A stretch of DNA of 64,000 bases from an uncultured Eubacteriales bacterium (GTDB lineage: Bacteria; Bacillota; Clostridia; Oscillospirales; CAG-272). Below are positions 1-64,000 of this stretch, piece after piece (the first letter of the stretch is position 1; the number at the start of each line of letters is the position of its first letter). The stretch spans positions 13,504 through 77,503 of the forward strand of contig CAJKPX010000005.1 of NCBI GenBank assembly GCA_905201895.1, written 5' to 3'. A program made the position numbers and the translations under genes. A model generated the notes under the pieces. That model saw nothing but the letters and a program-made list of their open reading frames with translations, made no database searches and had not been told where the DNA came from.

Positions 1-2
1 CG

Positions 3-1277
3 GTGGATGGAATCATCGCGGGAAGGTTTATTGACGAGTTTGCTTTGGGCGCAATCAGCGCCACCGGCTCCGTTGACTCACTTTTGACCGGACTCTTTCA
101 GGGCTTTGCTGTCGGTTTTTCTATTTACATATCGCATTTGTTTGGGAAAGGCGATTATTCCGCCATTAAGCGCGATACGGTGAATATGATTATATTCATC
201 GGCGCAATTTCCGTGGGTGTCAGTGCATTGGTGCTTTTCTTTCAAAATGACCTGATGCGCTATCTCAATGTGGCGCCCGAGTTGTTCGCGGATGCGAAAA
301 AATATTTTATTATTTATGCCATGGGATACGTGGTCTTTTTTATCAATCTGTTTTTGGTCAATTCCTTGTATGCATTGGGAATCACCTTCTTTTCCCTGTA
401 TGTTACGCTGATATCTGCACTCCTGAATATTGCCGGCAACCTTGTGACGGTTCTTGTATTTGGTATGGGCGTAGAGGGATTGGCAATTGCCACAGTGTTA
501 TCATCCTTGGTATCAACCGTCGTGTATTCTGTTTTGCTTTGTCGGGCATTCCGTGAGCTGGGGGGGGAGAAAACTTCGTATCGCTTCAGTTTCTCTTGCG
601 TGAAGCACTCTTTTCGTTATGCCGTTCCCGCTGCTATTCAAAATCTGTCCTTTCATGGCGTTTCCTTTATCATTTCTCCCGCTATCAATGCTCTTGGCGC
701 AGTGGTAACCACGGAGTATAACATATGTAACCGCCTGTATGCCCTCTGCACCATGAGCCTTTGGGGAATTGCCTCTGCCTTTGCCTGCTACACGGCACAG
801 AGTGCGGGAGAGGGGAATATACAGAAGATTCGCCGAGGTGTTTGGATCGGATTTTGGATGACATGGGTGACGGTCTTGCCCTTTGTGGCGGTATTTTCGG
901 CTTTTGGCGGCCCGATTGCCTCCATGTTCTTTCCGAAGGGCTATGAGGGAGAGGCACTTTCCCACGCGGTGCGTTATGCCCATGTTTATCTGCCTTTTGT
1001 GGTATCCGTTCAATTGATCCAGCATTTCTATCATACCTATCTGCGTAGTCTCGGACGAGTAAGCGTCGTGCTTGGAATTACCGTTACGGGCAGTATCGTT
1101 CGTGTTGCGATAACGCTGCTCTTGACACCCGTGATTGGCTTGGATGGTGTGTTTTTAGCACAGCTTTTGGGGTGGGCAATTGATTCGATCATTTCGTTTA
1201 TCCTCTATTTCTTCCGATATCGAACCGACTCGCACCTCAAACGCGTGCTTGTCTCCCAACATATTTCGGATTGCTGA
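3..1277 (+). CDS. MATE family efflux transporter (5' end outside window)
   Basis: ORF open to the window edge. It is a polytopic hydrophobic protein with MATE-like N-terminal repeat motifs, and a hairpin terminator follows at 1322-1361. Confidence 0.75.
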   Translation: MDGIIAGRFIDEFALGAISATGSVDSLLTGLFQGFAVGFSIYISHLFGKGDYSAIKRDTVNMIIFIGAISVGVSALVLFFQNDLMRYLNVAPELFADAKKYFIIYAMGYVVFFINLFLVNSLYALGITFFSLYVTLISALLNIAGNLVTVLVFGMGVEGLAIATVLSSLVSTVVYSVLLCRAFRELGGEKTSYRFSFSCVKHSFRYAVPAAIQNLSFHGVSFIISPAINALGAVVTTEYNICNRLYALCTMSLWGIASAFACYTAQSAGEGNIQKIRRGVWIGFWMTWVTVLPFVAVFSAFGGPIASMFFPKGYEGEALSHAVRYAHVYLPFVVSVQLIQHFYHTYLRSLGRVSVVLGITVTGSIVRVAITLLLTPVIGLDGVFLAQLLGWAIDSIISFILYFFRYRTDSHLKRVLVSQHISDC

Positions 1278-1321
1278 TACGCTTTTCTTTTGATCGTTTA
1301 TCGAAAAAACTGCAAGAAAAA

Positions 1322-1361
1322 ACGGACACATCAAAGGGAAAAATCCCGATGGTGTGTCCGT
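1322..1361. terminator. Bidirectional hairpin between convergent genes
   Basis: Arms acggacaca...tgtgtccgt with an inner ggga/tccc pairing. An A-run lies upstream and ttttctgtttt downstream. Confidence 0.6.
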
Positions 1362-1369
1362 TTTCTGTT

Positions 1370-1822
1370 TTAATGTTTTTTCAACGTTGGGATATTCTTT
1401 TTCTTGATCATTTTTTGAAGATAGGTAAATCCAACCAGGCTGTCAAAGAAATGGAACGCCTTTTTTCGGTTGTCGCGGTATAACAGGAGCTCGTTTGTGC
1501 GATATGCGCTCAGGTACGTCTGCTTGTCCTTTTTGCCTTTTTTCGCTTTGATCGAAGCCCAATCCGTCTCTTTTTTCAAGACACCGAATGCGGTTTGCAC
1601 GATCCTTTGGGAGGTCACGTGGCAGCGATAGGAGAGCCGATACAGAAATGTGATTCCGAAAAATGCCGTGATTGGGTAAAACAAAAAGGGGAGTGGACGC
1701 AGACTCGGGACGGAATAGAGGATGTGGGGCGAGATTGCAAACGCAAGGCAGATGAGCGCAAAGCAGAGCGGCGTGCGCTGAGCGGCTTTGGAATAGCGCA
1801 TGGTAAAGTCGTTGGGGTTCAT
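1370..1822 (-). CDS. Small membrane protein, possible bacterial PH (YdbS/T-like) domain
   Basis: Start chosen at ATG 1822, preceded by GGAGG (gaggaggtggga-ATG). The protein has two hydrophobic helices and then a basic soluble tail. The upstream part of the 177-aa ORF lacks an RBS. Confidence 0.5.
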   Translation of the reverse strand: MNPNDFTMRYSKAAQRTPLCFALICLAFAISPHILYSVPSLRPLPFLFYPITAFFGITFLYRLSYRCHVTSQRIVQTAFGVLKKETDWASIKAKKGKKDKQTYLSAYRTNELLLYRDNRKKAFHFFDSLVGFTYLQKMIKKKNIPTLKKH

Positions 1823-2099
1823 TCCCACCTCCTCGCGTCTTGCGCCCTCATATGCTGAAAAGTCGATGCCCCTGATCAGATCGCGGGAAACGTGCCAAGC
1901 CAAATCAAGCCCTCCTTTCTCGAAAGCGTTGTTTGTAAAATCGTTGTCGGTGACTGTAAGCGAATCGTTTCATTCGACATTCACCTGTGACTTCTTACTG
2001 CCTTGGACTATACCAAGTATATCAGATTTTGCATTTGTTGTCAACAACAAGCATCGAGATTTTGTTTTGAAGATCAACCGTTTTTGAATTCCGAAAAGA

Positions 2100-2141
2100 T
2101 TGGACACATCAAACGAGCAAATGCTCAAATGGTGTGTCCAA
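2100..2141 (-). terminator. Hairpin closing the trmFO-side transcription unit; related in sequence to the hairpin at 1322-1361
   Basis: ttggacacatcaaa...atggtgtgtccaa. On the minus strand it is followed by tcttttcgg. Confidence 0.45.
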
Positions 2142-2186
2142 CTATTTTATGAAAGTTTTTGCAGAGATTTTTCCAGCATGTGTTTG

Positions 2187-2429
2187 TCAGTATGCCCGGA
2201 CCTCAAAGATCACGGCATCGCGATGTCCGTTTGTTTGGTGAACGTTTATTTCGACGCGGTCGCAGAGCGTCTTTTCAAAGCGGAGGACGTTGAGACGCTG
2301 GTGATTATCGCGCACCTCGATCGTTTTCACAACCTTAGCCGAGGCAGAAGAGGTTGAACTCGGTTTTAAGAGAGCCCTTTTTCGCCATACTGCAGGAAAA
2401 TTTCTTGTCATATTGGTATATAACTGCAA
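2187..2429 (-). CDS. 80-aa ORF of uncertain status; its 3' 49 codons may be a severed trmFO C-terminal tail
   Basis: TTG start at 2429 (AAGGA lies 5 nt upstream) or ATG at 2411, both inside the inverted-repeat cassette. GC3 is about 1/3 in 2336-2429 and about 2/3 in 2187-2335. Confidence 0.3.
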   Translation of the reverse strand: MQLYTNMTRNFPAVWRKRALLKPSSTSSASAKVVKTIEVRDNHQRLNVLRFEKTLCDRVEINVHQTNGHRDAVIFEVRAY

Positions 2430-2614
2430 AATTTTCCTTTGCCTGACAAAAAATGGCTTCTCTTAAAACTTCGCAGAACCCCAGAGCCTGAAGTTTTATG
2501 ATGATTTTGGTGTTAGCCGAGCGCAGCAAGGTTGATACCTTGCAAGAGAGGAAAACGCCGAAAGCGCTAAAAATTCAGGCTTTGGGGCGGGTTCAACCTC
2601 TTCTGCCTCGGCTA
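2336..2614. mobile_element. MITE-like inverted-repeat cassette (alternatives: invertible segment or structured RNA)
   Basis: Perfect 24-nt inverted repeat tagccgaggcagaagaggttgaac at 2336-2359, with its reverse complement at 2591-2614. Outer TA dinucleotides flank it. Two internal arms pair at 2364-2376/2455-2468 and 2479-2492/2574-2587. Confidence 0.5.
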
Positions 2615-3933
2615 CCCGTGATCTGATCAATCAGGGCAAGTGCGCGCTCTGCCAGCTTTTCGTTCTTTGCCGTTTTGCCACCCTTGACGCGATAGCCGAG
2701 CGGGCGAACGATACCGAAATTGGCATTCATCGGCGCAAAGGGTCCCACGCCGCCGCGGCTGACGTATGCCGCCATCGCGCCGATCATGGTGTCCTCGGGG
2801 TAAATACAAGCATCCTCGCCCTTTGCACGACGCGCCGCGTTGACACCCGCAACAAGTCCGCTGCCCGCAGACTCCACGTAGCCCTCCACGCCGGTCATCT
2901 GTCCTGCGAAAAAGACGTTTGGACGGCTCACCATCGAATAGTCAGCTCCGAGAAGCCCGGGAGAATTGAGATAAGTGTTTCGGTGCATCACACCGTAGCG
3001 CAAAAACTCGGCGTTCTCCAGCCCCGGAATCATGCGGAACACGCGCCGCTGCTCGGGAAAGGTGAGATGGGTCTGGAAGCCGACCAGATTGAACATGGTT
3101 GCCTCCACGTTCTCCTTTCGGAGCTGCACCACGGCATACGCCTCCTCGCCCACACGCGGGTCGATCAAACCAACCGGCTTGAGCGGTCCGTAGCGCAGGG
3201 TATCGTAGCCGCGACGCGCCATGACCTCAACCGGCATACAGCCCTCAAAAACCTTGAGCGACTTCTGACTTTCGCGGTCAAAATCCTTGAGCTCTGCCTC
3301 CTCGGCAGAGAGCAGCGCCTCATAGAAGGCGTCGTACTGCTCCTTCGTCATCGGGCAGTTGATATAGTCGGCATCGCCCTTGTTGTAGCGCGATGCGAAA
3401 TAGGCAACGTCCATATTGACCGTAGAAAAATCAACGATCGGTGCCGCCGCATCAAAGAAATGCAGACCCTCGCAGCCCAGATCGCGGCGGATATACTCTG
3501 CCATCGCATCCGAGGTCAAGGGGCCCGTGGCGATTACGGTGACGGCATCGTCAAGTACACGGTCTGCTTCCGCCTCAACAACCTCAATGAGGGGATGAGC
3601 GGTGATCTTGTCGGTAATATATTGCGAGAATTTCAAGCGGTCAACTGCCAGTGCAGAGCCTGCGGGAACGCGGGTGGCGTCTGCCGCCTCCATGATCAAC
3701 GACCCAAGTCGGCGCATCTCCTCCTTGAGGAGACCTACCGCATTTGCGGTGCTGTCGGAGCGCAGCGAATTGGAGCAGACCAGCTCGGCAAAGGTGGGCA
3801 CATGATGCGCGGGCGTGTATTTCTGTGGCTTCATTTCATAGAGCCGAACCTGCACGCCGCGCTCTGCCGCCTGCCATGCTGCCTCACATCCCGCAAGCCC
3901 CGCACCAAAGATATGAACGGTTGGCATGCTCAT
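2593..3933 (-). CDS. trmFO: Methylenetetrahydrofolate--tRNA-(uracil-5-)-methyltransferase TrmFO (Gid)
   Basis: N-terminal FAD motif [16 protein letters not shown] and GidA-like core. It sits in the conserved topA-trmFO position with a 4-nt overlap with topA. Confidence 0.93.
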
Positions 3934-6245
3934 TCCTCGCTTGCGGTTTCTGGCGTCTGATCGGTGATCTCGCGCGAATATCCGCAGTCTGCCTCATGGC
4001 AAACAAGCAGATTTTTGCCTTTTTTGCGGAACAGCAGCTTGCCGCAATCGGGGCAAAGCTCATGCACGGGCATATCCCAGGACGAGAAATCGCAGGTGGG
4101 ATATTTCTCACAGCTGTAAAATACAGAATGGTTGCGACCGAACTTGGTGACGATCTTTGCACCGCACTTGGGGCAATCCACGCCGGTTTCGCGCACGCGC
4201 GCCTTGGTGAACTTGCACTCGGGATAACGGCTGCAAGCATAGAAGCTGCCGAATTTACCCGTGCGCAGAACCATATCCGATCCGCATTTCTCACATTTGA
4301 AGTCGGCGATCACAGGAGCCTTTTTCTGCTCCTTTGCCTCCTCCCCTTCTCCTGCATCCTCTGCGGCGGGAGCCGTGAGAGGCTTGGTGTTGCGACAGGT
4401 GGGATAGTTGGGACATGCGGCAAATTTGCCGAAGCGACCGTTGCGCACAACCATGCGGCTTCCGCATTTGTCGCAGATGATGTCGGTCTCCTCGGGCGGA
4501 ACCTCGATGGCGTTCTCCTTGATTGTTTTCTCCGCCTCCTCGAGCTGCTTTGCAAAATCAGCCCAGAAGCGACGCAAAACGTTGAGCATCTCCTCGTTTC
4601 CGTCCTCGATCTCGTCAAGCGACTTCTCCATCTCTGCGGTAAAGCCATAGTCGACGATCGTCGGGAAATTTTCGAGCATGAGCTTATTCGTGACCTCACC
4701 CAAAGGCGTGGGCACGAACGCCTTGCCCTCACGCTTGACGTAGTTGCGTGCAAGAATGGTGGTGATGATGCTGACGTAGGTACTCGGGCGTCCGATCTCA
4801 AGGTCCTTGAGCATCTGAACGAGCGAGGAATCGTTATAACGAACGGGGGGCTCGGTGAAATGCTGGGTCAGCTCGGCGTCATCGGCGTCAAGCTTCTGTC
4901 CGCCAACCAGCTCGGGCAGGCGAATATCCTTGACCTCGCGAGGATTGTCAGCGGTAACACGCGCCTCGTCCTCGCTCTGTTCGTAGAGTGCCATATATCC
5001 GGGGAAGCTGACCGAATATCCGCTCGTGCGGAACAAATAGCCCTCACAGATAAAGTCGATCGTGATGGTATCGAGCTCGGCAGACTCCATCTGGCTTGCA
5101 ACAAAGCACTCCCAGATCAGCTTATAGAGCTTGAACTGATCGGTGCTCAATTGCTTGCGGATACGCTGGGGCTCAAGTTCGACGTTGGTGGGACGGATCG
5201 CCTCGTGCGCGTCCTGTGCACTTCCCTTGGTCTTAAACACGCGGGGCGTTTCGGGGCAGTATTGATCCCCGTATTTCTGCTTGATAAAGTCTCTTGCGTT
5301 CTCTTTTGCATCTGCTGAAATGCGAACCGAGTCGGTACGCATATAGGTAATCAGACCCTGCACGCCGCCAAATTCGGAGCCGAGGTTGACACCTTCGTAG
5401 AGCTCCTGTGCCACGCGCATGGTGCGCTGGGACTGGAAGCCGAGCTTGCGGAACGCCTCCTGTTGGAGCGTTGCCGTGGTGAAGGGCGCGGCAGGAATCT
5501 TGTGGCGCGTTGCCTTCTTCACCGAATTGACGGTGTAGGGCTTACCGTTGACCGCATTTGCAACCGCATTTGCCTCCGCCTCGTTTGCAAGACGGACCTT
5601 GCCCTCCTCATTGCCCCAAAAATGAACGAGAAAGGACTTTCCGTCGGGGCTGTGAAGCATCGAATCAATCGTCCAATATTCCTCGGGGACGAACGAACGG
5701 ATCTTCTCCTCGCGCTCAACGATGATGCGCGTTGCAACCGACTGCACGCGACCTGCACTGAGTCCGCTTTTCACGTTCTTCCAGAGCAGCGGGCTGAGCT
5801 TATAGCCGAGGATACGGTCCAGGATACGGCGCGTTTGTTGAGAGTTGACGAGGTTCATGTCGATCGGGCGGGGCGATTTGATCGCTGCCTTGACCGCACT
5901 TTTGGTAACCTCATGGAAGCAGATGCGCTGCGTTTTTTCTTCGGGAATTCCAAGTGCCGCAGCGAGATGCCATGCGATAGCCTCTCCCTCGCGGTCAGGG
6001 TCGGTTGCAAGGAAAATCTTGTTTGCCGACTTTGCCTCGCGGCGGATCTCCTTGATCAGGTCGCCCTTGCCTCGGATATTGATATAGTGTGCGTCGAAAT
6101 CGTTTTCAATATCAACGCCGAGTGAGCTTTTGGGAAGATCGCGGACGTGTCCGAAGGACGCGATCACCTTGTAATTGGTTCCAAGATATCCCTTCACGGT
6201 CAGCGCCTTGGAGGGAGACTCCAAAATTACCAGATTGTTTGCCAT
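3930..6245 (-). CDS. topA: DNA topoisomerase I
   Basis: TOPRIM N-terminus ([10 protein letters not shown]), a type IA core, and four C-terminal CxxC...CxxC zinc ribbons. Confidence 0.96.
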
Positions 6246-6269
6246 TTACAGTTCCTTTCTTTCGGGGTT

Positions 6270-7646
6270 TTAGGTTTTGATATATAGTGCCCCCGGGAGC
6301 TTTTGGATCAGCCCCAGGATTTCAAGCATTGTCAGCGCGGCGATGATATCGCCGTAAGAATGATCGAGCTTGACCAGCTCATCCGCCGTGATCGCCCGAT
6401 CGTCGGGGATCGCCTCGAGAACCGCACGCTGAACCTCACTGAGAGAGGAAAGCGTTTCGTCGGGGGTGCGATGCTCGGTCAGTCTTGCCTGCTCAGTTGA
6501 CGACGGCACGGATTTGCTGCGCGCAAGCGACTCGGCGTTCGATTTTGCGGATGCCGTTTTTCTTCGATCAGAGCGTTTTTTCTTCTCGAGAGGCTCCGAG
6601 GAGATGTCTGCCCGTGTGGCCGTCACGGCAGCGGCTGCCTGCTCGACTTGCGGCGAAGGCGCGGCTGCCTTTGCGTGGTAGCGAATTACGCCCACGCGAT
6701 CAAGGTACTCGGGATCGGGCTGCGAGCGGTCTCCCACCGCAAATAGCTTCGCAGTGTTCAGATTGCCCGAGAAAACGTATTCAAAGGGCTCAAGAATATC
6801 CTTCGTCCGCAACACGAGCGTGGCGCCGTCGCGCAGAAGTCCGTTGGTGCCCTCGGCACCCTCGCTACCCACGTTGGCGGGAACGGTAAAGACCTCTCTC
6901 CCCTGCAGGATCGCTTCCTTTGCGGTGATGAGCGAACCGCTTCCGATGCCTGCCTCTACCACGAGGGTTCCGTGTGTCATACCGCTGATGATGCGGTTTC
7001 GGGTTGGAAAATGATAGGAATTCGGGCGCGTACCGGGCGGATATTCGGAAAGCAGCAGACCGTGTGCCGCGATCTCGTCCATCAATCCCCGATGATGCCT
7101 CGGATACACAACGTCAACGCCGCATCCCAGCACCGCTACCGTGGTTCCTCCCGCGCGGAGAGCCGCAGCGGCAGAAACGCCGTCGATGCCCGCTGCCATA
7201 CCGCTGACAACGATTGCATTGGTCACCGCCAGCTCATAGGATAGCTTATACGCCGAGCGCAAACCGTATGCACTCATTTTGCGCGTCCCGACCACGCCGA
7301 TGCAAAGGCGTCGGTCAAGCTCGGGGAGCGTTCCTCGATAGTAAAGCAAAACAGGCGGTCGCTCAATCTGCTTGAGCGTGTTTGGATAGCGCGGATCCGA
7401 ATAGGCAAGAATGCCGATCCCCAGGCGCTCGCAGACACGCAGTATTTCGGTTGCACGCTCAAGACTTTTCTCTGAAAGTCGCTTGCGAGTACGGTCTGAG
7501 AGCGCTCCGATGCGTTCGAGCTCTCCCTCCTCGGCATGAAAGATGTCATAGGGGTTCTCATACAGACTGATCAACGTGCGAAAATCGCGACTTGCGGCGC
7601 CGAGCGCCTCGGACAGCCATATCCAGAACAGCATATCTCTTTGCAT
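6270..7646 (-). CDS. dprA: DNA processing protein DprA (Smf)
   Basis: Rossmann-like DprA core (VVGTRK...SGMAAGIDG...FPTRNRIISG) and a C-terminal winged-helix region. Start taken at the internal ATG 7646, so the gene does not overlap the upstream gene. Confidence 0.88.
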   Translation of the reverse strand: MQRDMLFWIWLSEALGAASRDFRTLISLYENPYDIFHAEEGELERIGALSDRTRKRLSEKSLERATEILRVCERLGIGILAYSDPRYPNTLKQIERPPVLLYYRGTLPELDRRLCIGVVGTRKMSAYGLRSAYKLSYELAVTNAIVVSGMAAGIDGVSAAAALRAGGTTVAVLGCGVDVVYPRHHRGLMDEIAAHGLLLSEYPPGTRPNSYHFPTRNRIISGMTHGTLVVEAGIGSGSLITAKEAILQGREVFTVPANVGSEGAEGTNGLLRDGATLVLRTKDILEPFEYVFSGNLNTAKLFAVGDRSQPDPEYLDRVGVIRYHAKAAAPSPQVEQAAAAVTATRADISSEPLEKKKRSDRRKTASAKSNAESLARSKSVPSSTEQARLTEHRTPDETLSSLSEVQRAVLEAIPDDRAITADELVKLDHSYGDIIAALTMLEILGLIQKLPGALYIKT

Positions 7647-7669
7647 AACCGTACTCCTCTCCGTCAATT

Positions 7670-8521
7670 TCAGAAACCGGATTGTTTTCCGATAAATTCC
7701 CACATCAGAATGGATGCCGCAACCGCCGCGTTGAAGGACTCGGCACGGTTGGTCATCGGAATGATGACGCATCCGTTGCACGCCGCCACCGTTTCGGCAG
7801 TCAGCCCGTGCCCCTCGTTGCCGATCACAACGGTGTCACCCGCCTCGGGAACAAAGCTGCCAAGCGGCTTCGCCCCCGCATTCAATGCGGCGGCATAGAC
7901 GCGACGCCCCGACTCACGCAGGTGCGCGATCACCTCGGGCAGGCTATCCACGCGCGTGATCGGCTGATTGAACAGCGTTCCCATTGAGGCTCGCACGGCA
8001 CGTGGGTGATAGATATCTGCGCAGTCGGCACTCATGATAATGCGGTCGACTCCGATCGCCGCGGCGCTTCGGATGATCGCACCGACGTTGGATGGATCGC
8101 GCACCGATTCCAGGAGCACGATCCGCTCGTTTTTTATATTGAAAAAATCGGCGCTATTATATATTGTAATGTTTTTTTCAAATTTGTCAATATATTTTGC
8201 GATACAAATTACGCCTTCGGGTGATTTTTCTTCTGAAATTTTATCAAAAAGCTCGTCAGACAACACCACAACGCGTGCATCGGTTGTAAAGCCCGACTCG
8301 GCACATAGTTTTTCACAGTCACGCAAGATGCGATCGGCGCTCGACCGACGCAGAGCAATCAGCTCCAGCTCCAGCCGATTTTTGATCGCCTCGGCAAGCA
8401 GCTTGATGCCGTCAAACCGAAAAAGACGGCGTTCCTCGCGCGTTTTTCGGTCGGTCAGCTTGCATAGCTCCACCACGGTTCTATTCTGTCTGGAAGTGAT
8501 CACTTCCTCGCTAAAATTCAC
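7670..8521 (-). CDS. TrmH/SpoU family RNA 2'-O-methyltransferase
   Basis: SpoU motifs (RDPSNVGAIIRSA, VIGNEGHGL, IPMTNRAESFNAAVAASI). GTG start at 8521 lies 7 nt after AAGGAGGG. The longer ORF start would overlap the rplT terminator. Confidence 0.85.
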   Translation of the reverse strand: MNFSEEVITSRQNRTVVELCKLTDRKTREERRLFRFDGIKLLAEAIKNRLELELIALRRSSADRILRDCEKLCAESGFTTDARVVVLSDELFDKISEEKSPEGVICIAKYIDKFEKNITIYNSADFFNIKNERIVLLESVRDPSNVGAIIRSAAAIGVDRIIMSADCADIYHPRAVRASMGTLFNQPITRVDSLPEVIAHLRESGRRVYAAALNAGAKPLGSFVPEAGDTVVIGNEGHGLTAETVAACNGCVIIPMTNRAESFNAAVAASILMWEFIGKQSGF

Positions 8522-8591
8522 GAAAAAGCCCTCCTTTATCCTCTTTTTCAGAGCTTTTACGCCCCTCGAAAATATCTCTATCAATGACAAA

Positions 8592-8620
8592 AACCCGATG
8601 TGACCATCGGGTTTTTATAA
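8592..8620 (-). terminator. rplT terminator
   Basis: aaaacccgatg-gtca-catcgggtttt followed by a T-run on the minus strand. Confidence 0.7.
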
Positions 8621-8626
8621 TGCCGA

Positions 8627-8980
8627 TCAAAGGGCAGCCTTTGCCTGTGCACAGAGTGCTGCAAATGCTTCCTTGTCGGAAACTGCGATCTCTGCGAGCA
8701 TCTTACGGTTGAGGTTGATGCCTGCCTTCTTCAGACCGTGCATCAAGGTGGAATAGTTCATACCGTTCACCTTTGCCTGCGCGGAAATTCTGGTGATCCA
8801 GAGAGAACGGAAATCTCTCTTCTTCATCTTTCTGCCGGCAAATGCATAGTTGCCGCTCTTCATCACGGCCTGCTTTGCCATCTTGAAATGCTTGGACTTT
8901 GCGCCCCAGTAGCCCTTGGCTGCCTTCAGCATAGACTTTCTTCTCTTGCGCGTCATCATTGCGCCCTTAACTCTTGCCAT
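8627..8980 (-). CDS. rplT: 50S ribosomal protein L20
   Basis: [15 protein letters not shown]... is the canonical L20 sequence, with a GGGAGG RBS. Confidence 0.97.
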
Positions 8981-9002
8981 TTTCTATATCCTCCCTTTCG
9001 AC

Positions 9003-9197
9003 TTATTTCAGAATCAGCGTCTTCAGATTCTCTGCAACCTTACCCTGCACCATCGTGCTGGAACGCAGATGTCTGAGTCTCTTTGCGCTCTTGTTACCGG
9101 TCTTATGACGGTGCGAGCTGTGGAACATCTTTACCTTGCCGTTTGCGGTTACGGTAAATCTCTTGGCAGAAGCCTTATGTGTTTTGACCTTTCCCAT
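9003..9197 (-). CDS. rpmI: 50S ribosomal protein L35
   Basis: MGKVKTHKASAKRF... ATG at 9197 lies 8 nt after AAGGAG. Confidence 0.93.
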   Translation of the reverse strand: MGKVKTHKASAKRFTVTANGKVKMFHSSHRHKTGNKSAKRLRHLRSSTMVQGKVAENLKTLILK

Positions 9198-9315
9198 TTT
9201 CAATACTCCTTTTTTGTTTCCGGCATTTGGATACTGCCGGTTTACTTACATAATAAAACTGCTTTCTTTGCTACTCAAAGAAATCGGATAACGGATAACG
9301 GTTTCGCGTGCCGAA

Positions 9316-9840
9316 TTATTTGGCTTTGACAGGTGAAATCACCATGCTCATAAATCTGCCGTCCAGCACAGGGCGTTTTTCTACAACTCCCGCGCCCGAA
9401 CAAGCCTCCTCAAATCTCTCGAGAACCTCGCGACCGATGTTCATGTGGCTCATCTCGCGCCCCTTGAACTTCATCACAACGCGGACCTTGTTGCCATCAG
9501 CCAGAAAACGCAAAGCGTGCTTGACCTTGGTTTCAAAATCGTGCGTGTCAATGCGGCAGGAAAGCTGGATCTCCTTGAGTTCAACCGTTTGCTGCTTCTT
9601 CTTGGCTTCCTTCTCACGTTTGTCGCGCTCGAAGCGGAATTTACCGTAGTCCATGATCTTGCACACGGGCGGAGTTGCCTGCGATGCCATCATCACCAGA
9701 TCCATTCCCTTTTCATAAGCCATCTCCAATGCTTTGGCAGAGCTCATGATGCCAAGCGATTCGCCGTCGGCACCGATCAAACGCACTTCCTTTGCGTTGA
9801 TCTCCTCGTTGAGCAGGTTTTCTTTGTCTTTCGCGCTAAT
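9316..9840 (-). CDS. infC: Translation initiation factor IF-3, ATT start codon
   Basis: The IF3 N- and C-domains are recognisable. The frame stays open upstream of the first Met as I-S-A-K-D-K-E-N-L-L-N-E-E-I-N-A-K-E-V-R-L-I, and ATT at 9840-9838 lies 8 nt after GGAGG. Confidence 0.9.
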   Translation of the reverse strand: MSAKDKENLLNEEINAKEVRLIGADGESLGIMSSAKALEMAYEKGMDLVMMASQATPPVCKIMDYGKFRFERDKREKEAKKKQQTVELKEIQLSCRIDTHDFETKVKHALRFLADGNKVRVVMKFKGREMSHMNIGREVLERFEEACSGAGVVEKRPVLDGRFMSMVISPVKAK

Positions 9841-9854
9841 AGTTCAACACCTCC

Positions 9855-9998
9855 AAGCGAAAAAAATTAACCGTACAAAGACACAACGTCTCCGCACGGT
9901 TCACCCTCCTCGCGCATTTGCACCAAAAGGAAATGTCGTTATCAACCCGCAGCACAACCGGTGTGCAGGTGAGAGCGGAGCGCTCTGCTTTGTTTTAC
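9855..9998 (-). promoter_or_regulatory. infC-rpmI-rplT leader with attenuator hairpin (L20-leader-like)
   Basis: About 145 nt lie between the consensus promoter and the infC RBS. The leader ends in aaccgt...acggtt plus aattttttt (plus coordinates 9861-9901). This is the known position of the Firmicute L20 leader. Confidence 0.55.
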
Positions 9999-10004
9999 TC
10001 GGTT

Positions 10005-10033
10005 ATTATACCACTCTTCCCCCGATTTGTCAA
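10005..10033 (-). promoter_or_regulatory. SigA-type promoter of the infC operon
   Basis: TTGACA, 17-nt spacer, TATAAT; an exact consensus on the minus strand. Confidence 0.7.
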
Positions 10034-10202
10034 TAGCTTTTCAAAAAATATTTTTAATCTTTTTTCGGCGTTTTCCATTTTTTGGTATGACATGAAATGT
10101 CCATTGACAATTATAACAAAAGATCGCATCTTTTTTGGGGCGAAATTCTACCCTATATGCTTTTTCACAAAAATAATTGCCGATTTTCGTCACTATTGAA
10201 TA

Positions 10203-10231
10203 TTTACAAATCGCTCCGAATTTGGTATAAT
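10203..10231 (+). promoter_or_regulatory. Orphan strong promoter in a gene-free gap
   Basis: TTTACA, 17-nt spacer, TATAAT, with a TGg extended -10 element. No plus-strand CDS lies downstream. Confidence 0.5.
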
Positions 10232-10237
10232 ATTGAT

Positions 10238-10355
10238 TACTGACAGGCAATCGCTTGTCAGGTTCCCCTTTTTTGCACACCACACTCCGTCTTGCGAAAT
10301 GCCAAGCTCATGGCATCCCTGCGCCTGAACGGTCTCGGGTGTGCAATTTTAATTT
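10238..10355 (+). ncRNA. Candidate small structured RNA (unclassified)
   Basis: A 9-bp hairpin at 10240-10261, with a G.U pair that is valid only on the plus strand, is followed by a T6 run. A 71-nt multi-helix hairpin at 10274-10345 is closed by tgcacacc/ggtgtgca and followed by attttaattt. Confidence 0.3.
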
Positions 10356-10382
10356 ATGTAGTAAAAAATTCCAAATTACAAG

Positions 10383-10432
10383 CAAAAAACACGCCATTGA
10401 CGCAAAAAAGCGGCTCAATCGCGTGTTTTTTT
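10383..10432. terminator. Bidirectional terminator downstream of the nucleotidyltransferase gene
   Basis: acacgc...gcgtgt extended hairpin flanked by an A6 run and a T7 run. Confidence 0.65.
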
Positions 10433-10460
10433 CACATTTTCAGCCCATTTCAGACGTTTT

Positions 10461-11345
10461 TCAGAGCTTTTCCGGGTAAATGCCTTTTCTATGCAGAAGC
10501 TGCAGCTCTGCCATCACGGTCTCGCGGTCTGCCTGATAGGTGATACCGAACCAACGGTCATGCGAGGGCTTTGCGCGCACTGTGATACGTTCATCTTCAA
10601 GAAAATCGTTGACCATCACGGGGAGCAGACACTCCGCCTTGATATTGTCGGGAGCGATGCCGCGCAGGAAATCCTCAAAGTATTTGGTCATTTCGTCAAG
10701 AAGCGCGGGATGGAAGCCCCAAATGTTCATCGAAACCATCTCTTGAGGATCAAGTCCGCCGTATTCTCCAACGATACGGTGATCCTCCTCATAGTGAATA
10801 TCGTGCGTTTCGTCAACGCGCCGCAGCTGTCCTCGCTCAATATCGCAGATACCGCGCGTAACGCCTCCGTTCTCACTCATGGTATTGCCGAGGATATAGG
10901 GCACCATGCCTGCCTCGCTCTTGGAAGTGAGGCTCACAAGCATCTCGTGCATGATGCAAAACGCCTCCTTGCCATAGTAATCATCGGCGTTGACGGTTGC
11001 GAAGGGGCCGCGAATGACGTCCTTTGCGCAGAGAACGGCGTGAACCGTTCCAAAGGGCTTTACACGGTCGGAGGGCACCGAATACCACGCAGGGAGTGAT
11101 TGCATATCCTGAACGGCGTAATCGACGCGTACGCGCCCCTCAATGCGGCGTCCGACGCTCTCGCGAACGGTCTCGACCATTTCCTCCTTCAAAATAAACA
11201 CGACCTGCGTAAAGCCTGCCTCGATCGCATCGTGAATTGAATATTCCATTAACATCTCACCGTTGGGACCCACGTGAGAAATCTGTTTATTACCTCCAAA
11301 GCGGCTGCCAAGACCTGCCGCGAGAATGACGAGGGTTGTATCCAT
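10461..11345 (-). CDS. Sugar-phosphate nucleotidyltransferase family protein
   Basis: N-terminal LVILAAGLGSRFGG motif. ATG at 11345 lies 8 nt after GGAGG. Confidence 0.8.
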   Translation of the reverse strand: MDTTLVILAAGLGSRFGGNKQISHVGPNGEMLMEYSIHDAIEAGFTQVVFILKEEMVETVRESVGRRIEGRVRVDYAVQDMQSLPAWYSVPSDRVKPFGTVHAVLCAKDVIRGPFATVNADDYYGKEAFCIMHEMLVSLTSKSEAGMVPYILGNTMSENGGVTRGICDIERGQLRRVDETHDIHYEEDHRIVGEYGGLDPQEMVSMNIWGFHPALLDEMTKYFEDFLRGIAPDNIKAECLLPVMVNDFLEDERITVRAKPSHDRWFGITYQADRETVMAELQLLHRKGIYPEKL

Positions 11346-11376
11346 GAAAAAAACCTCCTTCACGTTGTTTTCCTAT

Positions 11377-11405
11377 ATTATACACGCTTTGAAGCGTTTT
11401 GTCAA
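11377..11405 (-). promoter_or_regulatory. SigA-type promoter
   Basis: TTGACA, 17-nt spacer, TATAAT; an exact consensus. Confidence 0.65.
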
Positions 11406-11460
11406 GCCCTGACACACTTTTGCAAAAAGTCCCTGCCCGCTCCACGCTCTGCCCAGAGCA

Positions 11461-11497
11461 CAACAGCAAAACGGGACCTGCGATGGCAGGGCCCGTT
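11461..11497 (-). terminator. ftsZ terminator
   Basis: aaacgggccctgc-catc-gcaggtcccgttt followed by tgctgttg. Confidence 0.6.
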
Positions 11498-11524
11498 TGA
11501 GCTTATGTTTTAAGGCTCTTGTTC

Positions 11525-12694
11525 TTATTTCTTTTTCTTGACGAGATTGAGGATATCGTCGAAATCATCGTCATCTGCAGGAGGAGGAGTCGGCTTTTTC
11601 ACAGGGCGCTTTACAGGCTCTGCTGCCTCGGGACGCTCCTGCTTGGTGAACACGTCACCGCGAGCGGCGGGCTTGCTCTCCTCTGCCTTTGCAGCGATTT
11701 GCTTCTTTTTGGTTTCGTTGCGCTGCTCATCCTCGGGCTTCTTCTCAAAGCCGGTTGCGATAATGGTGATGCGCATCTCGTCCTCAAGCTCCTCGTCGAG
11801 CGTAACACCCCAGATCACGTTTGCATCGGGATGTGCCTCCTGCGCGATCAGAGTGGAAGCGAACTCGGTGTCCTCGAGCGAAACGTCGGGCGATACCGAA
11901 ATGTTCATCAGGATGCCCTTTGCACCTCTGATCGAGGTTTCAAGCAGCGGGCTGGAGATTGCCTCCTTTGCAGCCTGCTCTGCCTTGTCCTTACCCGTTG
12001 CGGCACCAACGCCCATGTGTGCGTAGCCCGCATCTGCCATGACGCTGGTAACATCGGCAAAGTCGAGGTTGATCAGACCCGTAACGTTAATCAGGTCGGA
12101 AATGCTCTTTACGCCGCGACGGAGCACGTCATCGGCGATATTGAACGCGTTGAGGATCGTGAGCTTCGTGAAGGAAACCTCCTTGAGGCGCTCGTTGGGG
12201 ATCACGATCAGCGAGTCAACGTACTGTGCCAGCTCTGCGATACCCGCCTCTGCCTGGTCCATTCTTCTCTTACCCTCGAAGATGAAGGGCTTGGTAACGA
12301 TTCCAACGGTGAGGATATCAAGCTCGCGTGCAACGCGTGCCACAACGGGAGCAGCACCCGTTCCCGTTCCGCCGCCCATTCCTGCCGTGATGAACACCAT
12401 GTCGGTGCCCTCCAGGATCGAACGGATCTCCTCGATGGACTCCTCAGCCGCACGCTCACCGATCTGCGGATTTGCACCCGCGCCAAAGCCTCTGGTGATC
12501 TTTTCACCGATCACGAGCTGGTTGGGCGCCTCGGACTTGCGCAGAGCCTGACGGTCGGTGTTGATCGAAACGAACTCAACGCCGCGGATATTGCTCTCGA
12601 TCATGCGGTTTACGGCGTTGTTTCCGCCGCCGCCTACGCCGATTACCTTAATGTTGACGCCACATTCCAGGCTATCATCATGTTCAAATGTCAT
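11525..12694 (-). CDS. ftsZ: Cell division protein FtsZ
   Basis: [10 protein letters not shown] tubulin signature, a basic/proline-rich linker, and the C-terminal peptide [14 protein letters not shown]. Confidence 0.97.
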
Positions 12695-12780
12695 GTTTTC
12701 ATCCTCCCGAACTTTTACAAATCATCGAATTCTTCAACTCGACGCCCGCTTTTGGGGCTTTACAGACTTACTCATATAAT

Positions 12781-12809
12781 ATAATACTATTTTTTTTTGA
12801 TTTTTGCAA
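12781..12809 (-). promoter_or_regulatory. Dedicated ftsZ promoter
   Basis: TTGCAA, 17-nt spacer, TATTAT in an AT-rich 245-bp gap, preceded by a hairpin terminator after ftsQ. Confidence 0.5.
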
Positions 12810-12940
12810 GTGTTTTTTTAATTTTTTTGAATAAAATCCGATTTATTTTTGAAAAAAACGGTTTTCACGCTCTTTTCTGTCGCACAGACAGTCAAAAAAC
12901 GTCGAAAAACCGTTTTTTCTATCGCGCTTGGCGCTCGTTC

Positions 12941-13801
12941 TCAATCTGCCATGAGCAGCTCACCGCCCTCAATGAGACGGTAGGTGGGCTTTTTCATGTC
13001 GCTCACGTCCACAACGGCAGATACACCGCCAACGTCGCCCTTGATTTCAAGAATGCCGTTGACAATCTCAAGCTTCTGCTCCATATCGGCAACGCGACCG
13101 ACTCTGATGCGGCAGCTTGCGTTCACAACGTAGGAAACGCTGTATTTGCCCGCGCAGTCAACCGAGGTGACGCTCGGCAGCACACCAACGGCGTCAAGAA
13201 CGTTGATCAGCTCGTTGACGTAGGAGAGGTCGGCATCGGGGTTTTCGAGCTTGATCGGCTCTCCAACCGTGATCGAAGCGATCGCAGGCAGCTCTGCCTT
13301 GAGAAAATCGGCGAAGCTGCTCTCGTCGTAGCTCTGCTCAAGCACGCGAAAATCATCGTCGGCGTCGATCGAAAAATATCTGCCGCAGAATTCGGTGTAG
13401 AGCATGCCCGAGCGCTCGGTGACCTCAATGGTTACACCGTTGAGTCCGAGCTTGATGCTCACCTCGTCCACGTAGATGCACTTTTCCCAAATGGATTGGC
13501 AAACCTCGTTGATATTGATCCCGAGAATTTCCTGCCCTACCTCAATTCCGGAGGCGGCGGATATCTGCTCGGGGGTATAATAGCTTGCTCCTTTGACCGT
13601 GATCGTTTGCACACGGAAGCTCGGCAGGATCAGCAGCAACAGCCCCACCACAACGATCAGGGACGCGAGTACGAGCATTCCGTTACGCAACAGGCGCAAA
13701 AGTGCGGGGTTGGGGCGACGTCTTTGCGGCGGACGCGAGGAGGTCTGTCCCGTTCGGGGCGGTGTGCCCGTGGGCTTGGTCTTGATTTCCTGCTTGTTCA
13801 T
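12941..13801 (-). CDS. ftsQ: Cell division protein FtsQ/DivIB
   Basis: Basic N-terminus, a single TM helix and a POTRA-like region (VQTITVKGASYYTPEQI), in the dcw position. Confidence 0.8.
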   Translation of the reverse strand: MNKQEIKTKPTGTPPRTGQTSSRPPQRRRPNPALLRLLRNGMLVLASLIVVVGLLLLILPSFRVQTITVKGASYYTPEQISAASGIEVGQEILGININEVCQSIWEKCIYVDEVSIKLGLNGVTIEVTERSGMLYTEFCGRYFSIDADDDFRVLEQSYDESSFADFLKAELPAIASITVGEPIKLENPDADLSYVNELINVLDAVGVLPSVTSVDCAGKYSVSYVVNASCRIRVGRVADMEQKLEIVNGILEIKGDVGGVSAVVDVSDMKKPTYRLIEGGELLMAD

Positions 13802-13833
13802 CTTACTAACAATCCTTTCGATTGATTTTCCTT

Positions 13834-14961
13834 TTATTTTCGGGTGCCCAGAAGCGAGCCGATCTCATTCCAGATTCTTCGGTTTGCCTCGGGATCAGCA
13901 AAGGCTGCTATTTTTTCTTCCATGCTCTCTCGGCGAGCGGGGTCCGATAGAATTGCCCGAACGGCACCCGAGAGCACGCCGTCATCCGCAACCTCGGCAT
14001 CGGTAAGAACGGTTGCCGCACCTGCATTTCCAAGCTCGGAGGCATTGAGAAACTGATGATTATAGGCAACGGTGGAGGACGGAACCAGAATGCACGCCTT
14101 GCGCATGAGAGCCAGCTCCGAAAGGGTCATTGCACCTGCACGGCTGATCACGAGATCCGCCGCTGCCATACGAAGCGGCATGTCGTAGATATAATCCTTG
14201 AGAATACAGTTTTTTGCCTCGTCAAGCCCTGCCTCGCGAAAGGCTGCCATGCTTGCCTCCAGCCCGGCTTTTCCGGTTGCGTGCACGTGCAGCACGCGCG
14301 GATCCTTGGAGGAGAGCTCGCTCATGAGCTTAATCACGCCGCGGTTGATCTGCGCCGCTCCACCGCTCCCACCAAAGGAGAGGATCAGCAAGCGGTCATC
14401 CGCAATGCCGAGGCGACGTCTCGCCTCCGCCTTGCTCAAGCCGCCGAAATCGCCGCGCAGAGGGTTTCCGACACACGTTACCTTGCTCTTGCAGGAGAGG
14501 TGCTCGACCGTGCCGGGAAAATTGGTCCAGATGCGGTCCACCTTTTTTTCAAGCCAACGAACCGCTTTGCCCGGATGAGAGTTTGATTCGTGAACCGCCG
14601 TGGGAATTCCGCGCTTGGCGGCAGCCGCCATGATCGGCCAGCAAACGTATCCGCCCGTTCCGATCACGAGATCGGGCTTGAAGGTATCGAGAATTTCACG
14701 CGTATCCTTGGCATTGGGACCCGTGAGCACGAGCCATGCCGCATGAAGATTGGAGGGCGTGGGCAGCTTTCCCGAAAAGCCCTTGGCACGAACAAAATAG
14801 AGCGGATATCCCGCACGCGGAACGAGGTCCTCCTCGCGCTTTCCGCGAACGCCGACAAACGCGATCTCTGCGGTGGGATCATTTTGTTTTACGGTTTCGG
14901 CAATGGCGAGCGCAGGATTGATATGCCCTGCGGTTCCGCCGCCTGTGAGCAAAAGTCGCAT
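13834..14961 (-). CDS. murG: Undecaprenyldiphospho-muramoylpentapeptide beta-N-acetylglucosaminyltransferase MurG
   Basis: MRLLLTGGGTAGHINPALA start motif. Start moved to the internal ATG at 14961. Confidence 0.93.
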   Translation of the reverse strand: MRLLLTGGGTAGHINPALAIAETVKQNDPTAEIAFVGVRGKREEDLVPRAGYPLYFVRAKGFSGKLPTPSNLHAAWLVLTGPNAKDTREILDTFKPDLVIGTGGYVCWPIMAAAAKRGIPTAVHESNSHPGKAVRWLEKKVDRIWTNFPGTVEHLSCKSKVTCVGNPLRGDFGGLSKAEARRRLGIADDRLLILSFGGSGGAAQINRGVIKLMSELSSKDPRVLHVHATGKAGLEASMAAFREAGLDEAKNCILKDYIYDMPLRMAAADLVISRAGAMTLSELALMRKACILVPSSTVAYNHQFLNASELGNAGAATVLTDAEVADDGVLSGAVRAILSDPARRESMEEKIAAFADPEANRRIWNEIGSLLGTRK

Positions 14962-15022
14962 TTTGTCATCTCCTTTGGTTGAATTGTGTTCGCTCCGTCG
15001 GCAATGCAAACGGAGAGGGGGG

Positions 15023-16276
15023 TTAAATTTTTCGATGGGATGCGTAGCGTGAGATTGAGAGAATAATTCCCACCTCAAAGACCTGCAGCATCAGCGACGT
15101 GCCGCCGTAGCTGAAGAACGGAAGCGCGATGCCCGTGTTGGGCATGGAATTGGTGACGACCGCCACGTTCAGAAGCACCTGAAGTGCAACCTTGAAGGTC
15201 AGGCCGTAGACCGTGAGTGCGCTAAATTTATCGGGACAGTGCCGCGCGATGTAAAATCCGCGCCAGGTGAAGGCAACGAAAAGTCCGAGCACGAGCAGCG
15301 CTCCAACGAAGCCGAGCTCCTCGCACACGATGGTGAAGATGAAATCGTTTTGCGGCTGAGAAACGTAGCCGAATTTCTGGTCGCTGTTTCCGAGCCCCTT
15401 TCCAAAGAGACCGCCCGAGCCGATCGCCATCAGCCCCTGAAGCGTTTGCCAGGCAGAACCGAGTGGGTCGGCGTCCTCAATAAAGAGCCAGGTCATCACG
15501 CGCGCCTGCGCATATTCGGACACCAGAACGAGCAGACAGCCCGCAACTCCAACGAGCGCGGCGATTCCGAAGATCCAACGCCATTTCGTTCCTGCAAGGA
15601 GCATCACGGCAATGCCGATCATGCCCACGATCATCAGACCCGAAATGTGCCGTTCTGCCGCGATCAGGAGCGCAACCGCACCGATCATGAAACCGGGATA
15701 AAGCACACCGTATCGAAAGCTTCCGCCGAAGCGGTCGATCGAGAGCACCTTTTTTTCATGGTGCGCGAGAAAGCGTGCAAGCGCAAGAACGAGCGCAAGC
15801 TTGGCGATCTCGGAGGGCTGAAAGGTGAAAATACCGAGATTGATCCAACGCTTTGCTCCGCTCCCGAGATCAACGCCGATCACCAGAACGAGCAGAAGCA
15901 AAAGAATTGCAGCACCGAACAGAATATAGCTGAAATCACGCCAGAACAGCGGCGTGCAGATTTTCACAACCACTGCGGTAAAGGCAATCGACATCAACAG
16001 GAAAACAAGATGACGTGCGATAAAATAGGTGTTGTCGTCATGATATTGCTCGGCATAAACCGACGATGCGCTGTATATCATCACGCATCCGAACAGAACG
16101 AGCGCGGTTGTGATCAATAAAAATGGAACGTCAACGATCCCCTTGGTCGGGAGAACGGTCTCGCGCTCGGGCTCCGGATGGATCTTTTCCCGATAGATCG
16201 TGAGGTCCTCATATCGTTTTCCGCGAAAAAAGCCTCGGCGGCGCGGCGTGTTATTCTGATTTTCTTCCAGACTCAT
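15023..16276 (-). CDS. ftsW: FtsW/SpoVE (SEDS family) peptidoglycan polymerase
   Basis: Ten-TM SEDS protein with SEDS motifs (the translation reads ...IALPFFSYGGTSL), in the dcw position. Confidence 0.9.
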   Translation of the reverse strand: MSLEENQNNTPRRRGFFRGKRYEDLTIYREKIHPEPERETVLPTKGIVDVPFLLITTALVLFGCVMIYSASSVYAEQYHDDNTYFIARHLVFLLMSIAFTAVVVKICTPLFWRDFSYILFGAAILLLLLVLVIGVDLGSGAKRWINLGIFTFQPSEIAKLALVLALARFLAHHEKKVLSIDRFGGSFRYGVLYPGFMIGAVALLIAAERHISGLMIVGMIGIAVMLLAGTKWRWIFGIAALVGVAGCLLVLVSEYAQARVMTWLFIEDADPLGSAWQTLQGLMAIGSGGLFGKGLGNSDQKFGYVSQPQNDFIFTIVCEELGFVGALLVLGLFVAFTWRGFYIARHCPDKFSALTVYGLTFKVALQVLLNVAVVTNSMPNTGIALPFFSYGGTSLMLQVFEVGIILSISRYASHRKI

Positions 16277-16336
16277 GCTGCGCCCCTTTCGTTTTTTACG
16301 GTAGTTTCAATTCAAAGCCGGTTGCGCTCCGTCAGA

Positions 16337-17350
16337 TCAAAGTGCAAGCCACGCAACGATGCAGAACAAAAGCTCAACGAGAGAAAAAACAATGACAATT
16401 TTGATCTCCCCCCAGCCGCATTTCTCGAAATGGTGATGAAGCGGCGCCATGCGGAGGATGCGTCTGCCGCGACGGTCACGGCAGAGGCGCTTGGTGATGC
16501 GAAAGACGGTTGTTTGAAGCAGGCTTGAGAGCATTTCGATGATAAAGACCGCCGAAACGATCAATCCAACGAGCTCCTCCTTTGCCTGAAATGCGGTAGC
16601 AATGACAAACGCTCCGAAGAAAAGCGAGCCCGTGTCACCCATAAACACTCTTGCGGGGTGAAAATTGTAAACGAGAAATCCGAGCGAGGAACCGATCAGA
16701 ACTGCCGCCACGGGAGAAAGCTGCACGTCGCGTGCAACGAACGCCCAGACCGCGAAGAATCCGCCGATCACAAAGACCACCGAGCTTGCAAGCCCGTCAA
16801 TGCCGTCGGTGATATTTCCGCCGTTGACAACGCCTGCAAGGAACAGAACTGCAATCGGATACCAGAACACGCCAAGCTCAAGCTCGATATCGGTAAAGGG
16901 TAAGGAGACCGAGGTGTCCATGTTGCCCGTGTAGGACATGATGCAAACGTACGCCGCTGCAATCACGATCTGAAGCAGAAGCTTTTGACAGGAGGTGAGT
17001 CCCTCATTCTGTTTTTTGATCAGCTTGCAATAATCGTCAACAAATCCGATTGCTCCGTTCGCCACGGCAAAGGCAACGGTGAGTGCAAGCGAAATGAAGC
17101 GCGGGGCTACACCGCGCACGCCCTGCACGGTGAAAAACACCGCCATGACGATCAGCGTGGCAAGAATAAATCCGATGCCACCCATGATCGGAGTTCCCTC
17201 CTTGGATTTGTGCCAACGGGGACCGATCTCGAGAATTTTTTGTCCCAGCTTGCGACCGCGCAGGATCGGGATCAAACGGTTTTCAAAGAACACCGTCAAT
17301 GCAAAAACCGATAGCATCATTGCCAGAAAGCTAATCAAAAACCAATCCAT
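16337..17350 (-). CDS. mraY: Phospho-N-acetylmuramoyl-pentapeptide transferase MraY
   Basis: MraY motifs (GTPIMGG, NGGNITDGIDGLA, MGDTGSL, APLHHHFE). Confidence 0.96.
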   Translation of the reverse strand: MDWFLISFLAMMLSVFALTVFFENRLIPILRGRKLGQKILEIGPRWHKSKEGTPIMGGIGFILATLIVMAVFFTVQGVRGVAPRFISLALTVAFAVANGAIGFVDDYCKLIKKQNEGLTSCQKLLLQIVIAAAYVCIMSYTGNMDTSVSLPFTDIELELGVFWYPIAVLFLAGVVNGGNITDGIDGLASSVVFVIGGFFAVWAFVARDVQLSPVAAVLIGSSLGFLVYNFHPARVFMGDTGSLFFGAFVIATAFQAKEELVGLIVSAVFIIEMLSSLLQTTVFRITKRLCRDRRGRRILRMAPLHHHFEKCGWGEIKIVIVFSLVELLFCIVAWLAL

Positions 17351-17377
17351 CCTACGTCCAATCCTTTCTTGCCCTCG

Positions 17378-18799
17378 TCAGATCCGACTCTGAAGATAGG
17401 CGATCATTTTCTCCGCTCCAACCGAGCGACTTGCCTTAAATAGAACCACGTCACCGTCACGGAGTGTTCCGAGCAGCTGCTCGGCGGCCTCTGTGAGTGC
17501 CTCCACATTGGAATTTTGCACAATCCGTGACTTGGACATGCCGTTTTGCCGGGCACCGACGGCGATCTGGTCGCCCCCCTTGCCTACCGTGAAAAGCAGG
17601 TCGATGCCTTTTTTCGCCAGATATGCTCCAACCGAGCGATGCAGCATCGGGCTGTCCACGCCAAGTTCGAGCATGTCTCCCAAAACCGCCACGCTGCGAT
17701 GCCCCGTGCGCGTGGAATACTGCTTGAGAACGTCCACAGCGGCGATCATAGATTCGGGTGAGGCGTTGTAGCAATCCTCAATCACGGTGATTCTGCCCAT
17801 CTGATAGATGTGCTGACGCATACCGTCCGGATGATACTCCATCATACCGCGTCGGATTTCATCCTCTCCCATGCCCGCGATCGTTGCAACTGAGAAAGCA
17901 TAAAGTGCAGCGTATACGTTGTGCCGACCGAGCAGACGGATCGACAGCTCGCGCACTGTGTGATCCCCGTGAACGATATCAAAAACCGTTCGATCGGTTT
18001 CCACTCTGATATTCTTTGCATAAAAGTCGGCTTTCTCGCAAGAATGCGAAACATAAACCGTTTGGTAACTTTTGCCGTGAATTCCGCGAAGAAGCGGCTC
18101 GTCGGCACTCAAAATCAAAATCCCGTTTTCCTTGAGACCCGATAAAATTTCAAGCTTCGCGCGGCAGATATTCTCACGCGAGCCGAGCATTTCCATGTGT
18201 GAGGTGCCGATATTGGTGATGATGGCAATATCGGGCTCGGAGGCAATCGAAAGACGCTCGATCTCACCAAAGCCGCTCATCCCCATCTCCAGCACCGCCC
18301 AATCGCTCTCGGTTGGAATCGAGAGCATGGAAAGCGGCATGCCGATCGTACTGTTGTGGTTTCCGGGCGTCTTTGCAACGCGTGAGGAAACAGACAGCAC
18401 CGAGGCGATCAGGTCCTTCGTCGTGGTTTTGCCAACGCTCCCCGTGACGGCAACCGTTTTGCAGCGAAGATAGCGGCGGTAGCCGTTTGCAAGCAGCGAA
18501 AGTGCCATTTCGGTGTCGCTGACCACGATCGCGGTGGCATCCGACGCTTCGAGCTCTCCCGTTGTGTGGTCACAGATCACGCAGCGGCATCCGCGCTCGA
18601 GCGCGGCGGGGATGTAATCGTGACCGTCAACGCGCTCTCCGCGAAGCGCCACGAATGCGGTTTCGGCGTCTGCCTCTCGTGAATCGGTGCAGATATAACG
18701 TACGGCAACCTCACCGAGCGCGCCCTGGTGGAGCTCTCCTCCACACATGCGTGCCAGCGTTCCGAAGCTGATTTGATTGATACTGAATGACGTTTTCAT
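17378..18799 (-). CDS. murF: UDP-MurNAc-tripeptide--D-Ala-D-Ala ligase MurF
   Basis: Mur ligase P-loop VTGSVGKTTTK, in the dcw position after murE. Confidence 0.92.
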   Translation of the reverse strand: MKTSFSINQISFGTLARMCGGELHQGALGEVAVRYICTDSREADAETAFVALRGERVDGHDYIPAALERGCRCVICDHTTGELEASDATAIVVSDTEMALSLLANGYRRYLRCKTVAVTGSVGKTTTKDLIASVLSVSSRVAKTPGNHNSTIGMPLSMLSIPTESDWAVLEMGMSGFGEIERLSIASEPDIAIITNIGTSHMEMLGSRENICRAKLEILSGLKENGILILSADEPLLRGIHGKSYQTVYVSHSCEKADFYAKNIRVETDRTVFDIVHGDHTVRELSIRLLGRHNVYAALYAFSVATIAGMGEDEIRRGMMEYHPDGMRQHIYQMGRITVIEDCYNASPESMIAAVDVLKQYSTRTGHRSVAVLGDMLELGVDSPMLHRSVGAYLAKKGIDLLFTVGKGGDQIAVGARQNGMSKSRIVQNSNVEALTEAAEQLLGTLRDGDVVLFKASRSVGAEKMIAYLQSRI

Positions 18800-18833
18800 A
18801 ATTCGCTTCTCCGTAGCCGTTGCAGAATAGTTT

Positions 18834-20330
18834 TTATTCGTTCCGACTCCGACGCTCCTCGAACGCCTCTCTTACGATCGCACGCTCGGAGAAGGGTCGA
18901 CGCCCCTCTTTCGTAATTTCATATTCCTCGTGTCCCTTCCCTGCCAAAAGGATCAGATCGCCCTCCCGTGCATGCAGCACGGCATGTCGGATCGCCTCGG
19001 CTCGGTTGGGAATTTCGATCCAATCCGTTTTCGGGTCCATCCCCGCGCGGATCTCGCGGATGATCTCTGCAGTCTCCTCGCTTCTGCTGTTGTCGGCAGT
19101 CAGGATCACGCAATCAGCATTTTGCGATGCGATCCTGCCCATGAGCGGACGTTTTTCGCGGTCGCGGTCACCTCCGCAGCCGAACAGAAGAACCGTTCGT
19201 CCCCCCACGCGGCGCATTTCGTTTGCGGTTCGCAAAAGATTTTCAAGCGCATCGGGGGTGTGCGCATAGTCGATCATCACTGTAAAATCGGCGTCAAGAC
19301 CAAGCCTGATCCGCTCCATGCGTCCTCGCACGCCTGCCAGGGCACCCAACGCCTGCTTGACACCTGCGGCACCGAAGCCGAGCTCCAACGCGCAGATTGC
19401 CGCCTGCATCGAATTGACGATGCTGAAGGCACCCGGAATCGGACAGTGTACGCGCATTTGCGTCCGATCGGATCGCAAACGGTAGCAAACGCCGTTTTGG
19501 TCGGCTTGCGCGTCCTCAACCGTGTAATCCGCCATCCGCTTGACCGAACAGGTGATGCGCTTTCCGCTCGCAGCCGCGAGCATGCGATCGGCATAGGGAG
19601 AATCGAGATTGACGATCGCGCGGTCGGCAGCCGCAAAAAGCTTTGCCTTTGCCTCGGCGTAGGCATCCATCGTGCCGTGAAAATCGAGATGCTCAGGGGT
19701 TAGATTGGTAAAAATCGCCGCTTCAAAATGGATGGGCGCGAGCTTTTCGAGCGCGAGCGCGTGGGAGGTGACCTCCATGAGAACGTACTCCACGCCATCC
19801 TCCGCCATCTCGGCAAGGAGACGATAGAGCGTGTCGGGGTCGGGAGTGGTCATATTGGCAAGCGCGTTGTGTCCGCGCGAGTCGAGATGACGCCCCGCCG
19901 ATTCACAGCCCACTGTTCCGATCAGACCGCATCGGCAGAATGCATTTTCCAGGATCGCACGCAGCATGTGCGTCACGCTTGTTTTTCCGTTCGTTCCCGT
20001 CACACCGACAAATTTGAGGCGCCGCGTTGGAAAGCCGAACCATGCGTCAAAGAGAAACGAAGCGGCTCGCCGCGTGTTTTCGGTTCGCAGGATCGGGATG
20101 CCGTCGGGTACGTCGCAAATCGCATCGCGCTCGGCAAGAATACAGCTCGCTCCTGCGGCAACCGCATCCCTGACGTAAGTATGCCCGTCGGTATGCAGTC
20201 CGCGGATACAGACGAAAAGTGTGTTTGCTTGAACGTGGCGCGAATCGGTCTCAATGCCGCAAACCGTGAGGTTGGCGCACGCATCGGGACATTCGATCCC
20301 TGCCGCATCACATAATAATTTGAGTTTCAT
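18834..20330 (-). CDS. murE: UDP-MurNAc-L-Ala-D-Glu--2,6-diaminopimelate ligase MurE
   Basis: VTGTNGKTS P-loop and a C-terminal DNSRSE motif (DNPR-like). Confidence 0.92.
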   Translation of the reverse strand: MKLKLLCDAAGIECPDACANLTVCGIETDSRHVQANTLFVCIRGLHTDGHTYVRDAVAAGASCILAERDAICDVPDGIPILRTENTRRAASFLFDAWFGFPTRRLKFVGVTGTNGKTSVTHMLRAILENAFCRCGLIGTVGCESAGRHLDSRGHNALANMTTPDPDTLYRLLAEMAEDGVEYVLMEVTSHALALEKLAPIHFEAAIFTNLTPEHLDFHGTMDAYAEAKAKLFAAADRAIVNLDSPYADRMLAAASGKRITCSVKRMADYTVEDAQADQNGVCYRLRSDRTQMRVHCPIPGAFSIVNSMQAAICALELGFGAAGVKQALGALAGVRGRMERIRLGLDADFTVMIDYAHTPDALENLLRTANEMRRVGGRTVLLFGCGGDRDREKRPLMGRIASQNADCVILTADNSRSEETAEIIREIRAGMDPKTDWIEIPNRAEAIRHAVLHAREGDLILLAGKGHEEYEITKEGRRPFSERAIVREAFEERRSRNE

Positions 20331-20413
20331 AACGGTCTCCTCTCCGAGAAATCATAGCTTTGCACTTCCCGAACAGAGGATCCGTTCTGTTTTCTATTCT
20401 GCTCTCCGATGGG

Positions 20414-22723
20414 TCAATAATCGCCGTCGTTGGTATCATCAAGATAACGGAAGGTAATCTCAATCACACTTCCGCGCGGAAGGACAGTTCCCTTTTCCAC
20501 ACTCTGCGAAACAACGGTTGCGCCCGTTCCTGAGAGATAATTTTTGGTTCCGTGGATGCGAATGTTAAAGCCCGCGTTGATCAGGGTCTGATTTGCCGCA
20601 ACCGCCGTCATGCCCGTTACGTCGGGAACGGTTGCCTCCTCGGGCTCGATTGCCTTATCGGTGTAGAAAATAATCTTGCCGGACGCCTTTTCGATCACGG
20701 TGCCTGCCGCAGGATATTGCTTCTGCACCACGCCGTCGGGATCGCCCACAATCTCCACCTCAAGCCCTGCACGCTCGGCGTAGGTCTGTGCAACCGACGC
20801 TCTCCAATAGCGATAATCCGACACCTTGGTTGCCTGCTTTGCAAGCTCCTCCTCGGTGTAGACCGCCTCCACGCCGAGATACGGAAGGATGGTCTCCATC
20901 ACGTTTCCAACATAGGGGGCGGCAACCGTGCTACCGTAAAGGAAGCCCTCGGTTGGCTCGTCAACAATGATAATCACAGCGTATTGCGGATTGTCAGCAG
21001 GGGCATACGCCACCGTGGAGCAAACGTACTGTCCCACGCTTCCCGCGTTCTTTTTCTCGGACGTACCGGTTTTTGCGGCAATTCGATAGCCGGCTACATA
21101 GGCATTTTTTGCACCTCCGTTGCCCGAAACACCGCCCTCGAGAATCTCCGATACGGTTTTGCAGACCTCGCTGCTCACAACCTGGCGAAGAACGGTTGTA
21201 TCAAAGGATTTGATCACAGCACCGTTTTCATCTGTGATCGACGAAACGAGATGCGGCTTTACCAGATAGCCGCCGTTTGCCACCGCACTGACAGCCGTGA
21301 TCTGCTGAAGCAGGGTGACGTTGAAGTTCTGTCCAAAGGAATAGATGGCTTGGTCGAGATCGGTAAACGCCGATTCCGGGGCAAACAGACTCGAACCCTC
21401 GCCCGGCAGATCAATGCCGGTTCTTTGCAGATAGCCAAAGGAGCGGAGATAGCCGTAGAAGGTATCAGACCCGAGTCGAAGCCCCACCGTCATGAGCACG
21501 GGGTTGCAGGACTGCTGAATACCCTGCACGAAAGAAAGTGATCCGTGACCGTGCACCTTATGGCAATGGATTTTATGTCCGAGCACGGTTTTGTATCCCG
21601 GGCAGGAAAAGCCCTCGTTTACGCTGACAACCGACTCCTCGAGTGCCATTGCAGCAGTGATAACCTTGAATGTCGAGCCGGGAATATAGGATTCTGTGAT
21701 CGCTTTATTCGACCACATACCGAGCAGAAGCTGCTGCTTGAGCGCGGTGTATGCATCGGTTCCGAGCTCATAGCCGCTCTCGGTCAGCTTTTCGAGCGAC
21801 TGAAAATCAAGCGCCCAGGGATCGTTGAGGTTGAAATCGGGATAAACCGCCATACCGAGAATTTCACCCGTGTTGACGTTCATCACAATTCCCGCCGCGC
21901 GGTTTTGCCCCGCCGATTCAAGATAAGCCGCCTCAAGCTGCTCCTCAAGCGCCGATTGCACGAATACGTCGAGCGTGGTGTGAATGTGATAACCGTCCTG
22001 CGCCTCGATGTATTCCTTGTATTCATACGGCATTTCATTTCCCTGCGCATCACGCGCCGTGACGTATCTGCCGTCGGTTCCCGCAAGAAGCTCGTTGTAG
22101 GAATATTCCAGCCCGTAAAGACCTCCGCCATCGCTTCCCGTAAATCCGAGAACGTGCGAGGCGAGATCCTCATAGGGGTAATAGCGCGTGCTGGTCGTTT
22201 CAAGATAGATCATGCGGTTCAGACCATATTCCTCGATAAAGGCACGCACGCGGTCTGCCGTACTCTCATCCGCCTCGCGCTTGACAGTGCGGTCGAGATA
22301 TTTGGTGTAAGTGGTTTGTTTGAGCACGAAACCGTAGTCGACGTCCAAAATCTCGGAGAGATGCTCGGAGATCAGCTCGGCGAGCTTGATTCCATCGCCC
22401 ACTTGATCGTGTTCACTCTGTGCCGCCGCGATCGCGGAGGGCGAGAGAAAAATGCGATAGGTGCTAACGTTGGTTGCAAGCAGCACGCCGTTTGCATCGT
22501 AAATATTTCCGCGCGAGGCGCTCACGGCAGACTCGGTTGTGATCTGCTTAATCACCTTGTCACGGTAGCGTCCGTACCCCGCCGTTTGCAGAAGAAGGAT
22601 GCGCAGCGAGAGACCGATAAAAAGCACAAGAGCGATCACAAGAAGTATTTTCGAGCGAAAAATGACCTTCGGATGAATCGTCTCATTTGGATCCTGCATC
22701 GGCTTGGGCAGGCGATCTTTCAT
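20414..22723 (-). CDS. Class B penicillin-binding protein (FtsI/SpoVD/PBP2B-like) with C-terminal PASTA domains
   Basis: N-terminal TM helix, a dimerisation domain, transpeptidase motifs (STFK, KTGT) and PASTA-like C-terminal repeats. Confidence 0.92.
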   Translation of the reverse strand: MKDRLPKPMQDPNETIHPKVIFRSKILLVIALVLFIGLSLRILLLQTAGYGRYRDKVIKQITTESAVSASRGNIYDANGVLLATNVSTYRIFLSPSAIAAAQSEHDQVGDGIKLAELISEHLSEILDVDYGFVLKQTTYTKYLDRTVKREADESTADRVRAFIEEYGLNRMIYLETTSTRYYPYEDLASHVLGFTGSDGGGLYGLEYSYNELLAGTDGRYVTARDAQGNEMPYEYKEYIEAQDGYHIHTTLDVFVQSALEEQLEAAYLESAGQNRAAGIVMNVNTGEILGMAVYPDFNLNDPWALDFQSLEKLTESGYELGTDAYTALKQQLLLGMWSNKAITESYIPGSTFKVITAAMALEESVVSVNEGFSCPGYKTVLGHKIHCHKVHGHGSLSFVQGIQQSCNPVLMTVGLRLGSDTFYGYLRSFGYLQRTGIDLPGEGSSLFAPESAFTDLDQAIYSFGQNFNVTLLQQITAVSAVANGGYLVKPHLVSSITDENGAVIKSFDTTVLRQVVSSEVCKTVSEILEGGVSGNGGAKNAYVAGYRIAAKTGTSEKKNAGSVGQYVCSTVAYAPADNPQYAVIIIVDEPTEGFLYGSTVAAPYVGNVMETILPYLGVEAVYTEEELAKQATKVSDYRYWRASVAQTYAERAGLEVEIVGDPDGVVQKQYPAAGTVIEKASGKIIFYTDKAIEPEEATVPDVTGMTAVAANQTLINAGFNIRIHGTKNYLSGTGATVVSQSVEKGTVLPRGSVIEITFRYLDDTNDGDY

Positions 22724-22810
22724 AGCGGATACCCCTTTTTTTGCGAAACAAAAAACAACCTTTCTCTCATGATAAAGGCGATGGGAACTCCCCTCGCCGT
22801 ATATTTTATG

Positions 22811-22844
22811 GACGAAAATCCGAGGTTATGACAGCCTCGGATTT
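22811..22844 (-). terminator. Weak internal hairpin/attenuator between the ftsL-like gene and pbp
   Basis: aaatccgagg...cctcggattt followed by ttttcg. It overlaps the stop codon by 2 nt. Confidence 0.35.
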
Positions 22845-23685
22845 ATTTGATACCAATTGCACTTAAAATTGCGGCGAGATTGATCTTTCCCTCGCCCTCG
22901 TCCTCATAGACCTCAACCGAGTCCTCGTCCGCAAACGAGAGGTAATAGGTCCTCAGATATTCCTCACTCACCATGCCGTATTCCTCGGTGGCAATGCGAT
23001 AAATCTCAAGCATATCGTGTTGCACCTCGAAATCAGCCTGCATTTCGTCCACCTCGGCGGCGAGCAGGTTGATCTCCTCGCGGAGCTCAACCAAGCCATT
23101 TTCCGCTCTCGTGAGCAGAACCGAGCTTGCAACGATCAGCATCAGCGACATGGCAACCGCCAAAATTGCCGCAAACGCCGAAATCGGAAAACGATGCGTT
23201 TCATGCGAGGCATCGGGAGCCGAAAGATCAAACCAAACGGGCAGCCTTTCTGCAAGTCCCTTCCCCGCCCGACGCGACAGCGCGCCGAGTCTTTGCGTGA
23301 GCGTCGGCTTTTGAGGCTCGGAGGCTTCTACGACAAGAGAAGCACCAACGTCCTCGTCCACATTCTCCTCGGTTTCCGTGCTATCTGCCGAAAAATCAAC
23401 TGTTCGGATACGCTCTGCACGCGTGCGGTCAATATACCGAACAAGGTCGGAGGAGGACATGTGCTCCTTCCCCCCGCGATAGCAGGTGCGCAGAGTCTCC
23501 TCGGACATCTGCGAGAGACGGTAGGCATTGGGTGCCAGCGCTCGCGTTTCTTCTTCCTTTTCAATCTGCTTTGCCGCCGTATCAAGAACTGCTCTGTGCA
23601 GTCCCTTTGCGGCATAGCGAGCGGAAAGCAGAGAGATCTGCGATTGCTCGGATATTTCAAGTGACGTTCTGCTTTCGCAATTCAT
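22843..23685 (-). CDS. Bitopic coiled-coil protein in the FtsL position (atypically long)
   Basis: A cytoplasmic region of about 160 aa is followed by a TM helix (FPISAFAAILAVAMSLMLIVASSVLL), a heptad-like segment and an acidic tail. It lies between rsmH and pbp. Confidence 0.6.
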   Translation of the reverse strand: MNCESRTSLEISEQSQISLLSARYAAKGLHRAVLDTAAKQIEKEEETRALAPNAYRLSQMSEETLRTCYRGGKEHMSSSDLVRYIDRTRAERIRTVDFSADSTETEENVDEDVGASLVVEASEPQKPTLTQRLGALSRRAGKGLAERLPVWFDLSAPDASHETHRFPISAFAAILAVAMSLMLIVASSVLLTRAENGLVELREEINLLAAEVDEMQADFEVQHDMLEIYRIATEEYGMVSEEYLRTYYLSFADEDSVEVYEDEGEGKINLAAILSAIGIK

Positions 23686-23743
23686 GCTTTCCGTTTCCTT
23701 TCATTTTATTTATATAGAGATTCGTTGCGTCTGCTCAACGCCC

Positions 23744-24691
23744 TCAAAGCTTTTCCGCCACGCGGAGCTTTGCGCTCCTCGAACGTGGGTTTTCCGCAAG
23801 CTCCTCTGCTGAAGGCAGAATCGGCTTGCGACTGACAACCTTGATCTGCGGCTTTTTACCACAGACGCAAACCGGAAAGTCCTTCGGGCAGGTGCAGCCC
23901 TCTCCAAGGCTCGCAAAGGTTTGCTTCACAATGCGGTCCTCAAGCGAGTGGAAGGTGATGATGGCAATTCTGCCACCGGGCTTGAGCAGACGTACGGCGG
24001 AACGGATTGCCGGGGCAATCACATCCAGCTCGGCATTCACTTCAATGCGCAACGCCTGAAATGAACGCTTTGCCGGATGATGTCCGCCGTCTCTTTTTGC
24101 GGCAGGGATCGAGCGTTTGATAATCTCCACCAGTTCCCCTGTGGTTTCGATTGATCTGCGTTCCCTTTCGCGAATAATGTTCGATGCAATTCGGGAGGAA
24201 AAGCGCTCCTCACCGTATTCAAAGAGAATCCTACGCAGGGCATCCTCACTGTATTCATTGACAATTTTCCTTGCCGTGAGCGGATTTCGGCGATCCATTC
24301 GCATATCAAGCGGTGCATCCGCCTGATAGGAAAAGCCGCGCTCTGCTGTGTCGAGCTGATAGGAGGAGACGCCGAGGTCGAGCAACATTCCGTTGATCCC
24401 GTTGATCCCGAGCGTTTCACAAACAGAAGCCACTTCGCAGAAATTGCTGCGAATGACCTGTGCACGGTCGCCGTAGACCGAAAGGCGCTCGGTTGCAACC
24501 GCAACTGCCGTTTCATCCTGATCGAGTGCCAAAAGGCGCCCTCCCTCACCGAGATGTGAGGCGATCACCGAGCTATGCCCCGCACCACCTGCGGTGCCGT
24601 CCACGTAGATTCCGTCGGGCTGAATGGCAAGTGCCTCGATGCATTCGTCGAGCAAAACCGAGCGATGAGAAAATTCAACCGTTTCTGCCAT
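23744..24691 (-). CDS. rsmH: 16S rRNA (cytosine1402-N4)-methyltransferase RsmH (MraW)
   Basis: HRSVLLDE...DGTAGGAGHS motifs, immediately downstream of mraZ. Confidence 0.95.
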   Translation of the reverse strand: MAETVEFSHRSVLLDECIEALAIQPDGIYVDGTAGGAGHSSVIASHLGEGGRLLALDQDETAVAVATERLSVYGDRAQVIRSNFCEVASVCETLGINGINGMLLDLGVSSYQLDTAERGFSYQADAPLDMRMDRRNPLTARKIVNEYSEDALRRILFEYGEERFSSRIASNIIRERERRSIETTGELVEIIKRSIPAAKRDGGHHPAKRSFQALRIEVNAELDVIAPAIRSAVRLLKPGGRIAIITFHSLEDRIVKQTFASLGEGCTCPKDFPVCVCGKKPQIKVVSRKPILPSAEELAENPRSRSAKLRVAEKL

Positions 24692-24754
24692 CTGCCGTTC
24701 TCCCTTTCGTTTCGTTTTTCATTCGTTATCGGGACGCTCACGCGCTCCCGATCA

Positions 24755-25177
24755 TCAGAGCCCGAGAGCCTCGAGCTCGGCAAGGATCGCGGAAATATCC
24801 TCGCTACCCTTGAGCTTATCGTATTCAACGTCGGACCAGATTTCTGCGTAATCGCAGCATCCGACGAACACCACGTTGCGGTCGATGCCCGCATGATTGA
24901 TCAGTTCCTGCGGAAGAACGATTCTTCCCTGTGAGTCGGGCGTTACCTGAACGAGCGAGGCATGGAGATAGCGGATCACCTTTTCGGAAAGCCGACGGTT
25001 CTGCTCACGCAGAGGCGCCGTGTACTTATCCCAGCCCGCGAGCGAATATGCCTTGAGGCATTTTTCGCGGATATCCTTTGCAATGACGAAGCAACTGCCG
25101 AGCTCGTCGCGCAGCTTGGCAGGAACAAAAATTCGATTTTTCGCATCAAGTGTGTGTCTGAACTCACCGCCAAGCAT
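24755..25177 (-). CDS. mraZ: Transcriptional regulator MraZ
   Basis: MLGGEFRHTLDAKNRIFVPAKLR is a duplicated SpoVT/AbrB-like fold. ATG at 25177 lies 7 nt after GGAGGA. Confidence 0.93.
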   Translation of the reverse strand: MLGGEFRHTLDAKNRIFVPAKLRDELGSCFVIAKDIREKCLKAYSLAGWDKYTAPLREQNRRLSEKVIRYLHASLVQVTPDSQGRIVLPQELINHAGIDRNVVFVGCCDYAEIWSDVEYDKLKGSEDISAILAELEALGL

Positions 25178-25219
25178 ATCGGCATCCTCCATTTCTCTGA
25201 TTTTTCAGGAAAAAGTTCC

Positions 25220-25238
25220 CCACTTTGGCTCCACTTTG
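25220..25238 (-). promoter_or_regulatory. Candidate MraZ operator: two direct CAAAGTGG repeats 11 bp apart
   Basis: The minus strand reads tttCAAAGTGGagcCAAAGTGGgg, between a TTGcgc-17-TATAAT promoter and the mraZ RBS. Confidence 0.45.
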
Positions 25239-25308
25239 AAACATCACGCTCCAAAATGCACCACCGCGTAATAATATTATATACTATTTATCAAAAATGC
25301 GCAAGAGG

Positions 25309-25355
25309 TTTTTTCAAATTTTTTTCATTTTTTTCAACTTTTTTTCGCTTTTTTT
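25309..25355. repeat. Five phased T6-7 tracts (periods 10, 9, 11, 10 bp)
   Basis: T-tracts start at 25309, 25319, 25328, 25339 and 25349, each ending in C. Confidence 0.8.
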
Positions 25356-25405
25356 CGGCGTTTCCGGAAGCGATCCTACAAGCTCCGAAAAAAGAGCTGT
25401 AAAGA

Positions 25406-25434
25406 TTGTAAAATATTTACATTTTTGGTATATT
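25406..25434 (+). promoter_or_regulatory. Helicase gene promoter P1
   Basis: TTGTAA, 17-nt spacer, TATATT, with a TGg extended -10 element. Confidence 0.45.
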
Positions 25435-25494
25435 CGGACAAATTCGGACGCGAATAAACAAAAAAGTTTTTACACAAGAAGTTCCCAAAAATTC

Positions 25495-25523
25495 TTGACG
25501 CGTATTCTAAAATATGGTATACT
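25495..25523 (+). promoter_or_regulatory. Helicase gene promoter P2
   Basis: TTGACG, 17-nt spacer, TATACT, with a TGg extended -10 element, 50 nt upstream of the RBS. Confidence 0.55.
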
Positions 25524-25572
25524 GTTAATAGTATGGACTATTTTTATCAGACCGCGAGAAAGAAGGAGAGAA

Positions 25573-28500
25573 ATGGAACAAAATCGTCAAAATTCGGCAG
25601 AGCTGGAAGAAGCCCTGCTCCGTCTTCGTCAATCCCTCAAGGATCGTGAAAAGCTGAAAACGGGACGCACGCCCCAGATCTGCTCGGATGAATCCATCCG
25701 TGAAATGATCCGCCTGATGCCGCGCAAGCCCTCGGATTTTCTCAGTATTCCGGGTGTTGGGCAGGCTTTTGTTGAGCATTACGCAAGAGATTTTTTGCTT
25801 TTGCTTGCCGAATTCAACGGCTCCGAGGAGGCTCCCGTTTCCAACCGCTCTGTTGAGGAAACGCTGCGCGAGCTCTCTAAAAAGCTGATCAATATCAATC
25901 GCAACAACCGCATGCTGTTCCTGCCCCGTCTTTCCCCGAAAAACGCGGTGGATCTTTTCGATGCGTCGGGCAGCTACAATCCGCTTGACATTCTCTTTGG
26001 TGAGGGCAGCGATCCGATCACGGTTGCCGACGTAACCTCGCAGGATCTCCCTCGCACCGATCCCACGCGCGAGCGCTACCGCAATCTGGTAAGCCTGATC
26101 CGCGAGACCGTGCGTGACATGCGTGACAAGGGTCAGAACGACCTCTACATCGGCTATCCCTTCGTGCAAGGCAACCTGGTCAACGGTGAGTTTGGCGTGC
26201 GTGCACCACTCTGCCTCTTCCCCGTAACCCTCGATCGCAGCACCGCGAACGTCACGGTGCAGGCAGACCCCACGCGCGATATTATCTATAACGGTACGCT
26301 GATTCTGGCACACGATAAATTCAACAGCATCACCACGCCGCTCCCCGATTGCACGGTGGACGAGCTCGATCCCGAAACCTTCCTGCAAAAGCTGCTCGAT
26401 TTCTACAAGGATAACGATATCCGCATCGAATACGACAGCGACGAGCTCAAGAAGTTCAAGGAATACCCCGGAGATTCCTTCCCCCACTACGCTCGAGGAA
26501 CGCTCAAGCTCGTGCACAACATCGTCATCGGTAAATTTCCCGCCTACTCCAACGCGATCCAGCGCGACTTTGACGAAATTCTGGAAAAGGGTTTGGTCAA
26601 CCGCCTGGTATCCGACCTCGTTTCGGACTACGGCGCAACCGATTTCTATTCAGACAACACCAATGCCGAGCTCGAGATCAATCAGCCCGGCAAGAAGCTC
26701 GACATCAGCGAGCACTCGCTGGTCTACATTAACGCCCTCAACAGCGCGCAGGAGGCAGTTCTGCACGCGGCGGAAACGATGAACGAGCTGGTTGTGGAGG
26801 GCCCTCCCGGCACAGGTAAATCGCAAACCATCACCAGCCTGATCACGCAGTTCGTCAACGATGGCAAAACCGTTCTCATGGTCTCCGAGAAAAAGACCGC
26901 GCTCGACGTCGTTTATTCACGCCTGGGCACGCTCTCTCGCTACGCCATGATGATGGACGATGCGAAGAACAAAAATCTGTTCTATTCGCAGCTGGAGCGT
27001 CTGCTTTACAGCACCGATGCAAACGCGCCGATGCAGGCGCCCGATCTCTCGGCACTTTCCACCGAGATCGACACCGACGTGGCAACGCTCGAGATCATTG
27101 CCGATAAGCTCTTCACCCCCGGTGCGTTCGGCGTGGAGCCCTACCGACTCTACATGGAAAGCCGCCGCATCAATCTGCATAACCACGAGCAGATCAAAAC
27201 CTACAAAACCATCCGCGGCATGATGACGCCCGAGCTGCTCGACCTCAAATACGAGGAGGTTGCTGCGATCCACAAGAAATTTGCAAACGGTCAGCTGACC
27301 GACAGCCTGGATCACTATCAGCTCACCATTGAGCGCTATCCGTGGTTCCTGCAAATGAAGGACACGCTCTCGCAATACGATCTGATCCTGTTCTCGGATT
27401 CGATCGACGAGCTGATCCTCAAGGTGGACGAGTGGCGCAATCTGCCCTTCCTCAAGCGCCAGACCTCCAAGGGTCGCCTCTCCAAGGAAATCCAGCTGGC
27501 AACCAAGGATTACTTCAACAAGAACACCGGCGCCTACACCGTTCGTCTGATCATGGAGCAGCCCGAGGCAGTTAAGCAGAGCCTGAAGGAGTTTATCGCG
27601 GGATACGCAAACCTCAAGCCCGTGGTAACGAGTCTGACACAAAGCGAAACCATCTATCTCGCTGCCCTGCGCAAGATTCACAAGATCTGCGGCGGCACCG
27701 TGATTGAATGGAACAACGAGCTCTACAACACCATTCTCTTTGAGCATATTCAGCGCTTCGAGATGGAAAACCGCACGCTTCTGCCGCAGGTTGCCGCATT
27801 TGAGAAGATCATCACCTCAATCGAGCGTGCAATCGGCGAAAAACAGGCACTTGCAAAGCAACGCATCGCAAAGGTGCTTGCAGACGACGTGCAATATATC
27901 ACCGCATCCAAGCGCAAGGGTGAGATCAACCGCGCAATCGAAAGCCGCAGACGCGCGAGCGTTTCCAAGTTTGTCAGAAAGTTCGATTTCGAGCTGTTCA
28001 AGGCAATCAAGGTCTGGCTCATGACCCCCGAGGCGGTGTCCGAGGTGCTTCCGCAGCAGAATGATCTGTTTGATCTCTTGATCTTCGACGAAGCATCCCA
28101 GCTTTACGTGGAAAAGAGTATCCCCTCGATCATCCGCGCCAAGAAGGTTGTAATCGCGGGCGACCACAAGCAGCTGCGTCCCTCGAGCCTGGGTGACGGC
28201 AGATTTGAAATGTCGGAGGATCTGCTCGACGAGGATGCAGAGATTTCCGCAGCACTCGAGGAGGAGAGCCTGCTCGATCTTGCTCGCTTCCGCTATCCCG
28301 ACATTCTGCTCAACACGCACTACCGTTCCAAATACGAGGAGCTCATTGATTTCTCGAACTATGCCTTCTACAAGGGCAGACTCTTTGTTGCTCCCAACAC
28401 CGATACCCCCGAAAAGCCGCCCATTGAGGTGCATCTGGTCGACAACGCCGTTTGGCAGGGTCGCGCAAACCGCCGCGAGGCAGAGCAGATCGTGGCTCTG

Positions 28501-29337
28501 ATCAAGGAGTTCTTCCAAACCAGGCAGAACAACGAAACGATCGGCGTGATTGCCTTCAACGCATCGCAGCGCGATATGATCTACGACGTGATCGACGAGG
28601 AATCGCTCAAGGATCATGCGTTCGGTCTGCAGGTCCGCGCCGAAATGGGACGCAAGGACAACGGCGAGGATACGGGTCTGTTTATCAAGAACATCGAAAG
28701 CGTGCAGGGTGATGAGCGCGACGTGATCATGTTCTCGATCGGTTACGCAAAGAATACAAACGGCAGACTGATGCACAATTTCGGTTGGCTCAACCAAAAG
28801 GGCGGAGAGAACCGCCTCAACGTTGCGATCAGCCGCGCAAAGCAAAAGATCCACATCGTAACCTCCTTCCGCCCCGCCGAGCTGATGCTCGACGATGCGA
28901 AGAACGACGGTCCCCGCGTGCTCAAGCGCTACCTCGAATACGCCTTTGCGATCAGCAATGGCGACAAGGAGGAGGCAGAGCGTATTCTGCAATCCTTTGG
29001 CGAGACCTTTGGCATTGCACCTGCAGCTTACGAGACAGAATATGCGCAAAAGGTTGCGGATGCTCTGCGCGAAAAGGGCTACGAGATCGACACGCAGGTT
29101 GGTATCGGCGGATACCGCATCGACATTGCCGTGAAGAAGAACGGCGAATACGTGCTTGGAATCGAATGCGACGGAAAGCTTTACAGCACCCCCGCATCGG
29201 CGCGCGAAAGAGACTACCACCGCCAGAAATATCTGGAATCCCGCGGATGGAGAATCAAGCGCATCTGGAGCATGGATTGGTGGCGTGATCCCACCGCCGA
29301 AATCGAGAGAATCTGCACTCTGGTCGACAGCTTATAA
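25573..29337 (+). CDS. HRDC-DUF4011-SF1 (Upf1/DNA2-like) helicase with C-terminal DUF559/PD-(D/E)xK endonuclease-like domain
   Basis: ATG at 25573 follows GAAGGAGAG. Motifs seen: an HRDC-like N-terminus (IPGVGQAFVEHY), a DUF4011-like region (NRNNRMLF...YIGYPFV...RAPLCLFPV), Walker A GPPGTGKS, Walker B LIFDEASQ, helicase motifs (HYRS, SVQGDERD, NVAISRAK), and a C-terminal GYRIDIAV...GIECDGK...RIW. Confidence 0.85.
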   Translation: MEQNRQNSAELEEALLRLRQSLKDREKLKTGRTPQICSDESIREMIRLMPRKPSDFLSIPGVGQAFVEHYARDFLLLLAEFNGSEEAPVSNRSVEETLRELSKKLININRNNRMLFLPRLSPKNAVDLFDASGSYNPLDILFGEGSDPITVADVTSQDLPRTDPTRERYRNLVSLIRETVRDMRDKGQNDLYIGYPFVQGNLVNGEFGVRAPLCLFPVTLDRSTANVTVQADPTRDIIYNGTLILAHDKFNSITTPLPDCTVDELDPETFLQKLLDFYKDNDIRIEYDSDELKKFKEYPGDSFPHYARGTLKLVHNIVIGKFPAYSNAIQRDFDEILEKGLVNRLVSDLVSDYGATDFYSDNTNAELEINQPGKKLDISEHSLVYINALNSAQEAVLHAAETMNELVVEGPPGTGKSQTITSLITQFVNDGKTVLMVSEKKTALDVVYSRLGTLSRYAMMMDDAKNKNLFYSQLERLLYSTDANAPMQAPDLSALSTEIDTDVATLEIIADKLFTPGAFGVEPYRLYMESRRINLHNHEQIKTYKTIRGMMTPELLDLKYEEVAAIHKKFANGQLTDSLDHYQLTIERYPWFLQMKDTLSQYDLILFSDSIDELILKVDEWRNLPFLKRQTSKGRLSKEIQLATKDYFNKNTGAYTVRLIMEQPEAVKQSLKEFIAGYANLKPVVTSLTQSETIYLAALRKIHKICGGTVIEWNNELYNTILFEHIQRFEMENRTLLPQVAAFEKIITSIERAIGEKQALAKQRIAKVLADDVQYITASKRKGEINRAIESRRRASVSKFVRKFDFELFKAIKVWLMTPEAVSEVLPQQNDLFDLLIFDEASQLYVEKSIPSIIRAKKVVIAGDHKQLRPSSLGDGRFEMSEDLLDEDAEISAALEEESLLDLARFRYPDILLNTHYRSKYEELIDFSNYAFYKGRLFVAPNTDTPEKPPIEVHLVDNAVWQGRANRREAEQIVALIKEFFQTRQNNETIGVIAFNASQRDMIYDVIDEESLKDHAFGLQVRAEMGRKDNGEDTGLFIKNIESVQGDERDVIMFSIGYAKNTNGRLMHNFGWLNQKGGENRLNVAISRAKQKIHIVTSFRPAELMLDDAKNDGPRVLKRYLEYAFAISNGDKEEAERILQSFGETFGIAPAAYETEYAQKVADALREKGYEIDTQVGIGGYRIDIAVKKNGEYVLGIECDGKLYSTPASARERDYHRQKYLESRGWRIKRIWSMDWWRDPTAEIERICTLVDSL

Positions 29338-29356
29338 AAGTCAATCACCAATAAAA

Positions 29357-29399
29357 TAACAAGGGCGAGCCCAATGCATGGCATTGGACTCGCCCTTGT
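29357..29399. terminator. Bidirectional terminator between convergent genes
   Basis: aacaagggcgag.ccaatgc-atg-gcattgg.ctcgcccttgtt, a stem of about 19 bp. Confidence 0.7.
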
Positions 29400-29413
29400 T
29401 GATTGATTCTATT

Positions 29414-30328
29414 TCAATTGGCGTCATTGCTTTGCGAAAGGAGCAAATCACCGCTCACGGTTTCCACATCAAAGGAGGCTGTTCCCGATCCGCAAACGTA
29501 GCGTTCCCCTTGCTTTGTCACCGAAAAATCCGAGATAAATTGCCCACTCTCGGTTTCGTGCAAAAGCGCAAATGAGGAATCGGCAGGGATCAGGAGCTCC
29601 ACATCGCCACTCACCGATTCAATATCGAGTGCACTCGGACAAAAGGTGGAGCAGAACGTAAGATCACCGCTCACGAGCTCTGCATCTGCGCGCTCCACAC
29701 GACAATCGGAAACGCTGATATCCCCGCTCGTCGACTCCAGCTCGCAGCGCGTAAAGGCGGCGTTTTGGAGCGTGAGATTTCCCGAAACATTCTCATAAAC
29801 AAATGCATCCGCCGAAATATCGGTAACCGACACCTGTGAGGACACGGTTTTCACGTCGAGCAGCTCCAGCGATTCGAGCATGTGCTCGGGGATGCGGAGA
29901 ATCAGGGTCTTGTTGCGGTTCTCATGCCCGAAGCCGAGAAACCAGGAGGATTTGCGGTATTTGATCGAAAGTCTGCCGTTCTCATCCACGCGCCAACGCA
30001 ACCTTGCCGACTCGGGCAGCTCGGCATCGGCGCTCTCGGTGAGTGAGACGAAGGTGTCGCCGCACGCCACGATCTCGATTTTGCCGTCGACCCAATCGAG
30101 GTCGATCGCGGTGATGTCCCCATATGGGATGCTTCCCTCCCCCACCGTGTAGCCCGTTTCGTCATAACGGTAATCCTGCCAGCCGAACACCCGACCGCCG
30201 TCAATTCCGAGCAGCGGTGAGATCACGCCCCAGAGCACTGCCGCGATGACCAGGCAACCGATCACGATGAGTACAATTTTGATGATTTTCTTCACTGCCT
30301 GCGCCTGTGGTTGCTGCAATATTTGCAT
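29414..30328 (-). CDS. DUF4097-like beta-repeat protein with N-terminal TM anchor
   Basis: A TM helix followed by repeated xSGDIxL/VSGDLxF beta-strand units. Confidence 0.7.
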   Translation of the reverse strand: MQILQQPQAQAVKKIIKIVLIVIGCLVIAAVLWGVISPLLGIDGGRVFGWQDYRYDETGYTVGEGSIPYGDITAIDLDWVDGKIEIVACGDTFVSLTESADAELPESARLRWRVDENGRLSIKYRKSSWFLGFGHENRNKTLILRIPEHMLESLELLDVKTVSSQVSVTDISADAFVYENVSGNLTLQNAAFTRCELESTSGDISVSDCRVERADAELVSGDLTFCSTFCPSALDIESVSGDVELLIPADSSFALLHETESGQFISDFSVTKQGERYVCGSGTASFDVETVSGDLLLSQSNDAN

Positions 30329-30356
30329 GGTGATACCCTTCTTTCGTATAGAGCGG

Positions 30357-31553
30357 TCAAGAGAGACGTCCGAGCTTGTTTGCCGTAACCAGATTTTCTA
30401 CGGTATAGAGGATCAGAACGCGGTCGGCGCCGTACTCCCGTGCCAGCTCGGTGACGTTGGTGTAATCGCTTCTCGTTGAGGAAAGATTGAGAAGCACGAG
30501 ATTAAAATGCTGTGCGAGGAACGGAGCCGCGGCATTTGCAAAGCTATCCTTGAGGATGAGCAGCGTCGGGCGGTCCTCTCCGCCGCGCTTGGTAACCGTT
30601 ACCACGTCATGCGTTCCATCAAGAAAGATGGAATAATGGTCCTTTTTGGAGAGATAATCGAGGTTGTAAAGACCGCCCGCGAGCTCCTCGCCATCGGCAA
30701 TCACACAAAAATCCGATTCGTTTCCTGCATACCAAAGCTCCACCGAGTCGGGATGAACGAATTTCATGCCACCTGCCGACCATGCTGTGCCGTAAAAGCT
30801 CCGTGAAACGATTTGGCGGTCAAAATGCTCAATCGGCAGTATTTCGTCCTCCATCCCCCAGGAGCGCATCATTTCCACATAGCCGTAATAAGCGCCGAGC
30901 GTGGTCCAATGGTGATCGGTTTTGTAGTAGACGTATTCCCCCCGATCGTAGCACGCACGGAGCATCGGAACACTGTCGATCGCCTGCACCGACCGATCCA
31001 TTCCTCCGTAAATACGTGCAAGGAGTGCGTCGCTCTGCTCGGTTGGATAGGAAAAGGCAGAGGCGGCAACGTCAACGGTGCGCCCCGTGAGAAACACGGT
31101 GAGTGGAACGTCGAGACTGTTAGCGGCGCGATTGATGCCCGCGGTTGCCGCGTCAATCAGCAGAGGATCAAAGGCATCGAGCGAGACCGTGATCTCGCGA
31201 CCGTCTGCCGTTTTGATATCAAAGGTGCGTTTGGCAAGCTGACCGTTCTTTCCGAGCAGAATGCCATTGTTCTCTCCCTTTCCAAGCCCCAGCTCTGCCA
31301 GCCCTTTCCAGCCAACCAGATAATCGCGCATGGGAAACTGATCGGCATAGTAATCGTTCATATCATCACCAAGGCTACCATTGCAGAGCGAGTCAAAGGA
31401 GAAACGCGGAAGGGTGCGCAGGCTGCGGTTCTCCTGCTCGGAGAAGGCGCGGTCGGGTGTGAGAAGAAAGGCAATTGAGAAGCCGAAGATCAGAGTGAGA
31501 AACAAGATGACCGTGACAAGATTTGCTTTTGCTTTCATGGTCTTTCCTTTCAT
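30357..31553 (-). CDS. DHHW family protein (AlgX/AlgJ-like SGNH acyl-transfer partner)
   Basis: Signal/TM anchor and the literal YYKTDHHWTTLGAYYGY motif, immediately downstream of the MBOAT gene. Confidence 0.8.
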   Translation of the reverse strand: MKGKTMKAKANLVTVILFLTLIFGFSIAFLLTPDRAFSEQENRSLRTLPRFSFDSLCNGSLGDDMNDYYADQFPMRDYLVGWKGLAELGLGKGENNGILLGKNGQLAKRTFDIKTADGREITVSLDAFDPLLIDAATAGINRAANSLDVPLTVFLTGRTVDVAASAFSYPTEQSDALLARIYGGMDRSVQAIDSVPMLRACYDRGEYVYYKTDHHWTTLGAYYGYVEMMRSWGMEDEILPIEHFDRQIVSRSFYGTAWSAGGMKFVHPDSVELWYAGNESDFCVIADGEELAGGLYNLDYLSKKDHYSIFLDGTHDVVTVTKRGGEDRPTLLILKDSFANAAAPFLAQHFNLVLLNLSSTRSDYTNVTELAREYGADRVLILYTVENLVTANKLGRLS

Positions 31554-31580
31554 GATAGTTGGTACACGGTGCGATTCCCG

Positions 31581-32990
31581 TCAGAACTGCGTGTAAGCAA
31601 AGGGGCTGAAGGTGGAATCCACCAGATAGGCGGTGCAAAGCAGGAGCGCGGCGGCAGAGAGGATCGGAACAAGAATTGCGGTTCGCTCGCTCTTGGCTCG
31701 AAGCCACTCCCACAGCCGCTTCGGGAGCGGTGTTGCGCCTACCGCTGCAAGAAGAATCAGGGGGAGCATGCGCAGAAGCTGATAGGTGACGGTTGCACTC
31801 GTAAATCCTGCCGCCCCCACGCCAAAGAGCGCGCAAAAGCACGCCCAGCCTGCACCGAGGTCGGTGTAGGAGAAGATCAAAAAGCCGAGAGTGACGAGCA
31901 GCATGGTGTAAAGGTGTTGAAAAATGGCGGGGATACGTGCAAGCAGGCGCAAAAGAAACGCCTTTTCCAAAATCAGGATCACACAAAAATAGACGCCCCA
32001 GAGAATGAAATTCCAATTGGCTCCGTGCCAAAATCCCGTGAGGAACCAAACAACGGCAAGGTTGAGATATTGGCGTGCCCGTCCGCGTCTGTTACCGCCG
32101 AGCGGAATATAAACGTATTCGCGGAACCACGTGGAGAGCGAGATATGCCAGCGCCGCCAGAATTCGGTGATGCTTTTGGAGATATAGGGATAATTGAAGT
32201 TCTCAGCAAAGCGGAAGCCGAACATGCGACCAAGCCCGATCGCCATATCCGAATAGCCCGAAAAATCGTAATAAAGATGCAGGGTGAACAGAATGATGGT
32301 GAGCCATGCACCGAGCGTAGTGCCCGAAAACTCTGCCATCCCCTTGTAGTATTCGTAGCCCGCCGCGAGCATGTCTCCCATCAAAATCTTTTTGGCAAGC
32401 CCCACGCAGAAACGCGAAACGCCCTCGGCAAAGCCGTCCACACTCTCCCGTCGCTCGCCGAGCTGCGTGTCAATGTCCCGGTAGCGCACGATGGGACCCG
32501 CAACGAGCTGTGGAAAGAGCGTGACGTAGGTGCCGAAGGAAACGTAATTTTTTTGCAGGGTGCAATCGCGTCGGTAGAGATCAATGGTGTAGGACATGAT
32601 CTGAAAGGTATAGAATGAAATGCCGATCGGGAGCGCAAGCCCCTCGATCACGGGCACCGACACGTATGGGATGCGCGAAAGATTTTCAGCAAAGAAATTG
32701 TAATATTTGAAAAACAGAAGTGCGGCAAGGTTGACGGAGAGCGAGGCGATCATTGCCCATTTTGCGCGTTTCGGGTCACGCTCGCGGTAGCGCTCGATCA
32801 AAAAGCCAAAGAGATAGGCAGAGGTGATCGAGAACACCATCAAAATGATATAGATCGGCTCCTCCCAGCCGTAAAACAGCAGACTCACGGCAAAGAGCAC
32901 GGGGTTTCGCCAACGCCGCGGCACCGCATAGTAGGTCAGCAGCACCAGGGGCAGATAGGCAAACAAAAAAATCAAAGACGAAAATACCAT
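31581..32990 (-). CDS. MBOAT family O-acyltransferase (AlgI/DltB-like)
   Basis: Polytopic protein with MBOAT motifs (FWRRWHISLSTWFREYVYIPLGGNR, FLTGFWHGANW). Confidence 0.9.
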   Translation of the reverse strand: MVFSSLIFLFAYLPLVLLTYYAVPRRWRNPVLFAVSLLFYGWEEPIYIILMVFSITSAYLFGFLIERYRERDPKRAKWAMIASLSVNLAALLFFKYYNFFAENLSRIPYVSVPVIEGLALPIGISFYTFQIMSYTIDLYRRDCTLQKNYVSFGTYVTLFPQLVAGPIVRYRDIDTQLGERRESVDGFAEGVSRFCVGLAKKILMGDMLAAGYEYYKGMAEFSGTTLGAWLTIILFTLHLYYDFSGYSDMAIGLGRMFGFRFAENFNYPYISKSITEFWRRWHISLSTWFREYVYIPLGGNRRGRARQYLNLAVVWFLTGFWHGANWNFILWGVYFCVILILEKAFLLRLLARIPAIFQHLYTMLLVTLGFLIFSYTDLGAGWACFCALFGVGAAGFTSATVTYQLLRMLPLILLAAVGATPLPKRLWEWLRAKSERTAILVPILSAAALLLCTAYLVDSTFSPFAYTQF

Positions 32991-33046
32991 ATCCGATTCC
33001 TTTAACTGAAATTCCGCAGAGCACGCGGATCAATCTATCTTATTCT

Positions 33047-33075
33047 ATTATACAGTATCTGCAATTTTTTGTCAA
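33047..33075 (-). promoter_or_regulatory. SigA-type promoter of the MBOAT-DHHW-DUF4097 operon
   Basis: TTGACA, 17-nt spacer, TATAAT; an exact consensus. Confidence 0.65.
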
Positions 33076-33158
33076 GAATTCCACGCAAACAAAAAAACGT
33101 TTTAGAACCCTTTGTCGAATTATGGAATAGTCTGTTAACAGGATTGGAGGGGACGTTG

Positions 33159-33464
33159 ATGAAGACCGACGTAAGACTTGATCAGTTGCGATGCGGAGAG
33201 AGCGCCACTGTGCGTGCGCTTGGCTGCTCGGGAGCGATCCGCCGACGCTTGGGCGATATCGGACTCATCCCGGGAGCGAGAGTTCGGTGCATTGGCAGGA
33301 GTCCCTTTGGAGACCCCTCGGCATACGAGATCTGCGGTGCGGTGATCGCCATTCGAGCCGCAGATGCGCGTGAAATTCGGATTGATCTGACAGAATGGGA
33401 GGCAAATTCCGATGGGCTTGACAAACACATCCACGGGAACGGGCGCGATCAATCGCTCCCTTGA
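33159..33464 (+). CDS. feoA: Ferrous iron transport protein FeoA
   Basis: ATG at 33159 follows GGAGGGG. The protein has an SH3-like FeoA motif (LRCGESATVRAL...RLGDIGLIPGARV) and the gene overlaps feoB. Confidence 0.85.
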   Translation: MKTDVRLDQLRCGESATVRALGCSGAIRRRLGDIGLIPGARVRCIGRSPFGDPSAYEICGAVIAIRAADAREIRIDLTEWEANSDGLDKHIHGNGRDQSLP

Positions 33465-35565
33465 CCTGCAACGCAAGGATGAAAAAGGGGCGGTTGTTGC
33501 GCTTGCAGGCAACCCGAACGTTGGAAAAAGCACGGTTTTCAACGCACTCACGGGAATGCATCAGCACACAGGAAATTGGCCCGGAAAAACGGTTGCCTGC
33601 GCCTGTGGCCGCTGCAAGAGCAAGGTCTCGGAATACCTACTCGTTGATGTTCCGGGGGCGTATTCCCTACTCGCACACTCTGCCGAGGAGGAGGTTGCGC
33701 GGAATTTTATCTGCTTCGGTGAGCCCGATGCTACCGTGATCGTTTGCGACGCAACCTGTCTCTCGCGTAATCTCACTCTTGTTTTGCAAATTTTGGAGTG
33801 TACGTCACGCGTAATTGTTTGCGTCAATCTCCTCGACGAAGCGGCGCGCAAGGGGATCACGGTTGACCTTGCAGCACTGGAGGAGCGTCTGGGCGTACCG
33901 GTGGTTGGCGTGGTTGCGCGAAGAAAAAGAAGTCTTGCATCACTACTCAACCGACTTGATGAAATGACACATCCGGAGCATAACGGTATGTGTCGCAAGC
34001 TTCTTTCCTATTGCGATGGCGTGGAGGTGGCAATCGGGCACGTGGAGCACGTTCTTGAAGGGCGCACGCTTGGTCGGCTTGATCCGCGATGGGTGAGCGT
34101 GATGCTGCTCGATGGCGACGAGAGCCTGATCACCGATATCAACCGCTATCTCGGGGTCGAGTCTAACGCGGATACCGAGCTGATGCAGGCACTCAACGAG
34201 GCGCGCGAAGGACTAAACAAGCTCGGAATGGATCAATCCACTCTCCGCGATGAGCTGGCGAGTGCCGCCGTTCGCGAGGCGGAGGTGATCTGTCGGGACA
34301 TTGTGCACCGAAAAACAAACGATCCTCACGCATGGGATCGCAGGCTTGATCGCGTTCTCACGGGGCGTAAAACCGCAATTCCGATCATGCTCCTGCTTCT
34401 CATGAGCATCTTTTGGCTCACGATCTACGGCGCCAATTACCCTTCACAATGGCTTGCAAGCGGCTTTGCGTGGATCAGCACGGGCGTACGAGCAATCATG
34501 CTTGAGCTTGACGCACCACCGTGGCTTTGCGGTCTGCTTGTGGACGGCATTCTCGGCGTGCTCTTTCGTGTGGTTTCGGTGATGCTCCCACCGATGGCGA
34601 TCTTCTTTCCGCTTTTCACTCTCCTGGAGGACGCGGGGTATCTGCCGCGCGTTGCCTACAATCTCGACCGCCCCTTTGCACGCTGCAATGCCTGCGGCAA
34701 GCAATCGCTCTGCATGTGCATGGGCTTTGGATGCAATGCGGCAGGGGGGGTGGGATGTCGCATCATCGATTCACCGCGCGAGCGGCTGCTGGCGATTCTT
34801 TCCAACAGCTTTGTGCCATGCAACGGGCGTTTTCCGACGCTCATCGCCATTTTCACCATGTTTTTCGTCGGCTTTTCGGGGAGCCTCGGCGCGTCACTCC
34901 TCTCGGCTCTGCTGCTCACGCTGCTCATTCTGCTCGGCGTTGGGATGACCTTTGCCGTGACCAAGCTGCTCTCGGCCACGCTTCTGCGCGGGCTCCCGTC
35001 GGCATTCGTGCTGGAGCTGCCGCCCTACCGACGCCCTGAGGTGGGGCGCATTCTCGTGCGCTCAATCTTTGACCGCACGCTATTCGTTCTGGGTCGGTCG
35101 GTGGCGGTCGCCGCACCCGCGGGGCTTGTGATCTGGTTGCTTGCAAACCTGAGCGTGGGAGAGGCATCCCTGCTCTCGCAGATCGCGGCGTTTCTGGACC
35201 CCGTTGCGGCGTGGTTCGGGCTCGACGGCGTGATCCTGCTTGCCTTTCTCCTCGGGCTCCCTGCCAACGAGATCGTGATCCCGATCGTGATCATGGCATA
35301 CACGGCAGGCGGTAGCCTTGTGGAGCTTGGTAGTCTCGCGGCAACCAAGGAGCTCCTGCTCGCCAACGGATGGACGCCGCTCACCGCGATCTGCACGCTG
35401 GTGTTCATGCTCTTTCATTGGCCCTGCTCCACCACGCTCATCACGGTCTACAAGGAAACCAAGAGTGCAAAATGGACGCTTCTTGCGGCAATTCTGCCAA
35501 CTGCCGTGGGGCTGCTGCTCTGCGGTCTGATCGCATCGGTGGCGAGGCTGATTGGAATATCATAA
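33412..35565 (+). CDS. feoB: Ferrous iron transporter FeoB
   Basis: G-domain GNPNVGKSTVFNALTG followed by a polytopic permease domain. Confidence 0.95.
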   Translation: MGLTNTSTGTGAINRSLDLQRKDEKGAVVALAGNPNVGKSTVFNALTGMHQHTGNWPGKTVACACGRCKSKVSEYLLVDVPGAYSLLAHSAEEEVARNFICFGEPDATVIVCDATCLSRNLTLVLQILECTSRVIVCVNLLDEAARKGITVDLAALEERLGVPVVGVVARRKRSLASLLNRLDEMTHPEHNGMCRKLLSYCDGVEVAIGHVEHVLEGRTLGRLDPRWVSVMLLDGDESLITDINRYLGVESNADTELMQALNEAREGLNKLGMDQSTLRDELASAAVREAEVICRDIVHRKTNDPHAWDRRLDRVLTGRKTAIPIMLLLLMSIFWLTIYGANYPSQWLASGFAWISTGVRAIMLELDAPPWLCGLLVDGILGVLFRVVSVMLPPMAIFFPLFTLLEDAGYLPRVAYNLDRPFARCNACGKQSLCMCMGFGCNAAGGVGCRIIDSPRERLLAILSNSFVPCNGRFPTLIAIFTMFFVGFSGSLGASLLSALLLTLLILLGVGMTFAVTKLLSATLLRGLPSAFVLELPPYRRPEVGRILVRSIFDRTLFVLGRSVAVAAPAGLVIWLLANLSVGEASLLSQIAAFLDPVAAWFGLDGVILLAFLLGLPANEIVIPIVIMAYTAGGSLVELGSLAATKELLLANGWTPLTAICTLVFMLFHWPCSTTLITVYKETKSAKWTLLAAILPTAVGLLLCGLIASVARLIGIS

Positions 35566-35603
35566 AAAAGAATGGGAGACAAACGGTTGCATTTGTCTCC
35601 CAT
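35563..35603. terminator. Hairpin between feoB and the convergent membrane-protein gene
   Basis: atgggagacaaa...tttgtctcccat. The T-run is present on the minus-strand side only. Confidence 0.55.
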
Positions 35604-35643
35604 CTTGGTATAGAATTATAGGACAAGGCAGTGATTTTGGTGC

Positions 35644-36006
35644 TTACAGCAACGGCTTGAACAGAAGCAGGAGCAGCACGTTGCCCACAAAAAACGCGAC
35701 GTTGATCAAAAAGCCCCACAAAAAGGTTTTGAATTTCGGGCGGATCCTGCCCTCCCGAACGAGGATCCGATAGTTGATGCAATAGGCAACGAACGAAATT
35801 GCAAGCATAAACATGGAAAAATATCCAACCTCAATGGCACGCAAATATGGTCCATTTCCTGAAATGCGGAACGCGATGGAGAGCAATTGCAGGATTGTAC
35901 AAACGCTCCCTGAAAGAGTAAAATCCAAATAGACGCTCTTGAGGGTGCGCTTAAAAAAGAGTCGTTTTCGCGGCTGTCTTGATCTTCTGCGCTCGCTCGG
36001 TTCCAT
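35644..36006 (-). CDS. Small membrane protein, unknown function
   Basis: GGAGAGGAGAG RBS. The protein has a basic N-terminus and three hydrophobic helices. Confidence 0.55.
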   Translation of the reverse strand: MEPSERRRSRQPRKRLFFKRTLKSVYLDFTLSGSVCTILQLLSIAFRISGNGPYLRAIEVGYFSMFMLAISFVAYCINYRILVREGRIRPKFKTFLWGFLINVAFFVGNVLLLLLFKPLL

Positions 36007-36051
36007 ATCTGCTCTCCTCTCCCGATATTTTTGGTGTGTCGTGCTTTCTAA

Positions 36052-36091
36052 AAACAGTATATCACATTTCTTTTATCATGTCAATCATCCG
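36052..36091. terminator. argF terminator
   Basis: agagucaucuc-aaac-gagauggcucu on the minus strand, including a G.U pair, with T-runs on both sides. Confidence 0.65.
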
Positions 36092-36220
36092 GTTTCAAAA
36101 AAAGTAGAAAATTCTTTTGTTTTAATTTGATTTTTACACTTTTGAAATTACAAAGCAAAAAGAGCCATCTCGTTTGAGATGACTCTTTTTTATACACAAT
36201 GCAAAATTGCCTGCCGAGGG

Positions 36221-37204
36221 TCAGAGCGTTGCCGCCATGACCGCCTTGATGGTGTGCATGCGGTTCTCCGCCTCGTCGAATACGATCGACTGCGACGATT
36301 CAAATACCTCGTTGGTGACCTCCATGCAATCAATGCCGAATTTCTCGTAAATCTCCTTGCCGATCTTGGTGTTCAGATCGTGGAAGGCAGGCAGACAGTG
36401 CATGAAGCGGCATTGCTCGCCCGCAAGGGTCATGAGCTCGGAGGTAACACGATAAGGCGTGAGTGCCTCGATGCGCTCCTTCCAAACGCTGTCGGGCTCG
36501 CCCATCGACACCCAAACGTCGGTGTAGATCACGTTGGCGTTCTGCACGGCTGCCTTGGGGTCCTCGCAAAGCTCGATCACAGCGCCCGTTTCCTTTGCAA
36601 TCTCGCGGCAGGTGGCAACGAGAGCGTCGTTCGGGAAATATGCGGCAGGTGCGCAGGCAACGAAATGCATGCCCATCTTGGCGCATCCAACCATGAGCGA
36701 GTTGCCCATGTTATAGCGTGCGTCGCCCATATAGACCAGCTTTTTGCCCTTAAGTTCGCCGAAATGCTCGCGAATCGTAAGGAAATCGGCAAGAATCTGC
36801 GTGGGGTGGAACTCGTTGGTGAGTCCGTTCCAAACCGGAACGCCTGCGTATGCGGCAAGCTCCTCCACGATCTCCTGACCGAAGCCGCGGTACTCAATGC
36901 CGTCATACATTCTGCCGAGCACGCGCGCGGTATCGGCAATGCTCTCCTTTTTGCCGATCTGCGAGCCCGTGGGGTCGAGATAGGTGGGATGCATGCCGAG
37001 GTCTGCCGCCGCTACCTCAAAGGCACAGCGGGTACGGGTGCTGGTCTTTTCAAAAATGAGCGCAATCGACTTGCCCTCGCAAAGACGGTGCGCAATGCCC
37101 GCCTTTTTCTTTTGTTTCAGGTCTGCCGCGAGATCGAGCAATGCGTTGATCTCTGCGGGTGTAAAATCAAGAAGCTTGAGAAAATGCTTTCCCTTCAAAT
37201 TCAT
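36221..37204 (-). CDS. argF: Ornithine carbamoyltransferase
   Basis: FEKTSTRTR and HCLP motifs. ATG at 37204 follows AAGGAGAA. Confidence 0.95.
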
Positions 37205-37233
37205 GGTATGTTCTCCTTTTCGGTCTGTTCGGT

Positions 37234-38409
37234 TCATTCTGCGCTCGCCGCGCACGCACGCTTGATCACCTCAACCGCCTCGGCGAGGAGCTCTGCGGGG
37301 ATATTCAGGGCGGGCAGGAGACGAACCTTGCTCTTTGCGGTGAGGCAGAGCACGCCTGCCGCCATGCAATCCTTGACCACGTCGGCGGCGGGACGCTCGG
37401 TTTCAATGCCGATCATGAGTCCGCATCCGCTCACAGAGCTCACGCCCTTGGCGCCGCGAAGCGCCTCGAACACCATACTTCCCTTTTGTGCAACCTCGTT
37501 AAGAAACGCCTCGTCCATACGCTCAATAACGCTGACCGCGCCTGCGCAGGATACGGGGTTGCCGCCAAAGGTGGAGCCGTGGTCGCCAAAGCCGAGCACG
37601 CCCTCCGCGCGCTCTCCGAGGATCGCCGCACCGAGCGGAAGCCCCGCACCAAGCCCCTTTGCGGTGGTCACCACGTCGGGGGTAATCCCGTGATGCATAT
37701 AGGAATAGAGCGCACCCGTGCGTCCGTTTCCGGTTTGCACCTCGTCGATCATGAGCAGGATGTCCTCCTGTTGGCAGATCTCAGCAGCCGCGCGGATAAA
37801 TTCGGTCTCCACCGCGCAGACACCGCCCTCGCCCTGGATACATTCAAGCAGAATGCCCGCCACCTTGTTTTCCGTAACCGTGCGACGGAGTGCTTCAATA
37901 TCGTTCGCAGGGGTATGCACAAAGCCCGGGGTAAGCGGCTGGAAAAGCTCGTGATAATGTGCCTGACCCGTTGCCGCGAGGGTGGTCAGGGTTCTGCCGT
38001 GAAAGCTGTTCTCTAGCGTGACGATCGTGAAATACTCCGCGCCCTTGTGCTCTGCGGCGTATTTTCTCGCCACCTTGATGGCGCACTCGTTTGCCTCGGC
38101 ACCCGAGTTGCAGAAAAAGACCTTTTTGAGTCCTGTTCTCTTGCAGAGCAGCTCCGCAAGACGCACGCAGGGCTCGGTGTAATAAAGATTGGACATGTGC
38201 TGAACTCTGCCCAGCTGCTCGATCACAGCCTTTTGCCAGACCTCGTCGGCAATGCCGAAGGAGGTGACGCCGATGCCCGAGCCCATGTCGATATAGCGCT
38301 TTCCGTTTATGTCAAAGACCTCGGATCCCTTGCCCGAAGCGATCTCAACCGGAAAACGGTTGTAGGTGTTTGCCACGTAGGCTTTATCCAATGCCACTAG
38401 CTCGCTCAT
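37234..38409 (-). CDS. argD: Acetylornithine aminotransferase
   Basis: Class III aminotransferase ([20 protein letters not shown]). Confidence 0.92.
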
Positions 38410-38410
38410 G

Positions 38411-39274
38411 TCAGCCCCCCGTTACCATGGTGCCCGCACCCTCGTCGGTGAGCAGCTCCATGAGAATTGAATGCGGCACGCGACCGTCCATGATAATCAC
38501 GTTTTTCACGCCCTCGTTGATCGCCTCGATGCAGCAATCCACCTTCGGGATCATGCCGCCCGAAATCACGCCTTCGCTCTGCAGCCTTGCCGCCTCGGAG
38601 ATCGTGACCGAGGGAATGAGCGTTGTGGGATCGTCTTTATCGCGGAGAAGCCCCGCGATGTCGGTCATCATGATCAGTCTCTCGGCGTTGAGCGCACCTG
38701 CGATATGTGCCGCCGCAGTGTCGCCGTTGATGTTATAGGTATTGCCCTGCTTATCGCATCCAACCGTGGAAATGACAGGGATATAGCCCTTTTCCAGAAG
38801 GTCACACACGGGCGAGATGTGAATTTTTGTGATCTCTCCGACATAGCCGAGCTTTTCATTTTTCATTTTTGCCTCGATCAGGCGACCGTCCATGCCCGAA
38901 ATGCCCATCGCCTTGCCGCCCTTGGACTCAAGCAGATTGACCAGCGTTTTGTTGACCTTGCCCGCCAGAACCATCTGCACGATATCAACGGTCTCCTTGT
39001 CGGTGACGCGCAGTCCATCGACAAACTCGGGCTTTTTGCCGAGCTTTTGCATGATCTCGTTGATCTCGGGACCGCCGCCGTGCACCAGCACGATCTTCAC
39101 ACCGATCAGCCAGAGCAGAACAATGTCCTCCATCACCTGCAGCTTGATCGACTCGTTGATCATGGCATTTCCGCCGTATTTGACCACAACGGTCTTACCC
39201 GTGTAGCGCTTGATATACGGCAGAGCCTCGGTGAGCACCTGTGCGCGCTCTGCATTGGAAAAAAAGTTCTCCAT
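38411..39274 (-). CDS. argB: Acetylglutamate kinase
   Basis: VVKYGGNAM and VHGGGPEI motifs. Confidence 0.95.
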   Translation of the reverse strand: MENFFSNAERAQVLTEALPYIKRYTGKTVVVKYGGNAMINESIKLQVMEDIVLLWLIGVKIVLVHGGGPEINEIMQKLGKKPEFVDGLRVTDKETVDIVQMVLAGKVNKTLVNLLESKGGKAMGISGMDGRLIEAKMKNEKLGYVGEITKIHISPVCDLLEKGYIPVISTVGCDKQGNTYNINGDTAAAHIAGALNAERLIMMTDIAGLLRDKDDPTTLIPSVTISEAARLQSEGVISGGMIPKVDCCIEAINEGVKNVIIMDGRVPHSILMELLTDEGAGTMVTGG

Positions 39275-39290
39275 TTTGCCGTCCCCTCTC

Positions 39291-40514
39291 TTACGTGCGG
39301 TAATCGCCGTTGATCTTGACGTAATCGTAGGTCAGATCGCATCCCCAAGCGGTTGCCTCTGCCTCGCCTGCGCCGAGCGACACGAGAATCTCGATCTCAC
39401 GCTCCAGGAGAATTTCCTTTGCAATCTCCTCGGAGAAATCGACACCTGCACCGTTTTTGCAAACGTCAACCGTTCCCTTTGCACTGCGGAACGAAACGTC
39501 CACGCGGTCAACGTCAACGTTGGCACCGCTATAACCGATCGCGCAAAGCACGCGTCCCCAGTTTGCATCGGCACCGAACATTGCCGCCTTGAGCAGGCTC
39601 GAGCAGATCACACTCTTGGCAACGGTCTTTGCGGTTTCAACCGTATCGGCTCCGCTCACGCGACATTCTAGCAGCTTCGTTGCGCCCTCACCGTCACCCG
39701 CGATCATGCGGCACAGATAAACCGTGACGGTGTTGAGCGCCTTCATAAAGGCGTTGAAATCCTCACCCTCCGCGGTGATCTCGGCGTTTCCTGCCATGCC
39801 GTTTGCAAGCAGCACGACCATATCGTTGGTGGAGGTGTCACCGTCCACGCTGATCATGTTGAAGGTGTTGGTAATGTCGGTGGAAAGTGCCTTTTGGAGC
39901 ATAGCGGGAGAAATTGCCGCGTCGGTGGTGAGGAACACGAGCATGGTTGCCATGTTGGGGTGAATCATGCCGCTTCCCTTTGCGATACCGCCCATGCGAC
40001 AGGTCTTGCCGCCGAGCTCAAACTCGACCGCGATTTCCTTTTTGACGGTGTCGGTGGTCATAATTCCCTCTGCCGCCGCCTCGCCGCCATCCTTGGAAAG
40101 CCCTGCCGCGAGAGCGGGGATACCATTTTGGATGGGAGTAATATTGAGCGGCTGACCGATCACGCCGGTGGAGGCAACCACCACGTCGGATGCTGCAATG
40201 CCGAGCTCGGTTGCCAACAGATCGCTCATCTGCTCGGCGATCTCGATGCCGTTTGCATTGCAGGTGTTGGCGTTTCCGCTGTTGCAGATCACCGCCTGTG
40301 CCATGCCGTTGGACAGGTGATCCTTCGTCACCTTCAGGGGAGCACCCTTGACCAGATTCGTGGTGTAGACTGCCGCCGCGCTCGCGGGCACCTCGCTCAA
40401 GATCAGCGAAAGGTCCTTTTTGGTGCGGTTCTTGCGAACGCCGCAATGCACACCGTTTGCCGTAAATCCCGTTGCGGCACAAACGCCGCCCGATATGATT
40501 TTCATAGTTTTCAT
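39291..40514 (-). CDS. argJ: Bifunctional glutamate N-acetyltransferase/amino-acid acetyltransferase ArgJ
   Basis: ArgJ family, with the autoprocessing site region ...PNMATMLVFLTTDA. Confidence 0.93.
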   Translation of the reverse strand: MKTMKIISGGVCAATGFTANGVHCGVRKNRTKKDLSLILSEVPASAAAVYTTNLVKGAPLKVTKDHLSNGMAQAVICNSGNANTCNANGIEIAEQMSDLLATELGIAASDVVVASTGVIGQPLNITPIQNGIPALAAGLSKDGGEAAAEGIMTTDTVKKEIAVEFELGGKTCRMGGIAKGSGMIHPNMATMLVFLTTDAAISPAMLQKALSTDITNTFNMISVDGDTSTNDMVVLLANGMAGNAEITAEGEDFNAFMKALNTVTVYLCRMIAGDGEGATKLLECRVSGADTVETAKTVAKSVICSSLLKAAMFGADANWGRVLCAIGYSGANVDVDRVDVSFRSAKGTVDVCKNGAGVDFSEEIAKEILLEREIEILVSLGAGEAEATAWGCDLTYDYVKINGDYRT

Positions 40515-40545
40515 AATCCTCTCTGATTTTTGGGATAGCCCCGAT

Positions 40546-41469
40546 TTATATTACCAGACCGGTGCCCTCGTCGACACCGAGCAGAATGTTCATGTTTTGG
40601 ATTGCCGCACCCGAGGCCCCCTTGCCGAGATTATCGAAGCGTGCAACGAGCAGGATGCGCTCGTCATTTCCCGTGACGGTAATCTGCATATCGTCGCGCC
40701 CCGAAAAGGCGTTTGCCGAAAGAAATCCGCTCTCGTCGGCAGCTTCGGTAAAGCGCACGAGTCCGTTTTGATAGTAAGTGCGGTAGACCTCACTGATCGC
40801 GTCCCTGCCGCCCTTGACGTCCGATCCGAAGAGCGGAACGGTGACCTCCATGCCGCTGTAATAGGACGCTACAACAGGACAGAAGATCGGAGCGCTCGAA
40901 AGCCCGCAAACGCGGCTCATCTCGGGCAGGTGCTTGTGCGATTGGGTGAGCCCATACATACGGGGGGCGTCGAGGAGCATATCTCTGCCCTCGCCCTCAT
41001 ATTCTGCGATCATTTTTTTACCGCCGCCCGAATAACCCGTGAGTGAATAAGCGGTGAGCGATGCATCGGGAGCCAGCACGCCTGCACGGACAAGGGGCTC
41101 AACGAGCGCCACAAAGCCGCTGGCATGGCAACCCGGATTTGCGATCCGCTTGGATGCCGCGATTGCCTCGCGTCTGCCGCAGAGCTCCGGAAAGCCGTAT
41201 TCCCAGGCAGGGTTCACGCGGTGCGCCGTAGAGGTGTCGATGATCGCGGTGTTGGGATTCTCCACGAGCGAGACCGCCTCGATCGCCGCCACATCGGGTA
41301 GGCACAAAAAGGCAACGTCGGCAGAATTGAGCGCCTCGCGGCGAGCCTCGGTATCCTTGCGCAGCTCCTCGGGGAGCAGAATCAGCTCAAGGTCGTGCCT
41401 CTCGGACAATCGCTCGCGGATGCGAAGTCCCGTGGTTCCCGCGCTGCCGTCGATAAATACTTTAGCCAT
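40546..41469 (-). CDS. argC: N-acetyl-gamma-glutamyl-phosphate reductase (short form)
   Basis: MAKVFIDGSAGTTGLRI start and the active-site region NPGCHASG. Start moved to ATG 41469, an 8-nt overlap with argH. Confidence 0.9.
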   Translation of the reverse strand: MAKVFIDGSAGTTGLRIRERLSERHDLELILLPEELRKDTEARREALNSADVAFLCLPDVAAIEAVSLVENPNTAIIDTSTAHRVNPAWEYGFPELCGRREAIAASKRIANPGCHASGFVALVEPLVRAGVLAPDASLTAYSLTGYSGGGKKMIAEYEGEGRDMLLDAPRMYGLTQSHKHLPEMSRVCGLSSAPIFCPVVASYYSGMEVTVPLFGSDVKGGRDAISEVYRTYYQNGLVRFTEAADESGFLSANAFSGRDDMQITVTGNDERILLVARFDNLGKGASGAAIQNMNILLGVDEGTGLVI

Positions 41470-42841
41470 TTGCAAGCACCTCCCGTGCATAAGAAATCTG
41501 TGCGTCGACCGATGCAGGCGAGGTTCCACCCTCGGAAATGCGCTTGGAAACGCAGACCTCAAGGTCGATATCCTGATAGAGATCGGTGTCGAACAGCTCC
41601 GAAAACTGCTTGTAGGTCTCGAGCGAAAGGGTCTCCAGGACCTCACCCTCGGAAATGCAATGCGCCACAATCTGCCCCGAAATTTTATATGCCGAACGGA
41701 ACGGAAGTCCCTTTTTCACCAGATAATCCGCAAGGTCGGTGGCGTTGATAAAGCCCTTTTGCGCCGCGAGCTTCATATTTGCGGGCAGCGCCTTCATCGT
41801 GCCGATCATCGGGATCATCACGTCAAGGCACATCCGAACGGTATCGAGCGCATCGAACACGCTTTCCTTATCCTCCTGCATATCCTTGTTGTAGGCAAGC
41901 GGCAGCCCCTTGAGCGTAGTGAGCAGCGCCATCAGATCGCCGTAAACGCGACCCGTTTTTCCGCGGATCAGCTCCGCCATATCGGGGTTCTTCTTTTGCG
42001 GCATGATCGACGAGCCCGTGGTGTAGGCGTCCGACAGCTCCACGAATTTGAACTCCCAGCTCGACCAGAGGATCAGCTCCTCGGAAAAACGCGAGAGATG
42101 CATCATCAGAATTGAGCAGGCACTCATGAATTCCACGCAGAAATCGCGATCCGAAACGCCGTCAATGCTATTTCGACAGATATCCGAAAAACCGAGCTTC
42201 TCCGCCTCCATGCGACGGTCGGTGTCGTAGGTTGTGCCCGCAAGTGCGCAGGAGCCGATCGGCGAGACGTTCATGCGTGCCCTCGCATCGGCAAAGCGAT
42301 CGAGATCGCGCAGGAGCATCATCACGTATGCCATGAGGTGATGACCGAAGGTGATCGGCTGAGCACGTTGCAGATGCGTGTATCCCGGCATGATCACGTC
42401 GCGGTTCTCCTCTGCCTGTAAAAGCAGCGCCTGTGCCAGCGCGCGGACCTTTTCTGTAATCGCATCGGTCTCGTCGCGCAGATACATGCGCATATCGAGC
42501 GCCACCTGATCGTTGCGGCTGCGTGCGGTGTGCAGCTTTTTGCCCACCTCGCCGAGCCTTGCGGTGAGCACCTGCTCCACGAACATGTGAATATCCTCAC
42601 AGCAGAGGTCGATCTCAAGCGCACCGCTCTCGAGATCCGCAAGAATTCCCGAAAGTCCCTCAATCAGTGTATCTGCCTCGGCGGAGGTGATGATCCCCCG
42701 CGCTCCGAGCATTGCTGCATGCGCCATGCTGCCCGTGATATCCTGCCGATACATTCTCGAGTCGAATGAAATCGACGAATTGAAATCGTCTGCGATCCGA
42801 TCGGTCACGCCGTCGGTTCTTCCAGCCCACATTTTTGCCAT
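41462..42841 (-). CDS. argH: Argininosuccinate lyase
   Basis: MWAGRTDG N-terminus and the fumarate-lyase signature GSSIMPQKKNPD. Confidence 0.95.
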   Translation of the reverse strand: MAKMWAGRTDGVTDRIADDFNSSISFDSRMYRQDITGSMAHAAMLGARGIITSAEADTLIEGLSGILADLESGALEIDLCCEDIHMFVEQVLTARLGEVGKKLHTARSRNDQVALDMRMYLRDETDAITEKVRALAQALLLQAEENRDVIMPGYTHLQRAQPITFGHHLMAYVMMLLRDLDRFADARARMNVSPIGSCALAGTTYDTDRRMEAEKLGFSDICRNSIDGVSDRDFCVEFMSACSILMMHLSRFSEELILWSSWEFKFVELSDAYTTGSSIMPQKKNPDMAELIRGKTGRVYGDLMALLTTLKGLPLAYNKDMQEDKESVFDALDTVRMCLDVMIPMIGTMKALPANMKLAAQKGFINATDLADYLVKKGLPFRSAYKISGQIVAHCISEGEVLETLSLETYKQFSELFDTDLYQDIDLEVCVSKRISEGGTSPASVDAQISYAREVLANG

Positions 42842-42924
42842 AGCTGCGTCAAATCCCCTTCTTTTTGAAAACAACGCCGTCCTGCACGTCAAAAAATGGC
42901 GTGCAGGACTCGTTTTGATTGCAA

Positions 42925-44145
42925 TTATTTGTTCTTTGCGTCAACGATCGCCTGAACCTTGATCGGCAGACCAAAGAGATTGATAAAGCCCTCGGAATCC
43001 TTCTGGTTGTAGTCGCTCTCACCAAAGGTTGCGATCTCCTCGCTATAAAGCGAATAGGGGCTCCAAACACCTGCGTTGATCATGTTACCCTTGTAGAGCT
43101 TGAGGCGTACCTTACCCGTAACAGTCTCCTGCGTTTTGTCGACGAACGCAGAGAGAGCCTCGCGCAGAGGGGTGAACCACTGACCGTTGTAGACCAACTC
43201 CGCAAAGGTGATCGAGAGCTTCTGCTTCTCGTGCGCGGTCATCTTGTCAAGACAAATGCTCTCGAGCACGCTGTGTGCCTTGTAGAGGATGCTTCCGCCG
43301 GGGGTCTCGTAAACGCCGCGACACTTCATGCCGACCAGGCGGTTCTCCACGATGTCGAGCAGACCGATGCCGTTCTTGCCGCCGATCTCGTTGAGCGCGA
43401 GGATGATCTCCTTTGCACTCATCTTCTTGCCGTCGAGTGCAACCGGAATTCCCTGCTCGAACTCAAGCTCGATGTAGGTGGGAACGTCGGGTGCCTGAAT
43501 GGGAGACACGCCCATTTCCAAAAATCCGGGCTTCTCATACTGCGGCTCGTTGCCGGTGTCCTCGAGGTCGAGACCCTCGTGCGACAGATGCCACAGGTTC
43601 TTATCCTTGGAATAGTTGGTTTCGCGGTTGATCTTGAGCGGCACGTTGTGTGCCTCTGCATAGTCGATCTCCTCCTCGCGCGACTTAATATCCCACTCAC
43701 GCCAAGGAGCGATGATGGGCATGTTGGGAGCAAAGCGCTTGATGGTCAGCTCGAAGCGAACCTGATCGTTGCCCTTACCCGTGCAGCCGTGGCAAATAGC
43801 GTCGGCGCCCTCCTTGAGCGCGATCTCAACAAGCGCCTTTGCGATGCAGGGACGTGCATGGCTGGTGCCGAGGAGATATTCCTCATAGATCGCACCCGCC
43901 TTGACGCAGGGAATGATATACTCGTTGACGTATTCCTCGGTCAGATCGAGCACGTAGAGCTTGGACGCACCCGTTTTGAGCGCCTTCTCCTCAAGTCCCT
44001 CCAGCTCGTCTGCCTGACCAACGTTACCCGAAACGGCGATAACCTCGCAATTATTATAGTTTTCTTTCAGCCACGGGATGATGATCGACGTATCCAATCC
44101 ACCCGAATAAGCCAAAACAACCTTTTTGATGTTTTCCTTTTTCAT
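42925..44145 (-). CDS. argG: Argininosuccinate synthase
   Basis: [13 protein letters not shown]-loop. ATG at 44145 lies 6 nt after GGAGG. Confidence 0.96.
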
Positions 44146-44157
44146 GACAGGCCTCCG

Positions 44158-44171
44158 TGAATAAATATTCA
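44158..44171. promoter_or_regulatory. ARG box (ArgR/AhrC operator) between the -10 element and the RBS of argG
   Basis: TGAAT-AAAT-ATTCA, with palindromic arms that match the ARG-box core exactly. Confidence 0.65.
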
Positions 44172-44194
44172 TTGATTTTGGAAATTATGCAATG

Positions 44195-44223
44195 ATTATA
44201 CAACATTTCATCAAAAAAGTCAA
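44195..44223 (-). promoter_or_regulatory. arg operon promoter
   Basis: TTGACT, 17-nt spacer, TATAAT. Confidence 0.6.
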
Positions 44224-44436
44224 GTGTTTTCTTGAATATTTTTTCATCCTGAACAGCGTTTTTCGTCTTTTCATACGAATACACAAAGACCCACAAAAAC
44301 ATTCGCCGTAATTGAGCAAAATGACAACAGTAAAACACCCCAAGAATATGGATGCGGCGGCATTTTGGAAATGCACGGAGCGAACCACGTTCTTGGGATG
44401 AAGAAAATATACATTTTATTTGTATACCGTGTATAA

Positions 44437-45318
44437 TTATCGGAGTGTGATCGAATAGGAAAATGCCTTTTCCGTGTGCGGCGTCAAGCGGAGCATATCG
44501 GGCTTTGTTTCAATTGCTGCAATCTCACCATCATATCCCGCAAAGCCGCTCCAGGGCTCCATGCAGAGAAAGGGCGGCTCGGTTTTGGCGGGCTGCCACA
44601 GACCGAAATAGGGAGCGTCATATTGCATACGAACTGCATGCGATGAGCGCGCGGATTTGAGCGTGATGCAGGTGTCGGCGCGATTGAAGAAAACACCCTC
44701 ATCGTCAAACAGTGCGCGTGTCAGAGGCAGACGAATGCCGTCCTCGAGCATCATGCCGTATTTTCTGCCGGTTGCAAAGGAGCCTGCAAGCTGCATAACG
44801 TCCGGTGAGGCAGGGCGGTCGAATTCCAGATACCAATCCGAGAAATCCCCTTCTCCACCGATCGGCACGCAAAATCCGGGGTGTGCACCAATCGCGGCGT
44901 ACATCACGTCCTCCCCGTTGTTCTGAACGGTATAGGTGGCGTGAAGCGTTCCGTTTTCAAGCCGATATTCGACCAGAAGAGCAAACTCAAAAGGATATTG
45001 CGCACGTGTCACCTCATTTGCCGTCAGGGCAAGGCATATCCGATCATCGGCAATCGCACGCACGGCAAAGCTGCTCTGCCGCGCAAAGCCGTGCAGGCCC
45101 ATCTCGTAGGTCTTGCCTGCATAGGTATATTTTCCCTCCCAAAGCCGACCGCAGATTGGAAACATGATCGGGGCATGCTCCTCCCAATAGCGTGCATCGC
45201 CCTGCCAGAGATATTCGATGCCGTCGCGCTTGATTGAGAGCAGCTCGGCGCCGCGACTCGAGACGGTGACGGTGAGCGTGCCGTTTTGCAAAACGTATTC
45301 CTGATTCGTGTGTTGCAT
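44437..45318 (-). CDS. Aldose 1-epimerase family protein
   Basis: Mutarotase-like motifs (SRGAELLSI...LWQGD...APIMFPICGRL...HGF). Confidence 0.8.
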   Translation of the reverse strand: MQHTNQEYVLQNGTLTVTVSSRGAELLSIKRDGIEYLWQGDARYWEEHAPIMFPICGRLWEGKYTYAGKTYEMGLHGFARQSSFAVRAIADDRICLALTANEVTRAQYPFEFALLVEYRLENGTLHATYTVQNNGEDVMYAAIGAHPGFCVPIGGEGDFSDWYLEFDRPASPDVMQLAGSFATGRKYGMMLEDGIRLPLTRALFDDEGVFFNRADTCITLKSARSSHAVRMQYDAPYFGLWQPAKTEPPFLCMEPWSGFAGYDGEIAAIETKPDMLRLTPHTEKAFSYSITLR

Positions 45319-45357
45319 GTCAAAATCCTCTTTATGTGAAATGTTTGATGGAGCTTT

Positions 45358-45801
45358 TCAAAAAATATCGCGGAAGATCTCGGACTCGAGATTGCAGACC
45401 GCATCGAGCGGAATTCGGTGACCGCCGCTCAAATACAGAATGCGCTCGATCTCGTCGATGCGCTCGAGCGTGCCTCTCACGGTGCGGTATGATCCACCCG
45501 TCTTACGTGCGTCCGGCAGAAAATAGGTGACCTCAACCTTTGGCATCCGATCAATCGAGGCGAGCAGAAGCTGCTGCCGTCGGTCAAGCTGCTCACGCTG
45601 ATCCTCTGTCATTCGGAGCATCTCGTCGGTCAGGCGTGCGGTTTCCTCGATCGCGTCGTCATAGCCCGTGAGTGCGGCAAAGGGGGCAAACTGCGCGGCA
45701 CGGTCGATGATCGGCATGCGAGGGTGGCGAGACGAGGTGGGGTGCGGTAGGTCGAGCATGTCGGCGTAGTGACCGTCTCCGCCCTGCTGCTTTTCTTGCA
45801 T
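45358..45801 (-). CDS. YolD-like protein
   Basis: RAAQFAPFAALTGYDD motif, immediately downstream of the Y-family polymerase. ATG at 45801 follows GGGGAGGGG. Confidence 0.7.
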   Translation of the reverse strand: MQEKQQGGDGHYADMLDLPHPTSSRHPRMPIIDRAAQFAPFAALTGYDDAIEETARLTDEMLRMTEDQREQLDRRQQLLLASIDRMPKVEVTYFLPDARKTGGSYRTVRGTLERIDEIERILYLSGGHRIPLDAVCNLESEIFRDIF

Positions 45802-45815
45802 TTGATCCCCTCCCC

Positions 45816-47330
45816 TCATGCCTTGTGACCGCCGATCTGTCGGTTGCGATCCTTGGCGGTTGCACCCTCCTCAAGGTTCATGCCCTTGAGAATGGCATTT
45901 TTTCCAAAGCGTTTCTTGATATCAATCATGGTAGCCTGAATTTTCTTCTCGCGGTCGCGCTCGGCGCGCTCCGCCTCGCGTTCACCGCTCTCCAGAACCG
46001 AGAAAATATCGAGCTGCTCCGCCTCACGTCGATCCGCCGCCTCGCCTTCGGTGAGCAGGCGCGCGGCGGTGAGATAAATGCGACGAACGGTGAGCTTGGG
46101 GTCAATGATGCGATCGTAGAGCGCACCAACCGCCTGCATGATCTCCTTGGTGGAGGAGGTGTAGCCTCCGAGATTGGCGGTTCCGTGCGCGTGCTTCGGG
46201 GTGGCTCTGCCATAGCGATCGTGCGTCACCTCTCCGCGATAAGCTTGGCGTGCGGCATCGCCCTTGAGATTTTCAACGTCATAGCCAACCGTGAGCACGA
46301 TCTGATCGGTGACAAGCCCCTTTTCCACGAGATCAAGCACCGTTTGATCGGTCATCTCCATCACCACGAGGCGCGCACGGTCGGCGGAATAGGGCTCGGT
46401 GAGCACCTGCCCCGAGCAAACGCTGCTCGACTCGGGACGGTAAGACTTGATATCGGCAATCGTGCAGGGCTCCCAGCCCCACGCGTGGTCAATGAGCAGC
46501 TCGGCGTTAACTCCAAAGAGCTTATAGAGCATTTCCTCATTGTGAAAGGCATCGGGCGAGCCGATCGAGCAGCGTGCCACGTCTCCCATCGTGTAAAGCC
46601 CAACCGAGGCAAGTCGGTCGGCAGTTCCCCGCCCCACGCGCCAGAAATCGGTGATCGGTCGATGCGACCAGAGCTGCTCGCGGTAGCTGTGCTCGTCGAG
46701 CTCTGCGATGCGTGCACCGTCCTCGTCGGGCGGCATCCGCTTGGCAACGATGTCCATTGCGATCTTGCACAGATAGAGGTTCGTGCCAATCCCCGCCGTG
46801 GAGGTGATGCCCGTGGTTTCGAGCACGTCGCGCATAATGGTGCGCGTCAGCTCACGCGCGGTCATGCCGTAGGTTTTGAGATAATTGGTGACGTCGAGGA
46901 ACACCTCGTCGATCGAATAGACGTGAATATCCTCGGGAGCGATATATTTGAGATAAACGTGGTAGATGCGCGTGCTGTATTCCATATAATACGCCATGCG
47001 CGGTGGAGCAACGATATAATCGACCGCCAGGGCAGGATTTTGGCGCAGCTCGTTGATCTGCACCGATGATCCAAGCAGCCTGCCCCCGTTTGCACGGCGG
47101 CGCTCGGCGTTGACCTCCTTGATACGCTGCACAACCTCGAACAATCGCGGTCGCCCACCAATCCCAAAGGATTTGAGCGAGGGAGAAACGGCAAGCCCGA
47201 TCGTTTTTTCGGTGCGACTCGCATCGGCAACGATCAAATTGGTTTTCATCGGATCAAGTCCGCGCTCCTTGCATTCCACCGACGCATAAAAGGACTTGAG
47301 GTCGATCGCAACGTAGATTTTTTGCTTCAT
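45816..47330 (-). CDS. Y-family DNA polymerase (ImpB/UmuC/UvrX-like)
   Basis: YVAIDLKSFYASVE catalytic N-terminus, with SIDEVFLDV. Confidence 0.9.
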   Translation of the reverse strand: MKQKIYVAIDLKSFYASVECKERGLDPMKTNLIVADASRTEKTIGLAVSPSLKSFGIGGRPRLFEVVQRIKEVNAERRRANGGRLLGSSVQINELRQNPALAVDYIVAPPRMAYYMEYSTRIYHVYLKYIAPEDIHVYSIDEVFLDVTNYLKTYGMTARELTRTIMRDVLETTGITSTAGIGTNLYLCKIAMDIVAKRMPPDEDGARIAELDEHSYREQLWSHRPITDFWRVGRGTADRLASVGLYTMGDVARCSIGSPDAFHNEEMLYKLFGVNAELLIDHAWGWEPCTIADIKSYRPESSSVCSGQVLTEPYSADRARLVVMEMTDQTVLDLVEKGLVTDQIVLTVGYDVENLKGDAARQAYRGEVTHDRYGRATPKHAHGTANLGGYTSSTKEIMQAVGALYDRIIDPKLTVRRIYLTAARLLTEGEAADRREAEQLDIFSVLESGEREAERAERDREKKIQATMIDIKKRFGKNAILKGMNLEEGATAKDRNRQIGGHKA

Positions 47331-47362
47331 GCAGTTTCCCCCTTTCTCTTTTGTTCAACCCT

Positions 47363-47391
47363 ATTATAACATGACTTGCGTTTTTTTTCAA
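47363..47391 (-). promoter_or_regulatory. Promoter of the polymerase-yolD pair
   Basis: TTGAAA, 17-nt spacer, TATAAT. Confidence 0.55.
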
Positions 47392-47421
47392 TAGAAAATA
47401 TCGCCATCGCCCGCATGTGAC

Positions 47422-47458
47422 AAAAAAATCCGCCCCTGCCGAATGTGGCAGGGACGGA
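47422..47458 (-). terminator. trpB terminator
   Basis: tccgtccctgcc-acattc-ggcaggggcgga followed by a T7 run. Confidence 0.75.
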
Positions 47459-47467
47459 CGCTTGATT

Positions 47468-48685
47468 TTATCTGATTCCGTATTTTTCGATGATGTAGTC
47501 CATATCCTTGTCGCCTCTGCCCGACAGACAGATCAGAACAGAACCGTGATCCATCGTTTTTGCGAGCTTGATGCCATAGGCAACCGCGTGCGCACTCTCG
47601 ATCGCGGGAATGATACCTTCAAGACGCGAAAGCGTGAAAAAAGCGTCGATGGTGTCATCATCGTTGATCACGTCATATTTGACGCGTCCGAGATCATGCA
47701 GGAATGCATGCTCGGGGCCAGACGAGGGATAATCCAAGCCGCTTGCAACCGAATAAACGGGAGCGGGGTCTCCGTTTTCGTCCTTGAGCATGATGCTATT
47801 GAAGCCGTGCATCACACCCTCGGTGCCATATTGCAGGCTTGCCGCGTGGTCTCCAAGTGCGGTGCCTCTGCCAAGCGGCTCGATGCCGTAAATATCAACG
47901 GGATCGTTGAGGAAACCCGCAAAAAAGCCCATCGAGTTCGATCCGCCACCCACGCAGGCAACGATCGAGTCGGGCAGCTCACCCGTCATGCCGAGGAACT
48001 GCTCTCTTGCCTCAATTCCGATCACGCTCTGGAAATCGCGCACCATCATCGGGAAGGGGTGCGGTCCCACAACCGAGCCAATGCAATAGATCGCGGTTTC
48101 ATATTCTCTTGCATAAGCCTCGAATGCCGCGTCGACCGCCTCCTTGAGGGTTGCAAGTCCGTGCGTAACCTCGATGACGTTTGCACCGAGGATCTTCATG
48201 CGTGCCACGTTGGGAGCCTGTTTTTTGATGTCGACCGAGCCCATGTAAATGTCGCATTCCAGACCGAAATATGCCGCAGCCGTTGCAAGCGCCACGCCGT
48301 GCTGACCTGCGCCCGTTTCGGCAATGACCTTCTTTTTGCCCATATACTTTGCCAGAAGCGCCTCACCCATGCAGTGATTGAGCTTGTGCGCACCCGTGTG
48401 GTTCAGATCCTCGCGCTTGACGTAGAGCTGCACGTTGCCAAGCTTGTTCGAGAGGCGCTCAAGATAGGAGATGGGCGTGGGTCTGCCCTGAAACTCCTTG
48501 CGAATCTTACGCAGCTCGCCGATAAACTTGGAGGACTTGCAAATGGTGAAATATGCCTCGGTGATCTCCTGCATTGCCTTTTGCAGCTCGGGAGAAATAT
48601 ACGAGCCGCCGTATCTGCCGAAATAACCGTTCTGATCGGGATATCTTTTTAAGTACGTGTCAAAATTGATGCCGTTGAATTCCAT
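47468..48685 (-). CDS. trpB: Tryptophan synthase beta chain (stand-alone)
   Basis: [12 protein letters not shown]-lysine motif and [10 protein letters not shown]. No trpA is adjacent. Confidence 0.92.
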
Positions 48686-48840
48686 AATATTTACCTAAAC
48701 CTTTCCGAGCGGGCTCTCCCGCTTTATCAAACATTTTTCTTTATCACGTATTGTTATGCGATTTGTCCGTAGCGTCTGCTCTTTGTGCATCGCCATCGTT
48801 TTGTTTTTTGCATGATCTACACCTCCAAAGCCTTTGTCGG

Positions 48841-49141
48841 AGAAAAACAAAACGCCCCCGACAGAAAAGTGATCTGCTCACTCTGTCAAGGACGAACAAA
48901 ACGAACGTTTTATCCGCGGTGCCACCTTGCTTCATCGCAATCGAAACTGCCATGCACTTTGAGGATACCGACATATCCCGAGCAAATAACGCCTGCTCCT
49001 GCGTTGCGAAATACTCGGCGGTCGCCCAACCTTTGCTCCGCACCCTCCGCGGTCCATTTGCCAAGCGGTTTCCAACCCGATTCTCATCCCCTCGGGCTCT
49101 CTGTGTGGTCCTGTCCTGACGTTATCTCCGCTTCAACGGTT
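48841..49141 (-). promoter_or_regulatory. T-box leader, probable Trp (UGG) specifier
   Basis: T-box sequence AAGGUGGCACCGCG (plus coordinates 48915-48928), an AGAGA motif in stem I, aaUGGa at 49054-49056 as a specifier candidate, and a terminator hairpin plus UUUUGUUUUU at 48841-48894. Confidence 0.75.
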
Positions 49142-49147
49142 TTTTAT

Positions 49148-49176
49148 ATTATATCACCGCGCATCTGTCTTGTCAA
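49148..49176 (-). promoter_or_regulatory. Promoter of the T-box-trpB unit
   Basis: TTGACA, 17-nt spacer, TATAAT; an exact consensus. Confidence 0.65.
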
Positions 49177-49235
49177 TAGCTTTTTTGAGAAAAAAAGAAA
49201 CATTTTTTGCTTCCTGATGTATTTTCGCAATGGTT

Positions 49236-49272
49236 AAACAAAACGGAGAGGCGTCCGCTTTGGACGCCTCCT
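49236..49272 (-). terminator. metH terminator
   Basis: aggcgtcc-aaagc-ggacgcct core stem followed by cgttttgttt. Confidence 0.6.
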
Positions 49273-49311
49273 CTTCAAATTGCACTGAAATCAAACCGCT
49301 CAAGCAGAGAG

Positions 49312-51732
49312 TCAGGTGGCAAGCTCTGCGTTGATCTGCTCGGCATAGCGAACTGCCGCCATGGCATCCTTGGCATAGTGGTCGGCACCGATCGCCTCGG
49401 CATATTCGGCGGTCAGAACCGCGCCTCCCACCACAATTTTACACCACGGCGCCTCACGGCGAAGTGCCTTTACGGTCTCCTCCATTGCGGGAACGGTGGT
49501 GGTCATGAGTGCACTCAAGCCCACAATCGGTGCATGCAGGCGAACGGTCTCGCACACGATCTCCTCGGGGGGGACGTCGCGCCCGAGATCGGTGACAGCA
49601 AAGCCATAGTTCTCGAGAATCAGCTTGACAATGTTCTTGCCAATATCGTGGATGTCTCCCTTGACCGTAGCGATCACGAAGCAGCATTTGTCCCCTGCCC
49701 TCTCGCCCGACATGCGCGATTTGATGACCTCAAACGCAGCCTTTGCCGCCTCTGCGCTCATCAGAAGCTGTGGCAAATACGTTGTTTTCTGTTCAAAGCC
49801 CGTGCCAACCACGTTGAGCGCGGGAATGATCTCCTCCTGCACCACAAGAAGCGGATCAACGCCGCCGTTGAGCATCTCTGCCGTTAGCTCTGCCGCGTGC
49901 TCCTTGAGCCCCTTTATCACGGCGTGCTGAAGCGCGGTAGCAGAGGGCTCTTTTTCTGCACTTGGTGTGGCTCTCTCAATTGTTGAGGTTGCCGTTTGCG
50001 GTGCGGGAAGCGATTGCGTGAATTCGATATAAGCAGCGCAGTTTTCGTCGATTCCCGCAAGTGCGCAATATGCGCGGTAGGTTTTCATCATTTCGGCAGA
50101 ATACGGATTCATAATTGCCGCCGAAAGACCTCGACCGAGCGCCATTGCAAAAAAGGTTCCGTTGATCAGATCGCGCATCGGAAGCCCGAAGGAAACGTTG
50201 GAAACACCGAGCGAGGTGTGGCATCCGAGCGCTTCTCGAATCAGCTCGATCGCACGCAGGGTTTCGCGAGCGGCGCTCTGATCTGCGCTCACCGTGAGCG
50301 CAAGCGGATCAAAGATAATATTCTTTTTGTCGATGCCGTATTTCTCCGCGGCACGAAGGATCGAGCGTGCAATTGCAAGACGCCCCTCTGCGGTTGCGGG
50401 AATTCCGCTCTCATCAAGTGTGAGCGCAACGATCAGTCCGCCGTATTTTTTTGCAAGCGGCAGAACGCGCTCCAGGCTCTCGCGCTTTCCGTTGACCGAA
50501 TTGATCATTGCCTTGCCGTTGTAGCGACGGAGCGCCGCCTCCATGGCAAGAGGGTCGGCAGAGTCGATCTGAAGCGGCAGGTCGACAATCGCCTGCAGCT
50601 CGGTGACCGCGTCACAAAGCATTCTCGTCTCGTCAATTTCGGGAAGCCCCACGTTGACGTCGAGAATATGAACGCCTCGCTCCTCCTGGGCAATGCCCTC
50701 CTTGAGGATATAGTCGATGTCATGCTCCACAAGCGCCGCCTTCAAGCGCTTTTTTCCGGTTGGATTGATGCGCTCGCCAATCAGGATCGGAGCGTTGCCA
50801 AATACAACCGCGTGTGTGTAGGATGAGACAACGGTGACGTCCTTTTTGACGATCGGGACAGGCTCGATCTCCTCGGACGCGCTGACCGTGGCACGGATAT
50901 AGTCGGGAGTGGTGCCGCAGCAGCCTCCTGCGATCCGCACGCCGCGTCGGATCAGCTCGGACACCTCGTCGGCAAATGCATCGGGCAGAACGTCATAAAC
51001 CGTTTCACCCTTCACGGCTCTTGGAAGTCCCGCGTTGGGCTTGAGCAGAACAGGCACAGAGGCGTATTGCAGATATTCTTCCACCACGGGAGCAAGTGCC
51101 CGCGGTCCAAGCGAGCAATTCACGCCGACCGCGTCGGCGCCCATGCCCTCCAGCATTGCCACCATCGCGGCAGGTGTGGCACCTGTCATCAGCTTGCCGT
51201 CCTCGCCGTATGCGTTGGAAACGAACACGGGGAGATCGGAGTTCTCCTTTGCGGCAAGAAGCGCGGCTTTGGTCTCGTAGCTGTCATTCATGGTTTCGAT
51301 CACAATCAGATCGGCTCCAAAGCGCACGCCGAGACGCACCGTTTTGGCAAAGATCTCCACGGCATCCTCAAAATCGAGGTCTCCGTAGGGCTTAAGCATG
51401 CGTCCCGTGGGACCAATATCAAGCGCGACCCATTTGGGTTGCCTGCCAACACTCTCCTCTGCCGCCGCACGTGCGTTTTCGATCGCCGCACGCACAACCG
51501 CCTCCAGCTCCTCCTCAGAGAATTTGAGCACGTTTGCACCAAAGGTGTTGGTATTGACAACGTGGCTACCCGCATCAAAATAGGCACGGTGGATTGCCTT
51601 GACCGCATCGGGATGAGTGAGGCTCCAGCGTTCGGGAAGCTCTCCCGGTTGGAGTCCCTGCGCCTGCAGAAGCGTTCCCATACCGCCGTCGAGATATAGG
51701 ATATGGTCGGCTAAAAATTCGGTGATCTTCAT
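49312..51732 (-). CDS. metH: Methionine synthase core (Hcy-binding, pterin-binding and B12-binding domains; no activation domain)
   Basis: LDGGMGT N-terminus, a pterin-binding barrel, and the DxHxxG B12 motif (GDIHDIGKN). Start moved to ATG 51732. Confidence 0.9.
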   Translation of the reverse strand: MKITEFLADHILYLDGGMGTLLQAQGLQPGELPERWSLTHPDAVKAIHRAYFDAGSHVVNTNTFGANVLKFSEEELEAVVRAAIENARAAAEESVGRQPKWVALDIGPTGRMLKPYGDLDFEDAVEIFAKTVRLGVRFGADLIVIETMNDSYETKAALLAAKENSDLPVFVSNAYGEDGKLMTGATPAAMVAMLEGMGADAVGVNCSLGPRALAPVVEEYLQYASVPVLLKPNAGLPRAVKGETVYDVLPDAFADEVSELIRRGVRIAGGCCGTTPDYIRATVSASEEIEPVPIVKKDVTVVSSYTHAVVFGNAPILIGERINPTGKKRLKAALVEHDIDYILKEGIAQEERGVHILDVNVGLPEIDETRMLCDAVTELQAIVDLPLQIDSADPLAMEAALRRYNGKAMINSVNGKRESLERVLPLAKKYGGLIVALTLDESGIPATAEGRLAIARSILRAAEKYGIDKKNIIFDPLALTVSADQSAARETLRAIELIREALGCHTSLGVSNVSFGLPMRDLINGTFFAMALGRGLSAAIMNPYSAEMMKTYRAYCALAGIDENCAAYIEFTQSLPAPQTATSTIERATPSAEKEPSATALQHAVIKGLKEHAAELTAEMLNGGVDPLLVVQEEIIPALNVVGTGFEQKTTYLPQLLMSAEAAKAAFEVIKSRMSGERAGDKCCFVIATVKGDIHDIGKNIVKLILENYGFAVTDLGRDVPPEEIVCETVRLHAPIVGLSALMTTTVPAMEETVKALRREAPWCKIVVGGAVLTAEYAEAIGADHYAKDAMAAVRYAEQINAELAT

Positions 51733-51766
51733 GATTTGTTCTCCAATTGGATGGTTTGTAAGAAAT

Positions 51767-52399
51767 TCATTCGGCAGGACGTCGCGCACCCCCGTTGGCA
51801 ATTCCAACAATCGCCGTGACAGACTTGGTGGGTGTCATCAAAAGGCTCTCCGAGAGGGACAGACCGATTCGGCGCGGGCAGTCAAGCATGGCAAAGATAT
51901 CGCGCTGAAGCTCGAGCGGCAGGTCGCCGTAGCCCGGGCTGAAGCGTGCACGCGTAGCTTCGCCGCGAGATGCAGCCTCGGCGGCAAGCTCCTCGCAAAA
52001 AATGTTGCAAAGCAGCTCGACCGATTCGGTTCCGATTGCCTGACAAAGGAGCGCCTGCGCAGGAGACTCGACCGAATAGCGCGCAATGAGACGGTCGAGT
52101 CCTCCCCCCACCGTTGCCGCAAAAAGCACGATGCGATCGCACCCGTCAAGTCGCTTGGCAAGGTCTGCCGACTCGATTTTGGCAAAGTCGAGGTCGAGCA
52201 TGTTGCCATCACGGTGCAGAGGCAGCTCACAGTAGCAGACCCGATTGACCAACCGCCCCCTCACGTCACGCAGCGTTTTTTCCAGAAGCGCGTCCACGCG
52301 CGGATGCCGCTCCCGCATGCCTGCATAACGCAAGATCATGCGCTCGTCGGGGGGGAGCGAGAGGTCATAGGTTCGCGTGATGACCGTTGGTGCCGTCAT
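51767..52399 (-). CDS. Stand-alone methionine synthase activation (reactivation) domain protein
   Basis: About 210 aa with RFSPGYGDLPL and TPTKSVTAIVG motifs typical of the MetH C-terminal domain. It overlaps metF by 4 nt (ATGA). Confidence 0.7.
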   Translation of the reverse strand: MTAPTVITRTYDLSLPPDERMILRYAGMRERHPRVDALLEKTLRDVRGRLVNRVCYCELPLHRDGNMLDLDFAKIESADLAKRLDGCDRIVLFAATVGGGLDRLIARYSVESPAQALLCQAIGTESVELLCNIFCEELAAEAASRGEATRARFSPGYGDLPLELQRDIFAMLDCPRRIGLSLSESLLMTPTKSVTAIVGIANGGARRPAE

Positions 52400-53274
52400 A
52401 CGCCGAGAATATCCGACAGATTGCGTTGGATCGCCGCCGCAACGTCGGGCTTGTTCATCGAATACACGTGCACGTTTGTGATTCCGTTGGCATAGAGGTC
52501 GATGATCTGATCGGTGGCATAGGCGATGCCCGCCTGCTTCATGGCGGCAGGATTGGTGCCGAATTTGTCAACGAGCGCCTTGAAGCGCTGCGGCATGAAG
52601 GAGCCCGAGAGCTTGATCGCGCGCTCCACCTGCTTGCCGTTTGTGATCGGCATCACGCCCGGAATGATCGGAACGGTGATGCCCGCCTCGCGGATCTTAT
52701 AAAGGAAATTATAGAGCAGATTATTGTCAAAAAACATCTGCGTGGTGAGAAAATCACAGCCTGCATCCACCTTTTCGCGCAGATAGCGGATATCCTCCTT
52801 TTGGCACGAGCTCTCGGGATGCACCTCGGGATAGCAAGCTCCTCCGATGCAAAAATCCGCCCCCGATTCGCGCAGCTCTCGCACCAGCTGACAGGCATGT
52901 TGATACGCCCATCTGCTGCGGTCAGCCCCCTCAAGCTCGACAGGAATATCGCCGCGCAATGCCATCACGTTCTCGATCCCCGCCGCGCGGATGTCACGAA
53001 TGCGCTCGGCAACCGTCTCGCGCGTGGAGGAGACGCAGGTGAGGTGTGCCAGGCTCGGCACGCCGTAGCGCTCCTTGATCTCTCTTGCAATGTCGAGCGT
53101 ATACCGACTTGTGCCGCCACCTGCGCCGTAGGTGACGCTCATAAAGGAGGGGCGCAGCTTGGCGATCTCCTCAGTGGCGTGTCTGACGCTTTCAAAATTG
53201 CTCTCGGTTTTGGGCGGAAAGACCTCAAAGGAGAGCGTTATTTTTTCGGATGCAAACAGCTCGGTCAGCTTCAT
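52396..53274 (-). CDS. metF: Methylenetetrahydrofolate reductase
   Basis: LSFEVFPPKT N-terminus and MTHFR barrel motifs. Start moved to ATG 53274. Confidence 0.9.
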   Translation of the reverse strand: MKLTELFASEKITLSFEVFPPKTESNFESVRHATEEIAKLRPSFMSVTYGAGGGTSRYTLDIAREIKERYGVPSLAHLTCVSSTRETVAERIRDIRAAGIENVMALRGDIPVELEGADRSRWAYQHACQLVRELRESGADFCIGGACYPEVHPESSCQKEDIRYLREKVDAGCDFLTTQMFFDNNLLYNFLYKIREAGITVPIIPGVMPITNGKQVERAIKLSGSFMPQRFKALVDKFGTNPAAMKQAGIAYATDQIIDLYANGITNVHVYSMNKPDVAAAIQRNLSDILGV

Positions 53275-53488
53275 GACAAAAATCCTCTCTTGCAGACGCC
53301 CGAAGGATCGCGCACCGACACGGTGACGGAAACACGCTTTTCGGACTTTTTTCGTTTTTATTATAGCACACGCGTCTCCACAAATCAAGTATTTTTCGCA
53401 ACAATCGCCATGTGGGCGGCAAAAAGACAGATGTATGACAATGAAATGAGCAAAAAAATGAAGAGCCCCGCACAAGGCGAGGCAAAAA

Positions 53489-54298
53489 TCATTCGTTCAT
53501 CAATCTTTCAATTTCTTTTCTTTTTTGGGTGTACTCGTAAACGGTTCCTCTGAACCATTTATCTTCAGTAAAATCTTCTTCGAAAGCGTCCATCACCTTT
53601 TGAGCAATTTTGAATTGAGCATTCGCCTTATGGGTTTCACCGATTTCCTTCAAATACATCCCCACAGCAATCAACATATCGAGCAAGACCTCTGCGGAAA
53701 TATTCTTTTGCTTTTGTGCAGCCTCATAGCTATCCTCGCCATCCAATAAGGATGCCATAAGCTCAAGCTTTGTGAAATAGATTTCCGGTATCAGCTCAAG
53801 AGTTGGTCGGATCAAATCATTTTGCCCATTCTCTTTATAGCAGATTGCCAAAATACGGCAGGCATCGTATTTCACCGAATCATCCTTAGTGGATTCAATA
53901 AGCGATTTACAGAGGGTGATCACCTCGTCTGCTCGTGTTTGGTAATCTAATGTATAGAGCAAATTATTCAAAATAATATCGTTTCCCGGAAATCTCTGCA
54001 ATCCTTCTCGTAAAATTTGTTCCGATTTTTCTTCATCGGTGAAGCGATATTGATATGCCTCATGACAGATTGCCTCAACTTGCTTTTCCATTTCAAACAG
54101 ATTAAAGTCAAAGAGTTCATCGGTGGAAACACCGAAGAAGGATGCAATAGCAGGGATCATGATCACATCCGGCATTGTGTTGCCGTTTTCCCATTTTGAA
54201 ACGGCTTGAAAGGATACTCCAAGATAGTTTGCGAAAACCTCTTGGGATATGTTTTTCTGTTTTCTTAAAGACCTGATTTTTTCTCCGAGCTTCATCAT
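53489..54298 (-). CDS. XRE-family HTH regulator with C-terminal helical-repeat (TPR-like) domain
   Basis: HTH_3 motif (IRSLRKQKNISQEVFANYLGVSFQAVSKWENG). ATG at 54298 follows GGAGG. The gene is low in GC. Confidence 0.8.
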   Translation of the reverse strand: MMKLGEKIRSLRKQKNISQEVFANYLGVSFQAVSKWENGNTMPDVIMIPAIASFFGVSTDELFDFNLFEMEKQVEAICHEAYQYRFTDEEKSEQILREGLQRFPGNDIILNNLLYTLDYQTRADEVITLCKSLIESTKDDSVKYDACRILAICYKENGQNDLIRPTLELIPEIYFTKLELMASLLDGEDSYEAAQKQKNISAEVLLDMLIAVGMYLKEIGETHKANAQFKIAQKVMDAFEEDFTEDKWFRGTVYEYTQKRKEIERLMNE

Positions 54299-54448
54299 TG
54301 TTGTTCCTCCAAATCGTGTTGGATCAGCGCTTATCCTGACTCTATTATAGCACATTCCTACCGAAAAACAATAACTCATTTGGAGAGAATTTTTCTAACG
54401 TGGGTTGAAAATAAATTGCCCCGCACGAGGCGGGGCAAAAAATGTTTT

Positions 54449-54781
54449 TTATCGGTACTGATCTAAAATCGTTCTATACGCGGGATTTTTGAGAAGCTCG
54501 GCTCGTCTACCGCCTTTAGCGTTAATACGATAATCAAAATTGTACTTAAAAAAGTTGGCACTTATCGCTTCACCGAAACGGTCAAAGGCGCGATTCAACG
54601 CTTCGTTTTTCTTTCTGAAGTCCTCTGTCTTTTTTGTCACATACAGGTTTTTATCCATAACGGTGATTACTTGTTTGTCTGTTCCATCGCGGTAACAAAG
54701 GTCATTTTCCATTCTTCCAAGGAAGGACCTTGCAAGCATGAGGAAGAATGCTTCTCCCGTTTTCTCAAATGCATTCAGCAT
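54449..54781 (-). CDS. 110-aa protein of unknown function, translationally coupled to the upstream regulator
   Basis: Its start abuts the upstream stop (TAG-ATG). No signal peptide or TM helix. A GC-rich hairpin terminator follows at about 54417-54440. Confidence 0.55.
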   Translation of the reverse strand: MLNAFEKTGEAFFLMLARSFLGRMENDLCYRDGTDKQVITVMDKNLYVTKKTEDFRKKNEALNRAFDRFGEAISANFFKYNFDYRINAKGGRRAELLKNPAYRTILDQYR

Positions 54782-55525
54782 CTATTCCCCGTACTGCACC
54801 GCACGTTCTGCCTTTTCCTCCATTGAGAGAGAAGGATTGAAAAACAAGGTTCTCCCCAGCTTATCTGCCGCAAAATCGACAAGTTCAAACATATTCTTTT
54901 GCACGTGGAAATAATATTCGCTTGTGTCTTTTGCAAACAACTGCTCGGTCTTTTGTCCGCCGGTGGTGTACCAATCGGTAAATTTTGTTTTGTAGATATC
55001 CAGTGCCTCGTCCGTCTTCCCCTCCGCATGAAGAATTTTTGCTCGCATATTCCATGCTCCAAGCCGCAAATTTTCTTCGGTACAGCCTTCCAATATTTTT
55101 CCGCAGATCGCAAGAAATTCATCCTTGTGCGCAATCAAAACAGAGGGATCATTGTCAGCCAGATCACCGCCGATGTTCCACATATAGTAATGCATGATCC
55201 AATAATCATTCGGATAATCGCGGAAAGCCTTGATGATAATTTTTCGCCCTTTTTTGTCATTCCAATGCTGTCTATACAGAGCAATTAGCCCGTCAATTTC
55301 GGCTTGAATCTTTTCTTGATTGTAGCCCATAAGCTCGTCGAGCGTTACTCCAAAGAAATATGCCAAAGGTTGAAGGAGTGTAATATCGGGGTAAGTCTCA
55401 CCTCGCTCCCATTTGCTGACTGCTGCACAGGTGACGTTCATCGCAACCGAAAGCTGCTCCTGTGTAATATTTTTTGATGTGCGCAAACGCTTAATATTTG
55501 CACCAATTGTCATTTCCATAATCAT
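54782..55525 (-). CDS. XRE-family HTH regulator with C-terminal helical-repeat (TPR-like) domain (paralog of 53489-54298)
   Basis: HTH_3 motif (IKRLRTSKNITQEQLSVAMNVTCAAVSKWERG). Three closely spaced ATGs make the exact start uncertain (55525, 55519 or 55513). Confidence 0.8.
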   Translation of the reverse strand: MIMEMTIGANIKRLRTSKNITQEQLSVAMNVTCAAVSKWERGETYPDITLLQPLAYFFGVTLDELMGYNQEKIQAEIDGLIALYRQHWNDKKGRKIIIKAFRDYPNDYWIMHYYMWNIGGDLADNDPSVLIAHKDEFLAICGKILEGCTEENLRLGAWNMRAKILHAEGKTDEALDIYKTKFTDWYTTGGQKTEQLFAKDTSEYYFHVQKNMFELVDFAADKLGRTLFFNPSLSMEEKAERAVQYGE

Positions 55526-55738
55526 ACCCCCATTGAAATAAAAGTAAGCCGACGCCTGCTTCCGGTTATATTATAGCATAAAAACAGGTTCAGTAAAGGT
55601 ATTGTCAGGAAAATCCATATTAACTCATGGTTGAAAAAAGATAGCATTGATATAGAAATATTTACTTCTACTTGCAATATTCTTGTTCTCGCCTGTGAAA
55701 GCCAAAGAACGGAGATGACGTTTTTTTCGATTTTCCGA

Positions 55739-55767
55739 TTGCAAATGCGAGCAAAACATGCTATAAT
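55739..55767 (+). promoter_or_regulatory. Promoter of the dGTPase-like gene
   Basis: TTGCAA, 17-nt spacer, TATAAT. Confidence 0.6.
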
Positions 55768-55799
55768 AGAGCAAAGGAACAGGATTGGAGGCATCGGTT

Positions 55800-57005
55800 A
55801 TGCTCAAGTATGAAAAGCTATCCCCCGAAACGGAGGCGCGCATGCAAAGCGATGCGTTGCATGGCACGCGCCCTGCGATTGCGTTCGATGAGCGAGGCGT
55901 GATCCGTCGCGACAACTCCCGCGATCAGGCGAGCGTTTGGCGCACGGCATTTATCCGCGACATTGACAAAATTCTGCATTGCCCCTACTACAACCGATAC
56001 GCCGATAAAACCCAGGTGTTCTCCTTCTACAAAAACGATGACATCACGCGCCGCGCTCTGCACGTGCAGCTGGTTTCGCGGATCGCACGAACGATCGGAA
56101 AAGCGCTCGGGCTCAACCTCGATCTGATCGAGGCGATCGCACTCGGACATGACATCGGACACACGCCATTTGGTCATGCGGGTGAGAAATATCTCGATCA
56201 GCTCCTTGCATCGCACACGGGGCGGCATTTTTCGCACAACGTCCACTCGGTGCGCGTGCTTGATCGGATCTATCCCTATAACGTCAGCCTGCAAACGCTC
56301 TCCGGTATTGCAAGCCACGACGGCGAGATGGAGCTCGACGAATACCGCCCGCAGCCTCTTGACTCGTTTGAGAAATTTGACGAGCTGATCGAGAGCTGCT
56401 ACCTCGACAAGGCGAACGTGCGCCGACTCGTCCCCTCCTCTCTTGAGGGCTGCGTGATGCGCATTTCGGATATCATCGCCTACCTCGGCAAGGATCGCCA
56501 GGACGCCGAGCGCGCGGGGATCATCTCGGGCAATCCCTTCTCCCCCTGCGAGATCGGGGAACGAAACGCCGAGATCATCAACAACATGATCGTGAACATC
56601 ATCGAGAACAGCTACGGGCACGATTACATCAAAATGGACGAGGTGCATTTTCGTGCACTGTCGCTTGCAAAAGCAGAAAACTACGAAAAAATCTACCTTG
56701 CCCCCGACGTTGCGGCTGAATTTGACGCCACTGTGAAGCCGATGATGACCGAGCTCTACGATCACCTGCTCTCCGATCTGCTCCGAGGGGATCGCACCTC
56801 GCCGATCTTCACGCATCACATTGCCTACGTCAACAAGGCGCACTACGATCGTACGCATCCCTACGAGGAAACCGAGCCCAATCAGCTTGTGGTGGACTAT
56901 ATCGCCAGCATGACCGACGACTATTTCATTGATTTGCACAGGCTCCTGTTTCCGCAGAGTCCTCACCGAATCGAATACAAGGGCTATTTCGGCAGCGAGA
57001 GCTGA
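55800..57005 (+). CDS. dNTP triphosphohydrolase (dGTPase-like HD-domain protein)
   Basis: ATG at 55800 lies 8 nt after GGAGG. Motifs: RTAFIRDIDKILH, HVQLVSRIAR, ALGHDIGHTPFGH. Confidence 0.85.
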   Translation: MLKYEKLSPETEARMQSDALHGTRPAIAFDERGVIRRDNSRDQASVWRTAFIRDIDKILHCPYYNRYADKTQVFSFYKNDDITRRALHVQLVSRIARTIGKALGLNLDLIEAIALGHDIGHTPFGHAGEKYLDQLLASHTGRHFSHNVHSVRVLDRIYPYNVSLQTLSGIASHDGEMELDEYRPQPLDSFEKFDELIESCYLDKANVRRLVPSSLEGCVMRISDIIAYLGKDRQDAERAGIISGNPFSPCEIGERNAEIINNMIVNIIENSYGHDYIKMDEVHFRALSLAKAENYEKIYLAPDVAAEFDATVKPMMTELYDHLLSDLLRGDRTSPIFTHHIAYVNKAHYDRTHPYEETEPNQLVVDYIASMTDDYFIDLHRLLFPQSPHRIEYKGYFGSES

Positions 57006-57216
57006 AGCGCTTCCGAGAGCCCCGTACCAACGAGCAACACAAATAAGAGCCCCGCATGCATCGTGCACACGGAGCTCTTGTTTTGCTTTCAGGAGCCATG
57101 CTTCCTCTCGAAGCAACCAAAAACGCGCTCCAATCGCGTTATGTTCCTGTTTCTCCATTCCGATCAAGAACGCAGAAGGTCTGCCACGTCGGCAGAGTTC
57201 AGAAACGAACGCAAAT

Positions 57217-57681
57217 TCATGCTTTTTTTCTTCCCTTTTTTTGTAATGCGTCAAAAATTTTGTGGTAAACGAGCTGGTTCGGATAATATCGGTAGTCAAC
57301 GAACACCTCAATGCCGCGCCTTGCAAAATGCTGCAAAATCGCGGCGGCACACGCCGCACTGCGACTCTGCCCGTAGTCACATTGACAAATAATGTCCAGG
57401 TGGTCGGCGCGCGCACGGTAGATGAATTCTGCAAGAGCATCTACCTCGGCAAGGTAAGGGTTCTCCGTGCTATATCCGAAATCGGCAAGCAATTCCCTGT
57501 CGATATCGGGAATGCCAACGTAAAAGACACGGGCGTCGGTTTTGGAAAAATCCACGCGACGCTCCTCGCAATCCCGCAAGCCGCGCGGCGTGTAAAAGCT
57601 GATGACCGCCACACGCGCGTCCAAGCCCTGCCGTTGCATGCGCTCCAGAATGGCATTGCGCGAATAAATCTCAAGCTTCAA
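57217..57681 (-). CDS. Predicted phosphatase-like protein with a CX5R(S) signature
   Basis: C-D-Y-G-Q-S-R-S fits C-X5-R-S/T. The start is TTG, 6 nt after GAGGAA. Confidence 0.5.
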   Translation of the reverse strand: MKLEIYSRNAILERMQRQGLDARVAVISFYTPRGLRDCEERRVDFSKTDARVFYVGIPDIDRELLADFGYSTENPYLAEVDALAEFIYRARADHLDIICQCDYGQSRSAACAAAILQHFARRGIEVFVDYRYYPNQLVYHKIFDALQKKGRKKA

Positions 57682-57754
57682 ATTTCATTCCTCGTTTCAA
57701 AAATTCGTTACGGTGAGGGGGTCGCCGACCCGCGGACCCCCTCGGTGCAATGGA

Positions 57755-59014
57755 TCACCCCACCTCAACGGGCGTGAGCGTGCAGCTCTCGCGGATACGC
57801 CTCATATCCGAATAAAGAAGTGTCCCCTTCTTCAACAACTCGCTTGCTACGCGGTCAAGGAAGGTGCGGTTCGATGCAATGATCTCCTTCGCCTTAAAGA
57901 GATAGCGCTCCAGCTCGGCGAAGATCACCTGCTCACGAGAGGACAGGAGCGTGTCCGAATCCTTATCGTGCAGTGCATTCAGATACGAAAGCCCCAGGCT
58001 TCCAACGCTTCCAATGCTCTGGTAGAGGTGCTCACACGCATCATCCAGGTCAGAGCCGGTGCCGCTTGCGATCCGACCGTACTGCATTTCGCTCGCCGCC
58101 TTACCTCCCAGCGCAACCAGAATTTCGTAGGCACGGCGCTCGGGCTCAACGCAACGAAGCATGAAGCCGCCCAGCTTGGAGGAGGTTGAAGAAAGAGAAA
58201 CCATTCCAACGTAGCCCGGGGTAAGCACCTCGGCAATCACCGCGTGCCCTGCCTCGTGATAGGCAATCTCTGCCTTTTTTCCATCGCTGAGATTGACGTG
58301 ATTGTTGTTCACACCGTAAACGTCGGTGAGGGTTGCCTTGACAAACTGTGCCATTCCGATCGCATCGAGGTTCAGAAAACCCGCCTCGATGGCAGCCTCG
58401 TTGATCACACGCTCCAGCGTTGCGCAGGATTTGCCCGAGAGCATCTTTGCAATGTCCTCGTAATTGACGTCCTCCGCCGTTCTGACACCGCTCATATAAT
58501 GCGTGATGATCTTAACTGCCTCCTCTCCCCGCGGGGATTCTACACGAATCCACTTATCAAAACGACCTGCACGCAAAAGCGAATCGGGAATATTGCGGGT
58601 GCTGTTTGCGGTTGCGATGACAAACACGTCCTTTGACGCAACCTTGTCGATGCAACCCTGCACCACGGCAAATTCCTCGCCGTTGTGCTCCTCCATCGAA
58701 AATTTATCGAGATCGTCGAGCAGAAGGATCGACGGCGCGTGCTTTGCAGCCTCCTCAAAGGTTGCCTCGATGTATTCGATAAAGGCACTGCGCTCCATGG
58801 TGTGTCGGATCACCTTGGCAGGCACGCCAACCTCCTCGATCAATGCCGTTGCCAAAAGCGTTTTTCCAACCCCGGGAGACCCGAGCAGAAGCACGCCCTT
58901 GGGCATCTTTGCGCCCAACGCCCGATATTTGGAAAAATTCCTGATCATGTCGGAAACCTGAAAAAGCTCGCGCTTCACGTCCTCGTATCCGATAATCCTG
59001 TCAAATGCACTCAT
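57755..59014 (-). CDS. Cytosolic FtsH-like AAA+ ATPase fused to an M41-type HEAGH peptidase domain (no TM segments)
   Basis: ATG at 59014 follows GGAGAG. Motifs: Walker A GSPGVGKT, Walker B LLLDDLD (DD rather than DE), SRH with RAGRFD, and HEAGHAV. No hydrophobic N-terminus. Confidence 0.8.
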   Translation of the reverse strand: MSAFDRIIGYEDVKRELFQVSDMIRNFSKYRALGAKMPKGVLLLGSPGVGKTLLATALIEEVGVPAKVIRHTMERSAFIEYIEATFEEAAKHAPSILLLDDLDKFSMEEHNGEEFAVVQGCIDKVASKDVFVIATANSTRNIPDSLLRAGRFDKWIRVESPRGEEAVKIITHYMSGVRTAEDVNYEDIAKMLSGKSCATLERVINEAAIEAGFLNLDAIGMAQFVKATLTDVYGVNNNHVNLSDGKKAEIAYHEAGHAVIAEVLTPGYVGMVSLSSTSSKLGGFMLRCVEPERRAYEILVALGGKAASEMQYGRIASGTGSDLDDACEHLYQSIGSVGSLGLSYLNALHDKDSDTLLSSREQVIFAELERYLFKAKEIIASNRTFLDRVASELLKKGTLLYSDMRRIRESCTLTPVEVG

Positions 59015-59096
59015 TCTTTTTCTCTCCTTTTTCTTTTTTCGTTCGGTGCCGTGGCTTGATTTTATCACCAACGGTGGGTAAAAAAACGGACACACC

Positions 59097-59744
59097 TCAA
59101 ACGGGCAGCCTGACGGTTTGCACGCCCTTGTGCCGAAGCTTATCCGTTGGATAGCTCGCACCGACCGATAGAAAAACCTGCCTGCCAAGCGACGCAAGCC
59201 GATCCAGCCACGGGGAGATGTCAACCGCCTCGTCGATGCGGTCAAAAAGATCAAACAAAAAGATCGGGCGATCGTCATTTTGTATGCGATCAGCGCAAAC
59301 GTGGTCGAGAAAATCCGCAAGACATGCAACGTGTAAGTCGCTTTCGCTCAAAAGAGCATCGCTTGTGCGCCCCTTGTGCTCTGCCGACAAGAGATTTTGT
59401 CCCCCGACGTTGCGCCGCCGCAACCGACGCTGACACTCGATCGTGTCGGCGATCAAGCTGATCCGATCGAGTCCCTCGGCGCTCACTGTGACATAGAAGC
59501 TCTGATCATCGCAAAGCACGCCGTTCCATACGAAGCGCCGTCCGTCGAGCATCAGATCGGCGGAGCAGGAAAAGGTCTGCTTTTTTTCAGGGGCAATCGG
59601 ATCGCACGATTCCCCCGAGATCAACTCGCGCAAAAGCTGCAGATAGACCGACGAGCCACAAACAGCACAGATCGGCGTATCCTCTGCAAAAACCGTTTCG
59701 GGAAACAAATGCGACGTGGTGGAAAAGCGCTGAACTCTCATCAT
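59097..59744 (-). CDS. 215-aa protein resembling a degenerate ABC/RecF-like ATPase fold
   Basis: GGAGAA RBS. P-loop-like AVCGSSVY lacks the lysine. LSESD sits at the signature position. A Walker-B-like PIFLFDLFD is followed by QVFLSV. Confidence 0.5.
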   Translation of the reverse strand: MMRVQRFSTTSHLFPETVFAEDTPICAVCGSSVYLQLLRELISGESCDPIAPEKKQTFSCSADLMLDGRRFVWNGVLCDDQSFYVTVSAEGLDRISLIADTIECQRRLRRRNVGGQNLLSAEHKGRTSDALLSESDLHVACLADFLDHVCADRIQNDDRPIFLFDLFDRIDEAVDISPWLDRLASLGRQVFLSVGASYPTDKLRHKGVQTVRLPV

Positions 59745-59909
59745 GATTATTCTCCTTCTGAATTAAAATGTAAATAGAAACTAAAAAAAGAACGTTTTTG
59801 AGGTCGGGTGATGAAAGTATATCACAATCCGTATACCAAAAATGTCACACATACACCACCTTGAAATGCTTTTAGGAGAATAAAATTGCGAAAGGAATCT
59901 GTTTTTCAC

Positions 59910-59938
59910 TTGACATCCGCAAAAAAAGACGCTATAAT
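59910..59938 (+). promoter_or_regulatory. Promoter of the SGNH hydrolase gene
   Basis: TTGACA, 17-nt spacer, TATAAT; an exact consensus. Confidence 0.65.
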
Positions 59939-59993
59939 GAGTTTGTCGCACATTGAGTTGAACTCACGATGACCGAAAAAAGGAGGTAGGACT

Positions 59994-60641
59994 ATGTTTC
60001 ACGGAAAACGGCTTTCCATTCTCGGAGACAGCATTTCAACTTACACGGGCATATCCAACGATCCAAACGTCAATTCTACGCTCTACGGTCATCCCTGCTT
60101 TTACAGAAAGCCCTTTCCGATCGAGCGTACCTATTGGGGGCGCCTGATGGCGTCGCTCGGACTGGTGCTTTGCGTCAACAACTCGTGGTCGGGCGGCAAT
60201 CTGAGCGGACGGGAGAATTCGAGTGCAGGCGTTAATCGCGCCCACCACCTCTCAACCGACCAAGGCGAGACTCCCGATTTTATCATCGTGTTCATGGGAA
60301 TCAATGATCTTGGGCGCAATGTGCCCGTTGAGACATTTTCCGCCGATTACGAAAGAGTGCTTGCAATGATTGCCAACCGCTATCCCGACGCATGGGTTTG
60401 CTGCGTCACTCTCCCCGATCGCAGCCCTTCGATGAAGAATGCGACCGAGCGCTTCAATCGGGCGATCGGAGATGCCGTTGCAGCTACGGGGGAGCACTTC
60501 TTTATTGCCGATCTCTTTCACAGTTGCCTCAACAACGATTGCTACTACGACAACACCGTGGACGGTCTGCACCCGGATGAGGACGGCATGCGGATGATTG
60601 CAGAGGTGATCGAGGGGGCATTCAGAAAAAAATTCGCATGA
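59994..60641 (+). CDS. SGNH/GDSL hydrolase family protein
   Basis: LSILGDSIS block I, GINDL block III and a DGLHPD block V. AAGGAGG RBS. Confidence 0.85.
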   Translation: MFHGKRLSILGDSISTYTGISNDPNVNSTLYGHPCFYRKPFPIERTYWGRLMASLGLVLCVNNSWSGGNLSGRENSSAGVNRAHHLSTDQGETPDFIIVFMGINDLGRNVPVETFSADYERVLAMIANRYPDAWVCCVTLPDRSPSMKNATERFNRAIGDAVAATGEHFFIADLFHSCLNNDCYYDNTVDGLHPDEDGMRMIAEVIEGAFRKKFA

Positions 60642-60751
60642 AGCCAAGTCATACAAAAAAATAAAAAAAACGGTTATCCCCTTCCCTGTGCGGAACGGAG
60701 CAACCGTTTTCTTTTTTATTTCATGTGACGGCAAAAAACCAACGGGACTTT

Positions 60752-61360
60752 TTATTTTTTCGACAAAACCTCGTCCAAATAATGACCAAGCGCTGCAACG
60801 TTGCCGTCAAAAAGATAGCCCGCGATGCCTGCGCTGCGTGCACCCTCGATATTCTCGGCGCGGTCATCCACAAAAAGCGTTTCCTCCGGAAGAATCCCGC
60901 AGTCGGTGCAAAGGTACTCGTAGATACCACGGTTTGGCTTAACCCTGCCGCAGATTGCAGAGAAAACGCAGCGATCGACGAGCGAAAGAATTGGAATCTC
61001 GCTTGCATGGTCGGCAAAATAGCGCGATATATTGGAGAGCAAAAACACGGAAACGCCATAACGCTCCTTGATATGCAAAATCAACTCGCGCATTCCTGCA
61101 ATCTCGGGAATATTGTAAATCCAATTGAAATAGACCTCGCGCGCGGTCTGCCAAAGCCGATCGGGTATCCGCTCGCAAACAGCCTCCATAACCTCCTCGT
61201 CGGTGATTGTTCCCGCATCGAGGCGATCCCAATAAAGGCGATCGAACACCACCTGCTCAAGCAGCGCCGCATCGTCGTGGTCTGATACGTAGCGTCCCAC
61301 CATATATGCAGGCTCAAAGTGCACCAGCACCTGCCCGAAATCAAAAACCACGTTCTTCAC
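60752..61360 (-). CDS. HAD family hydrolase
   Basis: VVFDFGQVL motif I, LLSN motif II and FVDD motif IV. GTG at 61360 lies 6 nt after GGAGGTG. Confidence 0.8.
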   Translation of the reverse strand: MKNVVFDFGQVLVHFEPAYMVGRYVSDHDDAALLEQVVFDRLYWDRLDAGTITDEEVMEAVCERIPDRLWQTAREVYFNWIYNIPEIAGMRELILHIKERYGVSVFLLSNISRYFADHASEIPILSLVDRCVFSAICGRVKPNRGIYEYLCTDCGILPEETLFVDDRAENIEGARSAGIAGYLFDGNVAALGHYLDEVLSKK

Positions 61361-61446
61361 AATTTCCACCTCCGATAAGATGCTTTCATACCACGTTCTT
61401 TATTATACACGCTTCGCCGACAAAAGTCAACCGAAAAGCCAAAAAA

Positions 61447-61485
61447 GGGGCTGTTTCAATCTGCAATTGAAACAGCCCCTCGATG
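61447..61485 (-). terminator. Terminator of the CNNM gene pair
   Basis: ggggctgtttcaat-tgca-gattgaaacagcccc followed by a T6 run. Confidence 0.7.
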
Positions 61486-61553
61486 GGCTTGAGCGCTTTT
61501 GTGAAGCGGTTGGAGACTTCTCCCACCATCCCTCGGCGCCCGAATACATCGCT

Positions 61554-62867
61554 TTATTCCTTTTCAGCGTTGGCATCCTGCACTGCTTCTACCAGAATGG
61601 TGAGCTTCGTTACGCGCTCCTCATCCATCTGTGCAACGATAACGAACAGATTTTCATATTGGAAGCTGTCACCAACGTGCGGATCCGCCTCCAGCATTTC
61701 GATCGCCCATCCACCCACGGTGGAATATTCGCAGGTGAAGCCCTCGGGCTTCATGAAATCGACCTCCTCAAAGAAATCGTCGAGGTTCATATCGCCCAAC
61801 ACCTCGTAGGTGTTTTCACCCGTAGCAAGACACTCGGTAATAATCACGTCGGTATCGTCCCAAATGTCGCCAACCAGCTCCTCCAGGATATCCTCCATCG
61901 TGACGATCCCCAGCGTTCCGCCGTATTCGTCGATCACGATTGCAAGGTGCATCTTTGCCTCTCTGAGCTTGGCAAGTGCTGCGGGAAGCTTCATCGTTTT
62001 ATGTAGCTTGCAGGGCTTGAGAAGCATGGAGTGGATGTCCGGGCTTGCATCGTCCAACGTTGCTTTATAATAACGCGTCAGAGAGAGAATTCCAACGATA
62101 TTGTCGATGCTGTCCTCATAAACGGGAAGACGCGAAAACTGCGTCATATCGCCAAGCAGCGCCATGATCTTCTCGGGCTCATCGTCCAAGTCGATCGCGG
62201 TCACGTCGATACGGGGCGTCATGATCTTTTCAATGGTGGTGTCACGGAAATCCAGCGTGGATTGCAACAGTTCACCCTGTCCCTCGTTGATCACGCCCTC
62301 CTCCTCAACGGTGTCGATGATCGAAACCAGCTCCTCCTCGGTTACGGTTGGCTCATCGTCCTTTCGGTCACTTCCCCAAATCTTGCGCAGCAAGAACAGA
62401 ATTGCCATGACAATGAAAACAAAGGGACTCAGGATCATCGTCAGAACTCGGGTGGGGATCGCAATAACACGAACCACCGTGTCGGCGTTTTGCTTGGACA
62501 GAATTTTGGGCACGATCTCTCCAAAGATCAGGATTACCACTGTGATCAGGATCGTTGCAATCGTGGAAGCAAGCGCCACGTCATTTTGAAACAAATTCAT
62601 CACGATCAGGGTCGTGCAGGTGGAAACGGCGATATTAGCAAGGTTGTTGCCGATCAGAATGGCGGAAAGCGACGTTGTGAATTTATCGCAAATCCGATAT
62701 GCAATTCTCGCCGTGCAGCTTCCCTCCTCGGATGCCTTCCGCAAACGCATCTTGTTTGCGGTGTTGAACGCAATCTCGGAGGCAGAAAAATAGGCAGAAA
62801 GACAGATCATAACAAAAATGACCACGTATGCCCACCACATGTTTGAAAAATGCTCCGCGAAGGTCAT
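61554..62867 (-). CDS. CNNM/HlyC-CorC family protein (DUF21-CBS pair-CorC_HlyC)
   Basis: DUF21 TM region (YFSASEIAF), a CBS pair and a C-terminal transporter-associated domain. It overlaps the upstream paralog by 4 nt. Confidence 0.85.
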   Translation of the reverse strand: MTFAEHFSNMWWAYVVIFVMICLSAYFSASEIAFNTANKMRLRKASEEGSCTARIAYRICDKFTTSLSAILIGNNLANIAVSTCTTLIVMNLFQNDVALASTIATILITVVILIFGEIVPKILSKQNADTVVRVIAIPTRVLTMILSPFVFIVMAILFLLRKIWGSDRKDDEPTVTEEELVSIIDTVEEEGVINEGQGELLQSTLDFRDTTIEKIMTPRIDVTAIDLDDEPEKIMALLGDMTQFSRLPVYEDSIDNIVGILSLTRYYKATLDDASPDIHSMLLKPCKLHKTMKLPAALAKLREAKMHLAIVIDEYGGTLGIVTMEDILEELVGDIWDDTDVIITECLATGENTYEVLGDMNLDDFFEEVDFMKPEGFTCEYSTVGGWAIEMLEADPHVGDSFQYENLFVIVAQMDEERVTKLTILVEAVQDANAEKE

Positions 62868-64000
62868 ACCGTCACCTCCTCACCGAGCTCCTCCGCCTTC
62901 ATGGCGGCAAGATCCTCCTCGTCGAGAATGTGAACGAGCACCTCGGTCAGGCGTCCACCCTCAACGGTTTTTGCAGTATAGCTGACATTCTCATAAAGGA
63001 AGGACTCGTTTTCCACCGGCAAATGCCCCAGCGTTTCCAAAATAAAGGAAAGCATCGGCTTCGAGGCAATTTTCTTAGGAGCGCGCCCAAGACTCATGCG
63101 CTCGTAGGCGGTTGCCATCAGCATGTGCGTGTTTACCAGATATTTGTTTCCGCCCAGGGTTTGGAAGTTCTGGTCAACCACATCCTCCTCATCGAAGATT
63201 TCGCCAACCAGCTCCTCCAGAATATCCTCAAGGGTCACAAGTCCGACAACTTTCTTGTTATCGTCGAGAACCATTGCAACCTGCAGCTTGTGCTGTCTCA
63301 TATCGGTGAGAAGGTCCTCGATTTTCGCGTTCTTACGCACAAGATACGGAGGCTTCATCACACTTCGCAAACGAAGATTGGGATTGCGCTTATGCTCAAT
63401 CAGATAGGTGCGCGTGCGCAAAATGCCGACCACGCGTTCGGAATTTTCTGCCTTAACGGGCAGACGTGAGTAGTTCGTATTCCGGATCACCTCCAGAATT
63501 TCGGCGGGGGTGGCGTTTACGCGGAGAAAGGCAATATCCTTCTCCATCGTCATAATATCGCCAACGGTTGTTCTCGCAAATTCCAGTGCAGACTTGAGCA
63601 TGTCTCCCTGCTCCTCGTCCACAATGCCCTCCTCCTCTGCCGTTTCGATAATCTGCGTGAGCTCATCCTCGGTAATCGAGGGCTCAACCTCTTTCTTCTT
63701 AAAGATTTTCGATGCAAAATCGGAAATCAGCATAAAGAAGGCAGAAAACGGCTTGAGCAGCTTCATAAGCAATCGAAGGGAGCCTTGAAAGAACAGAGAC
63801 ACCGATTCGCTGCGATCGTTGGCAAAGCTCTTGGGAATCATCTCGCTGAACAGAAAAATGATCACCGTGCTCATCACGGAGCAGATCATGGAAAACGCAA
63901 ACGAATCCAAAAAAGCTTCGGTTTTACCAAATCTTTCACGAAAAATATCCGTTGCAAGAATGGTAAACACAGCAGCTCCCGCAATTTTGGTTACGTTGTT
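62864..64000 (-). CDS. CNNM/HlyC-CorC family protein, paralog (5' end outside window)
   Basis: Same architecture as 61554-62867. The reading frame is open to the window edge. Confidence 0.8.
   Translation of the reverse strand, partial: NNVTKIAGAAVFTILATDIFRERFGKTEAFLDSFAFSMICSVMSTVIIFLFSEMIPKSFANDRSESVSLFFQGSLRLLMKLLKPFSAFFMLISDFASKIFKKKEVEPSITEDELTQIIETAEEEGIVDEEQGDMLKSALEFARTTVGDIMTMEKDIAFLRVNATPAEILEVIRNTNYSRLPVKAENSERVVGILRTRTYLIEHKRNPNLRLRSVMKPPYLVRKNAKIEDLLTDMRQHKLQVAMVLDDNKKVVGLVTLEDILEELVGEIFDEEDVVDQNFQTLGGNKYLVNTHMLMATAYERMSLGRAPKKIASKPMLSFILETLGHLPVENESFLYENVSYTAKTVEGGRLTEVLVHILDEEDLAAMKAEELGEEVTV

Follow-up and report, generated by a model that had tools for sequence, protein, structure and literature searches.

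The 279-bp inverted-repeat cassette at the end of trmFO is very probably a non-autonomous MITE, comprising a 275-bp core, terminal inverted repeats of 27 nt and a duplicated TA. A MITE-like element targeting TA had been proposed in the initial annotation, and the proposal was borne out by multiple copies at unrelated loci, by filled and empty alleles of one site, by the TA at every element end and by a net gain of 277 bp. The window (the whole 64-kb stretch of DNA that was analysed) contained a single copy. Overall, this is an ordinary insertion of a mobile repeat whose family is undescribed but of known type; the family comes from uncultured gut Clostridia, where such repeats have hardly been catalogued.

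Features and predicted folding of the element

The features of the locus are given below in window coordinates.

2100..2141, minus strand: terminator-like hairpin after the stop of gene X, sharing a 12-mer with the hairpin at 1314-1364
2187..2335, minus strand: last 49 codons and stop of gene X, FAD-dependent oxidoreductase family (43 homologues, PF12831, continuity with L015)
2336..2614, no strand: complete copy of the putative MITE, 279 bp, 44.8% GC against 53.6% for the window
2336..2362, plus strand: terminal inverted repeat, "side B" end, TAGCCGAGGCAGAAGAGGTTGAACTCG; in this copy T2360 takes the place of C
2336..2337, no strand: TA, left copy of the putative target-site duplication, based on gap-free virtual excisions with one TA
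2363..2469, no strand: hairpin B, internal imperfect palindrome (repeat search and predicted fold)
2479..2587, no strand: hairpin A, internal imperfect palindrome (repeat search and predicted fold)
2588..2614, minus strand: terminal inverted repeat, "side A" end; in the trmFO reading it encodes SRGRRG and TGA
2613..2614, no strand: TA, right copy of the putative target-site duplication, on the same basis as the left TA
2593..3933, minus strand: trmFO (PF01134, E = 1.9e-101), its native variable tail replaced by SRGRRG*

The terminal arms (2336-2362 and 2588-2614) were paired over 27 nt with one mismatch in the repeat search. The perfect 24-mer of the terminal repeat, described earlier at 2336-2359 and 2591-2614, was present at these two places only in the 64-kb window, against 0.00 occurrences expected from shuffles. 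The inner arms were likewise real and a three-way junction was predicted for them, but they were longer than had been claimed, with 20 nt in each pair (2363-2382/2450-2469, 85%; 2479-2498/2568-2587, 90%). The two internal hairpins spanned approximately 108 nt each. The plus strand of the element was predicted to fold into the three-way junction with an energy of -138.6 kcal/mol (z = -12.9), and the same junction was predicted for the minus strand with -136.6 kcal/mol (z = -12.1). Both strands folded equally well, so nothing favoured a plus-strand RNA. The U.G pair that had been read as a pointer to such an RNA was a polymorphism between copies: position 2360 was T in the window and C in the copies of L018, L022 and L028, which restored a perfect 27-nt repeat.

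The ORFs of the element (42-64 aa) had no Pfam match. A search of the element against Rfam at a permissive threshold gave a best E value of 0.97, with all matches far below the gathering scores. Neither an IHF site nor a strong promoter was apparent in the element, and its best promoter-like match was weak (9/12). Read inward, each end of the element gave TAG at once in one frame; in a second frame, the six codons SRGRRG were followed by a stop.

Copies at other loci and the filled and empty site

The dispersal of the element was evaluated with a 20-mer of the terminal repeat, the first base of which lay 3 nt inward of the element end. Two collections were scanned, species-representative genomes and metagenome contigs. 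The former gave one true match among eight (L010), which was a one-armed fragment of 78 nt in a Clostridia MAG from roe deer, where it followed a GH39 gene at a distance of 7 nt, and the latter gave 10 true matches among 19. The other matches (7 of 8 in genomes, 9 of 19 in metagenomes) were rejected as chance similarities of 20-22 nt with no wider similarity, for example in release-factor genes. A complete copy, 99.6% identical to the window copy, was found between mgsA and cysK (L029 7841-8119). Eight matches were contig termini of ERZ780157, each with a distinct flank and with coverage mostly of about 6.5-7.8x (range 4.4-10.5x); at least five copies were present in this assembly alone. L012 supplied a further element end among the metagenome matches. 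The search for extra copies, by which the MITE-like call could be checked, thus recovered at least 12 unrelated flanks adjoining near-identical copies or copy ends across the other assemblies.

The genes flanking the copies included pgk, plsX, a glutaminase-A-like gene, a glycosyl/pyruvyl transferase gene and a VanZ-Metallophos gene. The copies showed no fixed orientation with respect to adjacent genes, and some lay within the ends of coding sequences or in the remnant of a pseudogene. They were 96-100% identical to one another, and no diverged copy was detected by nhmmer in the 268 kb of locus sequence examined. In the species of the window, the L002 contig, which carries the trmFO side, ended 146 nt into the element. 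Two contigs with the other flank ended 127 nt (L040, from the same sample as L002, k = 127) and 41 nt (L041) into it. Contigs that end in the repeat with different flanks indicate a multi-copy element, also in the species of the window.

Several minor features were observed at these loci. L001 6314-6416 held a 103-bp internal-deletion form, the interior of which was lost between two TCAACCT heptamers. The 10-mer GGTCTACCGT occurred only twice in 30 loci (about 190 kb), at L010 1575-1584 and L029 7831-7840, both abutting the element; it was situated outside the side-A end in L029 and right after the truncated 78-nt copy in L010. In the public metagenome contig L032, positions 1-41 held an Illumina adapter (ACACTCTTTCCCTACACGACGCTCTTCCGATCT) fused 3 nt beyond the element end seen in sister contigs; this start at the repeat boundary is an artefact of the library or of the assembly.

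The mgsA-cysK locus was compared among relatives found by a search with the CysK of L029. In L031, the cysK DNA of which was 97.4% identical to that of L029, the element was absent from the mgsA-cysK site, and the empty site sought as a check on the earlier call was thus found with a difference of 277 bp. The two loci were aligned without gaps after 277 bp had been removed and one TA kept, and more than 200 nt on each side of the insertion point were essentially identical. The net gain of 277 bp (279 minus 2 bp) agrees with the duplication of a 2-bp target. At the site, the empty allele has TC in place of TA, so the pre-insertion sequence is not seen directly in it. Four mismatches were also noted within 9 nt left of the junction between L029 7831-7842 and L031 213-224 (CTACCGTTA vs TTCCCGATC). 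A second virtual excision, in which the L015 flank, one TA and the left flank of the window were joined, was gap-free and in frame with L038/L039, which is an independent second pointer to a 2-bp duplication. Furthermore, TA preceded every recovered element end although it lay outside the search pattern.

In L033 and L034 the position of the element between mgsA and cysK and its orientation were those of L029, although their cysK was only 90.3% identical (third positions 78%). In the regions compared (L033 1-75 and L034 1-108, against L029), the element bases present (54 and 87, respectively) and a 21-nt flank were 100% identical to L029. This identity is odd for an old, neutral insertion; conservation, transfer or a renewed insertion into a hot spot could account for it. 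In cysK lineages further away (L035-L037), the intergenic regions differed and no further empty site was obtained.

Proposed mobility, known relatives and alternative readings

The element encodes nothing and would be moved in trans by a transposase made elsewhere. Such a transposase would bind both 27-nt terminal repeats and integrate the element at TA, with duplication of the TA. The target preference, taken from few sites, would be roughly (T/A)ACC-N1-2-TA-CC(C/G). The complete sites were CAACCT-TA-CCGTCG and CTACCGT-TA-CCCGAC, and a third site (CTACCC-TA-CCCGTG) was inferred; the single flanks were CTACCG, TGACCG, TA-CCCGTT, TA-CCCATA and TA-CCGTAA. From its TA target and 2-bp net duplication, the element may belong to the IS630/Tc1-mariner-derived group. 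The stops in two frames at each end mean that insertions in the last codons of a gene only swap a short tail and are tolerated. Copies at gene 3' ends were found at trmFO, at gene X, at the VanZ-Metallophos gene of L030, where the stop codon is the TAG of the element, and in L010, 7 nt after the stop.

The autonomous partner was sought in several collections. No locus with two arms approximately 1-2 kb apart was found in the genome or metagenome scans, and plasmids, phages and viral contigs scanned with the element or with internal 24-25-mers gave no match. No transposase or recombinase was present among the 30 window ORFs scanned, which were core genes (the dcw cluster, arg genes and others).

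Generic descriptions of MITEs refer to size, terminal repeats, direct repeats, AT-richness, copy number and structured transcripts (PMC10969869, PMC2229807). The element was 279 bp long (below 500 bp), had no Pfam match in its ORFs, carried terminal repeats and occurred at multiple unrelated loci. It was also AT-richer than its host and showed a target duplication with a filled and an empty site, the empty allele reading TC. Some features spoke against a plain MITE. A three-way junction with two long palindromes is not the usual single-hairpin shape of a MITE, only one copy was present in the 64-kb window, and the scans yielded no autonomous partner.

The closest likeness in design was examined among four known families. 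The Correia elements of Neisseria (CREE/NEMIS) are also non-coding, with terminal repeats of about 26 nt, TA at both ends and many near-identical copies next to or within gene ends, and co-transcribed copies fold into long hairpins cleavable by RNase III (PMC10969869, PMC2229807). They differ in being about 100-200 bp long with one hairpin, whereas the present element has 279 bp and two extra internal palindromes and its host is an uncultured gut Clostridia lineage. The terminal repeats of the Correia elements are presumably unrelated to those described here. RUP of Streptococcus pneumoniae is a Firmicutes MITE that inserts at TA, is mobilised in trans, putatively by IS630-Spn1, and is often located in pseudogenes and repeats (PMC2229807, PMC10969869). 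In contrast to the present element, RUP is 107 bp long and shares its terminal repeats with a known member of the IS630 family; the scans made here gave no insertion sequence with corresponding ends. QMITE1 of Coxiella burnetii resembles the element in its size of 300-400 bp, its short direct repeats of 2-3 nt, its overlap with ORFs and its conservation between strains (PMC5896051). The direct repeats of QMITE1 vary, whereas the TA is constant here, and QMITE1 carries sigma-70 promoters and yields sRNAs. The Rickettsia palindromic elements are likewise palindromic repeats in coding sequences that alter protein ends (PMC10969869). They are read through in frame and add a peptide, whereas the present element ends the host ORF in two of the three frames.

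Three other readings of the element were weighed. The first, which is rather unlikely, is that the element may be a sequence-specific and actively maintained mobile module, not a passively decaying MITE. The identical site and orientation at mgsA-cysK, together with 100% identity of the element bases in lineages diverged by about 10%, leave room for such a module, as do the apparent tandem (T/A)ACC...TACC target preference, the three-way junction and the lack of a recognised transposase. If this were true, the element could be mobilised by an unrecognised recombinase, possibly non-DDE or guided by RNA or structure, or it could be a selected cis-acting RNA or DNA structure.

The second reading, a structured RNA selected for its function (a target of RNase III, a stabiliser of mRNA 3' ends or a repeated small RNA gene), is improbable. 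The predicted structure was very strong (z about -12 to -13), 87 nt were completely conserved between lineages with only 78% identity at cysK third positions, and co-transcribed Correia elements are known substrates of RNase III (PMC10969869). Against these points, the equal folding of both strands is what a DNA palindrome is expected to give, the Rfam search was negative, and the two substitutions in the terminal arms (T2360 and an A in the L029 arm) were uncompensated. The copies moreover lay in either orientation, in coding ends and in a pseudogene remnant, and effects at the RNA level may be a by-product of a MITE instead of a rival origin. The structured RNA that the initial annotation had kept as an alternative was therefore disfavoured by the uncompensated arm changes, by Rfam and by the equal strands. 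Only the complete identity across lineages diverged by about 10% still speaks for it or for site-specific re-insertion.

The third reading, also raised earlier, is a site-specific inverton, in which the 225-bp interior, bounded by the 27-nt repeats, would be turned round by a recombinase and the expression of neighbouring genes would thereby be switched. Perfect inverted repeats of 24-27 nt about 225 bp apart are typical of invertons, and a single invertase can act on a family of invertons whose repeats are common to several loci. This reading is very improbable, because the trmFO locus (window, L001 and L002) and the cysK locus (L029, L033 and L034) each showed a single orientation in three independent assemblies, and because the L031 allele lacked the whole cassette, a 277-bp difference that inversion does not predict. 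The 30 window ORFs contained no recombinase, and the promoter-like match within the element was weak.

The trmFO and gene X flanks and their junction

As had been claimed at the outset, the right repeat encodes the end of trmFO and donates its stop, with the last six codons and the stop (SRGRRG*) inside the right arm. In a comparison with the 120 closest homologues, the TrmFO of the window was the only one with an SRGRRG terminus. These homologues were 432-455 aa long and had variable tails of 7-24 residues after the ...LAERAL helix. The same TrmFO protein was encoded in two other assemblies of the species, L001 and L002 (DNA 99.95-100% identical). Neither the exact 446-aa TrmFO nor a 150-aa version of the downstream membrane protein was on record, whereas versions of 444 aa and 177 aa, respectively, were. 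At this site the element cost trmFO about 11 non-conserved codons at its end, and the catalytic part stayed intact. The consequence for TrmFO is probably small, as only the non-conserved tail was replaced.

It had also been noted that the removal of 277 bp joins the trmFO frame to KVVKTIEV...RAY*. The phase match was real and 49 codons stayed open, but no lost extension of TrmFO lay behind it. An ancestral trmFO with a 49-residue KVVKTIEV... extension, split by the element, is practically negligible as an explanation. Its only support was the matching frames after the excision. None of the 120 closest homologues exceeded 455 aa or carried the tail (0/120), and the virtual fusion would have a tail of 57 residues after the ...LAERAL helix. 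The tail instead showed homology to the C-terminal end of PF12831 oxidoreductases, with E values as low as 4e-15, and continued the L015 ORF codon for codon, and the trmFO-element-gene X junction was never seen in other assemblies of the species. The proposed search of TrmFO orthologues for an extension of about 49 aa was hence negative in the 120 closest, with the tail belonging to proteins of the PF12831 family. The element was also not the sole source of start codons for the 2187-2429 ORF, as had been stated, because in-frame GTG codons exist outside it.

The identity of the left flank was explored with the 49-aa tail. A word-indexed protein search with this tail found nothing, and an exhaustive HMMER search returned 43 proteins in which the match was always at the C-terminus. 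The full-length relatives P0277 (595 aa) and P0283 (628 aa) matched PF12831 with E values of 5e-86 and 8e-89, respectively. In L015, the ORF running into the element ended in ...PAELIRDYTVSLIRDG-SRGRRG*. By tblastn, residues 2-70 of P0244 matched L015 and residues 73-128 matched window 2339-2172, and residues 410-571 of P0283 matched L015 and residues 574-624 matched the window. At the DNA level, the join of L015 and the window read ...GAC GGT AAG GTT..., against ...GAT GGT GAG GTG... in the uninterrupted L038/L039. From these comparisons, window 2187-2335 is the 3' end of a separate gene, gene X, which is interrupted by a copy of the element and is not part of trmFO. The insertion codons were ACG GGT A.. 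in trmFO and GAC GGT AAG in gene X. The in-frame fusion of trmFO and gene X arises because the insertions into both genes fell at GG|TA with an identical codon phase, which has a chance of 1 in 3, and because the two copies were joined. A repeat can in this way mimic a split gene, with same-phase insertions joined through one copy giving an ORF that is apparently restorable.

Two further observations concern the gene X family. In L015 4194-5051, gene X was already a 5'-truncated remnant in which only about the last 170 codons were homologous to the family, and the fragment adjoining it is presumably, judged by eye, the HTH domain of an AraC-type regulator. The top-scoring match to the 49-aa tail, P0241 (528 aa, about nine tandem repeats, 35% identity), looks like a repetitive-sequence artefact and not like a family member.

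Among the assemblies on record, the junction of trmFO, element and gene X occurred in the window only; two of the other contigs showed a join to a Metallophos gene and all others broke. The three assemblies of the species (window, L001 and L002) thus gave three different outcomes at this spot. In L001, trmFO was followed by the 103-bp deletion form and then by a convergent Metallophos gene, which constituted a third flank. This flank was rejected as the native end of trmFO, which would run antisense into the convergent gene. In L003, the nearest relative without the element (TrmFO 88% identical), plsX was located 39 nt after trmFO. In L022 of ERZ780157, an element end lay 69 nt upstream of plsX, the product of which was 85.6% identical to the PlsX of L003. 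Read in the trmFO phase, the L022 flank gave G-RVDAPPEETPI*, a tail of normal length and character. We infer from these flanks that the native locus would be ordered trmFO-element-plsX.

The window accordingly brings together two different insertions through one copy of the element, with trmFO flanking the first and the far side of the second on its other end. The join is probably an assembly mis-join across the 279-bp repeat, which is the more probable course than recombination, since two different non-native partners in near-identical strains make mis-joins more likely. Alternatively, an identical junction would result if inverted copies had undergone homologous recombination. The element is a breakpoint for short-read assemblies of these genomes. 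Between the window and L002 plus L040 (sample ERZ916488), one base differed in 8.9 kb. This base was A2422, inside the element (A in the window, G at position 41 of L040), and it is compatible with the repeat interior of the window being a consensus or mis-joined. At position 1 of L043, which is the 9-kb contig of L002, a break was also seen at this other end between an NTP-transferase gene and ftsZ (about window 11,490), where the window and L042 were continuous.

Beside the element, a pair of terminator-like hairpins (1314-1364 and 2098-2143) flanked the gene for a 177-aa membrane protein. They had in common the 12-mer GGACACATCAAA, which was found twice in the window against 0.34 expected. 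Beyond the start of the window, L040 3562-3612 held a 51-nt copy of the hairpin at 1314-1364 with 98% identity. These hairpins may represent a second small family of repeated hairpins.

Follow-up and report, generated by a model that had tools for sequence, protein, structure and literature searches.

The window analysed here is a 64,000-nucleotide stretch of DNA from an uncultured Eubacteriales bacterium. Between metF, the first gene of a conserved metF-orf210-metH operon, and the divergently oriented gene for an HD-domain dGTPase-like protein lies a low-GC segment that holds the genes for two regulators, termed here RegA and RegB (Table 1). The host is an uncultured human-gut Clostridia bacterium, and its relatives are labelled Eubacteriales or Acutalibacteraceae.

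Table 1. Features of the RegA-RegB islet and its flanks, in window coordinates.
Feature	Position	Strand	Basis or remark
metF (MTHFR), flank	52396..53259	-	Pfam MTHFR E 1.8e-82; synteny in 80 loci
metF extended -10 box	53359-53370		outside insertion; retained in empty site
Inserted low-GC segment, ~2.33 kb	53397..55730	.	empty-site alignment and GC profile
RegA terminator hairpin GCCTCGCCTTGTGCGGGGC, then T-run	53465..53483	-	intrinsic terminator score; repeat family D1
RegA, 269 aa, intact	53489..54298	-	Pfam HTH_3 E 8.7e-17
RegA leader palindrome GGATAAGCGCTGATCC, 7/8 positions symmetric	54321..54336	-	between -10 and Shine-Dalgarno
RegA extended -10 promoter TGTGCTATAAT	54344..54354	-	sequence; repeat family D3
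RegA distal imperfect inverted repeat TTCAACCCACGTTAGAA, 5' of -35 region	54393..54409	-	candidate operator/activator box
RegB terminator hairpin TTGCCCCGCCTCGTGCGGGGCAA, then T-run	54416..54438	-	intrinsic terminator score
RegB frame, 357-aa XRE-HTH/TPR-like regulator with C-terminal long-helix domain	54449..55525	-	read-through translation
RegB C-part, 110 aa	54449-54781	-	ORF, in frame with N-part
In-frame TAG, ATG directly after	54782-54784	-	Leu in all homologues
RegB N-part, 247 aa (245 aa as called)	54782-55525	-	ORF
RegB leader palindrome GAAGCAGGCGTCGGCTTA (family consensus GAAGCAGACGTCGGCTTC)	55545..55562	-	between -10 and Shine-Dalgarno
RegB promoter: TTTACT, 16-nt spacer, TG-extended TATAAT	55570..55597	-	consensus scan
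RegB distal palindrome TTCAACCATGAGTTAA, 5' of -35 region	55620..55635	-	candidate operator/activator box
HD gene promoter	55739-55767		outside insertion; promoter scan; empty-site alignment
HD-domain dGTPase-like gene, flank	55800..57005	+	Pfam HD, HD_assoc; NCBIfam and PADLOC dGTPase models

In 300-nt windows, GC content lies at 0.37-0.45 over positions 53250-55800 against 0.51-0.63 outside, and no other kilobase of the whole window is as low in GC as the islet. Its genes have a GC content of 0.40-0.44 and a GC3 of 0.44-0.48, compared with a flank GC of 0.55-0.61 and a GC3 of 0.59-0.72 in metH, metF, the HD gene and other neighbours. A preliminary description of this DNA had reported a low-GC islet and proposed windowed GC and codon usage as checks; GC and GC3 both lie below the flanks, and the islet is borne out. 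Within the RegB family, the GC3 of the gene follows the GC of the host (r ~0.6, slope ~1.05), so that the islet stands out as a true outlier in composition. AT-richness is not intrinsic to the family, since high-GC hosts carry high-GC copies with a GC3 of 0.71-0.81 (0.77-0.81 at loci L135, L152 and L154).

The closest relative (loci L200/L201), whose HD protein is 87% identical to that of the window, has an empty site. There, metH-orf209-metF and the HD gene are parted by a 283-nt intergenic region only, with synteny conserved on both sides and a flank nucleotide identity of ~79-80%. Homology with this site stops at ...CAAATCAAGTATTTTT (window ~53396) and restarts at TTTTCCGATTGCAAA (window ~55731), the intervening segment standing in place of ~58 nt of the relative's metF-HD intergenic region. 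The empty site thus marks the insertion at about 53397-55730, and its edges lie cleanly between the promoters of metF and of the HD gene, both of which the host has kept. Of 80 other metF loci, from related species, not one has RegA or RegB upstream of metF. Horizontal acquisition, proposed earlier together with a presence/absence comparison among relatives, is therefore supported more strongly than before, by the empty site, the 80 metF loci and the GC3 outlier.

No flanking direct repeats were seen at the islet borders, and no recombinase was found in the 64-kb window by tblastn or among annotated neighbours within 6 kb, so that the earlier remark that neither integrase nor repeats mark the borders holds. 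A ~45-nt target-site duplication around the insertion was considered and rejected, the local alignment of the junctions scoring 15 against a shuffle mean of 13.6. Rfam gave no match at E <= 1 over 52900-56100. An origin from phage was likewise discarded, as a search of 2.9 million viral contigs gave no full-length relatives of the regulators, and the fold search gave no viral match. dS relative to the nearest sampled homologues ranges from 0.8 to >2.5, and the donor was not found among these; when the exact HD and RegA proteins were looked up, every contig retrieved was identical to the window, and no further strains were gained.

RegA scores 61.4 bits against Pfam HTH_3, for which the gathering cut-off is 23. 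In its AF2 model, an XRE-type HTH (residues 8-62) is followed by a linker helix and ten helices that form five TPR-like pairs; pLDDT is 79 overall and just 43-78 in the last third. The Foldseek top 20 are mostly PlcR, ComR, Rgg2 and PrgX. PlcR leads the PDB matches (3u3w, E 8.8e-5; 2qfc, E 7.5e-4), followed by ComR, Rgg2, PrgX and NrpR, all being weak structural matches (TM 0.24-0.45, rmsd 9-17 A). RegA taken alone matches TPR_14 at E 0.18, under the Pfam gathering score. An N-terminal extension of the protein (a 296-aa ORF from 54379) was rejected because it would include the -10 box and because a stop codon closes the frame in the orthologue locus L086.

The reading frame of RegB is interrupted by an in-frame TAG. 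Intact RegB homologues are single proteins of 353-358 aa, and their leucine at the stop position fits a change from TTG to TAG, which lies inside helix 233-254 of the C-terminal domain, a part that is modelled with confidence. The preliminary description had counted three genes, placing the second hairpin after a 110-aa gene of its own, and had given the second regulator a C-terminus of about 190 aa. There are only two genes: the 110-aa ORF is the C-terminal third of RegB beyond the TAG, the hairpin is that which ends RegB, and RegB has ~290 aa after its HTH. An internal stop is seen in just one of ~80 other RegB loci. The exact 245-aa truncated product is recorded on six contigs, including a separately named assembly, and for this reason the stop is probably a real allele; the assemblies that share the TAG may stem from overlapping data. 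The idea that TAG acts as a sense codon, which arose because no other long genuine ORF of the window ends in TAG, was ruled out, as genuine genes are without in-frame TAG, the homologues carry leucine and the window holds no tRNA.

The N-part of RegB matches HTH_3 at E 2e-12 (47.4 bits, cut-off 23). The model of an intact homologue (pLDDT 86) has about three TPR-like pairs, to which four long helices add a further domain at the C-terminus. Its structural match is weak, with PlcR on top in Foldseek at E 0.02 and TM values of 0.23-0.31. RegB alone reaches E 0.0075 with TPR_14, under the Pfam gathering score, while 33 of 34 RegB-family members match this model. The two proteins are thus as first described in having N-terminal HTH_3 domains (E 8.7e-17 and 2e-12) and helical remainders, the models being all-helical. 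Both genes are under purifying selection, with a dN/dS of ~0.02-0.04 for RegA and the RegB N-part. For the RegB C-part it is 0.13-0.16, equal here and between intact homologues; relaxed selection on this part was therefore dismissed, and there is no sign of decay.

In PDB searches, single sequences and profiles of close homologues gave HTH matches alone, and TPR and PlcR matches came only via a broad family profile. This profile, of 43 sequences, matches consensus TPR proteins (9qhb, E 2.7e-11, positions 75-236), is collinear with PlcR (2qfc, E 6.2e-7, 3-228 against 5-250) and matches ComR at E 2e-5. At 32 bits, the PlcR profile match is not above HTH-only matches, and much of it may thus derive from the HTH. 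In the 43-member family, TPR_14 is found in 37 proteins (best E 1.4e-8) and TPR_2 in 25 (best E 4.9e-8). Matches in NCBIfam, PHROGs and PADLOC are confined to the HTH; PADLOC holds no full-length model for the regulators, RmrA covering residues 1-132 of 394 (E 5.9e-10), and no RRNPP-specific Pfam or NCBIfam family was matched. An XRE-HTH and TPR-type, RRNPP-like architecture, as had been suggested for both proteins, with modelling of the C-terminal domains as the proposed check, is supported for RegA at the level of predicted fold and profile, its best matches being PlcR, ComR, Rgg2 and PrgX. For RegB, with its E of 0.02, the models favour this reading only weakly.

Signals around both genes are conserved among their relatives. 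The extended -10 of RegA is kept upstream of orthologues in three other contexts, and its leader palindrome is invariant in all orthologue loci read, with adjoining bases that vary. The distal repeat of RegA is kept in loci L002-L005 and L086/L087, where the sequence further upstream is unrelated. The promoter of RegB persists upstream of 36 members of its family, including some whose proteins are only 44% identical. Its distal palindrome has the family consensus T[TC]AAC-N5-GTTAA; all 36 sequences keep AAC...GTT unchanged, and covariation is seen in the outer pair (CG 17, UA 8, UG 5). As this palindrome is not transcribed from the RegB promoter, the constraint acts at the DNA level. In the leader palindrome of RegB, two symmetric positions covary (GC 24 / AU 9; AU 21 / GC 9 / GU 3), with a score of 0.183 against 0.116 in shuffles, none of 500 of which attain 0.183. 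This palindrome could be a second operator or an RNA hairpin. The distal boxes are candidate binding sites for the regulators, and the palindromes could also be targets of another factor. The conservation of these features across the family suggests that RegA and RegB autoregulate.

The two near-identical GC hairpins of the preliminary description were confirmed at 53465-53483 and 54418-54436, and both score as intrinsic terminators. They are of the type GCCCCGCCTCGYGCGGGGC, share 85% identity over 34 nt and are the sole matches in the window at <=3 mismatches, where 0.13 would be expected. Hairpins of the same type stand 3' of RegA and RegB homologues in other genomes, and a looser search of 1.95 Mb of fetched sequence gave 20 matches, 14 of them directly after such a homologue; judged by these occurrences, the hairpin appears specific to RegA/RegB cassettes. 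The notion of an integron-type gene cassette (a promoterless ORF with attC, handled by IntI/attI) was set aside, since each unit has its own promoter, no recombinase is present, and a hairpin with a T-run behind it is what a standard terminator looks like.

How two such genes came to lie side by side can be read in several ways. Tandem duplication of one recently acquired regulator had been proposed, and the common architecture, promoter layout and hairpins of the two would accord with it. RegA and RegB, however, share only 26% identity over 170 aa (hhalign probability 99.2% over 168 columns), with a similarity that is barely detectable beyond the HTH, and RegB is longer by ~110 residues. The nearest orthologues, 86% identical to RegA and 94% to the RegB N-part, occur singly in unrelated contexts, and lone orthologues carry the same promoter and terminator features, which must then predate the locus. 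Orthologues at 81-94% identity are found in at least four contexts for RegA and in many for RegB, and in ~100 loci examined the two are never adjacent. Recent duplication is thereby refuted and its chances are negligible; the sequences instead indicate ancient paralogues brought side by side. An old vertical locus that was deleted in the closest relative, its low GC kept by selection on the genes, would be in keeping with the high dS to all sampled homologues and with the tendency of RegA/RegB homologues to lie slightly below host GC (mean difference 0.024). It is nonetheless very unlikely, given the absence of the genes from the metF loci of related species, the high-GC copies of high-GC hosts, the displacement of the window copies by ~0.2-0.25 GC3 from their neighbours, and the clean boundaries between two host promoters.

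A canonical RRNPP quorum-sensing module with an overlooked gene for a secreted peptide alongside would be favoured by the HTH and TPR combination and by the fold matches to PlcR, ComR, Rgg and PrgX. Receptors of this type are characterised by a length of 250-500 aa, TPRs detected by TPR HMMs at E < 1e-5 with good model coverage, and an adjacent propeptide gene of 10-100 aa, within -60 to +400 nt, with a Sec signal or SHP-like features (PMC10075063). RegA, at 269 aa, and intact RegB homologues are within the length range, whereas the RegB allele of the window, at 247 aa, is just short of it. In a scan from -60 to +460 nt on both flanks, no ORF of 10-100 aa combined a Shine-Dalgarno with signal-like features, so that the earlier failure to see a convincing peptide ORF holds. 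One hydrophobic ORF of 35 aa, on the minus strand at 53385-53492, overlaps the stop codon of RegA; it was rejected as a propeptide because it is without a Shine-Dalgarno or a basic N-terminus, crosses the terminator to run 80 nt past it, and is missing in orthologue loci (TAA stop, no overlapping ATG). The same ORF is annotated as a gene in one assembly. Orthologue flanks are unrelated outside the stretch from ~-150 to the terminator, so that there is no space in which a partner gene could be conserved. The adjacent-peptide reading is thus already largely refuted and highly improbable, and as no propeptide ORF adjoins either gene, RegA and RegB are predicted to be orphan RRNPP-like regulators. 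Less remote, though still unlikely, is that they are leftovers or cargo of integrative elements: ImmR-like repressors with a sensor domain that elements using a large serine recombinase left behind or brought in. A large serine recombinase lies within a few kb in 6 of 82 RegB loci (0.54 Mb) as against 0 of 80 metF loci (1.1 Mb), directly upstream of the RegB homologue in L001 and L095; the RegB homologues of L128 and L146 are both interrupted at codon ~40, that of L128 standing right after a recombinase gene; the HTH of ICEBs1 ImmR is among the better HTH matches; and a 1.3-kb RegB cassette occurs at 95-97% nucleotide identity within unrelated flanks in human-gut metagenomes. Against this stand the want of a recombinase in the window and its near neighbours and in 76 of the 82 RegB loci, the viral contig result, and the RegA loci, which sit among ordinary metabolic genes and are free of recombinases; the link may just mean that RegB is an integration target or part of a tRNA-rich hotspot. 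It is a rather unlikely idea, too, that the two genes are autonomous regulator cassettes moving as single-gene units among gut Clostridia, with their terminal palindromes as recombination substrates or by hitch-hiking on large-serine-recombinase elements that target RegB codon ~40. This idea would fit the identical 17-19-nt hairpin 3' of proteins that share only 26% identity, the 1.3-kb unit in unrelated flanks, the enrichment of recombinases near RegB homologues and the break point common to two of these. If true, the islet would be two cassettes captured in one intergenic spot, and a previously undescribed route for moving orphan RRNPP-like regulators would be at hand.

The HTH-5TPR core architecture of RRNPP proteins has been described (PMC12700828). 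RegA resembles PlcR, Rgg, ComR and PrgX in its XRE HTH (PF01381), long linker helix and approximately five TPR-like pairs; these are also its best PDB matches, PlcR and ComR being collinear with the family profile. The palindromic box that lies 5' of the -35 region of the regulators resembles the PlcR box in placement. In contrast to these systems, RegA and RegB have no adjacent propeptide gene and their TPR HMM scores are sub-threshold, and the extra C-terminal long-helix domain of RegB matches none of the RRNPP structures. Compared by description only, RstA of C. difficile offers the nearest parallel in function to a self-contained unit that is an orphan: it combines an HTH with TPRs, has no adjacent peptide ORF and an unknown ligand, and autoregulates via an imperfect inverted repeat at its own promoter (PMC6414698). 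It differs in having Spo0F-binding-like and quorum-sensing-like domains, as described, and in that its inverted repeat overlaps the -10, whereas the palindromes of RegA and RegB lie upstream of the -35 and in the leader. The Qsr/Qss systems of solventogenic clostridia comprise multiple paralogous XRE-HTH/TPR regulators per genome (PMC7376267, PMC7206700), and tandem paralogue clusters are likewise found around RegB homologues (L129-131, L154, L164, L169); unlike RegA and RegB, however, each Qsr/Qss regulator has a small peptide gene beside it. ImmR of ICEBs1 is matched by the XRE HTH sequence, and RegB homologues occasionally lie near recombinase genes at element ends, but ImmR is small and without a TPR domain, and the window has no recombinase, ImmA-like protease or element genes.

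Taken as a whole, the locus is best explained as an acquired insertion of two HTH-TPR orphan regulator units, one of which, RegB, carries a nonsense codon; we give this reading a probability of roughly 0.6. The segment at ~53397-55730 would have been acquired horizontally, into the divergent promoter region between metF and the HD/dGTPase-like gene, as two independent single-gene transcription units. Each unit would have an inverted repeat upstream of a sigma-A-type promoter with a TG-extended -10, and a 16-18-nt leader palindrome, then a Shine-Dalgarno, a single regulator gene and, at its end, an intrinsic terminator rich in GC. The two products would each be an XRE HTH fused to TPR-type helical repeats, as in the HTH-5TPR branch of RRNPP, a description that RegA appears to fit fully. 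Each protein may bind its own palindromic box or boxes as a dimer and so autoregulate, and may also govern unlinked targets. The repeat domain would sense a ligand or partner encoded elsewhere than beside the gene, which would make the proteins orphan receptors like RstA of C. difficile. RegB would here be at best a 247-aa HTH/TPR fragment, possibly with a re-initiated 110-aa fragment, and the TTG-to-TAG change would be recent, since the frame beyond it has stayed open and has not gathered an excess of non-synonymous change.

The islet is a clear but fairly ordinary gene acquisition, and its regulators are of a known kind. With filled and empty sites both known, it provides a clean, datable case of regulatory gene gain in a gut commensal. 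For annotation, the '110-aa hypothetical protein' should be read as part of a regulator that a nonsense codon interrupts. RegA and RegB define a family of HTH-TPR regulators that is large, uncharacterised and found in gut Clostridia (112 clusters at 50% identity, E <= 1e-30, and thousands of more distant members), RRNPP-like and without a linked peptide, and the conserved palindromes offer concrete operator candidates through which to approach what these orphan receptors sense.

The low-GC islet lies between metF and an HD gene (dGTPase-like), and comparison with related contigs identifies it as an insertion. Exact copies of the flanking proteins were confined to contigs that match the window perfectly. 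After these, the HD homologue of highest identity (87%) is carried by contigs L200 and L201, which share the synteny of the window, with PALP, metH, orf209 and metF on one side and, interspersed with other genes, HD, AAA/M41 and HAD on the other. Their flanks show ~79-80% nucleotide identity to those of the window, and only 283 nt separate metF from HD. On this alignment, the insertion replaced ~58 nt between the host promoters, both of which, on the metF and HD sides, are kept beside it. Among 80 metF loci surveyed in related species, not one has the islet regulators upstream of the gene. In agreement with the preliminary description, no direct repeat flanks the insertion and no recombinase lies nearby; the window as a whole has none either. 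No donor was identified among the sampled homologues, the nearest of which stand at dS values of 0.8 to >2.5.

In 300-nt windows, GC content falls from 0.51-0.63 on either side to 0.37-0.45 in the islet region, where the kilobase with the least GC in the whole 64-kb window also starts. The three islet ORFs, all on the minus strand, have a GC of 0.40-0.44 and a GC3 of 0.44-0.48; GC3 is 0.59-0.72 in metH, orf210, metF, HD, p154 and the AAA protease-like gene. Across 48 loci of the RegB family (RegA and RegB being the two islet regulators), GC3 tracks host GC with a slope of ~1.05, and copies in high-GC hosts are themselves high in GC. The family is thus not simply AT-rich, and the copies in the window are true outliers. 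Together with the empty site in L200 and L201 and the metF survey, this bears out the low-GC islet and the horizontal acquisition originally proposed.

Coordinates of features in the window and, where prefixed, in comparison loci
Feature	Position	Strand	Remark
Insertion	~53397-55730		bounds by alignment
AT-rich region	53250-55800		
Lowest-GC kilobase	from 53501		
RegA	53489-54298	minus	269 aa, intact
RegB	54449-55525	minus	357 codons, interrupted at 54782-54784
35-aa ORF	53385-53492	minus	hydrophobic
Terminator hairpins	53465-53483; 54418-54436		
TG-extended -10 boxes	53359-53370; 54343-54354; 55569-55580; 55759-55771		metF; RegA; RegB; HD
metF leader	53260-53358	minus	~100 nt
HD-side neighbourhood	55800-59014; L200:8255-13034		variable
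154-aa gene	57217-57681		
Other low-GC patches	9501-10999; 25001-26000		GC 0.44-0.46, 1-kb windows
Other low-GC patch	59700-59999		GC 0.37, 300-nt window
Large serine recombinase genes	L001:36-1319; L095:4201-5346; L110:8328-10836; L088:10221-11156		near RegB homologues
Broken RegB homologues	L128:5850-6130; L146:3780-5300		
RegB homologue lacking HTH	L142:6001-6130		

The HD-side neighbourhood recalls defence loci: the PADLOC dGTPase model is matched by the HD protein (E 6.5e-45), and the AAA/M41-like protein has a match to IetA (1.6e-17). In L200 this side carries extra genes, including a TIR_2 protein gene and genes of 335 and 153 aa, which in the window are absent or replaced by the 154-aa gene. 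The metF leader is GC-rich with hairpin potential and gave no Rfam match at E <= 1; that of L200 is similar in length and differs in sequence.

The islet holds two genes rather than the three initially counted. The 247-aa and 110-aa ORFs lie in one frame, with a TAG codon between them, and the homologues of the former are undivided, at 353-358 aa. The window reads QYGE-stop-MLNAF where homologues read QYG(N/K/D/E)-L-MLNAF; a leucine at this position implies a change of TTG to TAG. An internal stop occurs in only 1 of ~80 other RegB loci. The truncated 245-aa product is recorded in exact form on six contigs, among them an assembly under another name that matches the window at 100%; the TAG is thus probably real rather than an artefact. 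In the orphaned C-terminal part, dN/dS is 0.13-0.16, the same as between intact homologues, and this lack of excess non-synonymous divergence marks the mutation as recent. On the structure modelled for an intact homologue, the stop maps inside helix 233-254 of the confidently predicted C-terminal domain (pLDDT 90-98). The stop codons of the ~38 genuine long ORFs in the window are TGA (23) and TAA (16), with no TAG; TAG 'stops' are confined to the RegB nonsense codon and one spurious antisense ORF. Because genuine genes of the window contain no in-frame TAG, this scarcity seems to reflect a strong bias in stop-codon choice, not recoding. Other damaged RegB alleles include an in-frame deletion removing the HTH in L142 (junction MEMTIGANIK/CSDIDET), an internal stop in L126 and a frameshift in L153. 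Inactivation of this accessory regulator seems to be recurrent.

Both islet regulators begin with an HTH_3 domain. In the AF2 model of RegA (pLDDT 79, weaker past residue 170), a long linker helix leads from the HTH into a further ten helices. In the PDB, the model is closest to PlcR (E 8.8e-5 and 7.5e-4), ComR, Rgg2, PrgX and NrpR; the alignments are full length, yet TM scores are only 0.24-0.45. Sequence searches with close homologues returned HTH matches only. At E <= 1e-30, an exhaustive profile search yielded 112 cluster representatives; relaxing the threshold to E <= 1e-10 raised this to 6,421. A profile of 43 full-length matches aligned with consensus TPR proteins (2.7e-11, positions 75-236), collinearly with PlcR (6.2e-7, 3-228 against 5-250) and with ComR (2e-5); TPR_14 was detected in 37 of the 43 members and TPR_2 in 25. 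In the model of an intact RegB homologue (pLDDT 86), the HTH precedes about three TPR-like pairs, which give way to four long helices (200-302) and then to short terminal ones. One TPR motif is recognisable (~154-177), TPR_14 is found in 33 of 34 family members, and the top PDB match, PlcR, is not significant (E 0.02); there was no viral structural match. These models and searches support the suggested RRNPP-like XRE-HTH/TPR architecture for RegA and partly support it for RegB.

The RRNPP receptor signature has been published as five points (PMC10075063). RegA and RegB have the expected length and HTH, and TPRs are detected at the family level only. As noted before, no adjacent secreted propeptide emerged from a small-ORF search beside either gene. 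The 35-aa ORF overlapping the RegA stop (ATGA), annotated as a gene in one public assembly, is most likely spurious, since it runs through the terminator, has no Shine-Dalgarno sequence and is not conserved. RegA and RegB are orphan receptors in the sense applied to RstA (PMC6414698).

It had been suggested that the two genes arose by tandem duplication after acquisition, which their shared architecture and near-identical terminator hairpins might indicate. RegA and RegB share only 26% identity over 170 aa, chiefly in the HTH, and their profile-profile alignment spans residues 1-180 only. RegA orthologues reach 81-86% identity, and those of RegB 87% over the full length and up to 94% over the N-terminal part. 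These closer orthologues stand alone in differing neighbourhoods, which refutes a recent tandem duplication. RegA orthologues adjoin a sigma-70-like gene (L002-5, L205/6) or a TauE gene (L086/7), or lie between lysine aminomutase and carboxyltransferase genes (L207); RegB orthologues occupy many contexts. In ~100 loci, a RegA-type gene never adjoins a RegB-type gene; more distant paralogues sometimes follow RegB homologues (L129-131, L154, L164, L169). RegA and RegB are ancient paralogues. The hairpins do exist at both sites, are the sole matches in the window (0.13 expected) and score as intrinsic terminators. In 1.95 Mb of fetched DNA, 14 of 20 loose matches to CCCCGCCTCG[CT]GCGGGG lie directly behind a RegA or RegB homologue. 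The hairpin is thus a family trait predating the islet, and not a general terminator of these genomes.

Orthologues of both genes are conserved from ~130-150 nt upstream of the start codon to the terminator, with unrelated flanks beyond. The upstream layout is the same in all 36 RegB-family regions compared, at protein identities as low as 44%: a distal T[TC]AAC-N5-GTTAA palindrome, TTTCC..ACAAT.CCTTTAC including the -35 region, TGnTATAAT, a leader palindrome GAAGCAGACGTCGGCTTC and GGAGG. Symmetric positions covary in both palindromes (score 0.183 against 0.116 in shuffles, 0/500 of which reach 0.183; far above slid controls). Since the distal palindrome is not transcribed from the RegB promoter, it is constrained at the DNA level. 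The leader palindrome may serve as a second operator or form an RNA hairpin, and its G-T intermediates fit both. The RegA layout is analogous with different sequences (TTCAACC-N3-GTTAGAA, TGTGCTATAAT, GGATAAGCGCTGATCC). TG-extended -10 boxes of the form TGCTATAAT occur at the metF, RegA, RegB and HD promoters, and the foreign RegA and native HD promoters have an identical 13-mer, TGCTATAATAGAG.

Outside the window, a 1.3-kb unit (255 nt upstream plus a RegB-type gene, from ~-255 nt to the stop codon) is 94-97% identical in nucleotides across human-gut metagenome contigs whose flanks do not align (L105, L106, L110, L112, L114, L115, L117, L120, L125, L094). Left and right flank types assort independently (L100, L101), and tRNA genes often adjoin the unit. 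A boundary motif, GTATCGCGCCGCCGAAAAAGATATC, marks its left end in this RegB subgroup only and recurs downstream in L110 and L112. Of 82 loci with RegB homologues, 6 have a large serine recombinase gene close by, whereas none of the 80 metF loci does. The RegB homologues of L128 and L146 share one break point (codon ~39-40, between AAVSKWER and GETYPD). In L128 a large serine recombinase gene ends ~40 nt before what is left of the RegB homologue; in L146, the promoter with codons 1-40 is inverted and lies 80 nt downstream of the gene. The shared break point and the adjoining recombinase suggest that serine recombinase elements target the RegB gene for integration or inversion. On these observations, RegB-type genes may be mobile cassettes or integration targets.

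Each regulator may bind its own palindrome(s) as a dimer and autoregulate; an unlinked ligand or partner would act through the repeat domain. The initial observation largely stands apart from the gene count, as do the acquisition and the kind of protein, without the duplication: the two orphan RRNPP-like regulators, one of them recently nonsense-mutated, sit in an ordinary accessory insertion.
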